DNA of 32,947 nt from a virus. Lineage: Duplodnaviria > Heunggongvirae > Uroviricota > Caudoviricetes. The notes below the pieces were generated by a model that worked only from the letters and a program-made list of their open reading frames with translations, did not search any database and had not been told where the DNA came from. How positions within the stretch are numbered: the stretch's first letter is position 1; each line of letters begins with the position of its first letter. Both the position numbers and the translations under genes were made by a program. Location of the stretch: the IMG/VR virus record IMGVR_UViG_2541047823_000003, one strand, 5' to 3'. This document shows, piece by piece, positions 1-32,947 of this stretch.

Positions 1-9206: not shown

Positions 9207-9389
9207 CTATGCTTCAATCAAATCCTCCAGTTTGCGGGCCTTTGAACGTGTGCAGTCAATCGGGTCATTGGTTTTACGGGTATTAAAAAGGGTTTCCACC
9301 CCCGGAATATCAAGGAGGGTAAACCACGTACCATTTGACATGCCCAGTGCCGCACATCGTCCTCCTTTATCCGTCAGTTCAACACTCAC
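9207..9389 (-). CDS. Hypothetical small tail-module protein
   Basis: 60-aa ORF starting 3 nt after the tail tube stop; same strand and operon context; no recognisable motif. Confidence 0.35.
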   Translation of the reverse strand: MSVELTDKGGRCAALGMSNGTWFTLLDIPGVETLFNTRKTNDPIDCTRSKARKLEDLIEA

Positions 9390-9391
9390 CG

Positions 9392-9913
9392 TCAGCCCCC
9401 GATATTGATACGGTAGTCAGTCAGTTGATCAACACCTCCGACCCGGAAGATGTTGGCCAGATAGTCCAGTTGCAGCAGCTCTTCACCATCCAGTACCTGT
9501 CTGATATACGTGCAGGTGAAGCTACTGGAGAACTCGGCGTTCTCGTGCTGTTTGAACGTCCCCAGCGGGTTCTTCTTGAACATAATCGTCAGGAAGGTGA
9601 CCAGCGGGATTTCGTCAATCAGCCCCTGCGAGCTGTAGCGCTGGACGCTGGAACGACACTGCAGTGCCAGCGACCTGTACGGGTTCGCGGCAGACAGCAT
9701 CGCATCGCGGTAAAAGCTGTTCCATTTGATTTCGCCTTCCAGTTTGTCAAAACCAGCCGGGAGTTCCACCTTACCCACCATCCCCAGCGCCTTGTGTTCC
9801 TGCATAATCATGGAGACATCGGGGAGTTTAACTTCCTCAGCCCGTCCCAGCAGGTTAGTACCATCCAGATAGATGTTGGCATTCGTGATGCGGTTTATCT
9901 CAATCTTTGACAT
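9392..9913 (-). CDS. Tail tube protein (Mu M / P2 FII-like)
   Basis: 173-aa ORF directly downstream of the sheath gene with 1-nt overlap; size and position typical of contractile-tail tube. Confidence 0.75.
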   Translation of the reverse strand: MSKIEINRITNANIYLDGTNLLGRAEEVKLPDVSMIMQEHKALGMVGKVELPAGFDKLEGEIKWNSFYRDAMLSAANPYRSLALQCRSSVQRYSSQGLIDEIPLVTFLTIMFKKNPLGTFKQHENAEFSSSFTCTYIRQVLDGEELLQLDYLANIFRVGGVDQLTDYRINIGG

Positions 9914-11340
9914 CAGTTGCCCCCTTTCAGGGTTAACAGGTATTCCGAGGTGATCTCAGTCTCAAACGTCAGTCGCTCCAGCGGCGGTGGTGGCGTATAT
10001 TTGTAGCTCAGCAACAGGTGCCCGGCGGCCAGCTCCGTCTCCGGATTGCGGGCCGGATCAAACCAGCAACGGAAGCCCAGTACCGCACCATCACCAGTCA
10101 TTTTGCGACCGTAGGCGTTGACCGACTCCGTCAGTGCATCAATCAGCGCCTGAGTAATCGGCATGTCGATGTACTGCTGGCTGAAATAACGAATGGACTC
10201 GTTGATCACATCACCGGTGCGGCGAACGTTCTCAAAGTTACGCATATGGGTGACCGTTGGCCATGCTGCCGTCCGGTTACCCCACAGACGAAGGCCGCTG
10301 CCGTAACTGCTGAATACCGTGGTGATCCCCTGTTCGTTAAGCAGGTTCACCTCACTCTGCGGGTCATCAATCATCGCGGACAGCTGGCGCTCCACGCCGG
10401 TGATCCCCAGAATCTCCTGATTGGAGGATGACCACCAGTAGCCCTTGTCCAGATCGACTCTGGCACGCAGACCTGCTGCACGCTGGCTGAGCGGCTCCAG
10501 ACGCTCTGTGTTTGTCACCGGGTCATATACCTTCACATGCGGATAGCACAGACGGACGCGGTCGGAGCTGGTATTGAAGTTGATGGTGCCTTCCGGGCCA
10601 CGACCTGCCAGAGCCTGTGCAAAGGTGGTACCGACAGGCGCATCAATGTAGGTTACCGCGCCCAGCTTCTCTGCCATGGCGATAAGCTCAACTGCGACAC
10701 TCTTCTGGGTGCAGAACACCGGCGCAATCAGAATTTTGGCGAAATAGCCGTACAGGTTGAAGCTGTCGTTAAGCAGCTTCATGCCGGTTCGGTTTCCGGC
10801 GCTGTTCACCCCGCCGATGATGTCCGCCGCAGTCACCTTCGACGGGTCCGCGTACTCATAGCTCACCTTCACGCTGCCACCGGCCTCAATAGCCTTGCCC
10901 AGGTTCGTGAGCACACCCGCCTGCGCATCAACACGGTAGTCCGTGTTCGCCGTGTGGGTGGTGCTGCCTTCACTGTTTTTCACCACCACATTAGCGACAA
11001 CCGGATGCGCCAGTCTGGCCTGCCCTGTCGATTTGTCAAAGGTAACCACCTCATCCTCGATCGCCGTTTTATGTTTCGCCGGGTCGAGGACGTTAATGAC
11101 CAGAACGGTACCTGCACCATGGTCATAAATCGCATCCAGCGCCTGCGGAATGGTAAAGCCGGTGAACTGGCTGCCAAATGCCGCTGCGTCTTTCTCAGAC
11201 AGGCACTGTACCAGCGTATTGACATCCCCCATCGGGGCGGTACCAATCAGGCCAATAACGGCAGATTTCACCGTTTTAACCGGGCGGGCACCGTTTTCCA
11301 CCTCAATGGTTTCGGGACCATGCAGATAGTTAGCTGCCAT
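9913..11340 (-). CDS. Tail sheath protein (Mu L-like)
   Basis: 475-aa ORF preceding the tube gene; size and position typical of myovirus sheath. Confidence 0.8.
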   Translation of the reverse strand: MAANYLHGPETIEVENGARPVKTVKSAVIGLIGTAPMGDVNTLVQCLSEKDAAAFGSQFTGFTIPQALDAIYDHGAGTVLVINVLDPAKHKTAIEDEVVTFDKSTGQARLAHPVVANVVVKNSEGSTTHTANTDYRVDAQAGVLTNLGKAIEAGGSVKVSYEYADPSKVTAADIIGGVNSAGNRTGMKLLNDSFNLYGYFAKILIAPVFCTQKSVAVELIAMAEKLGAVTYIDAPVGTTFAQALAGRGPEGTINFNTSSDRVRLCYPHVKVYDPVTNTERLEPLSQRAAGLRARVDLDKGYWWSSSNQEILGITGVERQLSAMIDDPQSEVNLLNEQGITTVFSSYGSGLRLWGNRTAAWPTVTHMRNFENVRRTGDVINESIRYFSQQYIDMPITQALIDALTESVNAYGRKMTGDGAVLGFRCWFDPARNPETELAAGHLLLSYKYTPPPPLERLTFETEITSEYLLTLKGGN

Positions 11341-11584
11341 GGGTGTCCTCCGTTTTCACTTCGCTGTCACTGCTGCTTCTGCGCTTTGGTGACTGCACAG
11401 CCGGTGTGCCGGCGGGTTTAGTCTCTTCAGGTACCGGCGTCAGATGTTTCAGCGCCACCAGTACCTTCACGTAGTCATGCTCCTCCGGCAGGGAAACCGT
11501 CTTCCCCGGCCAGAGCAGGATTTCGGTTCCGTCCGACAGCGTGACGCCGCTGGCCGGGCCGGAATAGCGGTATTCTTTCATCAC
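11330..11584 (-). CDS. Hypothetical protein (head-tail joining region)
   Basis: 84-aa ORF coupled to both neighbours between the gp37-like gene and the sheath gene. Confidence 0.45.
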   Translation of the reverse strand: MMKEYRYSGPASGVTLSDGTEILLWPGKTVSLPEEHDYVKVLVALKHLTPVPEETKPAGTPAVQSPKRRSSSDSEVKTEDTHGS

Positions 11585-12045
11585 TCGCTTTCCTCATAGT
11601 TCACTTCGGTTAACAGCGGGTCGGACGGTAAATCGCTGTCTTCGATAAAGACGCTTTCAGTCGCGAAGTCGAGGGCGTACTGCCACAGCCCCCTGACTTC
11701 ACCGATAAACACCTCGCGGGTCAGCCAGATACGGCGGCGGCAGCCGGGCGGGGTGTGGCCACCGAGAATGCGGCGGACAGCATCCAGGACATTAATCGCC
11801 CCTTTTTTACCGTTGAGCTGGCGGAAGACCACCGTGACGCAGAGCTGGATAGTCTGAGACTGGATCACTGCACCGGTATCATCCGGCCTGTCAAAGCGCG
11901 AACCGGCATAGCTCAACAGCAACGCGCCAACCGGATGGTTCAGGCGATATTCAGCCGGTTTCTCCGGGAAGTACTCCACCTGCAGTTGCGGCAGCTTCTC
12001 GCGTAACCGGGCCAGTACCGCATCAAGGACGGGCAGAACGTTCAT
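11581..12045 (-). CDS. Mu gp37-like virion protein
   Basis: 154-aa ORF following the gp36-like gene with 1-nt overlap; position matches Mu gp37. Confidence 0.55.
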   Translation of the reverse strand: MNVLPVLDAVLARLREKLPQLQVEYFPEKPAEYRLNHPVGALLLSYAGSRFDRPDDTGAVIQSQTIQLCVTVVFRQLNGKKGAINVLDAVRRILGGHTPPGCRRRIWLTREVFIGEVRGLWQYALDFATESVFIEDSDLPSDPLLTEVNYEESE

Positions 12046-12491
12046 CAGTATTTCTCCAGTAAACCGTCACGACCGCCGAAAGTAGCCGGGCGACTGCGTA
12101 CACGAAACTCGCCAGGCTCAGGCACATCTTTCTGAGTGGACGGCAGCCCCAGCGTGAGCCTGTTATCACGTAACTCCCTGAGTTGCCGCAGCGCTTCTTT
12201 GTGGTCATCCTTCACCGTATCCGGGAGGTCACCTTCCGGGCGGCGGGCGTAGAGCCGGTAACGGACCAGCGTGATGGCAATGTCCCGCAGAACAGTCGGT
12301 ATCTCTGCCAGTGGCAGGATATAGCGTCCGCGCAGATGGGCATCAATCAGCTCGTCGGCATAGCGGATACAGCTGTCCACCACACGGGTATTCACTGTTG
12401 CAGGTGAGTCGAAGTCCATCTCTTCACTGGTGAGCTCGATAAGCGTCCGCTCCGGCACCTGCGCAAGCAAATCCTCCAGGGTGCAGTACAT
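12045..12491 (-). CDS. Mu gp36-like protein
   Basis: Track ORF 12045..12653 overlaps the upstream gene by 160 nt; internal Met (MYCTLEDLLAQ...) at 12491 gives a 148-aa product starting 2 nt after the upstream stop; position matches Mu gp36. Confidence 0.55.
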   Translation of the reverse strand: MYCTLEDLLAQVPERTLIELTSEEMDFDSPATVNTRVVDSCIRYADELIDAHLRGRYILPLAEIPTVLRDIAITLVRYRLYARRPEGDLPDTVKDDHKEALRQLRELRDNRLTLGLPSTQKDVPEPGEFRVRSRPATFGGRDGLLEKY

Positions 12492-12492
12492 G

Positions 12493-12831
12493 TCACACCC
12501 CGCGCAGGATACGAATGACGTCGCCTTCACCCCCGGCTTCATCAAGTGCAATACCACAGGATTTACCGTCGCCGGACTGCGGCACGGCTCTGGCCTGAGC
12601 ATCTGACTGAACAGCCACACCACGGCTGACAGCGGCCCCGGCCTCGACAGCAATAATGCCCAGAACGCTCACCGGCGTGCTGTCGCCGGTAACAGCATCC
12701 ACTTCGGCAACCCCGAGCGCTGCGGCACCGGCTTTACAGGGGGTATTATCTGCCCCGACAAAACGCTGCTGTGCCAGTGCTGCCCCTGCCGTTACGGTTG
12801 TGATCAGAATGACCTGCTGAGTGGTTCCCAT
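12493..12831 (-). CDS. Hypothetical head protein (Gly/Ala-rich)
   Basis: 112-aa ORF immediately downstream of the major capsid gene; compositionally biased. Confidence 0.45.
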   Translation of the reverse strand: MGTTQQVILITTVTAGAALAQQRFVGADNTPCKAGAAALGVAEVDAVTGDSTPVSVLGIIAVEAGAAVSRGVAVQSDAQARAVPQSGDGKSCGIALDEAGGEGDVIRILRGV

Positions 12832-12840
12832 AACGCCTCC

Positions 12841-13794
12841 TTATTTACTGATACCGGTAATGAGATACCCGGCATCGCCACCAACCACGGCGACTTTGTA
12901 GATATCGGTATAACGGCAGTACTTCACCTTGCCACCGGCTCCGTCGTATTTGTCGGCAACAGGCATCCCCTTACGACGCAGGGTGTAGCCGAAGGACGGC
13001 TCGTTCTCGTCCGCGCTGTCCGCCCCCGGCTGCGGTTTGCCGACATAGTGCAGCATCAGATTGTCTCCCCAGATATCCGCCGGCACGCTGTTCTTATCCA
13101 TTGCCGCTTTCATGGACGGCAGGGAGACTGGGGCACCGATGACGATCTCTTCGATCTGAAAGAGGTCCTGCAGGATTTCTGTGGTGATGCGCTTGCGTTC
13201 GTTGGCTCCGATGGCGGCCTGAATCGCCGGGTGGAACTTCAGCAGCGCCATCACGCCGGCCCCCATGGTCATCAGGTTAGGACGCAGCCCCGTGGCCGTA
13301 CGGACCGCTTCCATACCGGCTTCAATCACCCCGATGGGGTCCCCCTTACCACCGGCCCAGCGATCACTGGCTGTCAGTTTTTTGACGTGCCCGGTACGGT
13401 AGACCTTTTCATCCTGAGCCAGACGGGCAGCGATAAGTTCACGGCGCAGGTTCACGCCATTCGTGGCGCGACGGATGGCCTTGCTCTCTTCGTTAAACAT
13501 GGACTCCGCCTGCTCGCGATAGTCCACCGGCGCAGCCAGATCGTGTTCACCCAGCACCAGGTCCAGCGTGCCTGTTTTTTCACGGACCAGAACATTGCTG
13601 TCCGCCCCGACGGCACGCTCGGTGTCATATTCCACAAAGGCGGTTTTCCCGAAGGTCGGTACACGCACGCCTTCCTTGTCCGTCAGCACGACGGGGAAAA
13701 TACGTTCGCCGATGAATGCGGCATTTTTATAGCCACGGGCGATACTGGTCAGTACCGGATCAACGACACGTTTACCTTTTAAGTAATCAGACAT
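12841..13794 (-). CDS. Major capsid protein (Mu gpT-like)
   Basis: 317-aa ORF following the protease/scaffold gene, as in Mu I-T order. Confidence 0.75.
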   Translation of the reverse strand: MSDYLKGKRVVDPVLTSIARGYKNAAFIGERIFPVVLTDKEGVRVPTFGKTAFVEYDTERAVGADSNVLVREKTGTLDLVLGEHDLAAPVDYREQAESMFNEESKAIRRATNGVNLRRELIAARLAQDEKVYRTGHVKKLTASDRWAGGKGDPIGVIEAGMEAVRTATGLRPNLMTMGAGVMALLKFHPAIQAAIGANERKRITTEILQDLFQIEEIVIGAPVSLPSMKAAMDKNSVPADIWGDNLMLHYVGKPQPGADSADENEPSFGYTLRRKGMPVADKYDGAGGKVKYCRYTDIYKVAVVGGDAGYLITGISK

Positions 13795-13808
13795 GCTCTC
13801 TCCTTAAA

Positions 13809-14924
13809 TTACAGGCAGCGTGCGACAGCAGCCTCATAGCTGATGCCTTCTTTTTTGGACAGGGCCACTGCTTTCTGATGCAGGGCCAGACGCTCAGGAT
13901 CGGCTTCCGCAAACTCTGCCACATCCACCTTCACCGTGTCGCCGACACGCTCTTTTGTGGCCTGTTCGGCGAAATTCATCACCGGCTCCCCGTCGGAGAG
14001 CAATGAACGAAAGGCGGTGGCCAGCGGTGTGCGGCTTTCCCCCTCAGCAAACTCCACCGGCTTGTCGCCACCGGCGACGGCATCCAGCAGGGCAACCACC
14101 ACGGAGGAGGCGCGGGGAGCCAGACGGCCCTCTGCGACCAGTTTTTCTGCAAAGGCCACATTGTCCTTATGCAGTTGCTCCTGTCTGACCTGTGCATCAC
14201 GCGCATCGCGATCAGCAGCCTGCTGCTTCAGGCGGCGGTTCTCCTCCTGAAGGGCTTCAATCTCTTCTTTTGTCATCGATGATTCCTCGTTACTTGCGGA
14301 AGACGGCCCCGGGCCTGTCTCACTGAATTGTGCACCTGCTGCATCCTGCGACAGTGTGTCGCGGTACGCCTCTTCGCGCAGACTGTTGAGCTGCCATTCC
14401 GGCAGGACTTTTTCTGCCTCGTCCAGACTGAAGCGGGCGATCAGAAAATCGCGCAGCTTTCCCCACAGGGAGGCATTCGTGATGGCCTGCCAGTCGGCGA
14501 ACTCCACCACACCTTCTTCCTGCTCACTGAAGGACACCTGTTTCAGCCCCTTGATGGAAGGTGGCTGTGCCCCGAGAAAGCCCACATGGCGAAGGTAGAG
14601 CACGCCGGGCTTCGGATTGGACGGTGAATCCGGGAGGTAGAAAGAGGCGGACACTTTTTTGAATCGTCCGTCGGTGACCATCTCAGCAAACTGCGGGTCC
14701 AGCTGGGCAGGCTCTGCCATCAGATCGACGCCGCTGAGCGACAGGGCTTTCACCCAGCCCCACGCCGGGTCTTCCGTTCTGGGATGACCAATCACGAGTG
14801 GTGCTTCATGGACGGACGGGTCATAGGCTTTCACGCAGGCGGCAAGATCGTCTGGCGTGAACGGCAGTTTTTTGCCGTGCATATCGGTATGAGTACCGGC
14901 TTTAAAAATGTGAATGGCTGACAT
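13809..14924 (-). CDS. Head maturation protease / scaffold (Mu gpI-like)
   Basis: 371-aa ORF; acidic, Gln/Glu-rich coiled-coil C-terminal half (EEIEALQEENRRLKQQAADRDARDAQ) typical of a scaffold domain; position upstream of the major capsid gene. Confidence 0.75.
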   Translation of the reverse strand: MSAIHIFKAGTHTDMHGKKLPFTPDDLAACVKAYDPSVHEAPLVIGHPRTEDPAWGWVKALSLSGVDLMAEPAQLDPQFAEMVTDGRFKKVSASFYLPDSPSNPKPGVLYLRHVGFLGAQPPSIKGLKQVSFSEQEEGVVEFADWQAITNASLWGKLRDFLIARFSLDEAEKVLPEWQLNSLREEAYRDTLSQDAAGAQFSETGPGPSSASNEESSMTKEEIEALQEENRRLKQQAADRDARDAQVRQEQLHKDNVAFAEKLVAEGRLAPRASSVVVALLDAVAGGDKPVEFAEGESRTPLATAFRSLLSDGEPVMNFAEQATKERVGDTVKVDVAEFAEADPERLALHQKAVALSKKEGISYEAAVARCL

Positions 14925-15059
14925 TTTGCTGTCCCGCGTTATGTTGTCGGAGACAGTTTGTGAGAAATGCAGGCCCGGCGATTTTAATCTGCTTTAGAAA
15001 ACATCAGGGGAGAAGGACAGGGAAAGCAATGCGGTGAACCGGAGGCGGTTATAAAACAG

Positions 15060-15082
15060 AGGCTGTAAAGCCTTTATAAAGG
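15060..15082. promoter_or_regulatory. Inverted repeat AGGCTgtaaAGCCT overlapping a perfect 12-bp palindrome CCTTTATAAAGG in the 214-bp gap upstream of the protease/scaffold gene
   Basis: Read directly from sequence at 15060-15073 and 15071-15082; only sizeable non-coding gap inside the head module; Mu has a late promoter (P_I) at the equivalent place. Confidence 0.3.
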
Positions 15083-15138
15083 TAATACAGCCCCTCATTC
15101 TCTGGCAATGATAAATCACCCGCCTGAAGAGAGAAAAC

Positions 15139-15597
15139 TCAGCGACGGGCCGCTGATTCAAGATGGCGGACAATGGTATCGAGGATGGGGATTACCACTT
15201 CAGGCTGTAGTTCTCCATCCCCCGTCACCGGCAGGAACGGGCGGGCCGGAAGTTCAACAGACTCATTACGCCCCGTTTTACCCCCGAACTGGTGAATGGC
15301 ACCGTAAACAACGTTGGTCCCCACAACAGCCTGCCGGTCGTCATGGTCGGTTGATACTGACCCCATCAGACGCCCGGTATCCTGCAGTGTCTGCCCGTCA
15401 CGTTCTTCCGCTGCCAGCGAGGGCATCCACCCCGGACGCCCCTCATCAAGAAAGTTAAACTGTGTTTCCGCCAGCAGGGTTCCGGCGATTTTGCGCATCG
15501 CGGGCTCCAGGTCTGTGGCAGCAAGATCCAGCGCACGGAGGCTCCGGCGCAGGGATTTATCGTTAATGGTGATACTGACCAGGTTATCGGAAGCCAT
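15139..15597 (-). CDS. Virion morphogenesis protein (Mu gpG-like)
   Basis: 152-aa ORF between the F-like and protease genes, as in Mu F-G-I order. Confidence 0.55.
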   Translation of the reverse strand: MASDNLVSITINDKSLRRSLRALDLAATDLEPAMRKIAGTLLAETQFNFLDEGRPGWMPSLAAEERDGQTLQDTGRLMGSVSTDHDDRQAVVGTNVVYGAIHQFGGKTGRNESVELPARPFLPVTGDGELQPEVVIPILDTIVRHLESAARR

Positions 15598-15599
15598 TG

Positions 15600-16421
15600 T
15601 TATCCTCTCAGTTCCTGTTGTGCCAGTGGCTGAAGCGTACCCTGATAGCGGGCCAGGTCGGGACGGTATGCTGCCCCCGGTGCATAAGACCAGCCGACGT
15701 CGGTGGTCACCTTCGTGGTGCCGGTATTAAAGGTGGCCACGTTCCGCATTTCGCCGGTTTTCTCTGAGACCAGTTTCAGTTCCTGGCCCATGGCAGAGCC
15801 GGAGCTGATAACCTTCAGGCCACGGGCACGTACATCCGCCGCACTCAGGGCAATCACACTACAGCGGCAGCGCCAGCCGTTCGGCGGGTAAAATGCCTGC
15901 CAGAACGGGTCATCCCAGCGCAGCACCAGACCATGCAGCGCCAGATGGCTCCTGCGGGTATGGCTGTCGTTGATGCCGGTATACATCCAGTACGGCCTGT
16001 CGTCGACGTTTTCCATCTGTTCCGCCCAACGACCGGCGCTGTAGAGTACGGACATATTGGTGCGAAAGATGGTATCGAGCCGCCACGGACTGCCCTGCTG
16101 AATGGTGACCGGCTCACCCGTTACCGGGTCAGTCGTGTCACGTGGTCCCCACCATCCCTTACGCTTCAGCACCGGCTCCAGCTCCTGCCGGAACCAGCGA
16201 TCGGTTTTTCCTTCATCGACAGCCTGCTGCAGTGCCCCGCGAATATCTTCCAGGATATCCAGGCGGGTCACTTTAGCAACGGTAAAGGCGCGGGCATGGG
16301 CCTCCTGCCACATTTCTTCCCAGTCCCAGGTAATCTGATACCCTTTGGACTTCAGGTAGTTGATTGCCCGCTTCGGGGGAAGCGTCATGCAGTACGCCAG
16401 TTCAGCCGTTGTCACGCTCAT
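15600..16421 (-). CDS. Head morphogenesis protein (Mu gpF / SPP1 gp7 family)
   Basis: 273-aa ORF directly after the portal gene; WRCRC motif region typical of the Mu F family; true start may be the internal Met near 16388. Confidence 0.7.
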   Translation of the reverse strand: MSVTTAELAYCMTLPPKRAINYLKSKGYQITWDWEEMWQEAHARAFTVAKVTRLDILEDIRGALQQAVDEGKTDRWFRQELEPVLKRKGWWGPRDTTDPVTGEPVTIQQGSPWRLDTIFRTNMSVLYSAGRWAEQMENVDDRPYWMYTGINDSHTRRSHLALHGLVLRWDDPFWQAFYPPNGWRCRCSVIALSAADVRARGLKVISSGSAMGQELKLVSEKTGEMRNVATFNTGTTKVTTDVGWSYAPGAAYRPDLARYQGTLQPLAQQELRG

Positions 16422-17898
16422 GCAGACGCCCCCAGATATTTGTCACAAAGAGAATGCGGGCCAGCCGCTCCTGCAGATCGTCCGTGTTCATCTGAGGGTA
16501 GAGCTCCGCCAGTTCGCCCAGCAGCTCAGACGGGTTAACCCCATTTTCGACCCGCCTGAACAGAGGTGCCAGGACGGGTTCCAGCGTGCCATTTAACGCG
16601 CCTCCGTTCATCAGAATGTCCAGCGCGTCGTCAAGCTGCTGCTGAGCCTGAATATCAGCATCAATCGCCTCGGCAAATGACAGCGGCAGCATGTTATTCT
16701 GGCGTTCCGACGGTGGTGTCTCGTCAATATCGCCGTCCTGCAGTTGGTACTCACGCTTGAAGTACTGCGGGGTCAGACGCAGACCCGCCCGGGTGAGTTT
16801 TTCGTCGCGGGTGGCACGGGTGTCATCAATGGCCTCCTGTTCCCACATGGCCCAGACCGGACACGGCACATCGCCGAAGTTCAGGGTGACCACCGTTCTG
16901 ATGACCTGATTCACTGCCGCCTGAATGATGTCCGCATCCGCATCGCGGATATCAGCCGTTACCTCCAGCCCGGCCTGTGCAGAGGCCTTGTTACTGTTCG
17001 CTTCCGTGGTCTGATTCTGACCGAGTAATGCAATGGAGATCTCACTGCGTGACAGTGTGATCAGCTCGCGAAATACCTCGCTGCTGTCTGCCTTGCCATC
17101 CGCTGCCCTGAGCTCAATACTGCTGTCATCGGGGATGGCGGCCACCGCGTCCTCCACCATCTGCTCCATGGAGTCCAGCAGTTTTTCAATCTCTGCATCA
17201 TTTGCGCCCCTCGGGTGCTTACCGATCACCCACGGGGAGCCAAACTTTTCGGCAAAGCGGAGCCAGAATTTCATCCCGCCTTTCTTGAAGGCGACCGGCC
17301 AGAAGCACATGGACAGGTCCGGGAAACCGTAAGGATTGTCATACGAGGCATCCTGTGCCGGCACCACGAATTTTGACGGTGACAGCAGCTCACCCTCCAC
17401 ACCCGCATCACGCGCCCGGAAGCGCAGGCAGTTGTCCGTATCAAACTGAAACCACTCAGGCGGTTTGCCGACAATATCCGTCACCGCCCACGACCTGACC
17501 GAACGGCCCCACATGATTTCACAGGGCTGATACCCGTAGAGCACGGCATCGCTCATTTCACCGATGATGCGGGACAGATCCAGATCGTCGAGCATGTCGC
17601 GGATGAAACGGAAGACCCGGGCAGAGGCGTGACCACGCTCCAGTCCACGCTCCAGCGATTTGAGCGCTGCTTTACGTCTGCGGATACAGCCCCCGACCAG
17701 CGGGTCGGTGCGCAGTTCGCGGTAGATACGGATATCCCGTCCCTGAGCCTTGAGAATGGGATCAGGATTGGGCAGATACATGCCCAGTCCGTAAAAGTCG
17801 ATCGCGCGGCTGCGGGAGGCAATCTGCGCGGTCAGTGATTTCTGAGGCTCAGAAAAAGCAACAAATTCATCGGGTGAAACCCAGATACCCCTCGCCAT
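16402..17898 (-). CDS. Portal protein (Mu gp29-like)
   Basis: 498-aa ORF immediately downstream of the large terminase with 1-nt overlap; size and position typical. Confidence 0.8.
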   Translation of the reverse strand: MARGIWVSPDEFVAFSEPQKSLTAQIASRSRAIDFYGLGMYLPNPDPILKAQGRDIRIYRELRTDPLVGGCIRRRKAALKSLERGLERGHASARVFRFIRDMLDDLDLSRIIGEMSDAVLYGYQPCEIMWGRSVRSWAVTDIVGKPPEWFQFDTDNCLRFRARDAGVEGELLSPSKFVVPAQDASYDNPYGFPDLSMCFWPVAFKKGGMKFWLRFAEKFGSPWVIGKHPRGANDAEIEKLLDSMEQMVEDAVAAIPDDSSIELRAADGKADSSEVFRELITLSRSEISIALLGQNQTTEANSNKASAQAGLEVTADIRDADADIIQAAVNQVIRTVVTLNFGDVPCPVWAMWEQEAIDDTRATRDEKLTRAGLRLTPQYFKREYQLQDGDIDETPPSERQNNMLPLSFAEAIDADIQAQQQLDDALDILMNGGALNGTLEPVLAPLFRRVENGVNPSELLGELAELYPQMNTDDLQERLARILFVTNIWGRLHERDNG

Positions 17899-19493
17899 CA
17901 GAATCCCTCCAGCATACGGGCCGCCTGACGACGACGGCGTGAGCTTGCCTTCACCGGCCCTTTGTTAATTTCACGGCTGGCGAAATACGCCAGCGCCAGT
18001 GCGATGGCTGAATCCCCGTGGCGTTTACCACCGTCAGCCTTTGCTTTTGAGCGTTGCTCCGGTACGCGGGGGACACCGTTCACCACCTGAACGGCCCGCA
18101 GGTCATCCAGTGTGTCTTCATCCTTTGGTAAGTCCACCAGGTTACCGTCTTCCAGTGCAGCTTTGACCGGAGGCATATGCTCCCGGTACCAGCCTTCGGT
18201 TGGCATCACCTGCTGAACCCGGCTGGAGCCGTAGCGCTGCATGGCGTATTCAGCCAGATAGGCACCATTACCACGGGCATCAAACGCTGCACCCAGCAGA
18301 CCGGGCAGGCCATCCATCAGATACCAGGTGATTTGCTCCTGCTGTCTGAACGGCACGTTACGCAGCTCCAGTACGAATGGCACGCGTCGTACCAGGTTCT
18401 TCTCCTGCAGCAGGGGATAGTCCACCGACAAATCACCGCTACGGCCAAAGTCGCGCCCCAGGAAAGAGCGGGCATCAGTGGGGAGTGCCTCCAGCAAGGG
18501 TTTCAGATACTCATCAAGCCAGTCCTGCGTCTCGCGGAAGCGAACCTCATCAGACAGCAGTTCATAACCTTCCTTGCAGGTCAGACGCAATACCGGCGTA
18601 TCAGCGGACATGCGGGACTCTATCAGGGCACGGGACAGCCAGGCACCGCCACCGTTGGCCGGAATACAGTCAAGCTCTTCGGATGCGCCGGCACCGTAGA
18701 ATTTGTACACCGATGCCATCCAGGCCTGCTCGGATGCCTCCGACCATTCCTTCCCGGTGCGCAGACAGACGCGCCGGAACAGCCCCTCAGATACGGCTTC
18801 CCGGAAAGTGATGCGATGTATGCTGCCTCCCTGACGTCCGGCACGGATATCCCCGATAAGCGTATTGAACGGATTGTCGTCACCGTCATGGGTGGAGATA
18901 ACGCGTACCTTTCCCCCCCAGATAAGCATCGCCAGCGCCGCTTTCAGCAGTTCGTCCAGTTGCTCATGGAACGCCGCTTCGTCGATAACAATAATACCCT
19001 GACGGCCACGCAGGTTAGACGGGCGGCTGGAGAGCGCAACAATACGAAAGCCGGAGTCAGGAAATTTGATGGTGTAAGTCTTGATGTGTTTGTCGTCGTC
19101 GTCCTCTTCCCAGAATCCTTCTTCAATTTCACTGGCCGCATAGTTGAATGCCCGTGCCCACATCGCACACGCCTGAATGTATTCGACGGTCATGTCCTGG
19201 TTATAAGCGATGTAATACACATTCATCCCGCCTGCTGGCGCAGAAGAGGCGGCGGTCAGTACGTTATCGGATGCCTCAGCCCATGTAATACCGGTACGAC
19301 GGCTCTTTTCTATCACCTTAAGCGGAGAGGTGTCTGCCACCCAGCGCTGCTGGTAAGGCAACAGAACGGGAGGGGCATCCAGCGCCGAGGTATCAGGCAA
19401 AACGGGAGCAAGGTTATTCCTCCCGTCCATGGGACTCATCCCTTCGGGGCCGCCGCCAGCGGCGTTTAAAATCACTCCGGATGATTTTGTCAT
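17898..19493 (-). CDS. Terminase large subunit (Mu gp28-like)
   Basis: 531-aa ORF preceding the portal gene, following the small subunit-like gene; start may be one of the downstream Met codons. Confidence 0.8.
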   Translation of the reverse strand: MTKSSGVILNAAGGGPEGMSPMDGRNNLAPVLPDTSALDAPPVLLPYQQRWVADTSPLKVIEKSRRTGITWAEASDNVLTAASSAPAGGMNVYYIAYNQDMTVEYIQACAMWARAFNYAASEIEEGFWEEDDDDKHIKTYTIKFPDSGFRIVALSSRPSNLRGRQGIIVIDEAAFHEQLDELLKAALAMLIWGGKVRVISTHDGDDNPFNTLIGDIRAGRQGGSIHRITFREAVSEGLFRRVCLRTGKEWSEASEQAWMASVYKFYGAGASEELDCIPANGGGAWLSRALIESRMSADTPVLRLTCKEGYELLSDEVRFRETQDWLDEYLKPLLEALPTDARSFLGRDFGRSGDLSVDYPLLQEKNLVRRVPFVLELRNVPFRQQEQITWYLMDGLPGLLGAAFDARGNGAYLAEYAMQRYGSSRVQQVMPTEGWYREHMPPVKAALEDGNLVDLPKDEDTLDDLRAVQVVNGVPRVPEQRSKAKADGGKRHGDSAIALALAYFASREINKGPVKASSRRRRQAARMLEGF

Positions 19494-19585
19494 GTGGCAA
19501 TCCCCAGAATCTCGCGACGAAGCGCCTGTACTGCGTCGCTTGACAGTCCCCCCTTACGGGCAATTTTCTCGGCGTTGCTGGCTGC

Positions 19586-20035
19586 CTACTGCGCTCTGGC
19601 CCGTACTTCAGACTGGAACTTTTTGAGGTTGACGGACGCGCGGGACAGCGTAGCCACATTCTTCGCCACCTTCGACAGCAGGGCCACGCGTTCTTTAGGA
19701 TCGACTTCGCCTTCTTCCGCCTCCTGCAACTGGACAATACTCTCGAACAGCTCGGTCTGAATAAGGGCTATCACAGCCTCCGAACGCGCATCCTGATCGT
19801 CTGCTGCGCCTTCGGTCAGCATGCGGGCCGCTTCTGTTGCCGCACGGATAGCACCATAGCGGCGCTCAATCTTCTGTCCATAGCGATGGATAGCGGATTT
19901 GCTGATGACGTACCCCCGCTCACGCAGCAGGGACTCCAGCTCGTTATACCCGCTGAAGCCGGATTCAGTCAGCGCCCGTTCAAGCCAGCGGCGCACGTCT
20001 TCCGGCAGCTTTTCTATTGTGCTGCGTCTGGCCAT
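19586..20035 (-). CDS. Terminase small subunit-like DNA-binding protein (Mu gp27-like)
   Basis: 149-aa ORF immediately upstream of the large terminase; basic N-terminus and acidic C-terminus. Confidence 0.55.
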   Translation of the reverse strand: MARRSTIEKLPEDVRRWLERALTESGFSGYNELESLLRERGYVISKSAIHRYGQKIERRYGAIRAATEAARMLTEGAADDQDARSEAVIALIQTELFESIVQLQEAEEGEVDPKERVALLSKVAKNVATLSRASVNLKKFQSEVRARAQ

Positions 20036-20346
20036 TATTCACTCCAGTACTTTTCCGGGCGGGCAATACCCGGACCACATTCCACGGTGTATTCCACCAG
20101 GTCTACGCCGAGGCGGGTCAGGTCAGCAAACCAGTCGCCAGAAGGTTTTTTCTCCAGATCAACCATTTTACGGTCAGCCAGATAATCCAGTTCGCGGCGC
20201 AGTTCCAGCGGTGTGGTGTCCGGGTAGATGGCACGGGACACATCCAGCAGCAGCGTCTCGCTGGCGGTGTAAGGGCGGGTCTTGTTCAGGGCAACCAGCA
20301 GACTCCAGCGCAGGGATTCGCGGCGTACCCGGGTAATATCGACCAT
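20035..20346 (-). CDS. Hypothetical protein (Mu gp26 position)
   Basis: 103-aa ORF coupled to both neighbours between the lysis cassette and the terminase genes. Confidence 0.45.
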   Translation of the reverse strand: MVDITRVRRESLRWSLLVALNKTRPYTASETLLLDVSRAIYPDTTPLELRRELDYLADRKMVDLEKKPSGDWFADLTRLGVDLVEYTVECGPGIARPEKYWSE

Positions 20347-20672
20347 TATTGACCTCCGGTATTGCGGTACTGCTGTACCACTTCCAGTTTGTTATAAAGC
20401 GCGTCCAGTTTGGCCTCAATGACTGTCTGGCCACGGATATAATCCTCTCGACGGACATAATTCAGCGGTAAATCCGCTTTAAATCGCATAAATTCTTTTT
20501 CCAGCTCGCCCCAGTTGGAGGCGGATTGTTGCAGGGCCTGTTCAAGGGAGGCGAATCGTGCCGCCTGGCGTTCTTCTGTTTTACTGAACAACCATTTGGC
20601 GAGCCCTCCCACAAACCCCATGAAGGTGAGCAGAAAACTCACCACCGTCCAGAATTCAACCTGCAGTGTCAT
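20346..20672 (-). CDS. Small membrane protein (Mu gp25 position)
   Basis: 108-aa ORF with an N-terminal hydrophobic helix (FWTVVSFLLTFMGFVGGL) then a charged coiled-coil-like region; 4-nt overlap with Rz. Confidence 0.45.
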   Translation of the reverse strand: MTLQVEFWTVVSFLLTFMGFVGGLAKWLFSKTEERQAARFASLEQALQQSASNWGELEKEFMRFKADLPLNYVRREDYIRGQTVIEAKLDALYNKLEVVQQYRNTGGQ

Positions 20673-21319
20673 TTCTGTAATCCTTCCCGTTCATCCAGTA
20701 ACGCGTTTATCTGGTTCCGCCAGCGACGACATTGTCCTGCGTTGTCGATGATGTTGGCGAGAACGTCACGCTGGGAGACACCCGAATCGCGTAACCGGGT
20801 GTCAGTGGTTTCAGGTTGCCCGGTCGCTGTGCCAGAGCGGGTGCCAGCGGCGGCAACTGAGTCTGAATGACCGGTGTCGACGGATGCGTTGTCATATCCG
20901 AGTGCGGCGTTGTACTGGCGCACGAAACCGCGAGTAAACACGCACTCAATGGGATGGCTCTTACCTTTTTCATCAATCCAGCGCTGTGTGACATCGTTAA
21001 TTTGCCCCTGTAGTTGTTTATTCCGGCTCTCCAGTTGAGCAATCTGCTCAAGATAACCGGCTTCAGCCCGCTGCCCGGCGGCCACCTGCTCCTGATACCG
21101 TCTGGCCCAGGCCCGCAGCGCAGCATTCTCAAGCGTTGCCTGCTCCGTTTTGTACGCGTCAAATGCTGACTGCAACTGACTGAGCGCGGTATCACCGTCA
21201 CGCTTTGCAGAGTCATGACCACTTCTGTATCCCATGGCATACAGGCCGACCAGAAAGGCATTGATAAGAATGGCCAGCAGAATGCCGCGCCACGGCAGCT
21301 TTTTAATCAGATGCCACAC
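20669..21319 (-). CDS. Rz-like inner-membrane spanin
   Basis: Track ORF 20669..21421 overlaps the endolysin 3' end by 119 nt; likely start is the GTG or other start near 21319; N-terminal TM helix (ILLAILINAFLVGLYAMGY) followed by a Gln/Ala-rich coiled coil; directly downstream of the endolysin. Confidence 0.6.
   Translation of the reverse strand: MWHLIKKLPWRGILLAILINAFLVGLYAMGYRSGHDSAKRDGDTALSQLQSAFDAYKTEQATLENAALRAWARRYQEQVAAGQRAEAGYLEQIAQLESRNKQLQGQINDVTQRWIDEKGKSHPIECVFTRGFVRQYNAALGYDNASVDTGHSDSVAAAGTRSGTATGQPETTDTRLRDSGVSQRDVLANIIDNAGQCRRWRNQINALLDEREGLQK
20707..20973 (-). CDS. Rz1-like outer-membrane lipoprotein spanin, embedded in the +1 frame of Rz
   Basis: Within nested ORF 20707..21261, the internal Met gives MKKVRAIPLSACLLAVSC... 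with a lipobox (LSAC) and a Pro-rich mature region (TPVIQTQLPPLAPALAQRPGNLKPLTP), lying entirely inside the Rz gene. Confidence 0.5.
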   Translation of the reverse strand: MKKVRAIPLSACLLAVSCASTTPHSDMTTHPSTPVIQTQLPPLAPALAQRPGNLKPLTPGYAIRVSPSVTFSPTSSTTQDNVVAGGTR

Positions 21320-22043
21320 AACTGCTGCCTCCCCATGTGAGATATCGCGGTGCCAGTTCGCGCAGGATGCGCTGCGGATAATGGCGGTTCTCCCGCCAGC
21401 TGGCCGCATTGCGTCCGGCATTCACCGTGGCGACATGTCCGAACCAGCGGGTGCTGTCCAGACCTTTCTGTGATGCAAGCCGCCTGTCCCGTTGTACCCA
21501 GCCCAGACCACCGTTATAGCCCGACAGTGTCATGGCCATACGCTCGCAGTCACTGGCGGCGCTGACACGCTGCCACAGCCAGCGGTCATAGCTGACCAGC
21601 GCCCGGATAGCCCATGCCGGATTAAACGGCTCACGACTGCTCAGCATCGGTATCAACTGGCTTATCCAGTCGGCAGTGGCAGGCATGAACTGCGCCAGTC
21701 CCTGAGCGCCAGCCGGCGAGATCGCATCAGGTCGCCAGCCGCTTTCCTGATGCAGTTGCGCGGCGAAATCGGCCACCGGCGCAGACAGTCCCCATTCAAG
21801 CCGGGCATTACGGATCACATCATCGCGATACTGCAGCGCAGCCTGCGGAGGTTGTGCTGCGCATGCCTGGCTGAAAAAGCCGCCACACCAGAGCAACATT
21901 GCGACAAAGAATACCCATGCCATATGAACCAGAAAGGTCCCGGCGCGGACTGACAGGCGTTCGGTTCTGATGAAGACCCGAAAGGCTTCGAAAGCCAGTT
22001 TCAGGGACATGCATACAATCCAGGTGATCTGCGGCCAGTTCAT
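21303..22043 (-). CDS. Endolysin, lytic transglycosylase with N-terminal signal-anchor (SAR-type)
   Basis: 246-aa ORF; N-terminal hydrophobic segment (FLVHMAWVFFVAMLLWCGGFF) followed by an SLT-like core (EWGLSAPVADFAAQLHQESGWRPDAISPAGAQGLAQFMP with catalytic-type Glu); located between the holin-like and Rz genes. Confidence 0.75.
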   Translation of the reverse strand: MNWPQITWIVCMSLKLAFEAFRVFIRTERLSVRAGTFLVHMAWVFFVAMLLWCGGFFSQACAAQPPQAALQYRDDVIRNARLEWGLSAPVADFAAQLHQESGWRPDAISPAGAQGLAQFMPATADWISQLIPMLSSREPFNPAWAIRALVSYDRWLWQRVSAASDCERMAMTLSGYNGGLGWVQRDRRLASQKGLDSTRWFGHVATVNAGRNAASWRENRHYPQRILRELAPRYLTWGGSSCVASD

Positions 22044-22045
22044 GA

Positions 22046-22396
22046 TTAAAGCCCCATCGCAACAGCCAGGCAGACCGCTGCAACAATCAGTGCACGGCGG
22101 ATTAACGCAGCAGAAAACACCAGGTGAAGGCCGGTCTGTACCGGGAAACGCCCTTCAGCCATCAGCCTGTCGTCATGTTTCAGGTACTGACCGGGACGGG
22201 CTTTGGGGAAGAGCGAACGGTCAAGCCAGTAACCCAGCACTGCTGCCAGCGTGATGAGTGCCAGCTTGTAGATCACAACAGGCAGCTGCTGTGGTGAGAC
22301 CAGAGCGATGGTGCCCAGCAACAGCACTGAGGTCAGCAGCCAGCCGCTGAGGCGAGGTTTTTTAACAGGGGGAATGAATTTTTTCAGGTTTTTCAT
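22046..22396 (-). CDS. Holin-like membrane protein, first gene of the late operon
   Basis: Track ORF 22046..22444; the internal Met (MKNLKKF...) at 22396 has a good RBS (aggagacacac before ATG); two predicted TM helices; immediately upstream of the endolysin. Confidence 0.5.
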   Translation of the reverse strand: MKNLKKFIPPVKKPRLSGWLLTSVLLLGTIALVSPQQLPVVIYKLALITLAAVLGYWLDRSLFPKARPGQYLKHDDRLMAEGRFPVQTGLHLVFSAALIRRALIVAAVCLAVAMGL

Positions 22397-22526
22397 GTGT
22401 GTCTCCTCGTTTGGTGGAGACAGCATCACAAATACAGGGCGCAAAGGATTTTAAAGCGCGTTAAGAGAGCCGGGGATACGGGATGTGCAGGATAAACGAT
22501 GAATTATTCACAGAGGAGAATACGAT

Positions 22527-23003
22527 ATGACGCACACACTGAATCCGGTCATCACTGTCACTGTGTCCGGTCCTGTGGGCAGCGGTAAAAGTTACGTACT
22601 GGCGCGGATAGAAGAGATGGTGAAACAGGAACTCGGAAACAGCGTCATTGTCGATGCTGCTGACGTGGAGAATGAGCGCCGTATGAATGGCGAAGATCTG
22701 ACGACCTGGCAGAAGCCACGGGGTGGCACAGTGATCAGGCTAGAGGAATACACGGGACAGGGCCTGTTGTCATACGGCGAGGAGCGTATCTGTCGGACGA
22801 ATGAGCTGCTGGATGTTATATGCCCCACGGGCCGGCAACCCTGGATACTGCCCGATGCACTGCATGCCACCATTGCGGCACTGATGACAGTTTACGATCA
22901 GGAGCTGCTCATGAAGGAGTTACGTAAACTCACCGGTCAGCCAACAGAATGTTGTTCGTCTCCGAAGTACGGCAAACAGGAAAACGCCCCGGATAATCCT
23001 TAA
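22527..23003 (+). CDS. Small P-loop NTPase/kinase-like protein, function unknown
   Basis: 158-aa ORF with GAGGAG RBS 7 nt upstream; Walker A at the N-terminus (VTVSGPVGSGKSYV) and a Walker B-like hhhhD (SVIVDAAD); plus strand, divergent from the late operon and convergent with the immunity-region operon. Confidence 0.6.
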   Translation: MTHTLNPVITVTVSGPVGSGKSYVLARIEEMVKQELGNSVIVDAADVENERRMNGEDLTTWQKPRGGTVIRLEEYTGQGLLSYGEERICRTNELLDVICPTGRQPWILPDALHATIAALMTVYDQELLMKELRKLTGQPTECCSSPKYGKQENAPDNP

Positions 23004-23015
23004 GATACCTCCTGA

Positions 23016-23038
23016 ACAGAAACAGCCCTGAAGGGCTG
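23016..23038 (-). terminator. Intrinsic terminator-like hairpin between the convergent genes
   Basis: CAGCCC-tgaa-GGGCTG at 23023-23038; on the minus strand it is followed by TTTCTGTT; sits directly after the stop of the glycine-zipper gene (23041) and 20 nt after the P-loop gene stop. Confidence 0.5.
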
Positions 23039-23040
23039 CA

Positions 23041-23424
23041 CTAAAAAAAGAAGTGTATTATTGCCCAAACAGCTATAACGATGATTCCCAGCCCAAGAGC
23101 CGATTCTAACTTATCTTTGGCAGTCATTTTTACTGTTGTAGCGGGCGCAGGTAAGTCTTGCTGCTGTGGATTTTCTGTTAGTTGTTTACGAGAAGAAACA
23201 TCGCCCCTATTAGTTTGCTTCATGTTGATTACAGATGCGTTATGGGCATTATCAGCAGCAATTGACTGAAGTTTTACAAAAGTTTTTGAATCTGTTTTAG
23301 CCAGAAGTAACCTATTTCCCGTAAACATTGCCTTAAAAGTGATAGTTTTTTTCGTCTTGTCCGCCGCACCAAGCAAACCTCCAATGACCAACCCTGCACC
23401 ACCAAAGATTAATCCACCAAGCAA
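23041..23424 (-). CDS. Glycine-zipper two-helix membrane protein (ORF as called from a TTG; reading frame continues upstream to ATG 23628 across an in-frame TGA)
   Basis: 127 aa; N-terminal glycine zipper (LGGLIFGGAGLVIGGLLGAA) and C-terminal hydrophobic helix (LGLGIIVIAVWAIIHFFF); the called start is TTG inside the zipper helix; upstream in the same frame lie a TGA (23506-23508) and a 40-codon ORF with AGGTGA RBS and ATG at 23626-23628; AT-rich. Confidence 0.5.
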   Translation of the reverse strand: MLGGLIFGGAGLVIGGLLGAADKTKKTITFKAMFTGNRLLLAKTDSKTFVKLQSIAADNAHNASVINMKQTNRGDVSSRKQLTENPQQQDLPAPATTVKMTAKDKLESALGLGIIVIAVWAIIHFFF

Positions 23425-23712
23425 ACCTGCGCCTGCCGCCTTACCTATACGGCTTTCCTCTTCACTATCCGCAAGTTCAATCGATAAAAGCTCTTCTTTC
23501 AGATTTCATACAATATTTTCAGGAAAGCCTTGTTTTGGTTTTTTGGCAAACACGATGGTACCGAACCCCATGCTTGCCCACCCTTTAGGAAAACTTCCTG
23601 CGATAACCTGAATCCCTGCCATGTTCATCACCTTTTACATTAAAATTTCAGAACGCAGCATGATGCCGCCTTTGTCTTTTTTCTGATCCCATGGTAATTC
23701 AGCTGTTATTTT

Positions 23713-24699
23713 CTATTTAAGAATAAAACGGTATTTACTGTCAGGAGTGCTTTGCTGATCAAGTAGCAGTGAACGACATGGAGCAGTCAAAACCCGAGCA
23801 TAACTACCATCAGGGCTTATGTTAATGTAACAAACCTTGCCCTTAACACTATAATTTTCGGGGACGGATGCCTTTGCTGATACAGTAAATTTAAGGGTAT
23901 GCCAGCCCGTTTTTTGCTTGTAGCTTGAAACCGAATGGAAATCATCTGAGTACTTATTTAACCCTGGAAACATGCTGCGCAGTGCGGGGATGGAATCTTC
24001 TATTATTTTATCGTTGGTTTTAATGTTAAAAACGCTGGTTTCAGTAGAAGCTACTGCTTTGGCATTTCCCCATTTACCAGCGAACACAATCATTCCCACG
24101 AAAAATATTGCTACAAGAACTAACACTCCCCCCAACACTACTACATGAGGCTTCCGGCTTCTGGTTGGTACAGTTGCGACTGATTTTGCACCGCTTTCCG
24201 ATGGAGGTGATAGAGTTTTACTCTCATCACGAATATTCAGCAGATCATCAAAATAACCAAACACAGCCTGCAACTGCTCTTTGTCTAGGCCTTTAAGATG
24301 GGTTGTACCGAAATGCTTCAGACAGTATCTGTCACGGTCAAGACGATACCCAGGGTCAGTAAGCGCCATTATTTTGCTGACCAGAAGATTACAGTCCTTC
24401 ATATTCTGGATCTGTTGTGCATATCTCTGAAGGATCTCAACCGCACCATGATAATCAGCCGCAGTCATTTCATTAACTGTTTTGGTATTAAGTTTCGTGT
24501 GGATCGTCATCCATAGCTCGCGCTTACTTTCCCCCAGATCAACCAATTCATCCATCAATCTGTGTAAATCGCGTTTTTGCAGCAACGAAATTGGTTGCTG
24601 GGCCGAAGGAAGTATGTCAGCAGAATAGTTATGAATGGTAACATCACCGCTGACAACGTTACCCACATCCCCGTTAACTGTTTGCTTCTCTTTACTCAT
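23713..24699 (-). CDS. Repressor-coupled single-pass membrane protein, function unknown
   Basis: 328-aa ORF whose ATG overlaps the repressor stop (ATGA, 24696-24699); cytoplasmic N-domain of about 185 aa, one TM helix (HVVVLGGVLVLVAIFFVGMIVFAGKW), C-terminal domain of about 120 aa with two Cys; AT-rich (sampled 60-nt lines give 33-48 percent GC). Confidence 0.6.
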   Translation of the reverse strand: MSKEKQTVNGDVGNVVSGDVTIHNYSADILPSAQQPISLLQKRDLHRLMDELVDLGESKRELWMTIHTKLNTKTVNEMTAADYHGAVEILQRYAQQIQNMKDCNLLVSKIMALTDPGYRLDRDRYCLKHFGTTHLKGLDKEQLQAVFGYFDDLLNIRDESKTLSPPSESGAKSVATVPTRSRKPHVVVLGGVLVLVAIFFVGMIVFAGKWGNAKAVASTETSVFNIKTNDKIIEDSIPALRSMFPGLNKYSDDFHSVSSYKQKTGWHTLKFTVSAKASVPENYSVKGKVCYINISPDGSYARVLTAPCRSLLLDQQSTPDSKYRFILK

Positions 24700-25157
24700 C
24701 TTCTCTTGGTATTTTTGTTCATTATTCCACCTGTTCCTATGGTTACGTTACCTTTGATAACATTCCCCAGAACATCTCCATGAATAACCTGTTCCGCCCG
24801 TTCTCTGGAGGAGCCAGTAGTCAAGGCCGACAAAACTGAACCTTTGACCTGTAATGGTGCCTGCCGGTAGTGCTGCAGTAACTCCATTTCATCACGTGAT
24901 AAAGTTATACCTGATGACTCCCCGGTAAGAATGAACTGTACATTGGCCCCAATTCTTGCAAAGGCTGCAAGTAACTCACCTCCGGGAACAGCAACCCCTC
25001 GTTCATATTTCCCCCACATTTCTCTTGAAACGCCACAAAGGGCTGCTACTTCAGCCTGCTTGAGTGATAACCGCGAACGCTCAGCTTTGAACCGCGACGC
25101 GCAAAGAGAATCAAAATTCACATAAACCTCATTGACAATGAGAACAATAGTTCTCAT
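24696..25157 (-). CDS. XRE-family helix-turn-helix repressor (prophage immunity repressor candidate)
   Basis: 153-aa ORF divergent from the early operon; HTH (LSLKQAEVAALCGVSREMWGKYERGVAVPGGELLAAFARIGANVQFILTG); C-terminal tail HGDVLGNVIKGNVTIGTGG; start codon overlaps the -10 of the early promoter. Confidence 0.7.
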   Translation of the reverse strand: MRTIVLIVNEVYVNFDSLCASRFKAERSRLSLKQAEVAALCGVSREMWGKYERGVAVPGGELLAAFARIGANVQFILTGESSGITLSRDEMELLQHYRQAPLQVKGSVLSALTTGSSRERAEQVIHGDVLGNVIKGNVTIGTGGIMNKNTKRR

Positions 25158-25160
25158 AAT
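25132..25160 (+). promoter_or_regulatory. Early promoter (sigma70-like) with a 16-bp palindromic operator candidate in the spacer
   Basis: TTGACA at 25132-25137, 17-bp spacer, CATAAT at 25155-25160; spacer holds the perfect inverted repeat GAGAACaataGTTCTC (25140-25155); 48 nt upstream of the Ner-like gene ATG with AGGAG RBS. Confidence 0.5.
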
Positions 25161-25207
25161 CTATCACATATAAAACAAACATCATTGCATCAACAAAGGA
25201 GACAACA

Positions 25208-25396
25208 ATGACTTCCGAACAAGTTAAAAATCTCTTCCGTCAGCGTGGTATCACGTTTACCCGCTGGGCCGAAGAACACGGCTACAGCCGCAATGAGGTC
25301 TATCGTGTTCTCAATGGACAGACCAAAGCTCGTTACGGCAAAGCCCATGAAATTGCCGTAAAACTGGGATTAAAACCCACGTCAAATGCGGCATAA
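25208..25396 (+). CDS. Ner/Cro-like small DNA-binding protein
   Basis: 62-aa ORF with strong RBS (aaaggagacaacaATG), first gene of the early operon divergent from the repressor; sequence pattern resembles Mu Ner-type HTH proteins. Confidence 0.55.
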   Translation: MTSEQVKNLFRQRGITFTRWAEEHGYSRNEVYRVLNGQTKARYGKAHEIAVKLGLKPTSNAA

Positions 25397-25448
25397 ATTT
25401 TCCACATATGCAACAGGTTATCACATATTGCAAAAATGGAAATGTGAC

Positions 25449-32947: not shown

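Follow-up and report, generated by a model that had tools for sequence, protein, structure and literature searches.

The open reading frame (ORF) at positions 22527-23003 (plus strand) of the window, by which we mean the whole 32,947-nt stretch of caudovirus DNA analysed here (IMG/VR record IMGVR_UViG_2541047823_000003), is, as judged by comparison with its relatives, a genuine and selected protein-coding gene that belongs to the backbone of the enterobacterial BcepMu-like transposable phages. Its product, which carries a Walker A motif, is neither a nucleotide kinase nor a zeta toxin, ABC ATPase or Mor-type regulator. The fuller explanation that we favour, with slightly less than even confidence, is that of a modular backbone gene whose product would join a phosphate-ligand-binding, oligomeric head to docking modules and would have an accessory, possibly counter-defence, role. 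For the functional part of this explanation, the argument draws on motif conservation and guilt by association.

A selected backbone gene of BcepMu-like prophages

The ORF starts with ATG, is preceded by a GAGGAG ribosome-binding site (RBS; 22513-22518, plus strand) 8 nt ahead of the start codon, and encodes 158 aa, of which residues 15-22 (codons at nt 22569-22592) read GPVGSGKS. A GAGGA-like RBS is retained in alignments of diverged homologous loci. The first-pass annotation, made from the letters of the window, had described a 158-aa ORF with an N-terminal Walker A motif and an RBS, lying outside both flanking operons, and this description holds. The protein is a short allele of PHROG 3787, a family of unknown function (E = 2.1e-107, 359 bits; residues 1-157 align to profile positions 1-157 of 242), and it is identical to RefSeq WP_000149906.1, which is named ‘ABC transporter ATPase’. 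Taken together, the PHROG match (E = 2e-107), the identity to WP_000149906.1 and a dN/dS of ~0.2-0.35 against diverged alleles place the ORF far beyond chance. Over the whole gene, dN/dS ranged from 0.19 to 0.36 in comparisons where dS exceeded ~0.2, with similar values in both halves of the gene and between one short allele and another.

The gene is divergent from the late operon and convergent with the immunity operon, a layout that had also been read correctly. Its left neighbour is the holin gene (22046-22396, minus strand; PF13272), which together with SLT transglycosylase and spanin-like genes on the same strand forms the start of the late operon. Its right neighbour lies at 23041-23622 on the minus strand, and the minus-strand genes on this side encode a 193-aa protein, a 328-aa protein and a 153-aa HTH repressor; past the repressor begins the plus-strand early operon, which encodes Ner-like, IclR-type HTH and DUF3102 proteins, an rve transposase and a MuB-like AAA protein. 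The junction with the AT-rich immunity module (23004-23040) includes a GC-rich hairpin (23022-23039) between the two convergent stop codons, which had been proposed as a terminator shared by both sides. The hairpin is there, but its T-run is on the minus strand only (GCAGCCCTTCAGGGCTGT-TTCTGTTC), the plus-strand side continuing as ACTAAAAAAAG, so that only transcription of the immunity operon, and not that of the P-loop gene, meets a canonical intrinsic terminator here. Likewise, the description of the gene as an orphan is apt for the window allele and its module but not for most relatives, where the P-loop gene is longer and a 71-aa gene and dam come after it, all on one strand.

The window region matches Escherichia phage PhiKM (genus Bcepmuvirus), and the window itself, almost the same in sequence as a prophage of E. 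coli CE10, is a BcepMu-like transposable prophage that is defective; in the 10 kb compared with the E. coli O7:K1 CE10 chromosome, the two differ by 2 SNPs and are otherwise identical. The CE10 element is a ~37-kb transposable prophage inserted in the lom gene of another prophage. Its early operon is interrupted by an IS3 insertion, and its TerS-like and gp25/W genes contain internal stops, which indicates that the CE10-type prophage is defective. Within the window, the P-loop ORF has a GC content of 54.3% and a GC3 of 0.60, equal to those of the late and early operons that make up the phage backbone; the 193-aa, 328-aa and repressor genes have a GC content of 42-46% and a GC3 of 0.35-0.40. 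The fall in GC from 54% to 42% occurs exactly at the 3′ end of the P-loop ORF. It is the AT-rich immunity module that is the foreign part, and the P-loop gene belongs to the backbone.

Most copies of the gene are longer than that of the window. The PhiKM homolog (XRL29432.1) has 242 aa and is 92% identical to the window protein over residues 1-157; the window allele ends at profile position 157 and is without the C-terminal helical module of PHROG 3787. Allele lengths of 242/247, 158, 141 and 182 aa were found in a large protein database, most copies having 242-247 aa. The 158-aa forms fall into three clusters, at 97, 87 and 83% identity, and every one of them ends in PDNP. In DNA alignments, short and long alleles part at ~22990-22997, and the three short alleles have CCGGATAATCCTTAA in common and then diverge directly after the stop codon because each adjoins a different module. 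Truncation of the gene by the immunity module of the window was considered and rejected, since diverged 158-aa alleles beside another module end with the same codons and stop. By these comparisons the 158-aa form is an established allele, and across IMG/VR loci the form of the P-loop gene tracks the downstream module. The truncated and internally deleted alleles (141, 158 and 182 aa), the absence of the gene from some prophages, and the nonsense mutations and IS3 insertion of the host prophage could also be taken as signs of a decaying remnant without present function, in which Walker A is the fossil of a once larger ATPase. We regard this as the least probable of the explanations considered: dN/dS stays at ~0.2-0.35 in both halves of the gene, including a comparison of two diverged 158-aa alleles that share their stop codon, the Walker A residues and residue E74 (see below) are invariant at ~30% identity, and unrelated phages have kept stand-alone versions that are 67-90 aa long.

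In a census of 5426 complete E. coli genomes, 635 had the lysis cassette of this prophage, and the P-loop gene was found in 569 of them (90%); among the carriers, ~107 matched at 99% identity or more (short allele) and ~435 at 90-95% (long allele). Prophages of the type found in strain 8178 have a DUF2441 gene in its place (three of three examined, from a class of 27 genomes), and Klebsiella phage KP12 is without the P-loop gene though dam is present. The 328-aa membrane gene to the right occurs in 126 genomes, ~99 with the short P-loop allele and a class of 27 without the P-loop gene (three examined), and ~460 genomes have the P-loop gene without the 328-aa membrane-gene module. Co-occurrence with the adjacent membrane genes, a check recommended with the first-pass annotation, revealed no obligate link, each being found without the other. 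From these distributions, the P-loop gene is dispensable (non-essential) for the prophage and sits in its variable centre. The same slot, divergent from the holin gene, is used in loci L036 and L039-L041, whose TerL proteins are 38-83% identical to that of the window phage (~38% for L039-L041), and the L036 homolog is only ~30% identical to the window P-loop protein. The backbone composition of the gene and the retention of its slot in such diverged phages indicate that it is not a recent add-on; variably present, it is accessory on comparative grounds, yet not newly acquired. A detectable homolog was found in only 3 of 50,697 phage records.

This distribution bears on the suggestion that the gene is a moron, in the form of an NTP-dependent toxin, a small kinase or a superinfection-exclusion factor expressed from the prophage. 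Such a gene would be expected to be dispensable and to lie in the variable centre of the prophage, as this one does; the Walker A motif, the RBS of its own and the hairpin past the ORF would also fit, as would the intactness of the gene within an otherwise decaying prophage. We nevertheless give it a slim prospect. The P-loop gene has backbone GC and GC3, its slot is conserved in phages with TerL only 38% identical, its presence reaches 90% of lysis-cassette genomes, no sigma-70 consensus promoter precedes it, the T-run of the hairpin is on the opposite strand only, and no antitoxin-like partner adjoins it. Among the phages with homologs are apparently lytic ones, for which lysogenic conversion would be pointless. 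Nothing points to a toxin or exclusion role.

The intergenic region between the holin and P-loop genes (22397-22526) holds motifs that are conserved across diverged phages. Mu late promoters have a good -10 element and no -35 element, with the activator bound at ~-30 to -55. In the window, a TAAAAT hexamer (22448-22453, minus strand) inside the conserved CTTTTAAAG is the putative -10 of a Mor-dependent late (lysis) promoter, and TAAAAT/CTTTTAAAG is kept in nine of nine aligned intergenic regions, including those of phages with ~65% holin identity. A GCAGGAT motif (22487-22493), at ~-46 to -52 from the putative late transcription start, is a candidate part of the activator site and lies within the 62-nt upstream region of the P-loop gene (22465-22526). 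The left edge of the P-loop cassette falls at ~22464/22465, strain 8178, in which the P-loop gene is missing, being alignable with the window up to GGATTTTAAAGCGCGTTA and different from there on. A search of 22397-22526 for sigma-70 consensus promoters gave none on either strand. By analogy with Mu, the intergenic motifs look like a Mor-dependent late promoter placed back-to-back with the P-loop gene.

With its ATG only ~86 bp from the putative late transcription start and a conserved candidate activator-site motif in its own upstream region, the gene could be pictured as a regulator at the divergent late promoter, acting as co-activator or anti-activator where transcription depends on Mor, or else governing the choice between immunity and late expression. 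We give little credence to this alternative, as the lineage already has GemA and a Mor/C-family activator, the latter encoded separately in CE10 (CE10_RS06835) and in PhiKM. Moreover, neither a Mor domain nor any other DNA-binding motif was detected in the P-loop protein with Pfam, PHROG or NCBIfam, otherwise similar prophages retain these late-promoter motifs but not the gene, and homologs occur in unrelated phage types. The first-pass suggestion of a late-gene regulator, which the Mor activator of the lineage renders unnecessary, was dropped.

The Walker A mini-domain and its helical modules

The mini P-loop domain (residues 1-76; 22527-22754, plus strand) is the sole part of the protein that is conserved in distant relatives. 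When 1.84 billion representative proteins were searched with the profile (cut-off E ≤ 0.001), only 63 matched, and outside the close family nearly all of these cover only positions ~1-75, in proteins that range from tens of residues to 364 aa. One match, to the 2018-aa protein P0054, was discarded as spurious; this is a eukaryote-like Ig-repeat protein. A scan of genome contigs for the mini-domain was swamped by generic SGPTGSGK matches. The mini-domain also exists in stand-alone versions (67-90 aa); L036 encodes the head on its own as an 88-aa protein, with an overlapping ORF of 161 aa next in line, and in relative P0087 a PG_binding_1 domain (E = 5e-15) stands ahead of it.

The layout of the mini-domain, as read from its residues, is a strand, GPVGSGKS, a helix, a strand, a short helix, a loop with W61 and P64, and a strand ending in E74 (codon 22746-22748). 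Among relatives that are ~30% identical, G20 and K21 are invariant, G15 and S22 are kept in at least 90%, and W61 is nearly invariant; L72 and E74 are invariant in a 32-sequence alignment. D43 (in VIVD) is not conserved. Some relatives have G-K-N instead of G-K-S/T, and in the 182-aa allele, which is fairly common, residues 51-124 are deleted, E74 among them. The latter allele suggests that strict nucleotide chemistry may not be needed, or else that such alleles are dead, and together with the GKN variants it counsels caution against assuming catalysis.

The size of the protein had been taken to fit a kinase-like fold, but no kinase family or fold was matched, and the conserved unit of only ~75 aa is too small for a kinase or for a complete P-loop NTPase core. 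In Pfam, the window protein matched only AAA_30, with 17.9 bits against a cut-off of 27, and neither Zeta_toxin, nor any kinase family, nor ABC_tran matched it at E ≤ 0.01; its relatives scored 17-18 bits against ABC_tran (cut-off 25), over profile positions 5-52 of 137 only. NCBIfam kinase matches reached 12-15 bits against cut-offs of 102-263 and covered the P-loop segment only. PADLOC returned only SngB and mad8 (13.4 bits, E ~0.01), also on the P-loop segment; it models defence systems and so provides no test of anti-defence proteins. Neither an ABC signature nor a Q-loop or H-loop is present in the window protein, whose PDB alignments to ABC proteins stop at ~position 48. A structure search gave no fold match to any kinase. 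The HMM and structure searches for kinase or zeta-toxin folds that had been called for were thereby run, and they yielded nothing above threshold and no fold match. A kinase, zeta-toxin or ABC identity was rejected because the Pfam, NCBIfam, PADLOC and PDB matches are sub-threshold and limited to the P-loop segment, and by the same comparisons the RefSeq name ‘ABC transporter ATPase’ is wrong for WP_000149906.1.

These searches weigh further against the toxin or small-kinase alternative raised above, as no Zeta_toxin, kinase or PADLOC family was found at threshold, no kinase fold was matched, and a unit of ~75 aa is too small for a kinase core. Zeta toxins and other small toxin kinases resemble the phage gene in their Walker A motif and in being carried by mobile elements; unlike them, the P-loop gene has no epsilon-like antitoxin, its product differs in size and predicted structure, and it is a phage backbone gene. 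Host killing by the P-loop protein, like the switching on of late genes, is the less likely kind of role.

Apart from laboratory P-loop prototypes and a designed ATPase (see below), the PDB and NCBIfam profile matches all concern the strand/P-loop/helix segment of varied P-loop NTPases, and HMM alignments put GPVGSGKS on the P-loop of ABC proteins, kinases, PilT, EF-Tu and UreG. The G-x4-G-K-[ST] signature of the P-loop NTPase superfamily is present between a predicted strand and a predicted helix, and the complete three-layer alpha/beta core, with at least five strands, is not found in the window protein. The likeness to kinase-GTPase P-loop NTPases (adenylate, cytidylate and uridine kinases, UreG) and to ABC domains consists of the N-terminal strand, G-x4-G-K-S/T and the helix, with profile alignments that span positions ~4-48. 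In addition, E74 closes a later predicted strand, as a candidate counterpart of the Walker B residue of P-loop NTPases, within a ..h-x-L-x-E pattern (IRLEE, FKLEE, FVLHE); this strand is, however, amphipathic and not fully hydrophobic. AlphaFold models of the 158-aa and 247-aa alleles have a pLDDT of 85-93 for residues 11-70 and are confident only over ~11-76, and DSSP called zero beta-strands on both models, so the fold of the mini-domain is itself still only predicted.

The best PDB profile matches include 6c2u (E = 1e-3) and 9jix (E = 2e-3 to 2e-2, positions 6-73). The former belongs to the P-loop prototypes of the Tawfik laboratory and the latter is the designed ATPase PL2x4_2, and both resemble the phage protein in the very small beta-(P-loop)-alpha context of their Walker A motifs. 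They were engineered from consensus motifs, and the phage protein resembles the idealised motif, which is not homology. Laboratory beta-(P-loop)-alpha polypeptides form oligomers that bind NTPs, polyphosphate and ssDNA (bioRxiv 10.1101/2020.07.30.228619), and the phage head would, on the explanation favoured here, act in a similar way. By sequence comparison the mini-domain is a small phage-restricted family of a known parent kind, the P-loop proteins, and has no representative in Pfam, NCBIfam or the PDB; a literature search found nothing on PHROG 3787 or the mini-domain family, and no Pfam family was found in other ORFs that share the slot of the gene. One further reading, which we consider unlikely, is that the mini-domain would be an autonomous unit, a phage-restricted ‘half P-loop’, the smallest natural Walker A family, with a site completed by oligomerising. 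Phages would set it as an unvarying head on interchangeable targeting modules, and it might, for example, sequester nucleotide immune signals or poison oligomeric defence NTPases.

The remainder of the window protein (22755-23003, plus strand) consists of a helical middle module, with the motif W.LPDA.HA.IAAL..YDQ.L..ELRK, and a tail of very low predicted confidence. Past residue ~76, AlphaFold predicts helices with low confidence; in the window allele pLDDT is <70 throughout the middle module and tail and <50 for residues 141-158, and on these models the tail of the 158-aa protein is probably disordered. The middle module is also found on proteins with unrelated N-termini (P0067, P0068), a further helical module follows in the long allele, and across the family the C-terminal parts form a mosaic of short helical modules. 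Proteins of the Bro-N/KilA-N/ANT type in temperate phages have a constant N-terminal domain and shuffled C-terminal modules, occur split or fused, and are variably present in accessory regions. Their plan of a head with swappable tails is similar, but they have no sequence similarity to the P-loop family, and their head is DNA-binding whereas here it is a P-loop element.

Neighbourhoods of the homologs and possible roles

Every homolog context that could be read, whether annotated or gene-called, is a phage or a prophage; the high-GC metagenomic homologs L042-L047 fell outside this survey, crude ORF calling being uninformative for them. In three Pseudomonas-type lambdoid prophages the homolog sits in the accessory slot bounded by the lysis genes and HNH-terminase. 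One of these is L053, where an Acb2/Tad1-family gene lies ~250 nt from the homolog; in L006 and L007, both large phage-like contigs, the homolog is found among small ORFs with an Acb2/Tad1-family gene within ~4 kb; in L006, Sequestin and DNA ligase are also near. Lar is near the homolog of a metagenomic siphovirus. Vibrio phage 1.101.O has an 82-aa homolog between the genes for thymidylate synthase (ThyA) and DHFR, 11 nt from each, with an N6-adenine methyltransferase and ribonucleotide reductase nearby. DNA ligase, primase and SNF2 genes are near other homologs, and in most BcepMu-like variants dam is in the same rightward unit as the P-loop gene.

The P-loop gene adjoins the holin gene in all BcepMu-like loci and in the Pseudomonas prophages L035 and L052, and P0087 joins the mini-domain to PG_binding_1. 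Both observations would suit a lysis-associated factor that modulates the action of holin or endolysin or the timing of lysis. However, transcription of the gene runs away from the lysis cassette, reading the protein by eye reveals neither a transmembrane segment nor a signal peptide, and in lytic phages the homologs lie at a distance from lysis genes. The gap between lysis genes and terminase is, moreover, a general accessory slot in lambdoid phages, and a Walker A domain would be without NTP in the periplasm. A part in lysis appears just as improbable as one in regulating the late promoter.

Another possibility is that the protein helps DNA or nucleotide metabolism, working with Dam, thymidylate synthase/DHFR, ligase or primase, for example as a small nucleotide-binding subunit, and is not aimed at defences. 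The spacing of 11 nt from both ThyA and DHFR genes in Vibrio phage 1.101.O, the presence of dam in the rightward unit of most BcepMu-like variants, and the ligase, primase and SNF2 genes near other homologs all favour it. Nonetheless, the window-type allele is without dam, KP12 has dam without the P-loop gene, and small ORFs often interrupt the nucleotide-metabolism clusters of large phages without any functional link to them. Mosaic, fast-shuffling C-terminal modules would also be unusual for a metabolic subunit. On balance, we judge a metabolic helper to be decidedly unlikely.

The explanation that we favour starts from the mini-domain as a constant adaptor ‘head’. As an oligomer, this head would bind a phosphate-bearing ligand, which may be an NTP, another nucleotide or nucleic acid, and it would have little or no autonomous catalysis of its own. 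The swappable helical modules would dock onto partner proteins. The biological role would be an accessory one, in host takeover or counter-defence around the DNA and nucleotide transactions of the phage. The methyltransferase, Lar, Acb2/Tad1 and nucleotide-enzyme neighbours, the mosaicism of the family, the dispensability of the gene and its restriction to phages favour an accessory, counter-defence or DNA/nucleotide role and speak against a toxin, a kinase, a lysis factor or a late regulator. Against this explanation, it may be observed that the neighbourhoods are heterogeneous, that the window allele has no adjacent dam, and that the window prophage is decaying.

Significance for phage biology and P-loop evolution

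About one in ten complete E. coli genomes carry the P-loop gene, under misleading names such as ‘ABC transporter ATPase’ and ‘KAP family NTPase’. The annotation can now be corrected to that of a modular phage accessory protein, of which the conserved part is only a Walker A mini-domain of ~75 residues. Should the mini-domain prove not to bind phosphate ligands, the gene would still show alternative alleles of a backbone gene arising by exchange of modules where the late and immunity regions of Mu-like prophages meet. If it does bind them, alone or as an oligomer, it would be a natural test case for the origin of P-loop enzymes from short beta-loop-alpha units, and the P-loop prototypes made in the laboratory would have a living counterpart in a half P-loop domain of this kind. 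Such binding may also reveal a new way in which phages interfere with nucleotide-based processes of their hosts.

Candidate control elements of the holin gene

The 5′ leader of the holin gene, which diverges from the P-loop gene, contains a conserved hairpin on the minus strand (22397-22432; GUCUCC...GGAGAC, -14.2 kcal/mol, z = -2.5), in which the Shine-Dalgarno of the holin is base-paired with its complement upstream. The GGAGACAGCAT element of this leader is conserved in diverged phages, and the hairpin may exert translational control over holin synthesis. The same intergenic region carries a conserved CTTTTAAAG motif (22448-22453), which reads TAAAAT on the holin strand, and a GCAGGAT motif (22487-22493). 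Together these look like a late promoter under Mor control with the binding site for the activator, and both motifs are common even to prophages that do not carry the P-loop gene.

The P-loop mini-domain and related loci

Residues 5-76 have pLDDT of 85-93 in the two AlphaFold models of the window allele and the 247-aa allele (m5e69f97a282b and m8bfb149a638e). Despite this, DSSP assigned no beta-strand to residues 8-14, 40-44, or 67-73 in either model, although both the sequence pattern of these segments and their alignment with P-loop NTPases suggest strands. The strands of the mini-domain may need a partner subunit. In long-allele prophages, the P-loop gene (L003 locus, 2728-3456, plus strand) runs at its 3′ end into a convergent 134-aa gene of PHROG 2266 (L003, 3432-3836, minus strand), with an overlap of 25 nt. 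This 134-aa gene is absent from some other long-allele loci (L011, L012).

The record of Klebsiella phage KP12 (L049, OM835952.1) gives Vequintavirinae as its taxonomy, but the gene order of its annotated region is Mu-like/BcepMu-like (transposase, IclR-type regulator, holin-lysin, Mu gp29-like protein). Most likely either the taxonomic assignment is wrong or this clone represents a prophage that was co-assembled.

Decay and insertion of the prophage

According to the CE10 annotation, internal stop codons are present in two minus-strand genes, a TerS-like gene (DUF3486/Mu gp27; 19490-20035) and the gp25/W baseplate gene (2333-2680), which probably leaves this prophage incapable of producing particles. 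The early operon is interrupted by an IS3-family transposase (from about 32348 to the window end at 32947), inserted between the DUF2786/DUF7168 gene and small genes upstream of GemA and Mor. In CE10, the entire Mu-like prophage is itself located within the lom gene of another prophage.

The immunity module and a possible role in superinfection exclusion

The window and CE10 differ at only two positions over the 10 kb compared. One, at 19361, is synonymous and lies in TerL. The other, at 23507, is a nonsense change in a 193-aa immunity-operon gene (PHROG 12025; 23041-23622, minus strand; intact CE10 counterpart WP_000907412.1), which in the window reads TGA at codon 39 in place of the TTA (Leu) of CE10 and retains no more than a 127-aa ORF starting at TTG.

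The immunity module (23004-25157), comprising the repressor and two genes (PHROGs 10002 and 12025) read as encoding membrane proteins, is strongly AT-rich (42-46% GC, GC3 of 0.35-0.40), whereas the backbone has 55% GC. Its alternatives in the population are a Dam/118-aa-repressor module and a DUF2441-containing variant. As a candidate for superinfection exclusion, the P-loop gene ranks below these two membrane-type genes, which share the transcription unit of the repressor.

Follow-up and report, generated by a model that had tools for sequence, protein, structure and literature searches.

What do the membrane-protein genes behind the repressor of this prophage do: do they exclude other phages from the lysogen, or do they act on the repressor itself? 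The window, i.e. the whole stretch of 32,947 nucleotides analysed here, is a BcepMu-type transposable prophage of an E. coli host. According to the RefSeq annotation of IAI39, whose corresponding region is near-identical to the window (4 base differences over 14.5 kb), the immunity genes lie between Mu-type transposase/AAA+ (ExeA)/Gam early genes and a divergent late block of lysis, head and tail genes. The nearest isolated phage is PhiKM, classed as Bcepmuvirus. A preliminary description had proposed that the two membrane proteins of the region are a sensor and an effector acting against superinfecting phage, and had mentioned, as an alternative, a membrane-tethered sensor that modulates the repressor. 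It is the latter reading that the evidence favours. The main features are as follows (position, strand, description).

25208-25396 (+): ner-like gene, divergent from the repressor gene, as is the transposase operon
25131..25164 (no strand): candidate operator, inverted repeat I1 with 15-nt arms, 80% complementary; overlaps the ner-like/transposase early promoter-like site
24696..25157 (-): XRE-family prophage repressor, annotated as 153 aa; matches Pfam HTH_31, HTH_3 and PHROG transcriptional regulator families
24954..25094 (-): helix-turn-helix DNA-binding domain of the repressor, residues 22-68 (Pfam HTH_31/HTH_3 envelope)
23713..24699 (-): predicted 328-aa bitopic inner-membrane protein; matches phrog_10002 over its full length, E=8e-228
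23041..23622 (-): third gene, membrane protein probably of the PH_gly_zipper family, 193 aa if intact; both halves match phrog_12025
23506..23508 (-): in-frame TGA, codon 39 of the third gene; TTA (Leu) in IAI39, a single-base difference at window position 23507
23022..23039 (-): intrinsic-terminator-like hairpin with T-run, closing the operon; the sole terminator-like site within 22400-25800

The three minus-strand genes and the terminator of the preliminary description were confirmed, and the layout with its single terminator supports the notion that the genes in 23041-25157(-) constitute an immunity operon, which starts from the repressor and closes at the terminator. The reported overlap between the first two genes is real: the ATG of the 328-aa gene shares the sequence ATGA with the repressor stop codon. 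The ner-like, IclR-HTH, DUF3102 and transposase genes are on the strand opposite to the repressor. Two gene starts had to be revised. The XRE/HTH reading frame is present as described, but the true start is probably GTG 25121, giving a protein of 141 aa, because homologues start with MNFDSL at this point. The annotated ATG 25157 falls within the inverted repeat 25131-25164, a candidate operator at the shared promoter region, and within a divergent promoter-like site (TTGACA-17-CATAAT, 25132-25160(+), 11/12 positions matching). For the third gene the probable start is ATG 23622, which is also the RefSeq start and is located 5 nt past AGGTGA; the gap to the 328-aa gene is then 90 nt rather than 84.

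The last two genes are indeed AT-rich, but this property is not limited to them: the G+C content is 42-47% throughout the block 23001-26000, which takes in the repressor and the ner-like gene, vs. 54-60% in the flanks. Since AT-richness extends over the entire immunity block, repressor included, we reject the suggestion that the 328-aa gene is an AT-rich acquired moron. The gene is not a moron because its product is homologous to the Flk N-domain and carries a terminal motif that covaries with the repressor. The third gene appears to be swappable cargo.

The repressor matches Pfam HTH_31 with E=4.7e-7 (30.5 bits, cut-off 27) and HTH_3 with 23 bits (cut-off 23), and its HTH shows a weak match to the NCBIfam RstR subfamily (E=1.5e-6, 28 bits, cut-off 80). 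No Pfam match to a Peptidase_S24 (LexA-like autoprotease) domain was found in it. A homologue with a related HTH, P0203, does carry an S24 peptidase C-domain, in the position that is occupied by the C-terminal tail in the repressor of the window. P0203 (locus L122) is without a Flk_N-like neighbour, and so is the tail-less repressor P0194 (locus L120). To our knowledge, many temperate phages including Mu-like ones have a repressor without a LexA-type autoprotease, and how such phages sense the time to exit lysogeny is largely unknown.

The tail of the repressor is related in sequence to the product of the next gene. The tail, VIHGDVLGNVIKGNVTI, resembles the first residues of the 328-aa protein, VNGDVGNVVSGDVTI, with a Smith-Waterman score of 55 (z=7.5), which was not reached by any of 5000 shuffled sequences (0/5000). 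The segments that make up the two proteins beyond the HTH are listed below.

24738..24800 (-): C-terminal tag of the repressor, residues 120-140, RAEQVIHGDVLGNVIKGNVTI, followed by the basic end NKNTKRR
24634..24693 (-): N-terminal tag of the 328-aa protein, residues 3-22, KEKQTVNGDVGNVVSGDVTI, matching the repressor tail
24259..24645 (-): Flk_N-like cytoplasmic helical domain, residues 19-147 (NCBIfam Flk NF007987)
24076..24144 (-): single transmembrane helix, residues 186-208, hydrophobic VVVLGGVLVLVAIFFVGMIVFAG after RSRKPH; AF2 helix 190-205
23716..24027 (-): periplasmic alpha/beta domain, residues 225-328; AF2 pLDDT >90, conserved cysteines C290 and C308

The predicted topology of the 328-aa protein is, from N- to C-terminus, tag, Flk_N-like cytoplasmic domain, transmembrane helix and periplasmic domain. 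The AF2 model has two confident domains; the helices in 31-161 have pLDDT values >85, and the N-terminal tag is disordered in the monomer (pLDDT 43-45). The similarity of residues 19-147 to NF007987 (E=2.9e-12, 46.6 bits) stays below the 353 bits required of an equivalog. Homologues of the protein carry precomputed matches to Pfam PF27202 (Flk_N), and the family profile search also recovers Flk-type proteins. The periplasmic domain is homologous to stand-alone lipoproteins bearing a lipobox: it is fused in Enterobacterales, and at least 16 Pseudomonas-type loci encode it as a separate lipoprotein gene, placed directly 3' of the one for the Flk_N-like protein. Relatives of about 200 aa in other prophages are tail-anchored. 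When every ORF of the region was scanned with Pfam, PHROG and PADLOC, the membrane proteins gave no informative match other than to unnamed PHROGs; a Foldseek search against viral structures gave no match at E <=0.001, and a Pfam scan from which the PF27202 and PF27000 models were absent assigned no family to the stand-alone periplasmic-domain lipoproteins, Flk or the 200-aa relatives. All 24 homologue clusters of the 328-aa protein are, without exception, from Enterobacterales. Judged from sequence conservation, the protein is the conserved partner of this repressor type. The check for conservation in related prophages gave a divided answer: the repressor/328-aa pair is kept in BcepMu-like prophages of Yersinia, Serratia and Salmonella, but the third gene varies.

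The repressor tail, which can be described as a beta-prone tag of roughly 20 residues, is likewise kept in the Yersinia, Serratia and Salmonella repressors, and in the N-terminal tag of the 328-aa family G10, G13-G18 and V20-I22 are nearly invariant. The tag of the window belongs to what we call the F-class, a class whose tags have a composition of 16% G, 10% N, 11% Q, 13% V, 7% I, 3.3% K, 0.8% P and 3.1% L, and a median aligned length of 18, extending to about 27 in some loci. The tags of the R-class (G..NR.AGRDY.E) are charged, rich in R, D and E.

To see how far this correspondence extends, related loci were gathered by a search with four sub-alignments. In 62 of 63 non-redundant loci (38 F-class, 24 R-class) the motif class of the repressor tail was the same as that of the N-terminus of the neighbour; in the sole discordant locus the repressor tail appears to be frameshifted. 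Within the classes cognate pairs outscored non-cognate pairs, with permutation p-values of 5e-5 (F) and 8.5e-4 (R), which overstate independence because the 63 loci share phylogeny. Independent support is provided by the class switches, which were seen in about three Flk_N clades and in the enterobacterial repressors. The Flk_N domain of the R-class locus L010 is 72% identical to that of the F-class locus L008, a switch within a close clade, and the R-class loci L094, L095 and L098 are about 63% identical to the F-class loci L079 and L099. Enterobacterial repressors with near-identical HTH regions have three types of tail, and cognate partners were found for the tail type of the window as well as for the two others. 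At least five distinct tag types exist, each with internal similarity retained.

The tags are not confined to the first two genes. Nine more membrane-protein ORFs of the same operons begin with a tag of the class found at their locus, the same tag is carried by other genes as far as about 1.4 kb downstream, and some loci have several tagged membrane proteins per operon. The repressor of L010 has two tag copies with a P/G-rich linker between them. In 60 of the 72 distinct repressor/partner pairs the genes overlap or are separated by not more than 20 nt. There are also exceptions: in Burkholderiaceae a DUF4236 protein that lacks the tag comes after a repressor whose tail is tag-like, and two Flk_N-like loci (L039 and L096) have no tailed repressor directly upstream. 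We considered whether the tag could be a recognition signal for a shared host factor, or a degron, and rejected this, as there are at least two tag types in Escherichia prophages and several in Pseudomonas-type prophages, all covarying with the partner.

The third gene behaves differently. The frame 23041-23628(-) encodes, as had been noted, a GxxxG-rich glycine zipper (residues 62-87) and a C-terminal hydrophobic helix, and PF27000 (PH_gly_zipper) has weak precomputed matches on homologues of the protein; the Pfam scan, from which this model was absent, assigned the protein to no family. The AF2 model of the intact 194-aa protein is unusable (pLDDT 33). In IAI39 the gene is intact (193 aa, WP_000907412). 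Of the 97 complete E. coli genomes that hold the window stretch one, AR_0013, matches it exactly, and the other 96 differ by one base; with the TGA in 1/97 genomes, the third gene is therefore a strain-specific pseudogene here and intact elsewhere. In Yersinia, Serratia and Salmonella prophages the slot after the 328-aa gene contains a 249-aa gene, nothing, or an 89-aa gene, and in Citrobacter prophages the glycine-zipper gene stands behind a different repressor, without a 328-aa/Flk_N-like gene. The proposed sensor-effector pair does not survive this comparison. The observations support the view that the third gene is independent, swappable cargo outside the repressor/partner module, for which a role of its own in exclusion or abortive infection is plausible.

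The module, found in 97 of 5426 complete E. coli genomes, was seen in prophages of Escherichia, Salmonella, Yersinia, Serratia and Pseudomonas, and probably occurs also in Pectobacterium and Dickeya, where matching repressors alone were found. The pair also adjoins the integrase of E. coli P2/186-like prophages, and is thus used by at least two phage types. A tblastn search with three family members against 50,697 phage records gave one match, Escherichia phage 520873. We did not find the module described in the literature on tail-anchored or membrane antirepressors, on amyloid and prophage induction, or on glycine-zipper exclusion proteins.

How could the module work? The layout, the domain homologies, the predicted topology, the similarity and covariation of the tags and the fusion and fission of the periplasmic domain are direct observations. 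Tags that change together across many prophages point to a previously undescribed, membrane-linked lysogeny control rather than to Rex-like exclusion. The core module would consist of a tagged XRE repressor and a tag-matched bitopic inner-membrane protein, whose gene comes next and overlaps that of the repressor. We infer that the repressor tail and the N-terminus of the partner bind homotypically, and that by this binding the membrane protein gains control of the repressor at the inner membrane, be it by capture, by sequestration or in another way; the effect on the repressor may be inactivation, stabilisation or localisation. The membrane partner would in this way supply a regulatory input to a repressor that has no S24 autoprotease domain, and derepression of the ner/transposase operon would probably be coupled to a signal, presumably from the envelope or periplasm. 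The tag types would serve as orthogonal address codes among heteroimmune prophages, and the PH_gly_zipper gene would be lysogen-expressed cargo, inactivated in this strain. That matching tags let the membrane protein capture or control the repressor at the envelope, with orthogonal tag types and the third gene as separate cargo, is a proposal we would put at about even. It must be noted that the overlapping genes are translationally coupled, thus the two proteins are made together, and constitutive sequestration would therefore be self-defeating. The 328-aa protein may have an additional role in exclusion or abortive infection.

In a more specific and rather doubtful version the tags are functional amyloid-like (beta-solenoid) signalling motifs, which drive a prion-like inactivation of the repressor. 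An envelope signal would cluster the membrane protein, whose N-terminal tags would nucleate a cross-beta template; the template would then convert and polymerise the repressor tails, removing the repressor from its operators and leading to all-or-none induction.

The covariation and the layout are also the basis of an explanation of the opposite sign. It is possible that the tagged membrane protein or proteins co-assemble with the repressor at the membrane and strengthen immunity or the maintenance of lysogeny, rather than triggering induction, in a complex that stabilises the repressor or positions it where phage DNA enters. Stoichiometric co-expression from overlapping genes suits a constitutive complex better than an inhibitor, and the operons with several tagged membrane proteins would fit as well. 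We nevertheless consider such a positive role rather improbable, as a periplasmic domain that is fused in some loci and separate in others speaks for signal input and not for a passive anchor, and a repressor with a related HTH has an induction domain, S24, at the same C-terminal position. Exclusion or abortive infection in the manner of Rex, in which the membrane proteins sense superinfecting phage and depolarise or block the membrane and the shared tag is incidental, agrees with the location of the genes behind the repressor, where they would be expressed in the lysogen like lambda rexAB or P22 sieB, with the membrane-protein products, the third of which has a glycine zipper, and with the variable cargo in this slot of related prophages. 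As the preliminary description had stated, there is no recognizable resemblance to Rex, Sie or other defence proteins: no defence family was matched in PADLOC, Pfam or PHROG (PADLOC E >=0.014 for the membrane proteins). Nor are the 328-aa and glycine-zipper proteins found together as a pair; the would-be effector is a pseudogene in the window, and the 328-aa gene follows the type of the repressor and its tail, for which there would be no reason in an exclusion gene. We therefore regard this explanation as unlikely.

The likeness of the tags could also be a neutral trace of local duplication, or of gene conversion, involving two DNA segments separated by about 100 bp, without any functional interaction. 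The tag-coding segments are adjacent, hence always co-inherited, but linkage accounts for the co-inheritance and not for the resemblance. Between the two tag copies 50% of the aligned residues are shared, whereas third codon positions agree in 36%, and where the residues are identical the codon is the same in 40%; judged from these numbers, the likeness resides in the protein rather than in the codons. On the codon statistics gene conversion was rejected as the source of the tag likeness; the at least five tag types that retain internal similarity, and the tagged genes about 1.4 kb away, likewise make a neutral origin very unlikely. Finally, the homology of the N-domain to Flk could mean that the 328-aa protein acts on the flagellar type III export gate of the host, altering motility or flagellin expression as a form of lysogenic conversion. 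Its 46.6 bits are far under the 353-bit Flk equivalog cut-off, which the Flk-type protein P0141 passes with 427.8 bits; P0141, P0135 and P0144, 343-427 aa in length, have more than one unit, but the protein of the window has a single one. Such a function would leave the tag shared with the repressor and the periplasmic domain unexplained, and we think it very improbable.

Membrane-linked control of the repressor, if it exists, offers a concrete hypothesis for induction of a prophage without an S24 repressor: the repressor tail is address-matched to membrane proteins of its own operon, and a switch of this kind, whose specificity tags are interchangeable, lends itself directly to testing. Should the tags prove amyloid-like, the reach of amyloid signalling would no longer end at NLR immunity but would take in the regulation of viral genes, in ordinary unicellular bacteria, and this would be the first such pathway outside NLR immunity and outside multicellular bacteria, with a transcription factor as target. 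If they are not, they would still represent a natural set of orthogonal short interaction peptides.

It is useful to compare the module with systems that are better known. Flk is a membrane-anchored cytoplasmic protein, which keeps the flagellar export apparatus in early mode (PMC13344023). Like Flk (Fluke, RflH) of Salmonella and E. coli, the 328-aa protein has the homologous cytoplasmic helical domain and an inner-membrane anchor, with its bulk in the cytoplasm. Unlike Flk, it has one Flk_N unit instead of repeats and an extra N-terminal tag, and where Flk ends in a C-terminal tail anchor, with practically nothing in the periplasm, it continues past the transmembrane helix into a folded periplasmic domain of 104 residues; its score is far below the family cut-off, and its gene is located in a prophage, overlapping a repressor gene. 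The tags themselves recall bacterial BASS (Bell-domain protein and NLR) and fungal HET-s/NWD2, in which a short motif is found at the C-terminus of one protein and at the N-terminus of the other, their genes being adjacent, collinear and often overlapping. The F-class tag, about 18-27 residues long where the motif of such pairs has about 25, is rich in G, N, Q, V and I and contains little K, P or L, the same bias as in the BASS paper, and the two tag copies of the L010 repressor are similar to the pseudorepeats on the effector side of BASS. In contrast to known amyloid motifs, the R-class tag is charged. The module has neither an NB-ARC/NACHT receptor nor a Bell/HeLo effector; here the protein with the C-terminal tag is a DNA-binding phage repressor and those with the N-terminal tag are membrane proteins. 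BASS was reported only from multicellular bacteria, whereas the hosts of this module are unicellular Proteobacteria.

Control of transcription factors by tethering to the membrane is known from the anti-sigma factor RseA, which acts on sigma-E, and from Mlc, which is held by PtsG. As in RseA/sigma-E, a bitopic protein with a cytoplasmic factor-binding part and a periplasmic part would be encoded next to the factor in co-transcribed genes, as in rpoE-rseA, and the control logic, shared with PtsG, would be capture at the membrane. The differences are that there is no homology to RseA or PtsG, that binding would occur through matching terminal tags, and that the target is a phage repressor. Antirepression of repressors outside the SOS response is also known: RstC aggregates the CTX-phi RstR, and the Mu repressor is controlled through its C-terminal tail and ClpXP. 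The regulatory handle is, as in these cases, outside the HTH, and the repressor may be inactivated by being aggregated or through its tail. Homology was found neither to RstC nor to the Mu repressor, and unlike RstC the partner is not a soluble product of induction, it is a membrane protein from the operon of the repressor itself. The arrangement is also reminiscent of lambda cI-rexA-rexB and P22 sieB, with genes in the same orientation 3' of the repressor, presumably on one lysogenic transcript, and with membrane products. There is no sequence or family similarity to Rex or SieB, and the membrane proteins do not form a conserved pair; unlike in lambda, the first of them is tied to the repressor by a covarying tag.

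The window is a Mu-type transposable prophage of E. coli. The three minus-strand reading frames, the ATGA overlap, the AGGTGA site and the terminator reported in the preliminary description are all present, but the frame of the third gene is interrupted by an in-frame TGA at 23506-23508, and ATG 23622 is its more likely start. The features relevant here are the following.

19490-20035, minus strand, DUF3486 gene, Mu gp27-like, presumed small terminase subunit, with an in-frame stop at codon 149
22527-23003, plus strand, convergent P-loop ORF, 'ABC transporter ATPase' in RefSeq, phrog_3787
23022-23039, minus strand, terminator
23041-23622, minus strand, third gene of the operon
23713-24699, minus strand, gene of the 328-aa membrane protein
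24696-25157, minus strand, XRE repressor as annotated
25132-25160, plus strand, strong divergent promoter-like site TTGACA-17-CATAAT, containing the annotated repressor ATG 25157
25131-25164, inverted repeat, candidate operator by appearance, also containing ATG 25157

Homologues of the repressor begin with MNFDSL at the position matching GTG 25121; this codon is the more likely start, and the RefSeq start is thus probably 12 codons too far upstream.

The stretch 22900-25450 was found in 97 of 5426 complete E. coli genomes; it is identical (100%) in strain AR_0013 and differs by one base in IAI39, CE10 and others. According to the RefSeq annotation of IAI39, late genes (holin, SLT transglycosylase, then head genes) are on the minus strand and early genes (ner-like, IclR-type HTH, DUF3102, transposase, ExeA-type AAA+, Gam) on the plus strand, with the immunity operon between the two blocks. 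The same annotation flags the IAI39 counterpart of the DUF3486 gene as a pseudogene with an internal stop. Because of the in-frame stop in its own DUF3486 gene, the prophage in the window may be defective in packaging. The closest isolated phage is PhiKM, classified as Bcepmuvirus, which carries a Dam methylase gene and small ORFs in place of the three operon genes. The P-loop ORF is 92% identical to a PhiKM protein of 242 aa across its first 157 residues and then ends, and this break marks the left edge of the swapped AT-rich immunity cassette. The G+C content of the block 23001-26000 is 42-47%, against 54-60% across the remaining prophage. AT-richness had been ascribed to the last two genes of the operon, but besides these two, the third gene and the 328-aa gene, low G+C extends over the repressor, the ner-like gene and the first part of the IclR-type HTH gene.

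The 328-aa protein, which we call the partner of the repressor, matches phrog_10002 over its full length; 5.8 billion proteins yielded just 24 clusters of homologues, all from Enterobacterales. In its AlphaFold2 model (pLDDT 76) residues 1-29 at the N-terminus are disordered, residues 30-161 form a helical domain predicted with confidence, and a linker and the membrane helix lead to a second confident domain, of alpha/beta type (225-328). NCBIfam NF007987 (E=2.9e-12) shows the helical domain to be a homologue of the Flk N-domain, and Pfam PF27202 (Flk_N) is precomputed on homologues of the protein. Since the match of 46.6 bits is far under the equivalog cut-off of 353, the protein is related to the Flk N-domain but is not a Flk. 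[quoted passage not shown] When 1.84 billion representatives were searched exhaustively with a profile of the partner family, two modules emerged: the N-terminal one recurs in tail-anchored proteins of about 200 aa, and the C-terminal one in small lipoproteins with a lipobox. From these lipoprotein relatives and the conserved C290 and C308, the C-terminal domain is predicted to be periplasmic and the Flk_N-like domain cytoplasmic.

The central observation of this work is that the two overlapping genes encode similar terminal motifs, here called tags. Between the repressor tail, RAEQVIHGDVLGNVIKGNVTI at residues 120-140, and residues 3-22 of the partner, KEKQTVNGDVGNVVSGDVTI, the alignment score is 55 (z=7.5), which none of 5000 shuffles reached; no further ORF in the window reaches the threshold of 38 for the tag. 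In nearly all of about 110 loci with Flk_N-like proteins, gathered from viral and genome contigs, the gene directly upstream encodes an XRE repressor, and in every such locus the tail of that repressor is similar to the membrane protein's N-terminus.

Tags in four comparison loci (repressor tail; partner N-terminus)
L008: GVGQQFNGPVGSVATGDVVNHG; MSSQQFHERVDQVAAGDIKNF
L072: KQTFHGSVGQSVAGNVTNKSGVTFNVG; MSQDFHGDVGQAAAGDINNYGVSISL
L105: SQIFNGDISGQFAGNQIINNG; MRQEFNGTAQGQFSSRDIINI
L016: VTVSGSNNRAAGRDYHEKE; VGDIDVEGSKNRVAGRDYIEL

The tags fall in two classes, F (G/V/Q/N-rich) and R (NR.AGRDY), and the class is concordant in 62 of 63 non-redundant loci (38 F, 24 R); in the sole discordant locus the repressor tail appears frameshifted. 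The mean score was 48.4 for cognate and 30.3 for non-cognate pairs. Permutation within class gave p values of 5e-5 (F) and 8.5e-4 (R), which, the loci being related, overstate independence. Class switches in both partners at once within close clades are the stronger evidence: the Flk_N domain of L010 (R class) is 72% identical to that of L008 (F class), and L094, L095 and L098 (R class) show about 63% identity to L079 and L099 (F class). Similarly, enterobacterial repressors with nearly the same HTH have window-type, QIFNGD-type or R-class tails, and cognate partners were observed for all three. Between the two tag copies 50% of residues but only 36% of third codon positions agree, and where the residues are identical their codons are too in 40% of cases; the resemblance is kept in the protein, not in the DNA. 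We regard the covariation of the tags as a new comparative result with good support.

The tag is not confined to the pair. Nine more ORFs of these operons, coding for small membrane proteins (127-152 aa), start with a tag of the class found at their locus; one of them has a CxxC zinc-ribbon-like segment. The periplasmic domain, fused to the partner in Enterobacterales, is encoded in at least 16 Pseudomonas-type loci by a separate lipoprotein gene directly 3' of the Flk_N-like gene, and this fusion and fission links the cytoplasmic and periplasmic parts functionally. Arrangements that extend or depart from the simple pair are listed below.

Comparison loci with further arrangements
L010, 2935-3984: Pseudomonas carbonaria prophage; repressor with two R-class tag copies separated by a P/G-rich linker, then two tagged membrane proteins, one CxxC...CxxC without Flk_N domain, the other Flk_N-like
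L077, 3601-4850, also L069-L086: Pseudomonas-type loci; Flk_N-like gene, lipoprotein with the periplasmic domain, then one or two two-helix membrane proteins (127-144 aa) starting with the same tag, e.g. MNQQFYGNVGQAAAGDIYNY
L035/L036, 3001-3975 and 4135-4662: Serratia prophages; two copies of the periplasmic domain, the first as part of the Flk_N-like protein by fusion, the second in an ORF of its own downstream
L118/L119, 4001-6650: R-class tailed repressor, 210-aa Flk_N protein and 197-aa secreted protein, between early genes and int; prophages identified as P2/186-like by 186 Fil, GPA replication protein and integrase
L123/L124, 4001-5385: Burkholderiaceae BcepMu-like prophage; repressor with the tag-like tail GSIRIDGTVHGHVVQGDVVQHG, then a DUF4236 membrane protein

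In the E. coli P2/186-like prophages the R-class pair also adjoins the integrase, and its presence there indicates that the module moves between unrelated phage types. No Flk_N-like neighbour was found beside a repressor with a related HTH and an S24 peptidase C-domain, or beside a tail-less repressor. The DUF4236 protein, which has no tag, is an exception to the pairing rule.

It had been proposed that the two membrane proteins form a sensor and an effector in a Rex-like moron. Their lack of resemblance to Rex or Sie was borne out, as we found no family-level link to these or to any PADLOC system, but the pairing itself is not supported. In BcepMu-like prophages of Yersinia, Serratia and Salmonella the repressor overlaps a gene for a 325-327-aa protein exactly as in the window, and the third slot is occupied by a 249-aa gene, by nothing, or by an 89-aa gene. 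The third-gene family is very narrow (Escherichia, Morganella, Citrobacter). A 190-aa homologue (weak Pfam PH_gly_zipper match) is found in Citrobacter BcepMu-like prophages, which lack a Flk_N-like gene and in which it follows another repressor (121 aa, Phage_CI_repr). As the TGA of the window reads TTA in IAI39, and 96 of the 97 genomes carrying the stretch differ there from the window by one base, the gene encodes a 193-aa protein elsewhere and is a strain-specific pseudogene in the window. The intact protein has a GxxxG-rich zipper (residues 62-87) and a C-terminal helix; structure prediction yielded no usable model for it. We take the third gene to be separate cargo, not part of the repressor/partner module. 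Its independent distribution and the variability of the slot fit a lysogen-expressed cargo gene, for which an exclusion role is possible.

The alternative offered in the preliminary description, a membrane-tethered modulator of the repressor, is the reading we favour. Several distinct tag types, each similar between neighbours without DNA-level identity and more than one of them per host genus, would be explained most simply by tags that bind each other. The tags could also be recognised by a shared host factor or act as a degron, but the occurrence of more than one tag type in prophages of one host genus argues against this candidate, which we rejected, and speaks for orthogonal address codes between heteroimmune prophages. 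The tail occupies the position that the S24 induction domain has in a repressor with related HTH, and it is by its C-terminal tail, as a regulatory handle, that the Mu repressor is accessible to ClpXP. We therefore propose that the membrane protein would control, at the inner membrane, how much repressor is available. The periplasmic domain would read an envelope signal, linking it to the lysogeny switch of a prophage whose repressor lacks an S24 domain. Control could consist in inactivation, stabilisation or positioning of the repressor; because the two proteins are translationally coupled and made together, any antagonism would have to be conditional. Envelope-linked control of the repressor by the membrane protein seems to us the most likely function of the pair.

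We found no description of such a repressor/membrane-protein tag pair in the literature. Functionally, its closest analogues are membrane-tethered anti-sigma factors, Mlc-PtsG and antirepressors such as RstC. In its gene-pair logic the module is like the amyloid-signalling pairs BASS and HET-s/NWD2. There two adjacent, collinear and often overlapping genes both encode a motif of about 25 residues, placed C-terminally in one protein and N-terminally in the other; Q, N, G, V and I are over-represented in these motifs, K, P and L under-represented, and pseudorepeats occur on the C-terminal side in some of them (bioRxiv 10.1101/2020.01.06.895854). The F-class tags share this compositional bias (G 16, N 10, Q 11, V 13, I 7, K 3.3, P 0.8, L 3.1%, against G 6, N 3, Q 7, V 7, I 4, K 5, P 2, L 11% in the remainder of the proteins). 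In contrast to those systems, the pair has no NLR and no Bell or HeLo domain, the R-class tag is charged, and the hosts are unicellular Proteobacteria, whereas a 2026 review recognises amyloid signalling in bacteria only as BASS, and only in multicellular ones (PMC13506858). That the tags signal to the phage repressor in an amyloid-like way seems to us the less likely but still a realistic reading; if true, it would be far more novel. As we read it, the module would combine membrane-tethered transcription-factor control with terminal-motif gene pairs, both of a known kind.

Follow-up and report, generated by a model that had tools for sequence, protein, structure and literature searches.

A lineage-specific nonsense allele of a PH_gly_zipper family gene in a Mu-like prophage of Escherichia coli

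Introduction

The closest described relative of the gene reported here is WP_000907412.1 (phrog_12025, PF27000), which is annotated as one intact 193-aa coding sequence, under the name 'hypothetical protein', in Escherichia coli CE10, IAI39 and SF-173. Bacterial PH-like membrane proteins of the bPH type, which often are fused to SHOCT domains, provide a second point of reference; according to a published prediction, SHOCT-like domains anchor proteins at the inner leaflet of the membrane (PMC11237479). Also relevant are the glycine-zipper pore formers and toxins and the nonsense pseudogenes of cryptic or defective prophages. A literature search on PH_gly_zipper proteins, and on bacterial or prophage PH domains combined with a glycine zipper, found no paper.

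The window, that is, the whole 32,947-nt stretch of DNA that was analysed (IMG/VR record IMGVR_UViG_2541047823_000003), is an E. coli prophage of the transposable, Mu-like kind. The minus strand of positions 1-22400 carries genes for tail, head and lysis. The leftward genes are the repressor, a 328-aa gene and then the disrupted glycine-zipper gene that is the subject of this study; the rightward genes are a Ner-like gene, the transposase (rve), an ExeA/B-like gene and Gam.

Results

The reading frame of the zipper gene was examined on the minus strand, where the following features were located.

23620..23634, minus strand: translation start, with the SD-like AAGGTG at 23634-23629, a 6-nt spacer and ATG 23622-23620; ATG 23628-23626, two codons upstream in frame, abuts the SD
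23506..23508, minus strand: premature TGA at codon 39, with the SNP at 23507; the ancestral codon is TTA (Leu)
23041..23622, minus strand: disrupted gene for a 193-aa predicted membrane protein of the PH_gly_zipper family, orthologous to WP_000907412.1 and identical to it except at codon 39
23509..23622, minus strand: 38-codon N-terminal fragment, reaching through strands 1-3 of the PH-like domain into the beginning of strand 4; contains the family-invariant Gly9
23041..23424, minus strand: 127-codon ORF with a TTG start, a gene-caller remnant of the broken gene
23359..23439, minus strand: helical hairpin of the glycine zipper (residues about 62-88), an insertion between strands 5 and 6; holds the 14-nt direct repeat
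23044..23115, minus strand: hydrophobic helix at the C-terminus (residues 170-193), predicted to act as a membrane tail anchor; W186 and the HFFF tail are conserved in close homologues
23022..23039, minus strand: terminator-like hairpin just 3' of the TAG stop, common to the convergent gene 22527-23003

The TGA at 23508-23506 closes the frame opened by ATG 23628-23626 after 40 codons, as the initial annotation had described. Its assignment of the AGGTGA motif (23633-23628) as the ribosome-binding site of that ATG had to be revised, since the motif ends on the A of the ATG and leaves no spacer; it lies 6 nt 5' of the next in-frame ATG, 23622-23620, which it serves. This second ATG is the PGAP/RefSeq start and aligns with Met1 across the protein family, and the gene therefore has 193 codons and its upstream fragment 38 codons (minus-strand sequence around the start and stop: ...AAAAGGTGATGAACATGGCAGGG...). 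As had also been noted previously, and as was confirmed in the sequence, the 27 in-frame codons that follow the TGA (23505-23425) include neither an ATG nor a GTG and lead into the zipper; the first canonical alternative start is TTG 23424-23422, within the Gly-rich segment, which gives the 127-aa ORF 23041-23424. An ATG that overlaps the TGA (gtATGA) was discarded as a start, being out of frame and opening a short ORF that ends about 10 codons on at an out-of-frame TGA. Reinitiation was considered at CTG41, ATT48, ATA59 and TTG67; a well-spaced SD was present at ATA59 only, and ATA is not a usable start. The chance of such a pattern was estimated at ~0.09, from a shared frame (1/3) and 27 stop-free codons (~0.27); the sequence pattern alone is not unusual, and it is the comparative data that give it meaning.

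Comparison with IAI39 and CE10 revealed one difference across the whole gene (23041-23622). Window position 23507 is C on the plus strand and A in CE10, IAI39 and SF-173, and codon 39 reads TGA in the window and TTA (Leu) at these three orthologous loci, which were the ones inspected; a sense codon at the stop in orthologues was the check that the initial annotation had proposed. Its first proposal, that one gene of about 195 codons was interrupted at the TGA, was borne out by the TTA of the orthologues, by their single 193-aa coding sequence and by the inclusion of the N-terminal segment in one domain. A 71-nt probe centred on the TGA site matched 96 complete RefSeq E. coli genomes, all at 98.6% identity (one mismatch), and none of these 96 gene-bearing genomes gave a 100% match.

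More distant comparisons led to the same view of the gene. The repaired protein was matched by phrog_12025 of the PHROG collection over residues 1-193, against profile positions 1-193 of 193 (E = 2.3e-128), and in homologues from Citrobacter, Enterobacter, Serratia and other sources (66-72% identity) a single protein of 189-190 aa comprises the 38 N-terminal residues, Leu39 and the zipper. Position 39 is Leu in all close homologues and lies in a beta-strand of the structural model. A profile search of 1.84 billion cluster representatives found 223 relatives at E ≤ 1e-3, most of which align residue 1 to residue 1 over ~120 residues. In a 45-sequence alignment, Gly9 of the N-terminal 'AG[DS]F' motif was one of only three invariant residues and Met1 was nearly invariant; among the zipper glycines, G74 and G81 were invariant and G66, G69, G77 and G85 were at least 90% conserved. 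Relative to the Citrobacter-type gene, dN/dS was 0.033 for codons 1-38, 0.067 for codons 39-66 (from the TGA to the TTG) and 0.036 for codons 67-130, and it rose to 0.37 in the linker and tail. None of the orthologues has a separate small gene upstream, and calls of the TTG-start product were confined to interrupted copies of the gene, with the TGA in locus L003 and the presumed IS1 described below in locus L004. The segments on either side of the TGA are one selected coding unit, that is, one gene and not two. A blastn search against the phage collection gave only a 42-nt match.

The TGA is a heritable allele of an E. coli sublineage and is present in many independent assemblies. The exact 38-aa product was found on 51 public contigs (NCBI, ENA and Logan), for which NCBI names the strains HVH 187 and HVH 53, and the 127-aa product on 57; the two have been deposited as separate hypothetical proteins. 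GCA_000456805.1 (locus L009) and the window agree at every position over 19.4 kb, TGA included, and the Logan assembly ERR14647304 has the TGA and differs from the window at two other sites. Because the TGA recurs in independent assemblies, read error is excluded for practical purposes. The intact protein is encoded on at least 1000 contigs, with a diverged form on hundreds more. The earlier rationale, in which such a stop is what toxic genes typically show in clones and assemblies, is at odds with this heritability and with the stable presence of the intact allele.

An AlphaFold2 model was built on the 45-sequence alignment (a 5-sequence alignment gave a pLDDT of 35) and had pLDDT > 90 for residues 1-50 and 90-130. 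Strands were formed by residues 2-9, 14-19, 22-25, 37-40 and 45-50 and then by 93-100 and 104-111, followed by a capping helix (112-139) and a C-terminal hydrophobic helix (170-193). The model has a PH-like fold, with a seven-stranded sandwich and a C-terminal helix, and a hydrophobic glycine-zipper hairpin (helices 57-73 and 75-86, modelled at low confidence) is inserted inside this domain between strands 5 and 6. The TGA position falls in strand 4. It is likely, from the topology that the model suggests, that the inserted hairpin and the tail anchor together fasten a cytoplasmic PH-like module to the inner membrane.

Precomputed annotations placed PF27000 (PH_gly_zipper) on the homologues P0002, P0003, P0008 and P0009 (66-97% identity; weakly for P0008) and on the frameshifted fragment P0012. 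A direct Pfam scan, with a model set that lacks PF27000, produced only a sub-threshold C19orf12 match (E = 0.024) and no match to a bPH model. Searches for toxin, pore and defence families returned 0 PADLOC families and 0 NCBIfam families for the protein, and in Pfam again only the sub-threshold C19orf12; the pore-forming effector that had been suggested at first thus found no toxin or pore family match. Foldseek gave no significant match among the BFVD viral structures. SHOCT was present in 6 and SHOCT_2 in 2 of the 45 relatives that were scanned, and these motifs were C-terminal in the sequences read.

Other lesions were observed in the same gene. In GCA_002456665.1 (NKEC01000032.1, locus L004, positions 1-131; at about window 23470) the sequence 5' of about codon 50 is replaced (...AAGTTGGAGTCATTACC), and we take the replacing sequence to be an IS1 terminal inverted repeat; this lesion is an independent disruption of the gene. 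P0012 is a frameshifted allele, and the prophage locus of CUVET21-PYO5 keeps only the first ~79 nt. In-frame deletions within the zipper remove 11 aa in P0006 and 16 aa in P0007. A 14-nt direct repeat (AGGTTTGCTTGGTG) occurs inside the zipper at 23428-23415 and 23380-23367 on the minus strand, with the copies 48 nt apart, and the 16-aa deletion lies between the two copies.

To place the stop in the context of the whole prophage, the window was compared with E. coli O7:K1 CE10 between window positions 400 and 32700. Only eight differences were present, of which five are nonsynonymous, two are synonymous and one, at 23507, is the nonsense change; this spectrum is compatible with relaxed selection. 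The other seven are as follows.

11621: G142D in Gp37
12113: S127G in gp436
14310: synonymous, protease-like gene
15716: P236T in the head morphogenesis gene
19361: synonymous, terminase-like gene
29673: K13N in a small early gene
30152: S74F in Gam

Outside this range, window 1-360 (the tail-fibre region) and 32827-32947 diverge from CE10; at the right end there is an IS3-family element in CE10, and in the TGA-lineage scaffold (L009) a stretch of N precedes an rve fragment.

Three further in-frame stops were found in the window.

2513-2515, minus strand: in-frame TAG in the gp25/GPW gene, 2333-2680
9207-9209, minus strand: in-frame TAG in a small hypothetical (tail-region) gene, 9108-9389
19586-19588, minus strand: in-frame TAG in the DUF3486/Mu Gp27-like gene, 19490-20035

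These TAG codons are common to the window, CE10 and IAI39, and in the latter two PGAP flags them 'internal stop'; all three genes are intact in SF-173, and among 509 complete E. coli genomes only 2 have the DUF3486 TAG. A truncated, 149-aa Gp27 is also encoded at the TGA-bearing loci. Since CE10 and IAI39 have the Gp27 TAG but TTA at codon 39, the amber stops preceded the TGA, and the prophage copy was already defective when the TGA arose. All three of these other stops are amber, and no suppressor tRNA was found in the window; suppression as an explanation for the in-frame stops was set aside, as the window contains no tRNA gene.

In diverged relatives the zipper gene lies directly downstream of a CI-like repressor gene, and in the window the repressor gene and that of a 328-aa Flk-N-like membrane protein precede it. 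On gene order, this position beside the repressor points to probable lysogeny-side expression.

The neighbouring genes also were examined. The 328-aa membrane protein (23713-24699, minus strand) has a Flk-like N-terminal region (NCBIfam PRK10715, E = 2.9e-12, residues 19-147, well below the cut-off; Pfam Flk_N weak); the stop of its gene overlaps nothing, the start overlaps the repressor stop, and the gene is absent from the Citrobacter-type relatives. The convergent 158-aa gene (22527-23003, plus strand) is named 'ABC transporter ATPase' in RefSeq. Its product comprises a P-loop N-terminus only, with sub-threshold AAA, KAP and BrxC/D matches, and corresponds to positions 1-157 of the 242-position phrog_3787; the RefSeq name looks like over-annotation. 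In related prophages (L005, L011) the slot of this gene holds a D12 methyltransferase or other cargo.

Discussion

The disrupted frame is very probably an ordinary nonsense pseudogene, in which TTA became TGA in a 193-codon membrane-protein gene as part of the decay of a defective Mu-like prophage in one E. coli lineage. The gene occupies what is probably the lysogeny-side cargo slot of the transposable prophage, downstream of the repressor. Its intact product is predicted to be a PH-like beta-sandwich facing the cytoplasm, in which strands 1-5 (residues 2-50) and strands 6-7 with the capping helix (93-139) are split by the zipper hairpin, followed by a variable linker and a putative C-terminal membrane anchor. 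A single T to G transversion on the coding strand, at window 23507, converted the Leu39 codon TTA into TGA. The stop, in strand 4, would leave a 38-residue peptide that is unlikely to fold and a remainder that appears to lack a credible start, with neither piece expected to build the domain, so that the allele would be null or at best a severe hypomorph; this loss of function is what the fold model predicts. The copy in this lineage had by then acquired the three amber stops in its baseplate, packaging and tail-region genes, and the arrival of the TGA on an already defective copy would make the event part of the ordinary, presumably neutral, decay of such a prophage.

The alternative that survives best concerns the cause and not the molecular event, which would be the same. 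A costly or mildly toxic membrane protein expressed in the lysogen, for example one with a membrane-perturbing zipper hairpin, may have been inactivated under positive selection. The independent lesions in the gene, namely the presumed IS1 in GCA_002456665.1, the frameshift in P0012, the zipper deletions in P0006 and P0007 and the remnant in CUVET21-PYO5, are what such selection would be expected to leave, and these several disrupted alleles may have been favoured by selection against the gene instead of arising through neutral decay. However, lesions are few by comparison with the at least 1000 contigs that bear the intact allele and the hundreds more with its diverged form, the gene is under strong purifying selection, it is intact at every orthologous locus inspected (IAI39, CE10 and SF-173), and no complete genome is identical to the TGA site. 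Furthermore, the zipper deletions are explained by the 14-nt direct repeat, and the TGA arose in a prophage that already had three other nonsense mutations. Adaptive loss is therefore considered unlikely.

A broader proposal is that the PH_gly_zipper proteins encoded beside Mu-like repressors are lysogen-expressed membrane effectors, acting for example in superinfection exclusion or abortive infection, with a zipper hairpin able to compromise the membrane. The TGA, IS1, frameshift and zipper-deletion alleles would then represent the recurrent silencing of a costly effector once the prophage had become defective. This proposal is put forward because of the position of the gene, the purifying selection on it and the number of disrupted alleles, and we regard it as speculative and rather improbable.

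Read-through, whether leaky or programmed, would leave the gene attenuated instead of dead, with UGA-A decoded at low frequency by a near-cognate Trp tRNA or as selenocysteine. UGA is the leakiest stop codon of E. coli and a following A is a comparatively weak termination context; the stop here is TGA followed by A, and on this context some read-through at the UGA is possible. However, the ancestral codon is an ordinary Leu TTA at every locus inspected and 0 of the 96 complete genomes match the TGA, and therefore no recoding signal can have evolved. Programmed recoding would entail conservation of the UGA, but no homologue was found to have it at this site; no SECIS or other Rfam match was found within 23000-23750 at E ≤ 1, and position 39 falls in a beta-strand where all close homologues have Leu. 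The read-through that the initial annotation had allowed for, and with it an attenuated gene, is a very unlikely reading.

The view that the locus holds two real genes, a small upstream peptide and a zipper protein initiated at a non-canonical codon, draws on the fact that both ORFs can be called separately in the window and have been deposited as such. It is highly improbable, since no homologue has such a split, the one residue outside the zipper that does not vary is in the N-terminal segment, and this segment supplies strands to the domain that holds the zipper, codons 39-66 have a dN/dS of 0.067, and there is no in-frame start past the stop with a usable SD; the non-canonical start that was offered earlier for the zipper protein likewise found no support, the TTG ORF being confined to disrupted alleles and the orthologues being without a separate upstream gene. 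A sequencing or assembly error in the source genome of the window, which would accord with the 0 of 96 complete RefSeq genomes that match the TGA, can be given hardly any credence in view of the exact 38-aa product on 51 contigs and in two named strains, HVH 187 and HVH 53, and of the independent run ERR14647304, which has the TGA and two other SNPs.

The 'hypothetical proteins' of 38 aa and 127 aa deposited for this lineage both derive from one broken gene, for which the proper annotation is a pseudogene of the WP_000907412.1 family. Apart from cleaner annotation, little follows from the stop allele. What deserves interest is the intact PH_gly_zipper family and not the stop codon; the family is conserved, widespread and uncharacterised, adjoins the repressor in Mu-like prophages, and is a reasonable candidate for lysogenic-conversion or exclusion assays.

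In comparison with known systems, the locus is closest to that of WP_000907412.1. The two have the same sequence bar codon 39 and the same place, with the repressor module on the upstream side and the holin and SLT lysis genes on the downstream side, and they differ in that the window copy has TGA at Leu39 and encodes only 38 residues from the native start. The bPH-type proteins have in common with the intact product a PH-like beta-sandwich, a C-terminal capping helix and membrane association; here, a glycine zipper between strands 5 and 6 takes the place of an N-terminal TM pair as the hydrophobic hairpin. With the glycine-zipper pore formers and toxins the product shares a hydrophobic segment with a GxxxG-type repeat, but the zipper of this family is inserted into a conserved globular domain and is not a free-standing pore peptide, and no glycine-zipper toxin or outer-membrane family was matched. 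From the nonsense pseudogenes of cryptic or defective prophages there is no difference of substance, a lineage-private stop and private amber stops being features of both, and the locus belongs to this category, as a lineage-specific nonsense allele of a catalogued prophage gene.

Follow-up and report, generated by a model that had tools for sequence, protein, structure and literature searches.

A short peptide common to a predicted phage repressor tail and the N-terminus of its adjoining membrane protein

Paired motifs, repressor control and membrane-bound regulators

In Bab/Agp (BASS11), an antiphage amyloid-signalling system of E. coli, two adjacent genes of a prophage region share a short motif (bioRxiv 10.1101/2024.11.07.622273). 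The locus described here lies in a 32,947-nucleotide stretch of phage DNA (the window) and resembles Bab/Agp in that the motif is found at the C-terminus of the first protein and the N-terminus of the second, with strands separated by glycines, and in that one of the two partners is membrane-acting. Glycines recur every 4–5 residues in the motifs described here, as they do in the AlphaFold model of BASS11 in Bab. The two systems differ in their protein domains, as Bab/Agp combines a Bell-like cell-death protein with a TPR-GreA/B-C-PIN sensor, whereas the window encodes a predicted helix-turn-helix (HTH) repressor and a Flk_N membrane protein. They also differ in that the amyloid and its function are proven for Bab/Agp, while the present pair is known from its sequence, with no sequence relation to BASS11 shown.

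Bacterial amyloid-signalling sequences comprise ~20–25 residues, are enriched in G, N, Q, V and I, and are depleted of K, P and L (Dyrka et al., bioRxiv 10.1101/2020.01.06.895854). The Bell/NLR pairs of BASS1–10 and the fungal HET-S/NWD2 pair are similar to our loci in the pairing of C- and N-terminal motifs encoded by adjacent genes, often with a 4-bp overlap, and the gene order, motif placement and 4-bp overlap of the window pair are those of the founding bacterial amyloid-signalling pair. Motif length, G/N/Q/V/I bias, P/L depletion and, in some members, pseudo-repeats are further features in common with BASS1–10, and one class has an RHIM-like (I/V)Q(I/V)G core, as in BASS1–10 and HET-S. 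In contrast to BASS1–10, the window pair contains neither an NLR/STAND ATPase nor a Bell/HeLo domain (no NB-ARC, NACHT, Bell, TIR or CHAT domain was found in either protein), the protein with the C-terminal motif is a predicted transcription factor, and the hosts are unicellular Proteobacteria and their phages rather than mainly multicellular Actinobacteria and Cyanobacteria.

Some anti-repressors, such as RstC acting on RstR of CTXphi and Qtip acting on the VP882 repressor, inactivate their targets by aggregation or sequestration, without cleavage. A small phage protein that drives a repressor into an inactive assembly is also what we propose for the window pair. However, RstC and Qtip are soluble, encoded elsewhere, expressed upon a signal and have no peptide in common with the repressor, whereas the candidate in the window has a membrane anchor, is transcribed together with the repressor and bears a copy of the repressor tail. 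In phage Mu, inactivation is governed by the flexible C-terminal tail of the repressor (ClpXP control, vir mutants). Mu is likewise a transposable phage with the repressor tail as a control point, but the repressor folds are unrelated, Mu has no partner copying the tail, and control is exerted by a host protease.

In the ECF sigma/anti-sigma and BlaI/BlaR1 systems, a DNA-binding regulator shares its operon with a single-pass membrane protein, and the two genes often overlap. The regulator is handled by the cytoplasmic N-terminus of the membrane partner, whose C-terminal outside domain may act as a sensor. The layout of the window operon is the same. It differs in that no anti-sigma or zinc-metalloprotease cytoplasmic domain was found in the partner, recognition would depend on a peptide common to both proteins and not on a folded domain, and most partners in related loci lack the outside domain. 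Type II toxin-antitoxin modules with an XRE antitoxin differ from the window pair in that the partner belongs to no known toxin family (none in Pfam, PHROGs, NCBIfam or PADLOC) and the HTH gives only weak antitoxin matches (HipB, MqsA and PezA models).

The cytoplasmic domain of the partner is homologous to Flk_N of Flk (Fluke/RflH), an inhibitor of the flagellar secretion switch (E 3e-12 to 2e-14), and as in Flk it faces the cytoplasm and is held by a transmembrane helix that follows it. True Flk proteins (P0231, 396.6 bits; P0267, 367.3 bits) differ in starting with a proline-rich MQP... sequence and lacking the motif, and the window partner has in addition a periplasmic domain of ~110 residues and a prophage context. 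Full-length Flk was defined by a score of ≥353 bits, a Q/P-rich linker within some 330 aa of total length, and a sequence that opens with MQP... The window partner falls outside this definition, as its score of 46.6 bits is far short of the equivalog cut-off of 353; the NCBIfam Flk model NF007987 matches its residues 19–147 (E 2.9e-12).

The operon and the peptide common to its first two proteins

The features of the predicted repressor are as follows:
24696–25157, minus strand: predicted immunity repressor gene (XRE/Cro-CI helix-turn-helix), 153 aa as called (Pfam, PHROG, gene layout)
25131–25164, no strand assigned: candidate operator palindrome ATTGACAATGAGAAC-AATA-GTTCTCATAATCTAT (sequence)
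24954–25094, minus strand: HTH DNA-binding domain, residues 22–68 (Pfam match, AlphaFold2)
24816–24896, minus strand: two helices after the HTH, residues 88–114, ...DEMELLQHYRQAPLQVKGSVLSAL (AlphaFold2, conserved alignment columns)
24738–24800, minus strand: C-terminal junction motif, residues 120–140, RAEQVIHGDVLGNVIKGNVTI (core 24738–24782; BLASTP segment)

The protein fits a Cro/CI-type (XRE) phage immunity repressor. This presumed identity is based on its HTH domain (Pfam HTH_31 and HTH_3 at residues 22–68), on the divergent orientation of its gene relative to a Ner-like/transposase early operon, and on the palindrome, which overlaps a rightward early promoter (TTGACA-17-CATAAT, 25132–25160, 11/12 match) and may serve as operator. 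The protein also matches PHROG transcriptional regulator/repressor families, and its homologues BcepMu gp17 and KS10 gp13 are treated as lysogenic repressors (PMC2628397). The true start is probably the GTG at 25121 (25119–25121), which gives 141 aa, rather than the ATG at 25157; a GAGG lies 5 nt upstream of this GTG, and homologues begin with MNFDSL. In the AlphaFold2 (AF2) model, pLDDT is >90 over residues 20–80 and <50 for residues 122–153. The two helices that follow the HTH (88–99 and 102–114 in the model) are conserved in all tail classes described below and possibly form a dimerisation element. No Pfam match to Peptidase_S24, which in LexA-like self-cleaving CI proteins is C-terminal and comes with an Ala-Gly cleavage site, was found in the window repressor; only in a few distant homologues does (P0092, P0093, P0102) PF00717 replace the tail.

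The partner and the remainder of the operon comprise:
23713–24699, minus strand: partner gene, single-pass membrane protein of 328 aa (phrog_10002; precomputed Pfam PF27202 Flk_N)
24634–24693, minus strand: N-terminal junction motif, residues 3–22, KEKQTVNGDVGNVVSGDVTI (core 24634–24675; BLASTP segment)
24220–24612, minus strand: cytoplasmic helical Flk_N-like domain, residues about 30–160 (NCBIfam; AF2 pLDDT >90)
24076–24144, minus strand: transmembrane helix, residues 186–208, VVVLGGVLVLVAIFFVGMIVFAG (hydropathy; AF2 helix 190–205)
23716–24039, minus strand: C-terminal alpha/beta domain, residues 221–328, periplasmic by topology (AF2 pLDDT >90)
24696–24711, minus strand: gene junction, ATGA stop/start overlap at 24696–24699 preceded by purine-rich AAGAGAAG (read from sequence)
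23041–23622, minus strand: third gene of the operon (phrog_12025), interrupted in the window by an in-frame stop
23022–23039, minus strand: terminator-like hairpin closing the repressor/partner/third-gene operon (sequence)

The partner begins with MSKEKQTVNGDVGNVVSGDVTIHNY. Its N-terminal motif is its best-conserved part, hardly varying among 22 homologues whose overall identity goes down to 44%, and is followed by the Flk_N-like domain; pLDDT is <50 for residues 1–29. PF27202 (Flk_N) is precomputed for proteins identical and related to the partner, and the domain aligns with partners of other motif classes. Fold searches gave only weak helical-module matches, the family profile found none when run against the sequences of solved structures, and PADLOC defence models and PHROGs run on the partner types returned nothing informative. 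The C-terminal outside domain is present in a minority of partners, with most relatives ending just past the transmembrane helix, and it also exists as stand-alone lipoproteins (P0200, P0211, P0220).

Translational coupling of repressor and partner is likely; the distance between the two genes ranges from -4 to about +35 nt in related loci. The junction (24696–24711) also encodes the basic residues KNTKRR with which the repressor ends, and these probably just reflect the purine-rich ribosome-binding site of the next gene. The third gene encodes 193 aa in E. coli IAI39. An RNA-level explanation is without support, since Rfam finds no RNA family over 22900–25500. An HTH protein followed by a single-pass membrane protein with a periplasmic domain, in overlapping genes, recalls membrane-bound one-component regulators, and the initial annotation had suggested that the pair could be the fission remnant of a single HTH-TM-sensor protein. 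Fission of a fused ancestor with one peptide would not produce two copies, though, and the motif is found on five unrelated partner architectures. A search for single-chain homologues found none: 0/107 repressor homologues had a real transmembrane segment and 0/150 of the best Flk_N-family representatives (1.84 billion proteins searched) had an N-terminal extension able to hold an HTH. This origin is unsupported in the absence of such a fusion and is extremely improbable.

The peptide common to both proteins, GDV-GNV--G-VTI, had been pointed out in the initial annotation, and both copies were confirmed on the minus strand where it had placed them. The core comprises residues 126–140 of the repressor (24738–24782) and residues 9–22 of the partner (24634–24675). 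The repressor had been said to end with the motif; it does lie in the C-terminal tail, but not at its very end, because 13 further residues follow and the protein reads ...AEQVIHGDVLGNVIKGNVTIGTGGIMNKNTKRR up to its stop codon. In a whole-protein BLASTP comparison of repressor and partner, the peptide is the single significant segment (11/21 identical, 17/21 positive, E = 3e-4). The Smith-Waterman score of tail versus N-terminus is 55, which was matched by 0/5000 composition-preserving shuffles (p = 2e-4). In a six-frame translation of the whole window, the pattern G[DN][VI]x0-1G[DN][VI]xxG[DN][VI] occurs at two sites only, which are the two motifs.

The likeness between tail and N-terminus is purely at the peptide level, without excess DNA identity. 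Over the 14 aligned codons of the window pair, codon positions 1 and 2 are the same at 24/28 sites and position 3 at 5/14, in agreement with the earlier remark that the DNA is not a simple duplicate. Among 23 pairs, identity is 68% at positions 1 and 2 and 33% at position 3, and where the residues agree the codon is shared at a frequency of 0.408 (0.423 is expected from codon usage). On this codon evidence a DNA repeat or gene conversion was rejected. Within the window class, the amino acids are invariant among homologues while 2–4 synonymous codons are used, so each motif copy is under purifying selection at the amino-acid level. These results bear on the view that the peptides have no function and are left over from a local duplication or gene conversion, or are a chance match between glycine-rich ends of low complexity. 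A distance of ~60 bp would favour slippage or conversion, the motif composition is biased and the basic repressor end has its own probable explanation (see above), all of which would fit such a view. It is nonetheless already disfavoured, and we regard it as very improbable: DNA identity is not in excess, both copies are held constant as amino acids, the partner is best conserved at precisely this stretch, the match is rare in shuffles and confined to two sites in the window, and drift after one old duplication cannot yield the cognate-specific likeness in about ten classes that is described next.

Class-by-class pairing in related loci

In ~130 related loci from Gamma- and Betaproteobacteria, the repressor tails can be sorted by sequence into about ten classes, and each downstream protein carries at its N-terminus the class of its repressor's tail. 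Examples (tail/N-terminus) are NRVAGRDFNENK in both, VVQIGGNN/VVQIAGNN and HGGQF..INNY. For 40 dereplicated pairs, the mean tail versus N-terminus score was 39.7 for cognate and 22.7 for non-cognate combinations (permutation p ≤ 5e-5; such p-values overstate independence because the loci are related prophages, and the co-variation argument really rests on the roughly ten classes), and the cognate partner ranked first for nearly every distinct class. All further looked-up loci with a glycine-rich tail matched their partner: L121 (HGGQF..INNY), L122 (NRTAGRDY in both), L124 (NVQIGS), L125 (VVQI(G/A)GNN), L126 (PVHG.V.GGN) and L127 (F..VGQV). A search from the partner side agreed, with L128–L130 also paired. 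A few loci (L024, L085, L019) have a tail without a matching partner. The pair of BcepMu is a weak example, since BLASTP of the gp17/gp18 peptides gave no alignment and the Smith-Waterman score of 36 reached a shuffle p of only 0.01. Fine-scale covariation within the NRVAGRDY class is modest (195 identities versus 178.7 expected, p 4e-4) and was not relied on because shared ancestry may inflate it.

The tail and the N-terminus are ~60–100 bp apart, and such linkage explains their joint inheritance but not their mutual resemblance. The similarity is specific to cognate pairs, which speaks against the motif being a common low-complexity feature of unrelated proteins. The initial annotation had proposed a shared interaction element, and this idea is supported by the purifying selection on each copy, the resemblance without DNA similarity and the co-variation by class, all of which are sequence-based; its interpretation as a whole is partly supported.

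The class of the tail follows the partner and not the type of HTH. The tail class of the window occurs on HTH domains that are just 35–50% identical to that of the window, whereas HTH domains 65–79% identical to it bear other tail classes, and in the L128 pair the repressor belongs to another HTH family altogether. At least five architectures are found among the partners, and nearly all of them are anchored in the membrane. One and the same motif class stands at the start of proteins with Flk_N and a C-terminal anchor, with a zinc ribbon and two transmembrane helices, with two transmembrane helices only, and of small soluble proteins (L109, L119, L030, L124 are soluble partners). Many partners are small proteins of 120–170 aa with two transmembrane helices and no recognisable sensor domain. 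The same class is also found in unrelated types of element, transposable phages and integrase islands, and E. coli alone has both the window class and the NRVAGRDY class.

This distribution was set against the possibility that the two peptides are alternative ligands that compete for one binding site and resemble each other because they compete. The site could be in the repressor core, as in the competition with repressor self-association envisaged in the initial annotation, or in a third protein such as a protease adaptor, a chaperone or an early phage protein. A site in the core is difficult to reconcile with the uncoupling of tail class from HTH type and with the different HTH family of L128, and a host factor cannot explain about ten classes in the same host genera, two of them in E. 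coli. The occurrence of one class on unrelated partner domains and in unrelated elements argues against a binding pocket in a partner domain or in the product of a conserved neighbouring gene; a conserved third partner gene nearby was rejected because the pairs occupy two unrelated element contexts, across which no conserved third phage gene accompanies them. We consider such mimicry quite unlikely.

Proposed contact between repressor and partner

We propose that the two peptides are halves of a paired junction motif, each of ~20 residues and made of short V/I-rich strands set apart by glycines, with one half on the C-terminal tail of the repressor and the other on the extreme, cytoplasm-facing N-terminus of the coupled membrane protein. 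The halves would most likely touch directly, by homotypic in-register stacking of beta strands like that of amyloid-signalling motif pairs. Colinear similarity, rather than complementarity, is what in-register stacking predicts. The aligned motif segments span 12–27 residues and are enriched in G (x2.2), N (x3.1) and Q/V/I (x1.4), with L (x0.12) and P (x0.09) depleted and K mildly so (x0.81). AF2 monomer models have pLDDT <50 at exactly the two motif regions, beside well-folded domains. The (I/V)Q(I/V)G tetrad known from RHIM was seen by eye only, in L109, L119, L124 and L125; Pfam, including its RHIM model, gave no match at E ≤ 10 for eight motif peptides that included the RHIM-like ones, and the window peptides match no known motif family in Pfam. 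The motifs are fairly charged (R, D, E and K in the NRVAGRDY class), which makes an ordinary non-amyloid beta-zipper or hairpin pairing just as possible. That a homotypic, probably cross-beta contact couples the repressor to its membrane partner is in our estimate an evenly balanced proposition, and this estimate extends to the directness of the contact, its cross-beta nature, its direction and its outcome.

Such a contact would tie the repressor physically to a membrane-anchored protein. By analogy, the most likely direction of regulation would be sequestration, in which the partner draws the repressor off its operators by capture or co-assembly. The resulting anti-repression would provide a RecA-independent route to derepression or set the level of free repressor, and the motif class would serve as a specificity code, keeping the pair of each prophage private. 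Competition of the membrane protein with repressor self-association, as proposed in the initial annotation, is among the other consequences that a motif-motif contact may have. Constitutive co-expression of an anti-repressor with its repressor needs an extra trigger.

The same contact could also operate with reversed logic, the membrane protein being the effector (a toxin or a holin-like, abortive-infection or superinfection-exclusion protein) that the repressor tail either caps, like an antitoxin, or nucleates, like a sensor, so that loss, cleavage or titration of the repressor would become a membrane event. The membrane-acting protein is indeed the effector in the known amyloid-signalling pairs (Bab, HET-S), and many partners are small two-helix membrane proteins of the kind noted above. 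An XRE HTH gene overlapping its downstream gene is also a type II toxin-antitoxin layout, with the weak HipB, MqsA and PezA matches pointing the same way, and a membrane protein transcribed together with a phage repressor is often an exclusion protein, e.g. lambda Rex. On the other hand, no partner matches a PADLOC defence model, a toxin family or a holin family, and some partners are soluble. Flk_N comes from an inhibitor that keeps its cytoplasmic target in a single state, and not from a pore former. Furthermore, known pairs carry the effector motif at the C-terminus and the sensor motif at the N-terminus, a placement by which the repressor would be the effector here. An effector role for the partner is in our judgement unlikely.

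Capture of the repressor by its partner can be taken further, to a prion-like lysogeny switch in many temperate phages and islands of Proteobacteria, those of BcepMu type included. The membrane protein would be a nucleator that templates the repressor tail into a self-propagating, all-or-none cross-beta assembly off the operators, and the roughly ten classes would form an orthogonal second immunity code against cross-triggering of co-resident prophages. We put this forward as a tentative and somewhat unlikely extension. If this is correct, no transcription factor had previously been known to be regulated by amyloid signalling, and no virus to use such signalling for its own life-cycle decision.

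A portable peptide joining repressor and membrane protein would offer a concrete, testable route for switching off repressors that have no LexA-like cleavage domain, a question that concerns BcepMu-type transposable phages and many other prophages. It would carry amyloid-type signalling, or homotypic-peptide signalling at the least, beyond NLR-controlled cell death into the control of transcription, beyond multicellular bacteria into Enterobacterales, Pseudomonas, Burkholderia and Pasteurellaceae, and beyond host defence into decisions that the phage makes for itself. It would also offer a first way into the function of the mobile-element branch of Flk_N proteins. No prior description was found in the literature on amyloid or prion-like signalling with phage repressors, PF27202, the motif peptides or BcepMu gp17/gp18 (a search in which subscription journals were mostly uncovered), which suggests that a contact through a peptide shared by repressor and partner is previously undescribed. 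More pairs can be sought with a simple rule, by comparing the C-terminus of each gene product with the N-terminus of the next, and the class-specific pairing lends itself to motif swaps. Among cultured phages, such pairs are present in BcepMu (gp17/gp18, the weak match) and in Pseudomonas phage Ps59 (gp17/gp18).

The immunity region and its leftward operon

The window is a BcepMu-type transposable prophage of E. coli. Its segment 23600-25250 recurs with 100% identity in IAI39, CE10 and many further strains, and a match to it is present in 572 of the 5426 complete genomes. Late genes run leftward and early genes (Ner-like, IclR-type HTH, DUF3102, rve transposase, MuB-like ATPase and Gam) rightward, both diverging from a central immunity region. 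The shared motif, GDV-GNV--G-VTI, is encoded in a leftward operon of three genes.

Features of the immunity region
24696..25157 (-): gene 1, XRE helix-turn-helix (HTH) repressor
23713..24699 (-): gene 2, 328-aa membrane protein (the partner), ATGA overlap with the repressor gene
23041-23622 (-): gene 3, small membrane protein (phrog_12025), followed by a terminator-like hairpin
25131-25164: palindrome with 15-nt arms ATTGACAATGAGAAC/GTTCTCATAATCTAT, candidate repressor operator
25132-25160: near-consensus rightward promoter TTGACA-17-CATAAT, -35 and -10 boxes both overlapped by the palindrome

The palindrome over the early promoter fits a role of the HTH protein as immunity repressor, and PMC2628397 regards the related BcepMu gp17 and KS10 gp13 as the lysogenic repressors. 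The annotated repressor ATG (25157) falls within the early promoter and the palindrome. A GTG at 25119-25121 is preceded by GAGG 5 nt upstream and agrees with most homologues, which start MNFDSL; the true repressor therefore probably begins there and has 141 aa. Gene 3 encodes 193 aa in E. coli IAI39; in the window, an in-frame stop reduces it to an ORF of 127 aa that starts at TTG. Between the Ner-like and IclR-type HTH genes there is a second inverted repeat (25399-25442) whose 20-nt arms are 75% complementary. A lone rightward ORF (22527-23003 (+), 158 aa), flanked by lysis genes and the immunity operon, is named ABC transporter ATPase in RefSeq, with a weak AAA_30 match, and may be a moron.

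Matching of repressor tails and partner N-termini

Both peptides lie where the initial annotation had placed them, HGDVLGNVIKGNVTI in the repressor (residues 126–140, 24738-24782) and NGDVGNVVSGDVTI in the partner (residues 9–22, 24634-24675). BLASTP of the two whole proteins gave 11/21 identities (E 3e-4), the observed score was reached by none of 5000 shuffles of the partner N-terminus (p 2e-4), and a six-frame translation of the window showed the motif pattern at no other place. Among 22 homologues of the partner, with overall identity down to 44%, no part of the protein is better conserved than KQTVNGDVGNVVSGDVTI.

Codon positions 1 and 2 of the window pair are identical at 24 of 28 sites and position 3 at 5 of 14, which bears out the earlier remark that the DNA is not a simple duplicate. 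Over 23 pairs the values are 68% and 33%, and the same codon is used at 40.8% of 233 identical residues (42.3% expected from local codon usage). These figures show no sign of gene conversion or of a recent duplication, both of which were rejected, and make it highly improbable that the likeness is a neutral remnant. Across six distinct loci of the window's class, residues are kept in both motifs with 2–4 synonymous codons per position, which indicates that purifying selection acts on each copy at the peptide level.

Among 107 repressor homologues, glycine-rich tails of several different kinds were found. The loci compared comprised 39 genomic and 80 viral ones around tail-bearing repressors, 10 obtained by exact look-up and two cultured phages. 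Apart from a few loci with a tail and no matching partner (L024, L085, L019), a glycine-rich repressor tail was matched by sequence of like kind within the first 20–40 residues of the protein encoded next.

Repressor tails and partner N-termini at representative loci (locus: tail; N-terminus)
L012: ...GKGNRVAGRDFNENKK (stop); ...GGQNRVAGRDFNENK
L122: GNRTAGRDY; ARNRTAGRDY
L101: GHRFALGDYHEN; EHRIALGDYYEH
L002: FNGDISGQFAGNQIIN; FNGTAQGQFSSRDIIN
L099: GQVSAENIYNI; GQVAANNIYNI
L121: HGGQFSTGTINNY; HGGQFGQVINNY
L126: PVHGAVAGGNIS; PVHGHVIGGNLT
L119: GGVQVGYVGGSV; GGVQVGKVDGDV
L125: VVQIGGNNTG; VVQIAGNNSG

In 40 dereplicated pairs, the mean score was 39.7 for cognate vs 22.7 for non-cognate combinations (partner-permutation p <= 5e-5; as the loci are related, p-values overstate independence, and the argument stands on about ten classes), and the cognate partner ranked first for almost all distinct classes. 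Had the copies drifted independently since one old duplication, cognate pairs should be no more alike than non-cognate ones; selection for matching ends is the simplest account. Tail-less repressor relatives with a helical C-terminus are followed by unrelated genes, and tail type was linked to partner match even by G+N+Q content alone (rough test; Fisher p 4e-4). A search starting from the partner found an HTH protein with a matching tail upstream of three Flk_N partners; the one at L128 is from another HTH family.

Nearly all tails end in a short basic or purine-coded cluster (KNTKRR, NKKNK, ENKK, GKKKR), which falls on the ribosome-binding site of the following gene (24700-24720 in the window; the repressor ends in all loci) and may thus be no functional feature but a by-product of coding. 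In transposable prophages of Lonsdalea and Pseudomonas that are close relatives (L006-L010, L016, L018, L020, L022), the repressor C-terminal domain is different and helical, and the downstream protein has an internal glycine-rich ITISVGGDNPGSIHVGSVVNIN and no N-terminal motif. Two tandem tail-bearing HTH genes precede one Flk_N partner in integrase islands L123 (1970-3550) and L130 (1655-3130, Serratia), which are possibly P4- or PICI-like (DUF4761/DUF4754 context). The middle protein of the three in L130 carries one motif at each end: N-terminal GRHNRIAGND corresponds to the upstream repressor tail GQRIAGRDFHE, and its own tail GDRVAGRVYNENKK to NRVAGRDFNENK of the downstream Flk_N protein. 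The arrangement may be a relay in three steps, or else a scar left by recombination.

Protein context of the motif

In the predicted model of the partner, residues 1–29 (pLDDT < 50) precede a confident helical domain (30–160), a poorly modelled linker (160–193), one TM helix, a second poorly modelled stretch (199–220) and a confident alpha/beta domain (221–328). The repressor model comprises the HTH, two further helices (88–114) and, from residue 120 on, a tail of low confidence. In the partner, the helical domain shows homology to Flk_N (PF27202; E 3e-12, far below the Flk cut-off); Flk keeps the flagellar export gate in an early state. A profile search of 1.84 billion representatives yielded 270 family members at E <= 0.001. 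The best 150 of these included 145 new representatives, at least 79 of which start with a motif of one of these classes under a strict pattern; most of the remainder are also motif-headed as judged by eye. True Flk proteins lack such a motif and have a proline-rich MQP... start instead. None of the best 150 leaves room for an N-terminal HTH, and no real TM occurs among the 107 repressor homologues; the proposal that the pair arose by fission of a single HTH-TM regulator is therefore unsupported and barely credible.

The periplasmic domain of the partner (23716-24039 (-)) has no Pfam or NCBIfam family match and also occurs stand-alone in other bacteria, in predicted lipoproteins with signal peptide and Cys (P0200, P0211, P0220, P0221, P0256). 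Truncated partners with motif and Flk_N, lacking TM and outside domain, are common in databases (P0140, 153 aa, 53 member sequences; P0016, P0022, P0024) and could be decay products or soluble variants.

The tail class of the window is also found on HTH domains 35–50% identical to its own, and HTH domains 65–79% identical bear other classes. The NRVAGRDY class is found at the N-terminus of C-terminally anchored Flk_N proteins, of zinc-ribbon 2-TM proteins and of 2-TM-only proteins, and the VQIG class at that of small soluble proteins. Pairs are present in transposable phages and in integrase islands without Ner and transposase. By this distribution the motif is independent of DNA-binding domain, partner architecture and element type, which argues for direct motif-to-motif contact. 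Mimicry, in which both peptides bind one common site, is quite unlikely, as the same independences speak against a site in the repressor core, partner fold or neighbour gene.

Possible modes of action

The most likely reading, to which we give an even chance, is a direct pairing of the two tails that would couple the repressor with its membrane-anchored partner. The favoured outcome, by analogy, is that the partner would sequester or co-assemble the repressor; parallels are offered by the aggregation-type anti-repressors RstC and Qtip and by co-transcribed regulator/membrane-partner pairs (anti-sigma factors, BlaR1). The outside domain of the window partner is a candidate sensor; most partners lack any such domain. 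The logic could also run in reverse, with the partner as a membrane effector capped or nucleated by the repressor tail, which we consider unlikely.

The layout is that of amyloid-signalling pairs, in which one protein carries a motif of ~20–25 residues C-terminally and the next-encoded one carries it N-terminally, frequently with a 4-bp gene overlap, as with ATGA here. The motif composition (G ×2.2, N ×3.1, Q/V/I ×1.4, L ×0.12, P ×0.09) agrees with the bias reported by Dyrka et al., and the window motif, short strands with four glycines between, resembles the AlphaFold model of BASS11 in Bab. Some partners contain pseudo-repeats (L005, L062). One class bears the RHIM core (I/V)Q(I/V)G. In-register parallel stacking predicts colinear similarity of the interacting peptides. 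However, there is no NLR, Bell/HeLo domain or Pfam RHIM match, and cross-beta fibrils are putative; the pair is therefore described here as one that would function in the manner of amyloid-signalling pairs, and is not classed with the BASS families. A beta-zipper contact of non-amyloid type fits equally well. In the literature, of which coverage was incomplete, no link of such motifs to a repressor, Flk_N proteins or BcepMu gp17/gp18 was found. Cultured phages with such pairs are at hand for testing: Ps59, with a score of 41 and a shuffle p of 0.002, and BcepMu, the weaker case, with a score of 36 and a p of 0.01.

Follow-up and report, generated by a model that had tools for sequence, protein, structure and literature searches.

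Does the inverted repeat that lies between the -35 and -10 hexamers of a near-consensus promoter serve as the operator of the repressor encoded beside it, and where does that repressor begin? Both questions are raised by a short divergent gap in a stretch of viral DNA of 32,947 nucleotides, referred to here as the window. They were addressed by reading the locus itself and by comparing it with loci that encode relatives of its repressor.

The prophage and its early region

The window matches, at 100% identity, a chromosomal segment of Escherichia coli 504838 and of several other strains. In E. coli 504838 it is wholly internal to a 35.7-kb prophage, annotated as phage, both ends of which fall outside the window. 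According to the annotation, the minus strand of the prophage carries Mu-like tail, head and lysis modules, whereas the plus-strand early region encodes a DDE (rve) transposase and an AAA+ B-like ATPase, followed by Gam and Mor in the downstream annotation of the identical E. coli locus. Domain searches returned rve and AAA_22 matches for the transposition genes. The early operon begins at a promoter described below, Pe, and runs through the gp16 (Ner-position) gene, a small wHTH regulator (IclR-like), a DUF3102 gene, the DDE transposase and the B-like ATPase. Its start is marked by the following features:

25208 to 25396, plus strand: first early gene, encoding a 62-aa HTH protein at the Ner position (BcepMu gp16 family; TIGR04111, phrog_925)
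25197 to 25202, plus strand: Shine-Dalgarno sequence AAGGAG of the gp16-position gene, ahead of its ATG at 25208

The 62-aa protein matched TIGR04111 at 94.4 bits (cutoff, 34), with HTH_31 appearing only as a sub-threshold hit, and its gene shared about 70% nucleotide identity with genes of B3-type Pseudomonas phages annotated as "HTH DNA binding protein" or "Ner-like antirepressor". The early region as a whole was 83.6% identical at the nucleotide level to that of Escherichia phage PhiKM, which is classified in Bcepmuvirus. On the identity with PhiKM, the TIGR04111 match and the synteny of the modules, the element is assigned to the Bcepmuvirus-like group as a BcepMu-like transposable prophage of E. 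coli. The order of its predicted genes is that of a Mu-type early region, with a divergent repressor, a small regulator, a DDE transposase, an AAA+ ATPase, Gam and Mor. The two regulators themselves were not of the Mu c-type and Ner-family kinds, as the repressor is a Cro/C1 HTH protein and the 62-aa protein has no Pfam Ner-family match.

The early promoter and the palindrome in its spacer

The gap of 86 bp that separates the divergent HTH repressor gene from the early operon contains the promoter and the palindrome:

25132 to 25137, plus strand: Pe -35 hexamer TTGACA (6/6 consensus)
25138 to 25154, plus strand: Pe spacer of 17 nt, ATGAGAACAATAGTTCT, read directly
25155 to 25160, plus strand: Pe -10 hexamer CATAAT (5/6 consensus, with A2 and T6)
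25138 to 25157, two-fold symmetric: predicted operator O1, ATGAGAAC-aata-GTTCTCAT, a perfect dyad with 8-bp arms

In a sigma-70 consensus scan, Pe scored 11/12 and was the sole match of that quality on either strand of the 32.9-kb window, in which just two other sites reached 10/12. The end of its -10 hexamer is 47 nt from the ATG at 25208, the AAGGAG Shine-Dalgarno sequence intervenes, and five genes follow on the same strand. Transcription from Pe is predicted to start at approximately 25166 to 25168, about 40 nt ahead of this ATG. The initial annotation had proposed that TTGACA, 17 bp and CATAAT form the early promoter of the Ner-like/transposase operon; its coordinates were right, and both the 11/12 score and the early operon downstream, with its own Shine-Dalgarno sequence, support Pe as the predicted early promoter reading rightward into the gp16/transposase operon.

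The perfect inverted repeat previously noted in the spacer was also confirmed, and its arms proved longer (8 bp) than had been noted. The core of the dyad is GAGAAC-N4-GTTCTC (GAGAACaataGTTCTC) at 25140 to 25155, with aata at the centre, and the complete dyad takes up the whole Pe spacer and reaches three bases into the -10 hexamer. By itself, the palindrome is statistically unremarkable. The window contains 14 perfect 6-N4-6 palindromes, compared with 8.7 ± 2.8 in shuffles, and two palindromes with 8-bp arms, compared with 0.7 expected; GAGAAC-N4-GTTCTC has one perfect occurrence. The significance of O1 comes instead from its position inside the spacer of the sole near-consensus promoter and from its conservation in relatives. 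A MerR-style activation through the spacer was considered and rejected, given that the spacer has the optimal 17 bp and not 19 to 20 bp; a protein bound to a spacer of this length should thus repress.

The repressor and its start codon

24696 to 25121, minus strand: repressor gene with the revised start GTG 25121 (25119 to 25121), 141 aa, placed from the starts of homologues
25127 to 25130, minus strand: repressor Shine-Dalgarno sequence GAGG, 5 nt ahead of GTG 25121, read from the sequence

The domain matches identify the predicted repressor as a Cro/C1-type (XRE) HTH protein, with scores of 30.5 bits for Pfam HTH_31 (cutoff, 27) and 23.0 bits for HTH_3 (cutoff, 23). Residues 4 to 70 of the P22 C2 N-terminal domain align to residues 5 to 70 of the 141-aa form (E = 9e-5). 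The repressor has no Peptidase_S24 match and so lacks the C-terminal domain of the self-cleaving LexA/lambda-CI type, PF00717 being detected only in a few distant homologues (P0068, P0069 and P0078). Consequently, RecA-stimulated self-cleavage is not expected.

The start codon given here departs from the existing annotations. A 153-aa open reading frame on the minus strand (24696 to 25157) begins at an ATG at 25155 to 25157, and this is the form annotated by PGAP. The initial annotation had likewise taken this ATG as the start and observed that it lies inside the -10 element with no Shine-Dalgarno sequence ahead of it. These sequence features are as described, but the proposal built on them, that the repressor is translated from this ATG on a leaderless or weakly translated mRNA in the manner of lambda cI from PRM, was not supported and is very unlikely. 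In its favor, and against the revised start, the frame continues unbroken from the ATG both in this E. coli lineage and in the called homologues P0005 and P0016, which carry the same MRTxxLIVN extension, and the missing Shine-Dalgarno sequence is what a leaderless mRNA would have. However, the majority of homologues, including ones of no more than about 55% identity, begin 12 codons later with MNFDSLCA at the position of GTG 25119 to 25121, many of them with ATG as the codon, and it is this GTG that GAGG precedes. In seven relatives from Pectobacterium, Brenneria and Lonsdalea (L006, L007 and L009 to L013) the right arm of the palindrome reads GTTCAC, so that the equivalent of the ATG is followed at once by TGA. 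The seemingly conserved MRT..LIVN extension is the translated palindrome plus the -35 hexamer. Furthermore, no acceptable minus-strand -10 lies 6 to 8 nt upstream of the ATG, the nearest, TATATG, being without the final T and ending 9 nt away, and the P22 C2 alignment fits the N terminus of the 141-aa form. PGAP itself is inconsistent: the L087 homologue is over-extended, running through the promoter and on into the gp16 gene, but the L089 homologue is not, and a single base is all that separates the two intergenic regions.

The ATG corresponds to the last three bases, CAT, of the right arm GTTCTCAT; it is best regarded as a by-product of the palindrome and is not supported as a start codon. 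The repressor start is almost certainly 36 bases downstream of that in the initial and NCBI annotations, most likely at GTG 25121, giving 141 aa. The resemblance to the leaderless lambda cI mRNA from PRM is only superficial: an in-frame ATG without a Shine-Dalgarno sequence beside a divergent promoter is shared, whereas here the ATG is not the conserved start, a GTG with a Shine-Dalgarno sequence lies downstream, and no -10 is suitably placed. The N-terminal peptide MRTIVLIVNEVY would distinguish the ATG-started 153-aa form from the 141-aa form. On the opposite strand, the repressor Shine-Dalgarno sequence directly abuts the -35 hexamer of Pe, and relatives have retained G-rich sequence at the corresponding position.

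A promoter with a dyad in its spacer across related loci

The comparison set comprised 80 genomic loci encoding relatives of the leftward XRE repressor, drawn from Enterobacterales, Pseudomonas, Burkholderiales, Rhodocyclales, Neisseriales and others. For each locus, the highest-scoring divergent promoter no more than about 340 bp from the start of the repressor was taken, at a threshold of at least 9/12. Such a promoter was found in 70/80 loci, usually in the form TTGACA, 17 nt, (C/T)ATAAT. A spacer inverted repeat with at most one mismatch was present in 58 of these 70, compared with 22.5% of random 22-mers of the same composition, and a perfect one in 34 loci, compared with 1.4% of random 22-mers. 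The dyad centers fell in two fixed registers upstream of the first -10 base, at 7.5 bp (20 loci, including the window) and at 8.5 bp (24 loci). At least 20 distinct dyads are carried, in two fixed registers, on one invariant promoter scaffold (TTGACA, 17 nt, CATAAT). The symmetry of the dyads in each register is given below, in figures that are somewhat optimistic because the loci were picked by repressor homology, the best promoter and center were taken for each locus, and related sequences do not count as independent:

Register -7.5 (A): 19 distinct sequences; symmetric cells 87.5%, versus 65.9 ± 2.3% shuffled (0/500); partner slid by 1 to 3, 28 to 45%
Register -8.5 (B): 25 distinct sequences; symmetric cells 85.5%, versus 59.7% shuffled (0/500); partner slid by 1 to 3, 28 to 44%

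In both registers, 7/8 dyad positions have changed on both sides. The half-site tracks the recognition helix of the repressor (CGVSREMWGKYERG in the window), and a different half-site goes with each helix class:

CGVS-REMWGKYERG, together with the REIWG variants that most relatives have: GAGAAC..GTTCTC (E. coli, Pectobacterium, Brenneria, Lonsdalea, Serratia, Pseudomonas, Azonexus, Methylocaldum)
CGIS-REIWGKYERG (L015): GCGAAC..GTTCGC
RETWGKYERG: GAGATC..GATCTC
RETWSRYE: GTGATC..GATCAC
KKSQIDYEK: GGTAAC..GTTACC
KQAQLKYEK: GGTACTC..GAGTACC
KLAQLNYEK: GGTATTC..GAATACC
KRTQISYEQ: GTGCAC..GTGCAC
RRAQLFYEQ: GAGTCC..GGACTC

The half-site GAGAAC is shared by E. coli, Pseudomonas, Azonexus and Methylocaldum despite diverged flanks. 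Since the half-site sequence is kept within a helix class while the flanks diverge, recognition by a protein is favored over mere pairing potential.

Heteroimmune types in E. coli

The early region occurs in 572 of 5,426 complete E. coli genomes (about 10%), and the immunity type of the window in 125. When the other E. coli types are aligned with it, nucleotide homology starts exactly at query position 556/557, which is window position 25155/25156, that is, at the -10 hexamer. Four immunity types have GAGAACaataGTTCTC, GCTCATAATTATGAGC, GGTGAGgTAATCTGCACC and TATACACgtttGTGTATA at the same place, and in all of them homology resumes at ATAATCTA. The three other types were read individually, and each has its own repressor, its own -35 hexamer and its own dyad:

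L003: -35 TTGATA; spacer dyad t-GCTCATAATTATGAGC; -10 AATAAT
L087/L089: -35 TTGACT; spacer dyad GGTGAGgTAATCTGCACC (imperfect); -10 ATAAT
L088: -35 TTGCTT; spacer dyad TATACACgtttGTGTATA; -10 TAAT

Judged from these alignments, the heteroimmune types are natural cassette swaps, with the -35 hexamer, operator and repressor on one side and the -10 hexamer and early genes on the other. Taken with the dyad, its covariation and the helix classes, these swaps fit a two-fold symmetric operator that overlaps the promoter and whose specificity matches the recognition helix.

Which molecule the dyad serves

The earlier proposal that the palindrome is the repressor's operator thus gained comparative support from the recurring design (58/70 loci), the symmetric half-site changes and the tracking of the helix, and we regard O1 as the strongly supported, predicted operator of the divergently encoded repressor. 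The same comparison effectively refutes a coincidence of promoter-like hexamers and a palindrome with no regulatory role. Such a coincidence could draw on how common 6-N4-6 palindromes are in the window, but it would have to place the only 11/12 promoter match of 33 kb in the only divergent gap between a regulator and the early operon, and then to repeat the architecture, with compensated changes, in dozens of distant loci; its likelihood is close to negligible. A more substantial alternative assigns the dyad to gp16 at the Ner position, or to the IclR-like regulator, as a Cro-like lytic operator and not that of the repressor. Both are HTH proteins encoded directly downstream, and Cro-type proteins commonly share operators with the repressor. 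Nevertheless, this assignment is highly improbable, as the palindromes do not follow the Ner-position protein. The Ner-like proteins of L006 and L017 are identical at 57 of 62 residues, yet the two loci have palindromes of the GAGAAC and GTGATC types and different repressors; those of the window and L003 are 87% identical, with unrelated palindromes. Four loci (L008, L015, L024 and L028) have no Ner/gp16 homologue and keep the promoter-dyad design, and the mosaic junction groups the palindrome with the repressor. O1 may nonetheless be used by gp16 alongside the repressor. The TATCACATAT motifs may be candidate gp16 binding sites.

The inverted repeat could also act mainly at the RNA level and not as protein-binding DNA: if the repressor mRNA has a long 5' leader, a hairpin there could affect stability, processing or masking of the Shine-Dalgarno sequence. 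If the region is transcribed leftward, the minus-strand RNA from 25175 to 25112 would fold at -15.6 kcal/mol (z = -2.9), with an 8-bp hairpin just upstream of the Shine-Dalgarno sequence, and covariation of the arms is expected for an RNA stem as well. What speaks against a hairpin as the main function, and makes this very unlikely, is that the half-site sequence, and not pairing alone, is fixed within each helix class and switches between classes, that the position of the dyad is locked to the -35 and -10 hexamers on the DNA, that few cells show G-T "wobble", and that the second site described below is too imperfect to form a hairpin. Neither Rfam matches (E ≤ 1) nor terminator-like sites or a T-run were found in 23500 to 26800. 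The predicted operator role of O1 is of the conventional kind, a textbook mechanism in which a repressor occludes a promoter, and the switch is an ordinary one. In the BcepMu, B3 and D3112 repressor/operator literature searched, we found neither this operator nor the family-wide pattern described.

A probable second site and rejected copies

25106 to 25121, two-fold symmetric: probable second operator O2, GAGAAT-caaa-ATTCAC, a 9/12 match to O1

The center of O2 is 34 bp upstream of that of O1, and the site overlaps repressor codons 1 to 6, including the GTG start. In 13 of the 23 loci tested, the strongest further match to the O1 of the same locus occurred at an offset of -32 to -34, a conservation that is partly due to coding constraint on the conserved N-terminal codons (MNFDSL). 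The sequence of O2 varies with the type of O1, as in GTGATG-aaat-AGTCAC beside GTGATC-taaa-AATCAC, and in L003 a GCTCATAA half-site lies over the repressor ATG, about 32 bp from that locus's own O1. Counting against the site, a spacing of 34 bp is a non-integral number of helical turns. On balance, O2 is a candidate, and probably a weaker second operator.

Other resemblances to O1 were set aside. A copy with one mismatch, GAGAACctgtGTTCTG, at 27358 to 27373 in the transposase gene, where it codes for GENLCSV, is 100% identical in the heteroimmune L003 and in L001; being identical where repressor and operator differ, it is a coding coincidence. The GTTCTC/AGAAC half-sites in the Ner-position gene (25273 to 25280 and 25304 to 25316) encode the conserved YRVLNG and are present in L003 too. 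The suggestion that further GAGAAC-N4-GTTCTC copies might be found at the prophage ends was not borne out, as the 35.7-kb prophage of E. coli 504838 has none with at most two mismatches close to either of its ends.

A model of the switch and its relation to known systems

The reading that best explains the locus as a whole, to which we give a probability of about 0.8, combines Pe, an O1-bound 141-aa repressor, O2 and an exchangeable cassette. The repressor would bind O1 (25138 to 25157) as a dimer, as suggested by the anatomy of the site and by what is known of Cro/C1 proteins. O1 would span approximately -29 to -10 of Pe, from just past the -35 hexamer into the first bases of the -10 hexamer, and the bound repressor would exclude RNA polymerase, keeping the transposition and lytic genes silent and conferring immunity. 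Occupancy of O2, over the repressor's start codon, would probably be cooperative, limit the synthesis of the repressor itself, or both. The -35 hexamer, O1, O2 and the repressor gene would together form the exchangeable immunity cassette, with the -10 hexamer as its right-hand junction.

Because its Shine-Dalgarno sequence abuts the -35 hexamer on the other strand, the repressor mRNA must begin within or beyond Pe. A scan for the repressor promoter returned only weak candidates, none convincing (TG-TAGATT at 25158 to 25166 and two in the gap from 25397 to 25448), and no convincing distal promoter. The candidate nearest to Pe is as follows:

25158 to 25166, minus strand: weak candidate repressor promoter Pc, TG-extended -10 TGaTAGATT (lenient scan, 7/12 plus TG)

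Pc is back-to-back with the -10 hexamer of Pe, with a predicted start at about 25151, inside O1, and equivalents occupy its position in L018 (TGcTATATT) and L003 (TGtTAGATT). A start inside O1 would leave the continued supply of repressor in the lysogen unexplained. In the B3-like phage Fc02, strand-specific RNA-seq is reported to show overlapping pC2 and pE promoters and a distal pC1 that supplies the repressor in the lysogen (PMC9936078). By analogy, the candidate origins of the repressor mRNA here are the weak Pc, a distal promoter as in B3/Fc02, or both, and the pC1/pC2 arrangement is a plausible model for the repressor promoter. The locus resembles B3/Fc02 in the short divergent gap in which pE and pC2 overlap, and its Ner-position gene is the one that is about 70% identical to that of B3. 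It differs in host and in the rest of the genome, which has BcepMu-type myovirus modules, and in the length of the gap (86 bp here, compared with 106 bp). No description of an operator in the B3-like phages B3 and Fc02 was found in the literature searched.

The closest parallels for the repressor and its site are the Cro/C1 repressors of P22, 434 and lambda. As in these phages, the N-terminal HTH is detectably similar to P22 C2, the operator is a dyad of 16 to 20 bp with an AT-rich center that is presumed to be uncontacted, it overlaps the core promoter so that repression would be by occlusion, and a weaker second site is in the neighborhood. Unlike in P22 and lambda, the repressor has no S24 (LexA-like) peptidase and its C-terminal part is unrelated. 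Moreover, the lambda type has three tandem operators over two back-to-back promoters, whereas here one dyad fills the spacer, and the element is a transposable phage and not a lambdoid one. In phage Mu, the repressor operator overlaps Pe, and the same arrangement is predicted here. The leftward repressor and the rightward early operon of a small HTH regulator followed by a transposase and its ATPase partner are likewise Mu-like. However, the Mu repressor is of the Mu c/MuA-I-alpha winged-helix type and the one described here of the Cro/C1 HTH type. The Ner-position protein here belongs to TIGR04111 (BcepMu gp16), the operator is a simple dyad, and the prophage ends carry no operator copies.

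Significance for the biology of the prophage family

Pe and O1 constitute the predicted lysogeny switch of a BcepMu-like prophage carried by about 10% of complete E. coli genomes. The analysis likely corrects the start of its repressor, a protein whose relatives are extended through the promoter in some RefSeq annotations, and the comparison of cassettes defines the difference among at least four heteroimmune E. coli variants. The pairing of helix and dyad could allow superinfection immunity to be predicted from sequence and could be a source of orthogonal repressor/promoter parts.

More tentatively, and with somewhat less than even confidence, we suggest that the repressor family may be a natural panel of mutually orthogonal repressor/operator pairs with a near one-residue/one-base code, and that the -10 hexamer may serve as the joint where recombination exchanges whole immunity cassettes (-35 hexamer, O1, O2, repressor and accessory genes) between prophages. 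An example that comes near to one residue for one base is REMWGK with GAGAAC versus RETWGK with GAGATC. If this is true, the pairs would amount to a code for DNA recognition by Cro/C1 HTH domains that can be tested directly.

Replaceable immunity cassette

Comparison of the window with heteroimmune E. coli loci revealed that all of the sequence separating the conserved holin gene from the -10 element of the early promoter Pe is replaceable (approximately 22445-25154 in the window and 79-2999 in L003, the commoner E. coli type). In the window, this cassette encodes the repressor and a 328-aa ORF, together with two ORFs of unknown function and a small P-loop ATPase-like ORF. The repressor of the commoner type is unrelated and 118 aa long, and the cassette there also encodes a DNA adenine methylase and different ORFs of unknown function. 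The 328-aa ORF adjoins the repressor gene:

23713-24699, minus strand, 328-aa ORF, overlapping by 4 nt the stop codon of the repressor gene (24696-25121, minus strand)

These two genes are probably cotranscribed. The 328-aa ORF matches phrog_10002, a family annotated as being of unknown function, and, weakly, the flagellar regulator Flk over the N-terminal part of that protein; a PADLOC search of this ORF returned no match. Furthermore, its N terminus (NGDVGNVVSGDVTIHN) is similar to the C-terminal tail of the repressor (HGDVLGNVIKGNVTIG). The ORF may be an accessory or exclusion gene expressed in lysogeny.

Operator variation and repeated motifs

A natural variant of the prophage (L086, from Logan SRR29495073) carries GTTCCC in place of GTTCTC in the right arm of O1, the predicted repressor dyad in the Pe spacer, at the equivalent of position 25154 in the window. 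The dyad of this variant therefore has one mismatch, and its -10 element is the same as that in the window. The same asymmetry of O1 was found in an Azonexus locus (L024). An operator with the GTTCCC arm may be weakened.

Two exact copies of the 10-mer TATCACATAT lie on the same strand, and the window contains no others. One copy (25162-25171) coincides with the predicted Pe transcription start, and the other (25419-25428) lies inside the 52-bp gap 5' of the IclR-like winged HTH (wHTH) gene, where the direct repeat CACATATgCAA plus CACATATtGCAA is nested in an imperfect inverted repeat (25399-25442). The heteroimmune E. coli variants retain the motif as CTAACACATAT, CTATCACACAT, and TTATCACATAT. 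This motif is a candidate binding site, either for gp16, the HTH protein at the Ner position, or for the wHTH regulator.

The longest perfect palindrome of the window, the 24-bp AAAACGCTCAACGTTGAGCGTTTT (26121-26144), lies within the DUF3102 gene and was found only in the identical E. coli loci. It was absent from L001 and L003, which cover the homologous gene, and from L004, which covers that gene only partly.

Prophage ends and gene annotation

In E. coli 504838, IS66-family elements flank the prophage on both sides (1-657 and 36363-38978 of its locus L085, outside the window), and next to one of these elements a tail fibre assembly gene, the left-most of the phage genes, is annotated as an incomplete pseudogene. 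Thus, at least one prophage end may be disrupted in this strain.

For the repressor gene of the heteroimmune locus L087 (515-973), RefSeq gives a TTG start, with the ORF crossing the promoter and overlapping the gp16 gene, and for that of L089 (515-853) a short ATG start; the two proteins show one conservative I/V difference within the part read. Overextension of the N terminus through these promoters seems to recur as an annotation artefact.

Apparent domain swapping within the repressor

In the protein alignment, the C-terminal two-thirds of the repressor are near-identical (RDEMELLQHYRQAPLQVKGS...GNVIKGNVTIG...NKNTKRK) in the homologues P0003, P0004, P0006, P0021, P0022, and P0025, whose N-terminal HTH domains differ, being of the RETWSRYESG or KLAQLNYEKG type. 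From this alignment, swapping of the DNA-binding domain appears to occur independently of the remaining parts of the repressor.
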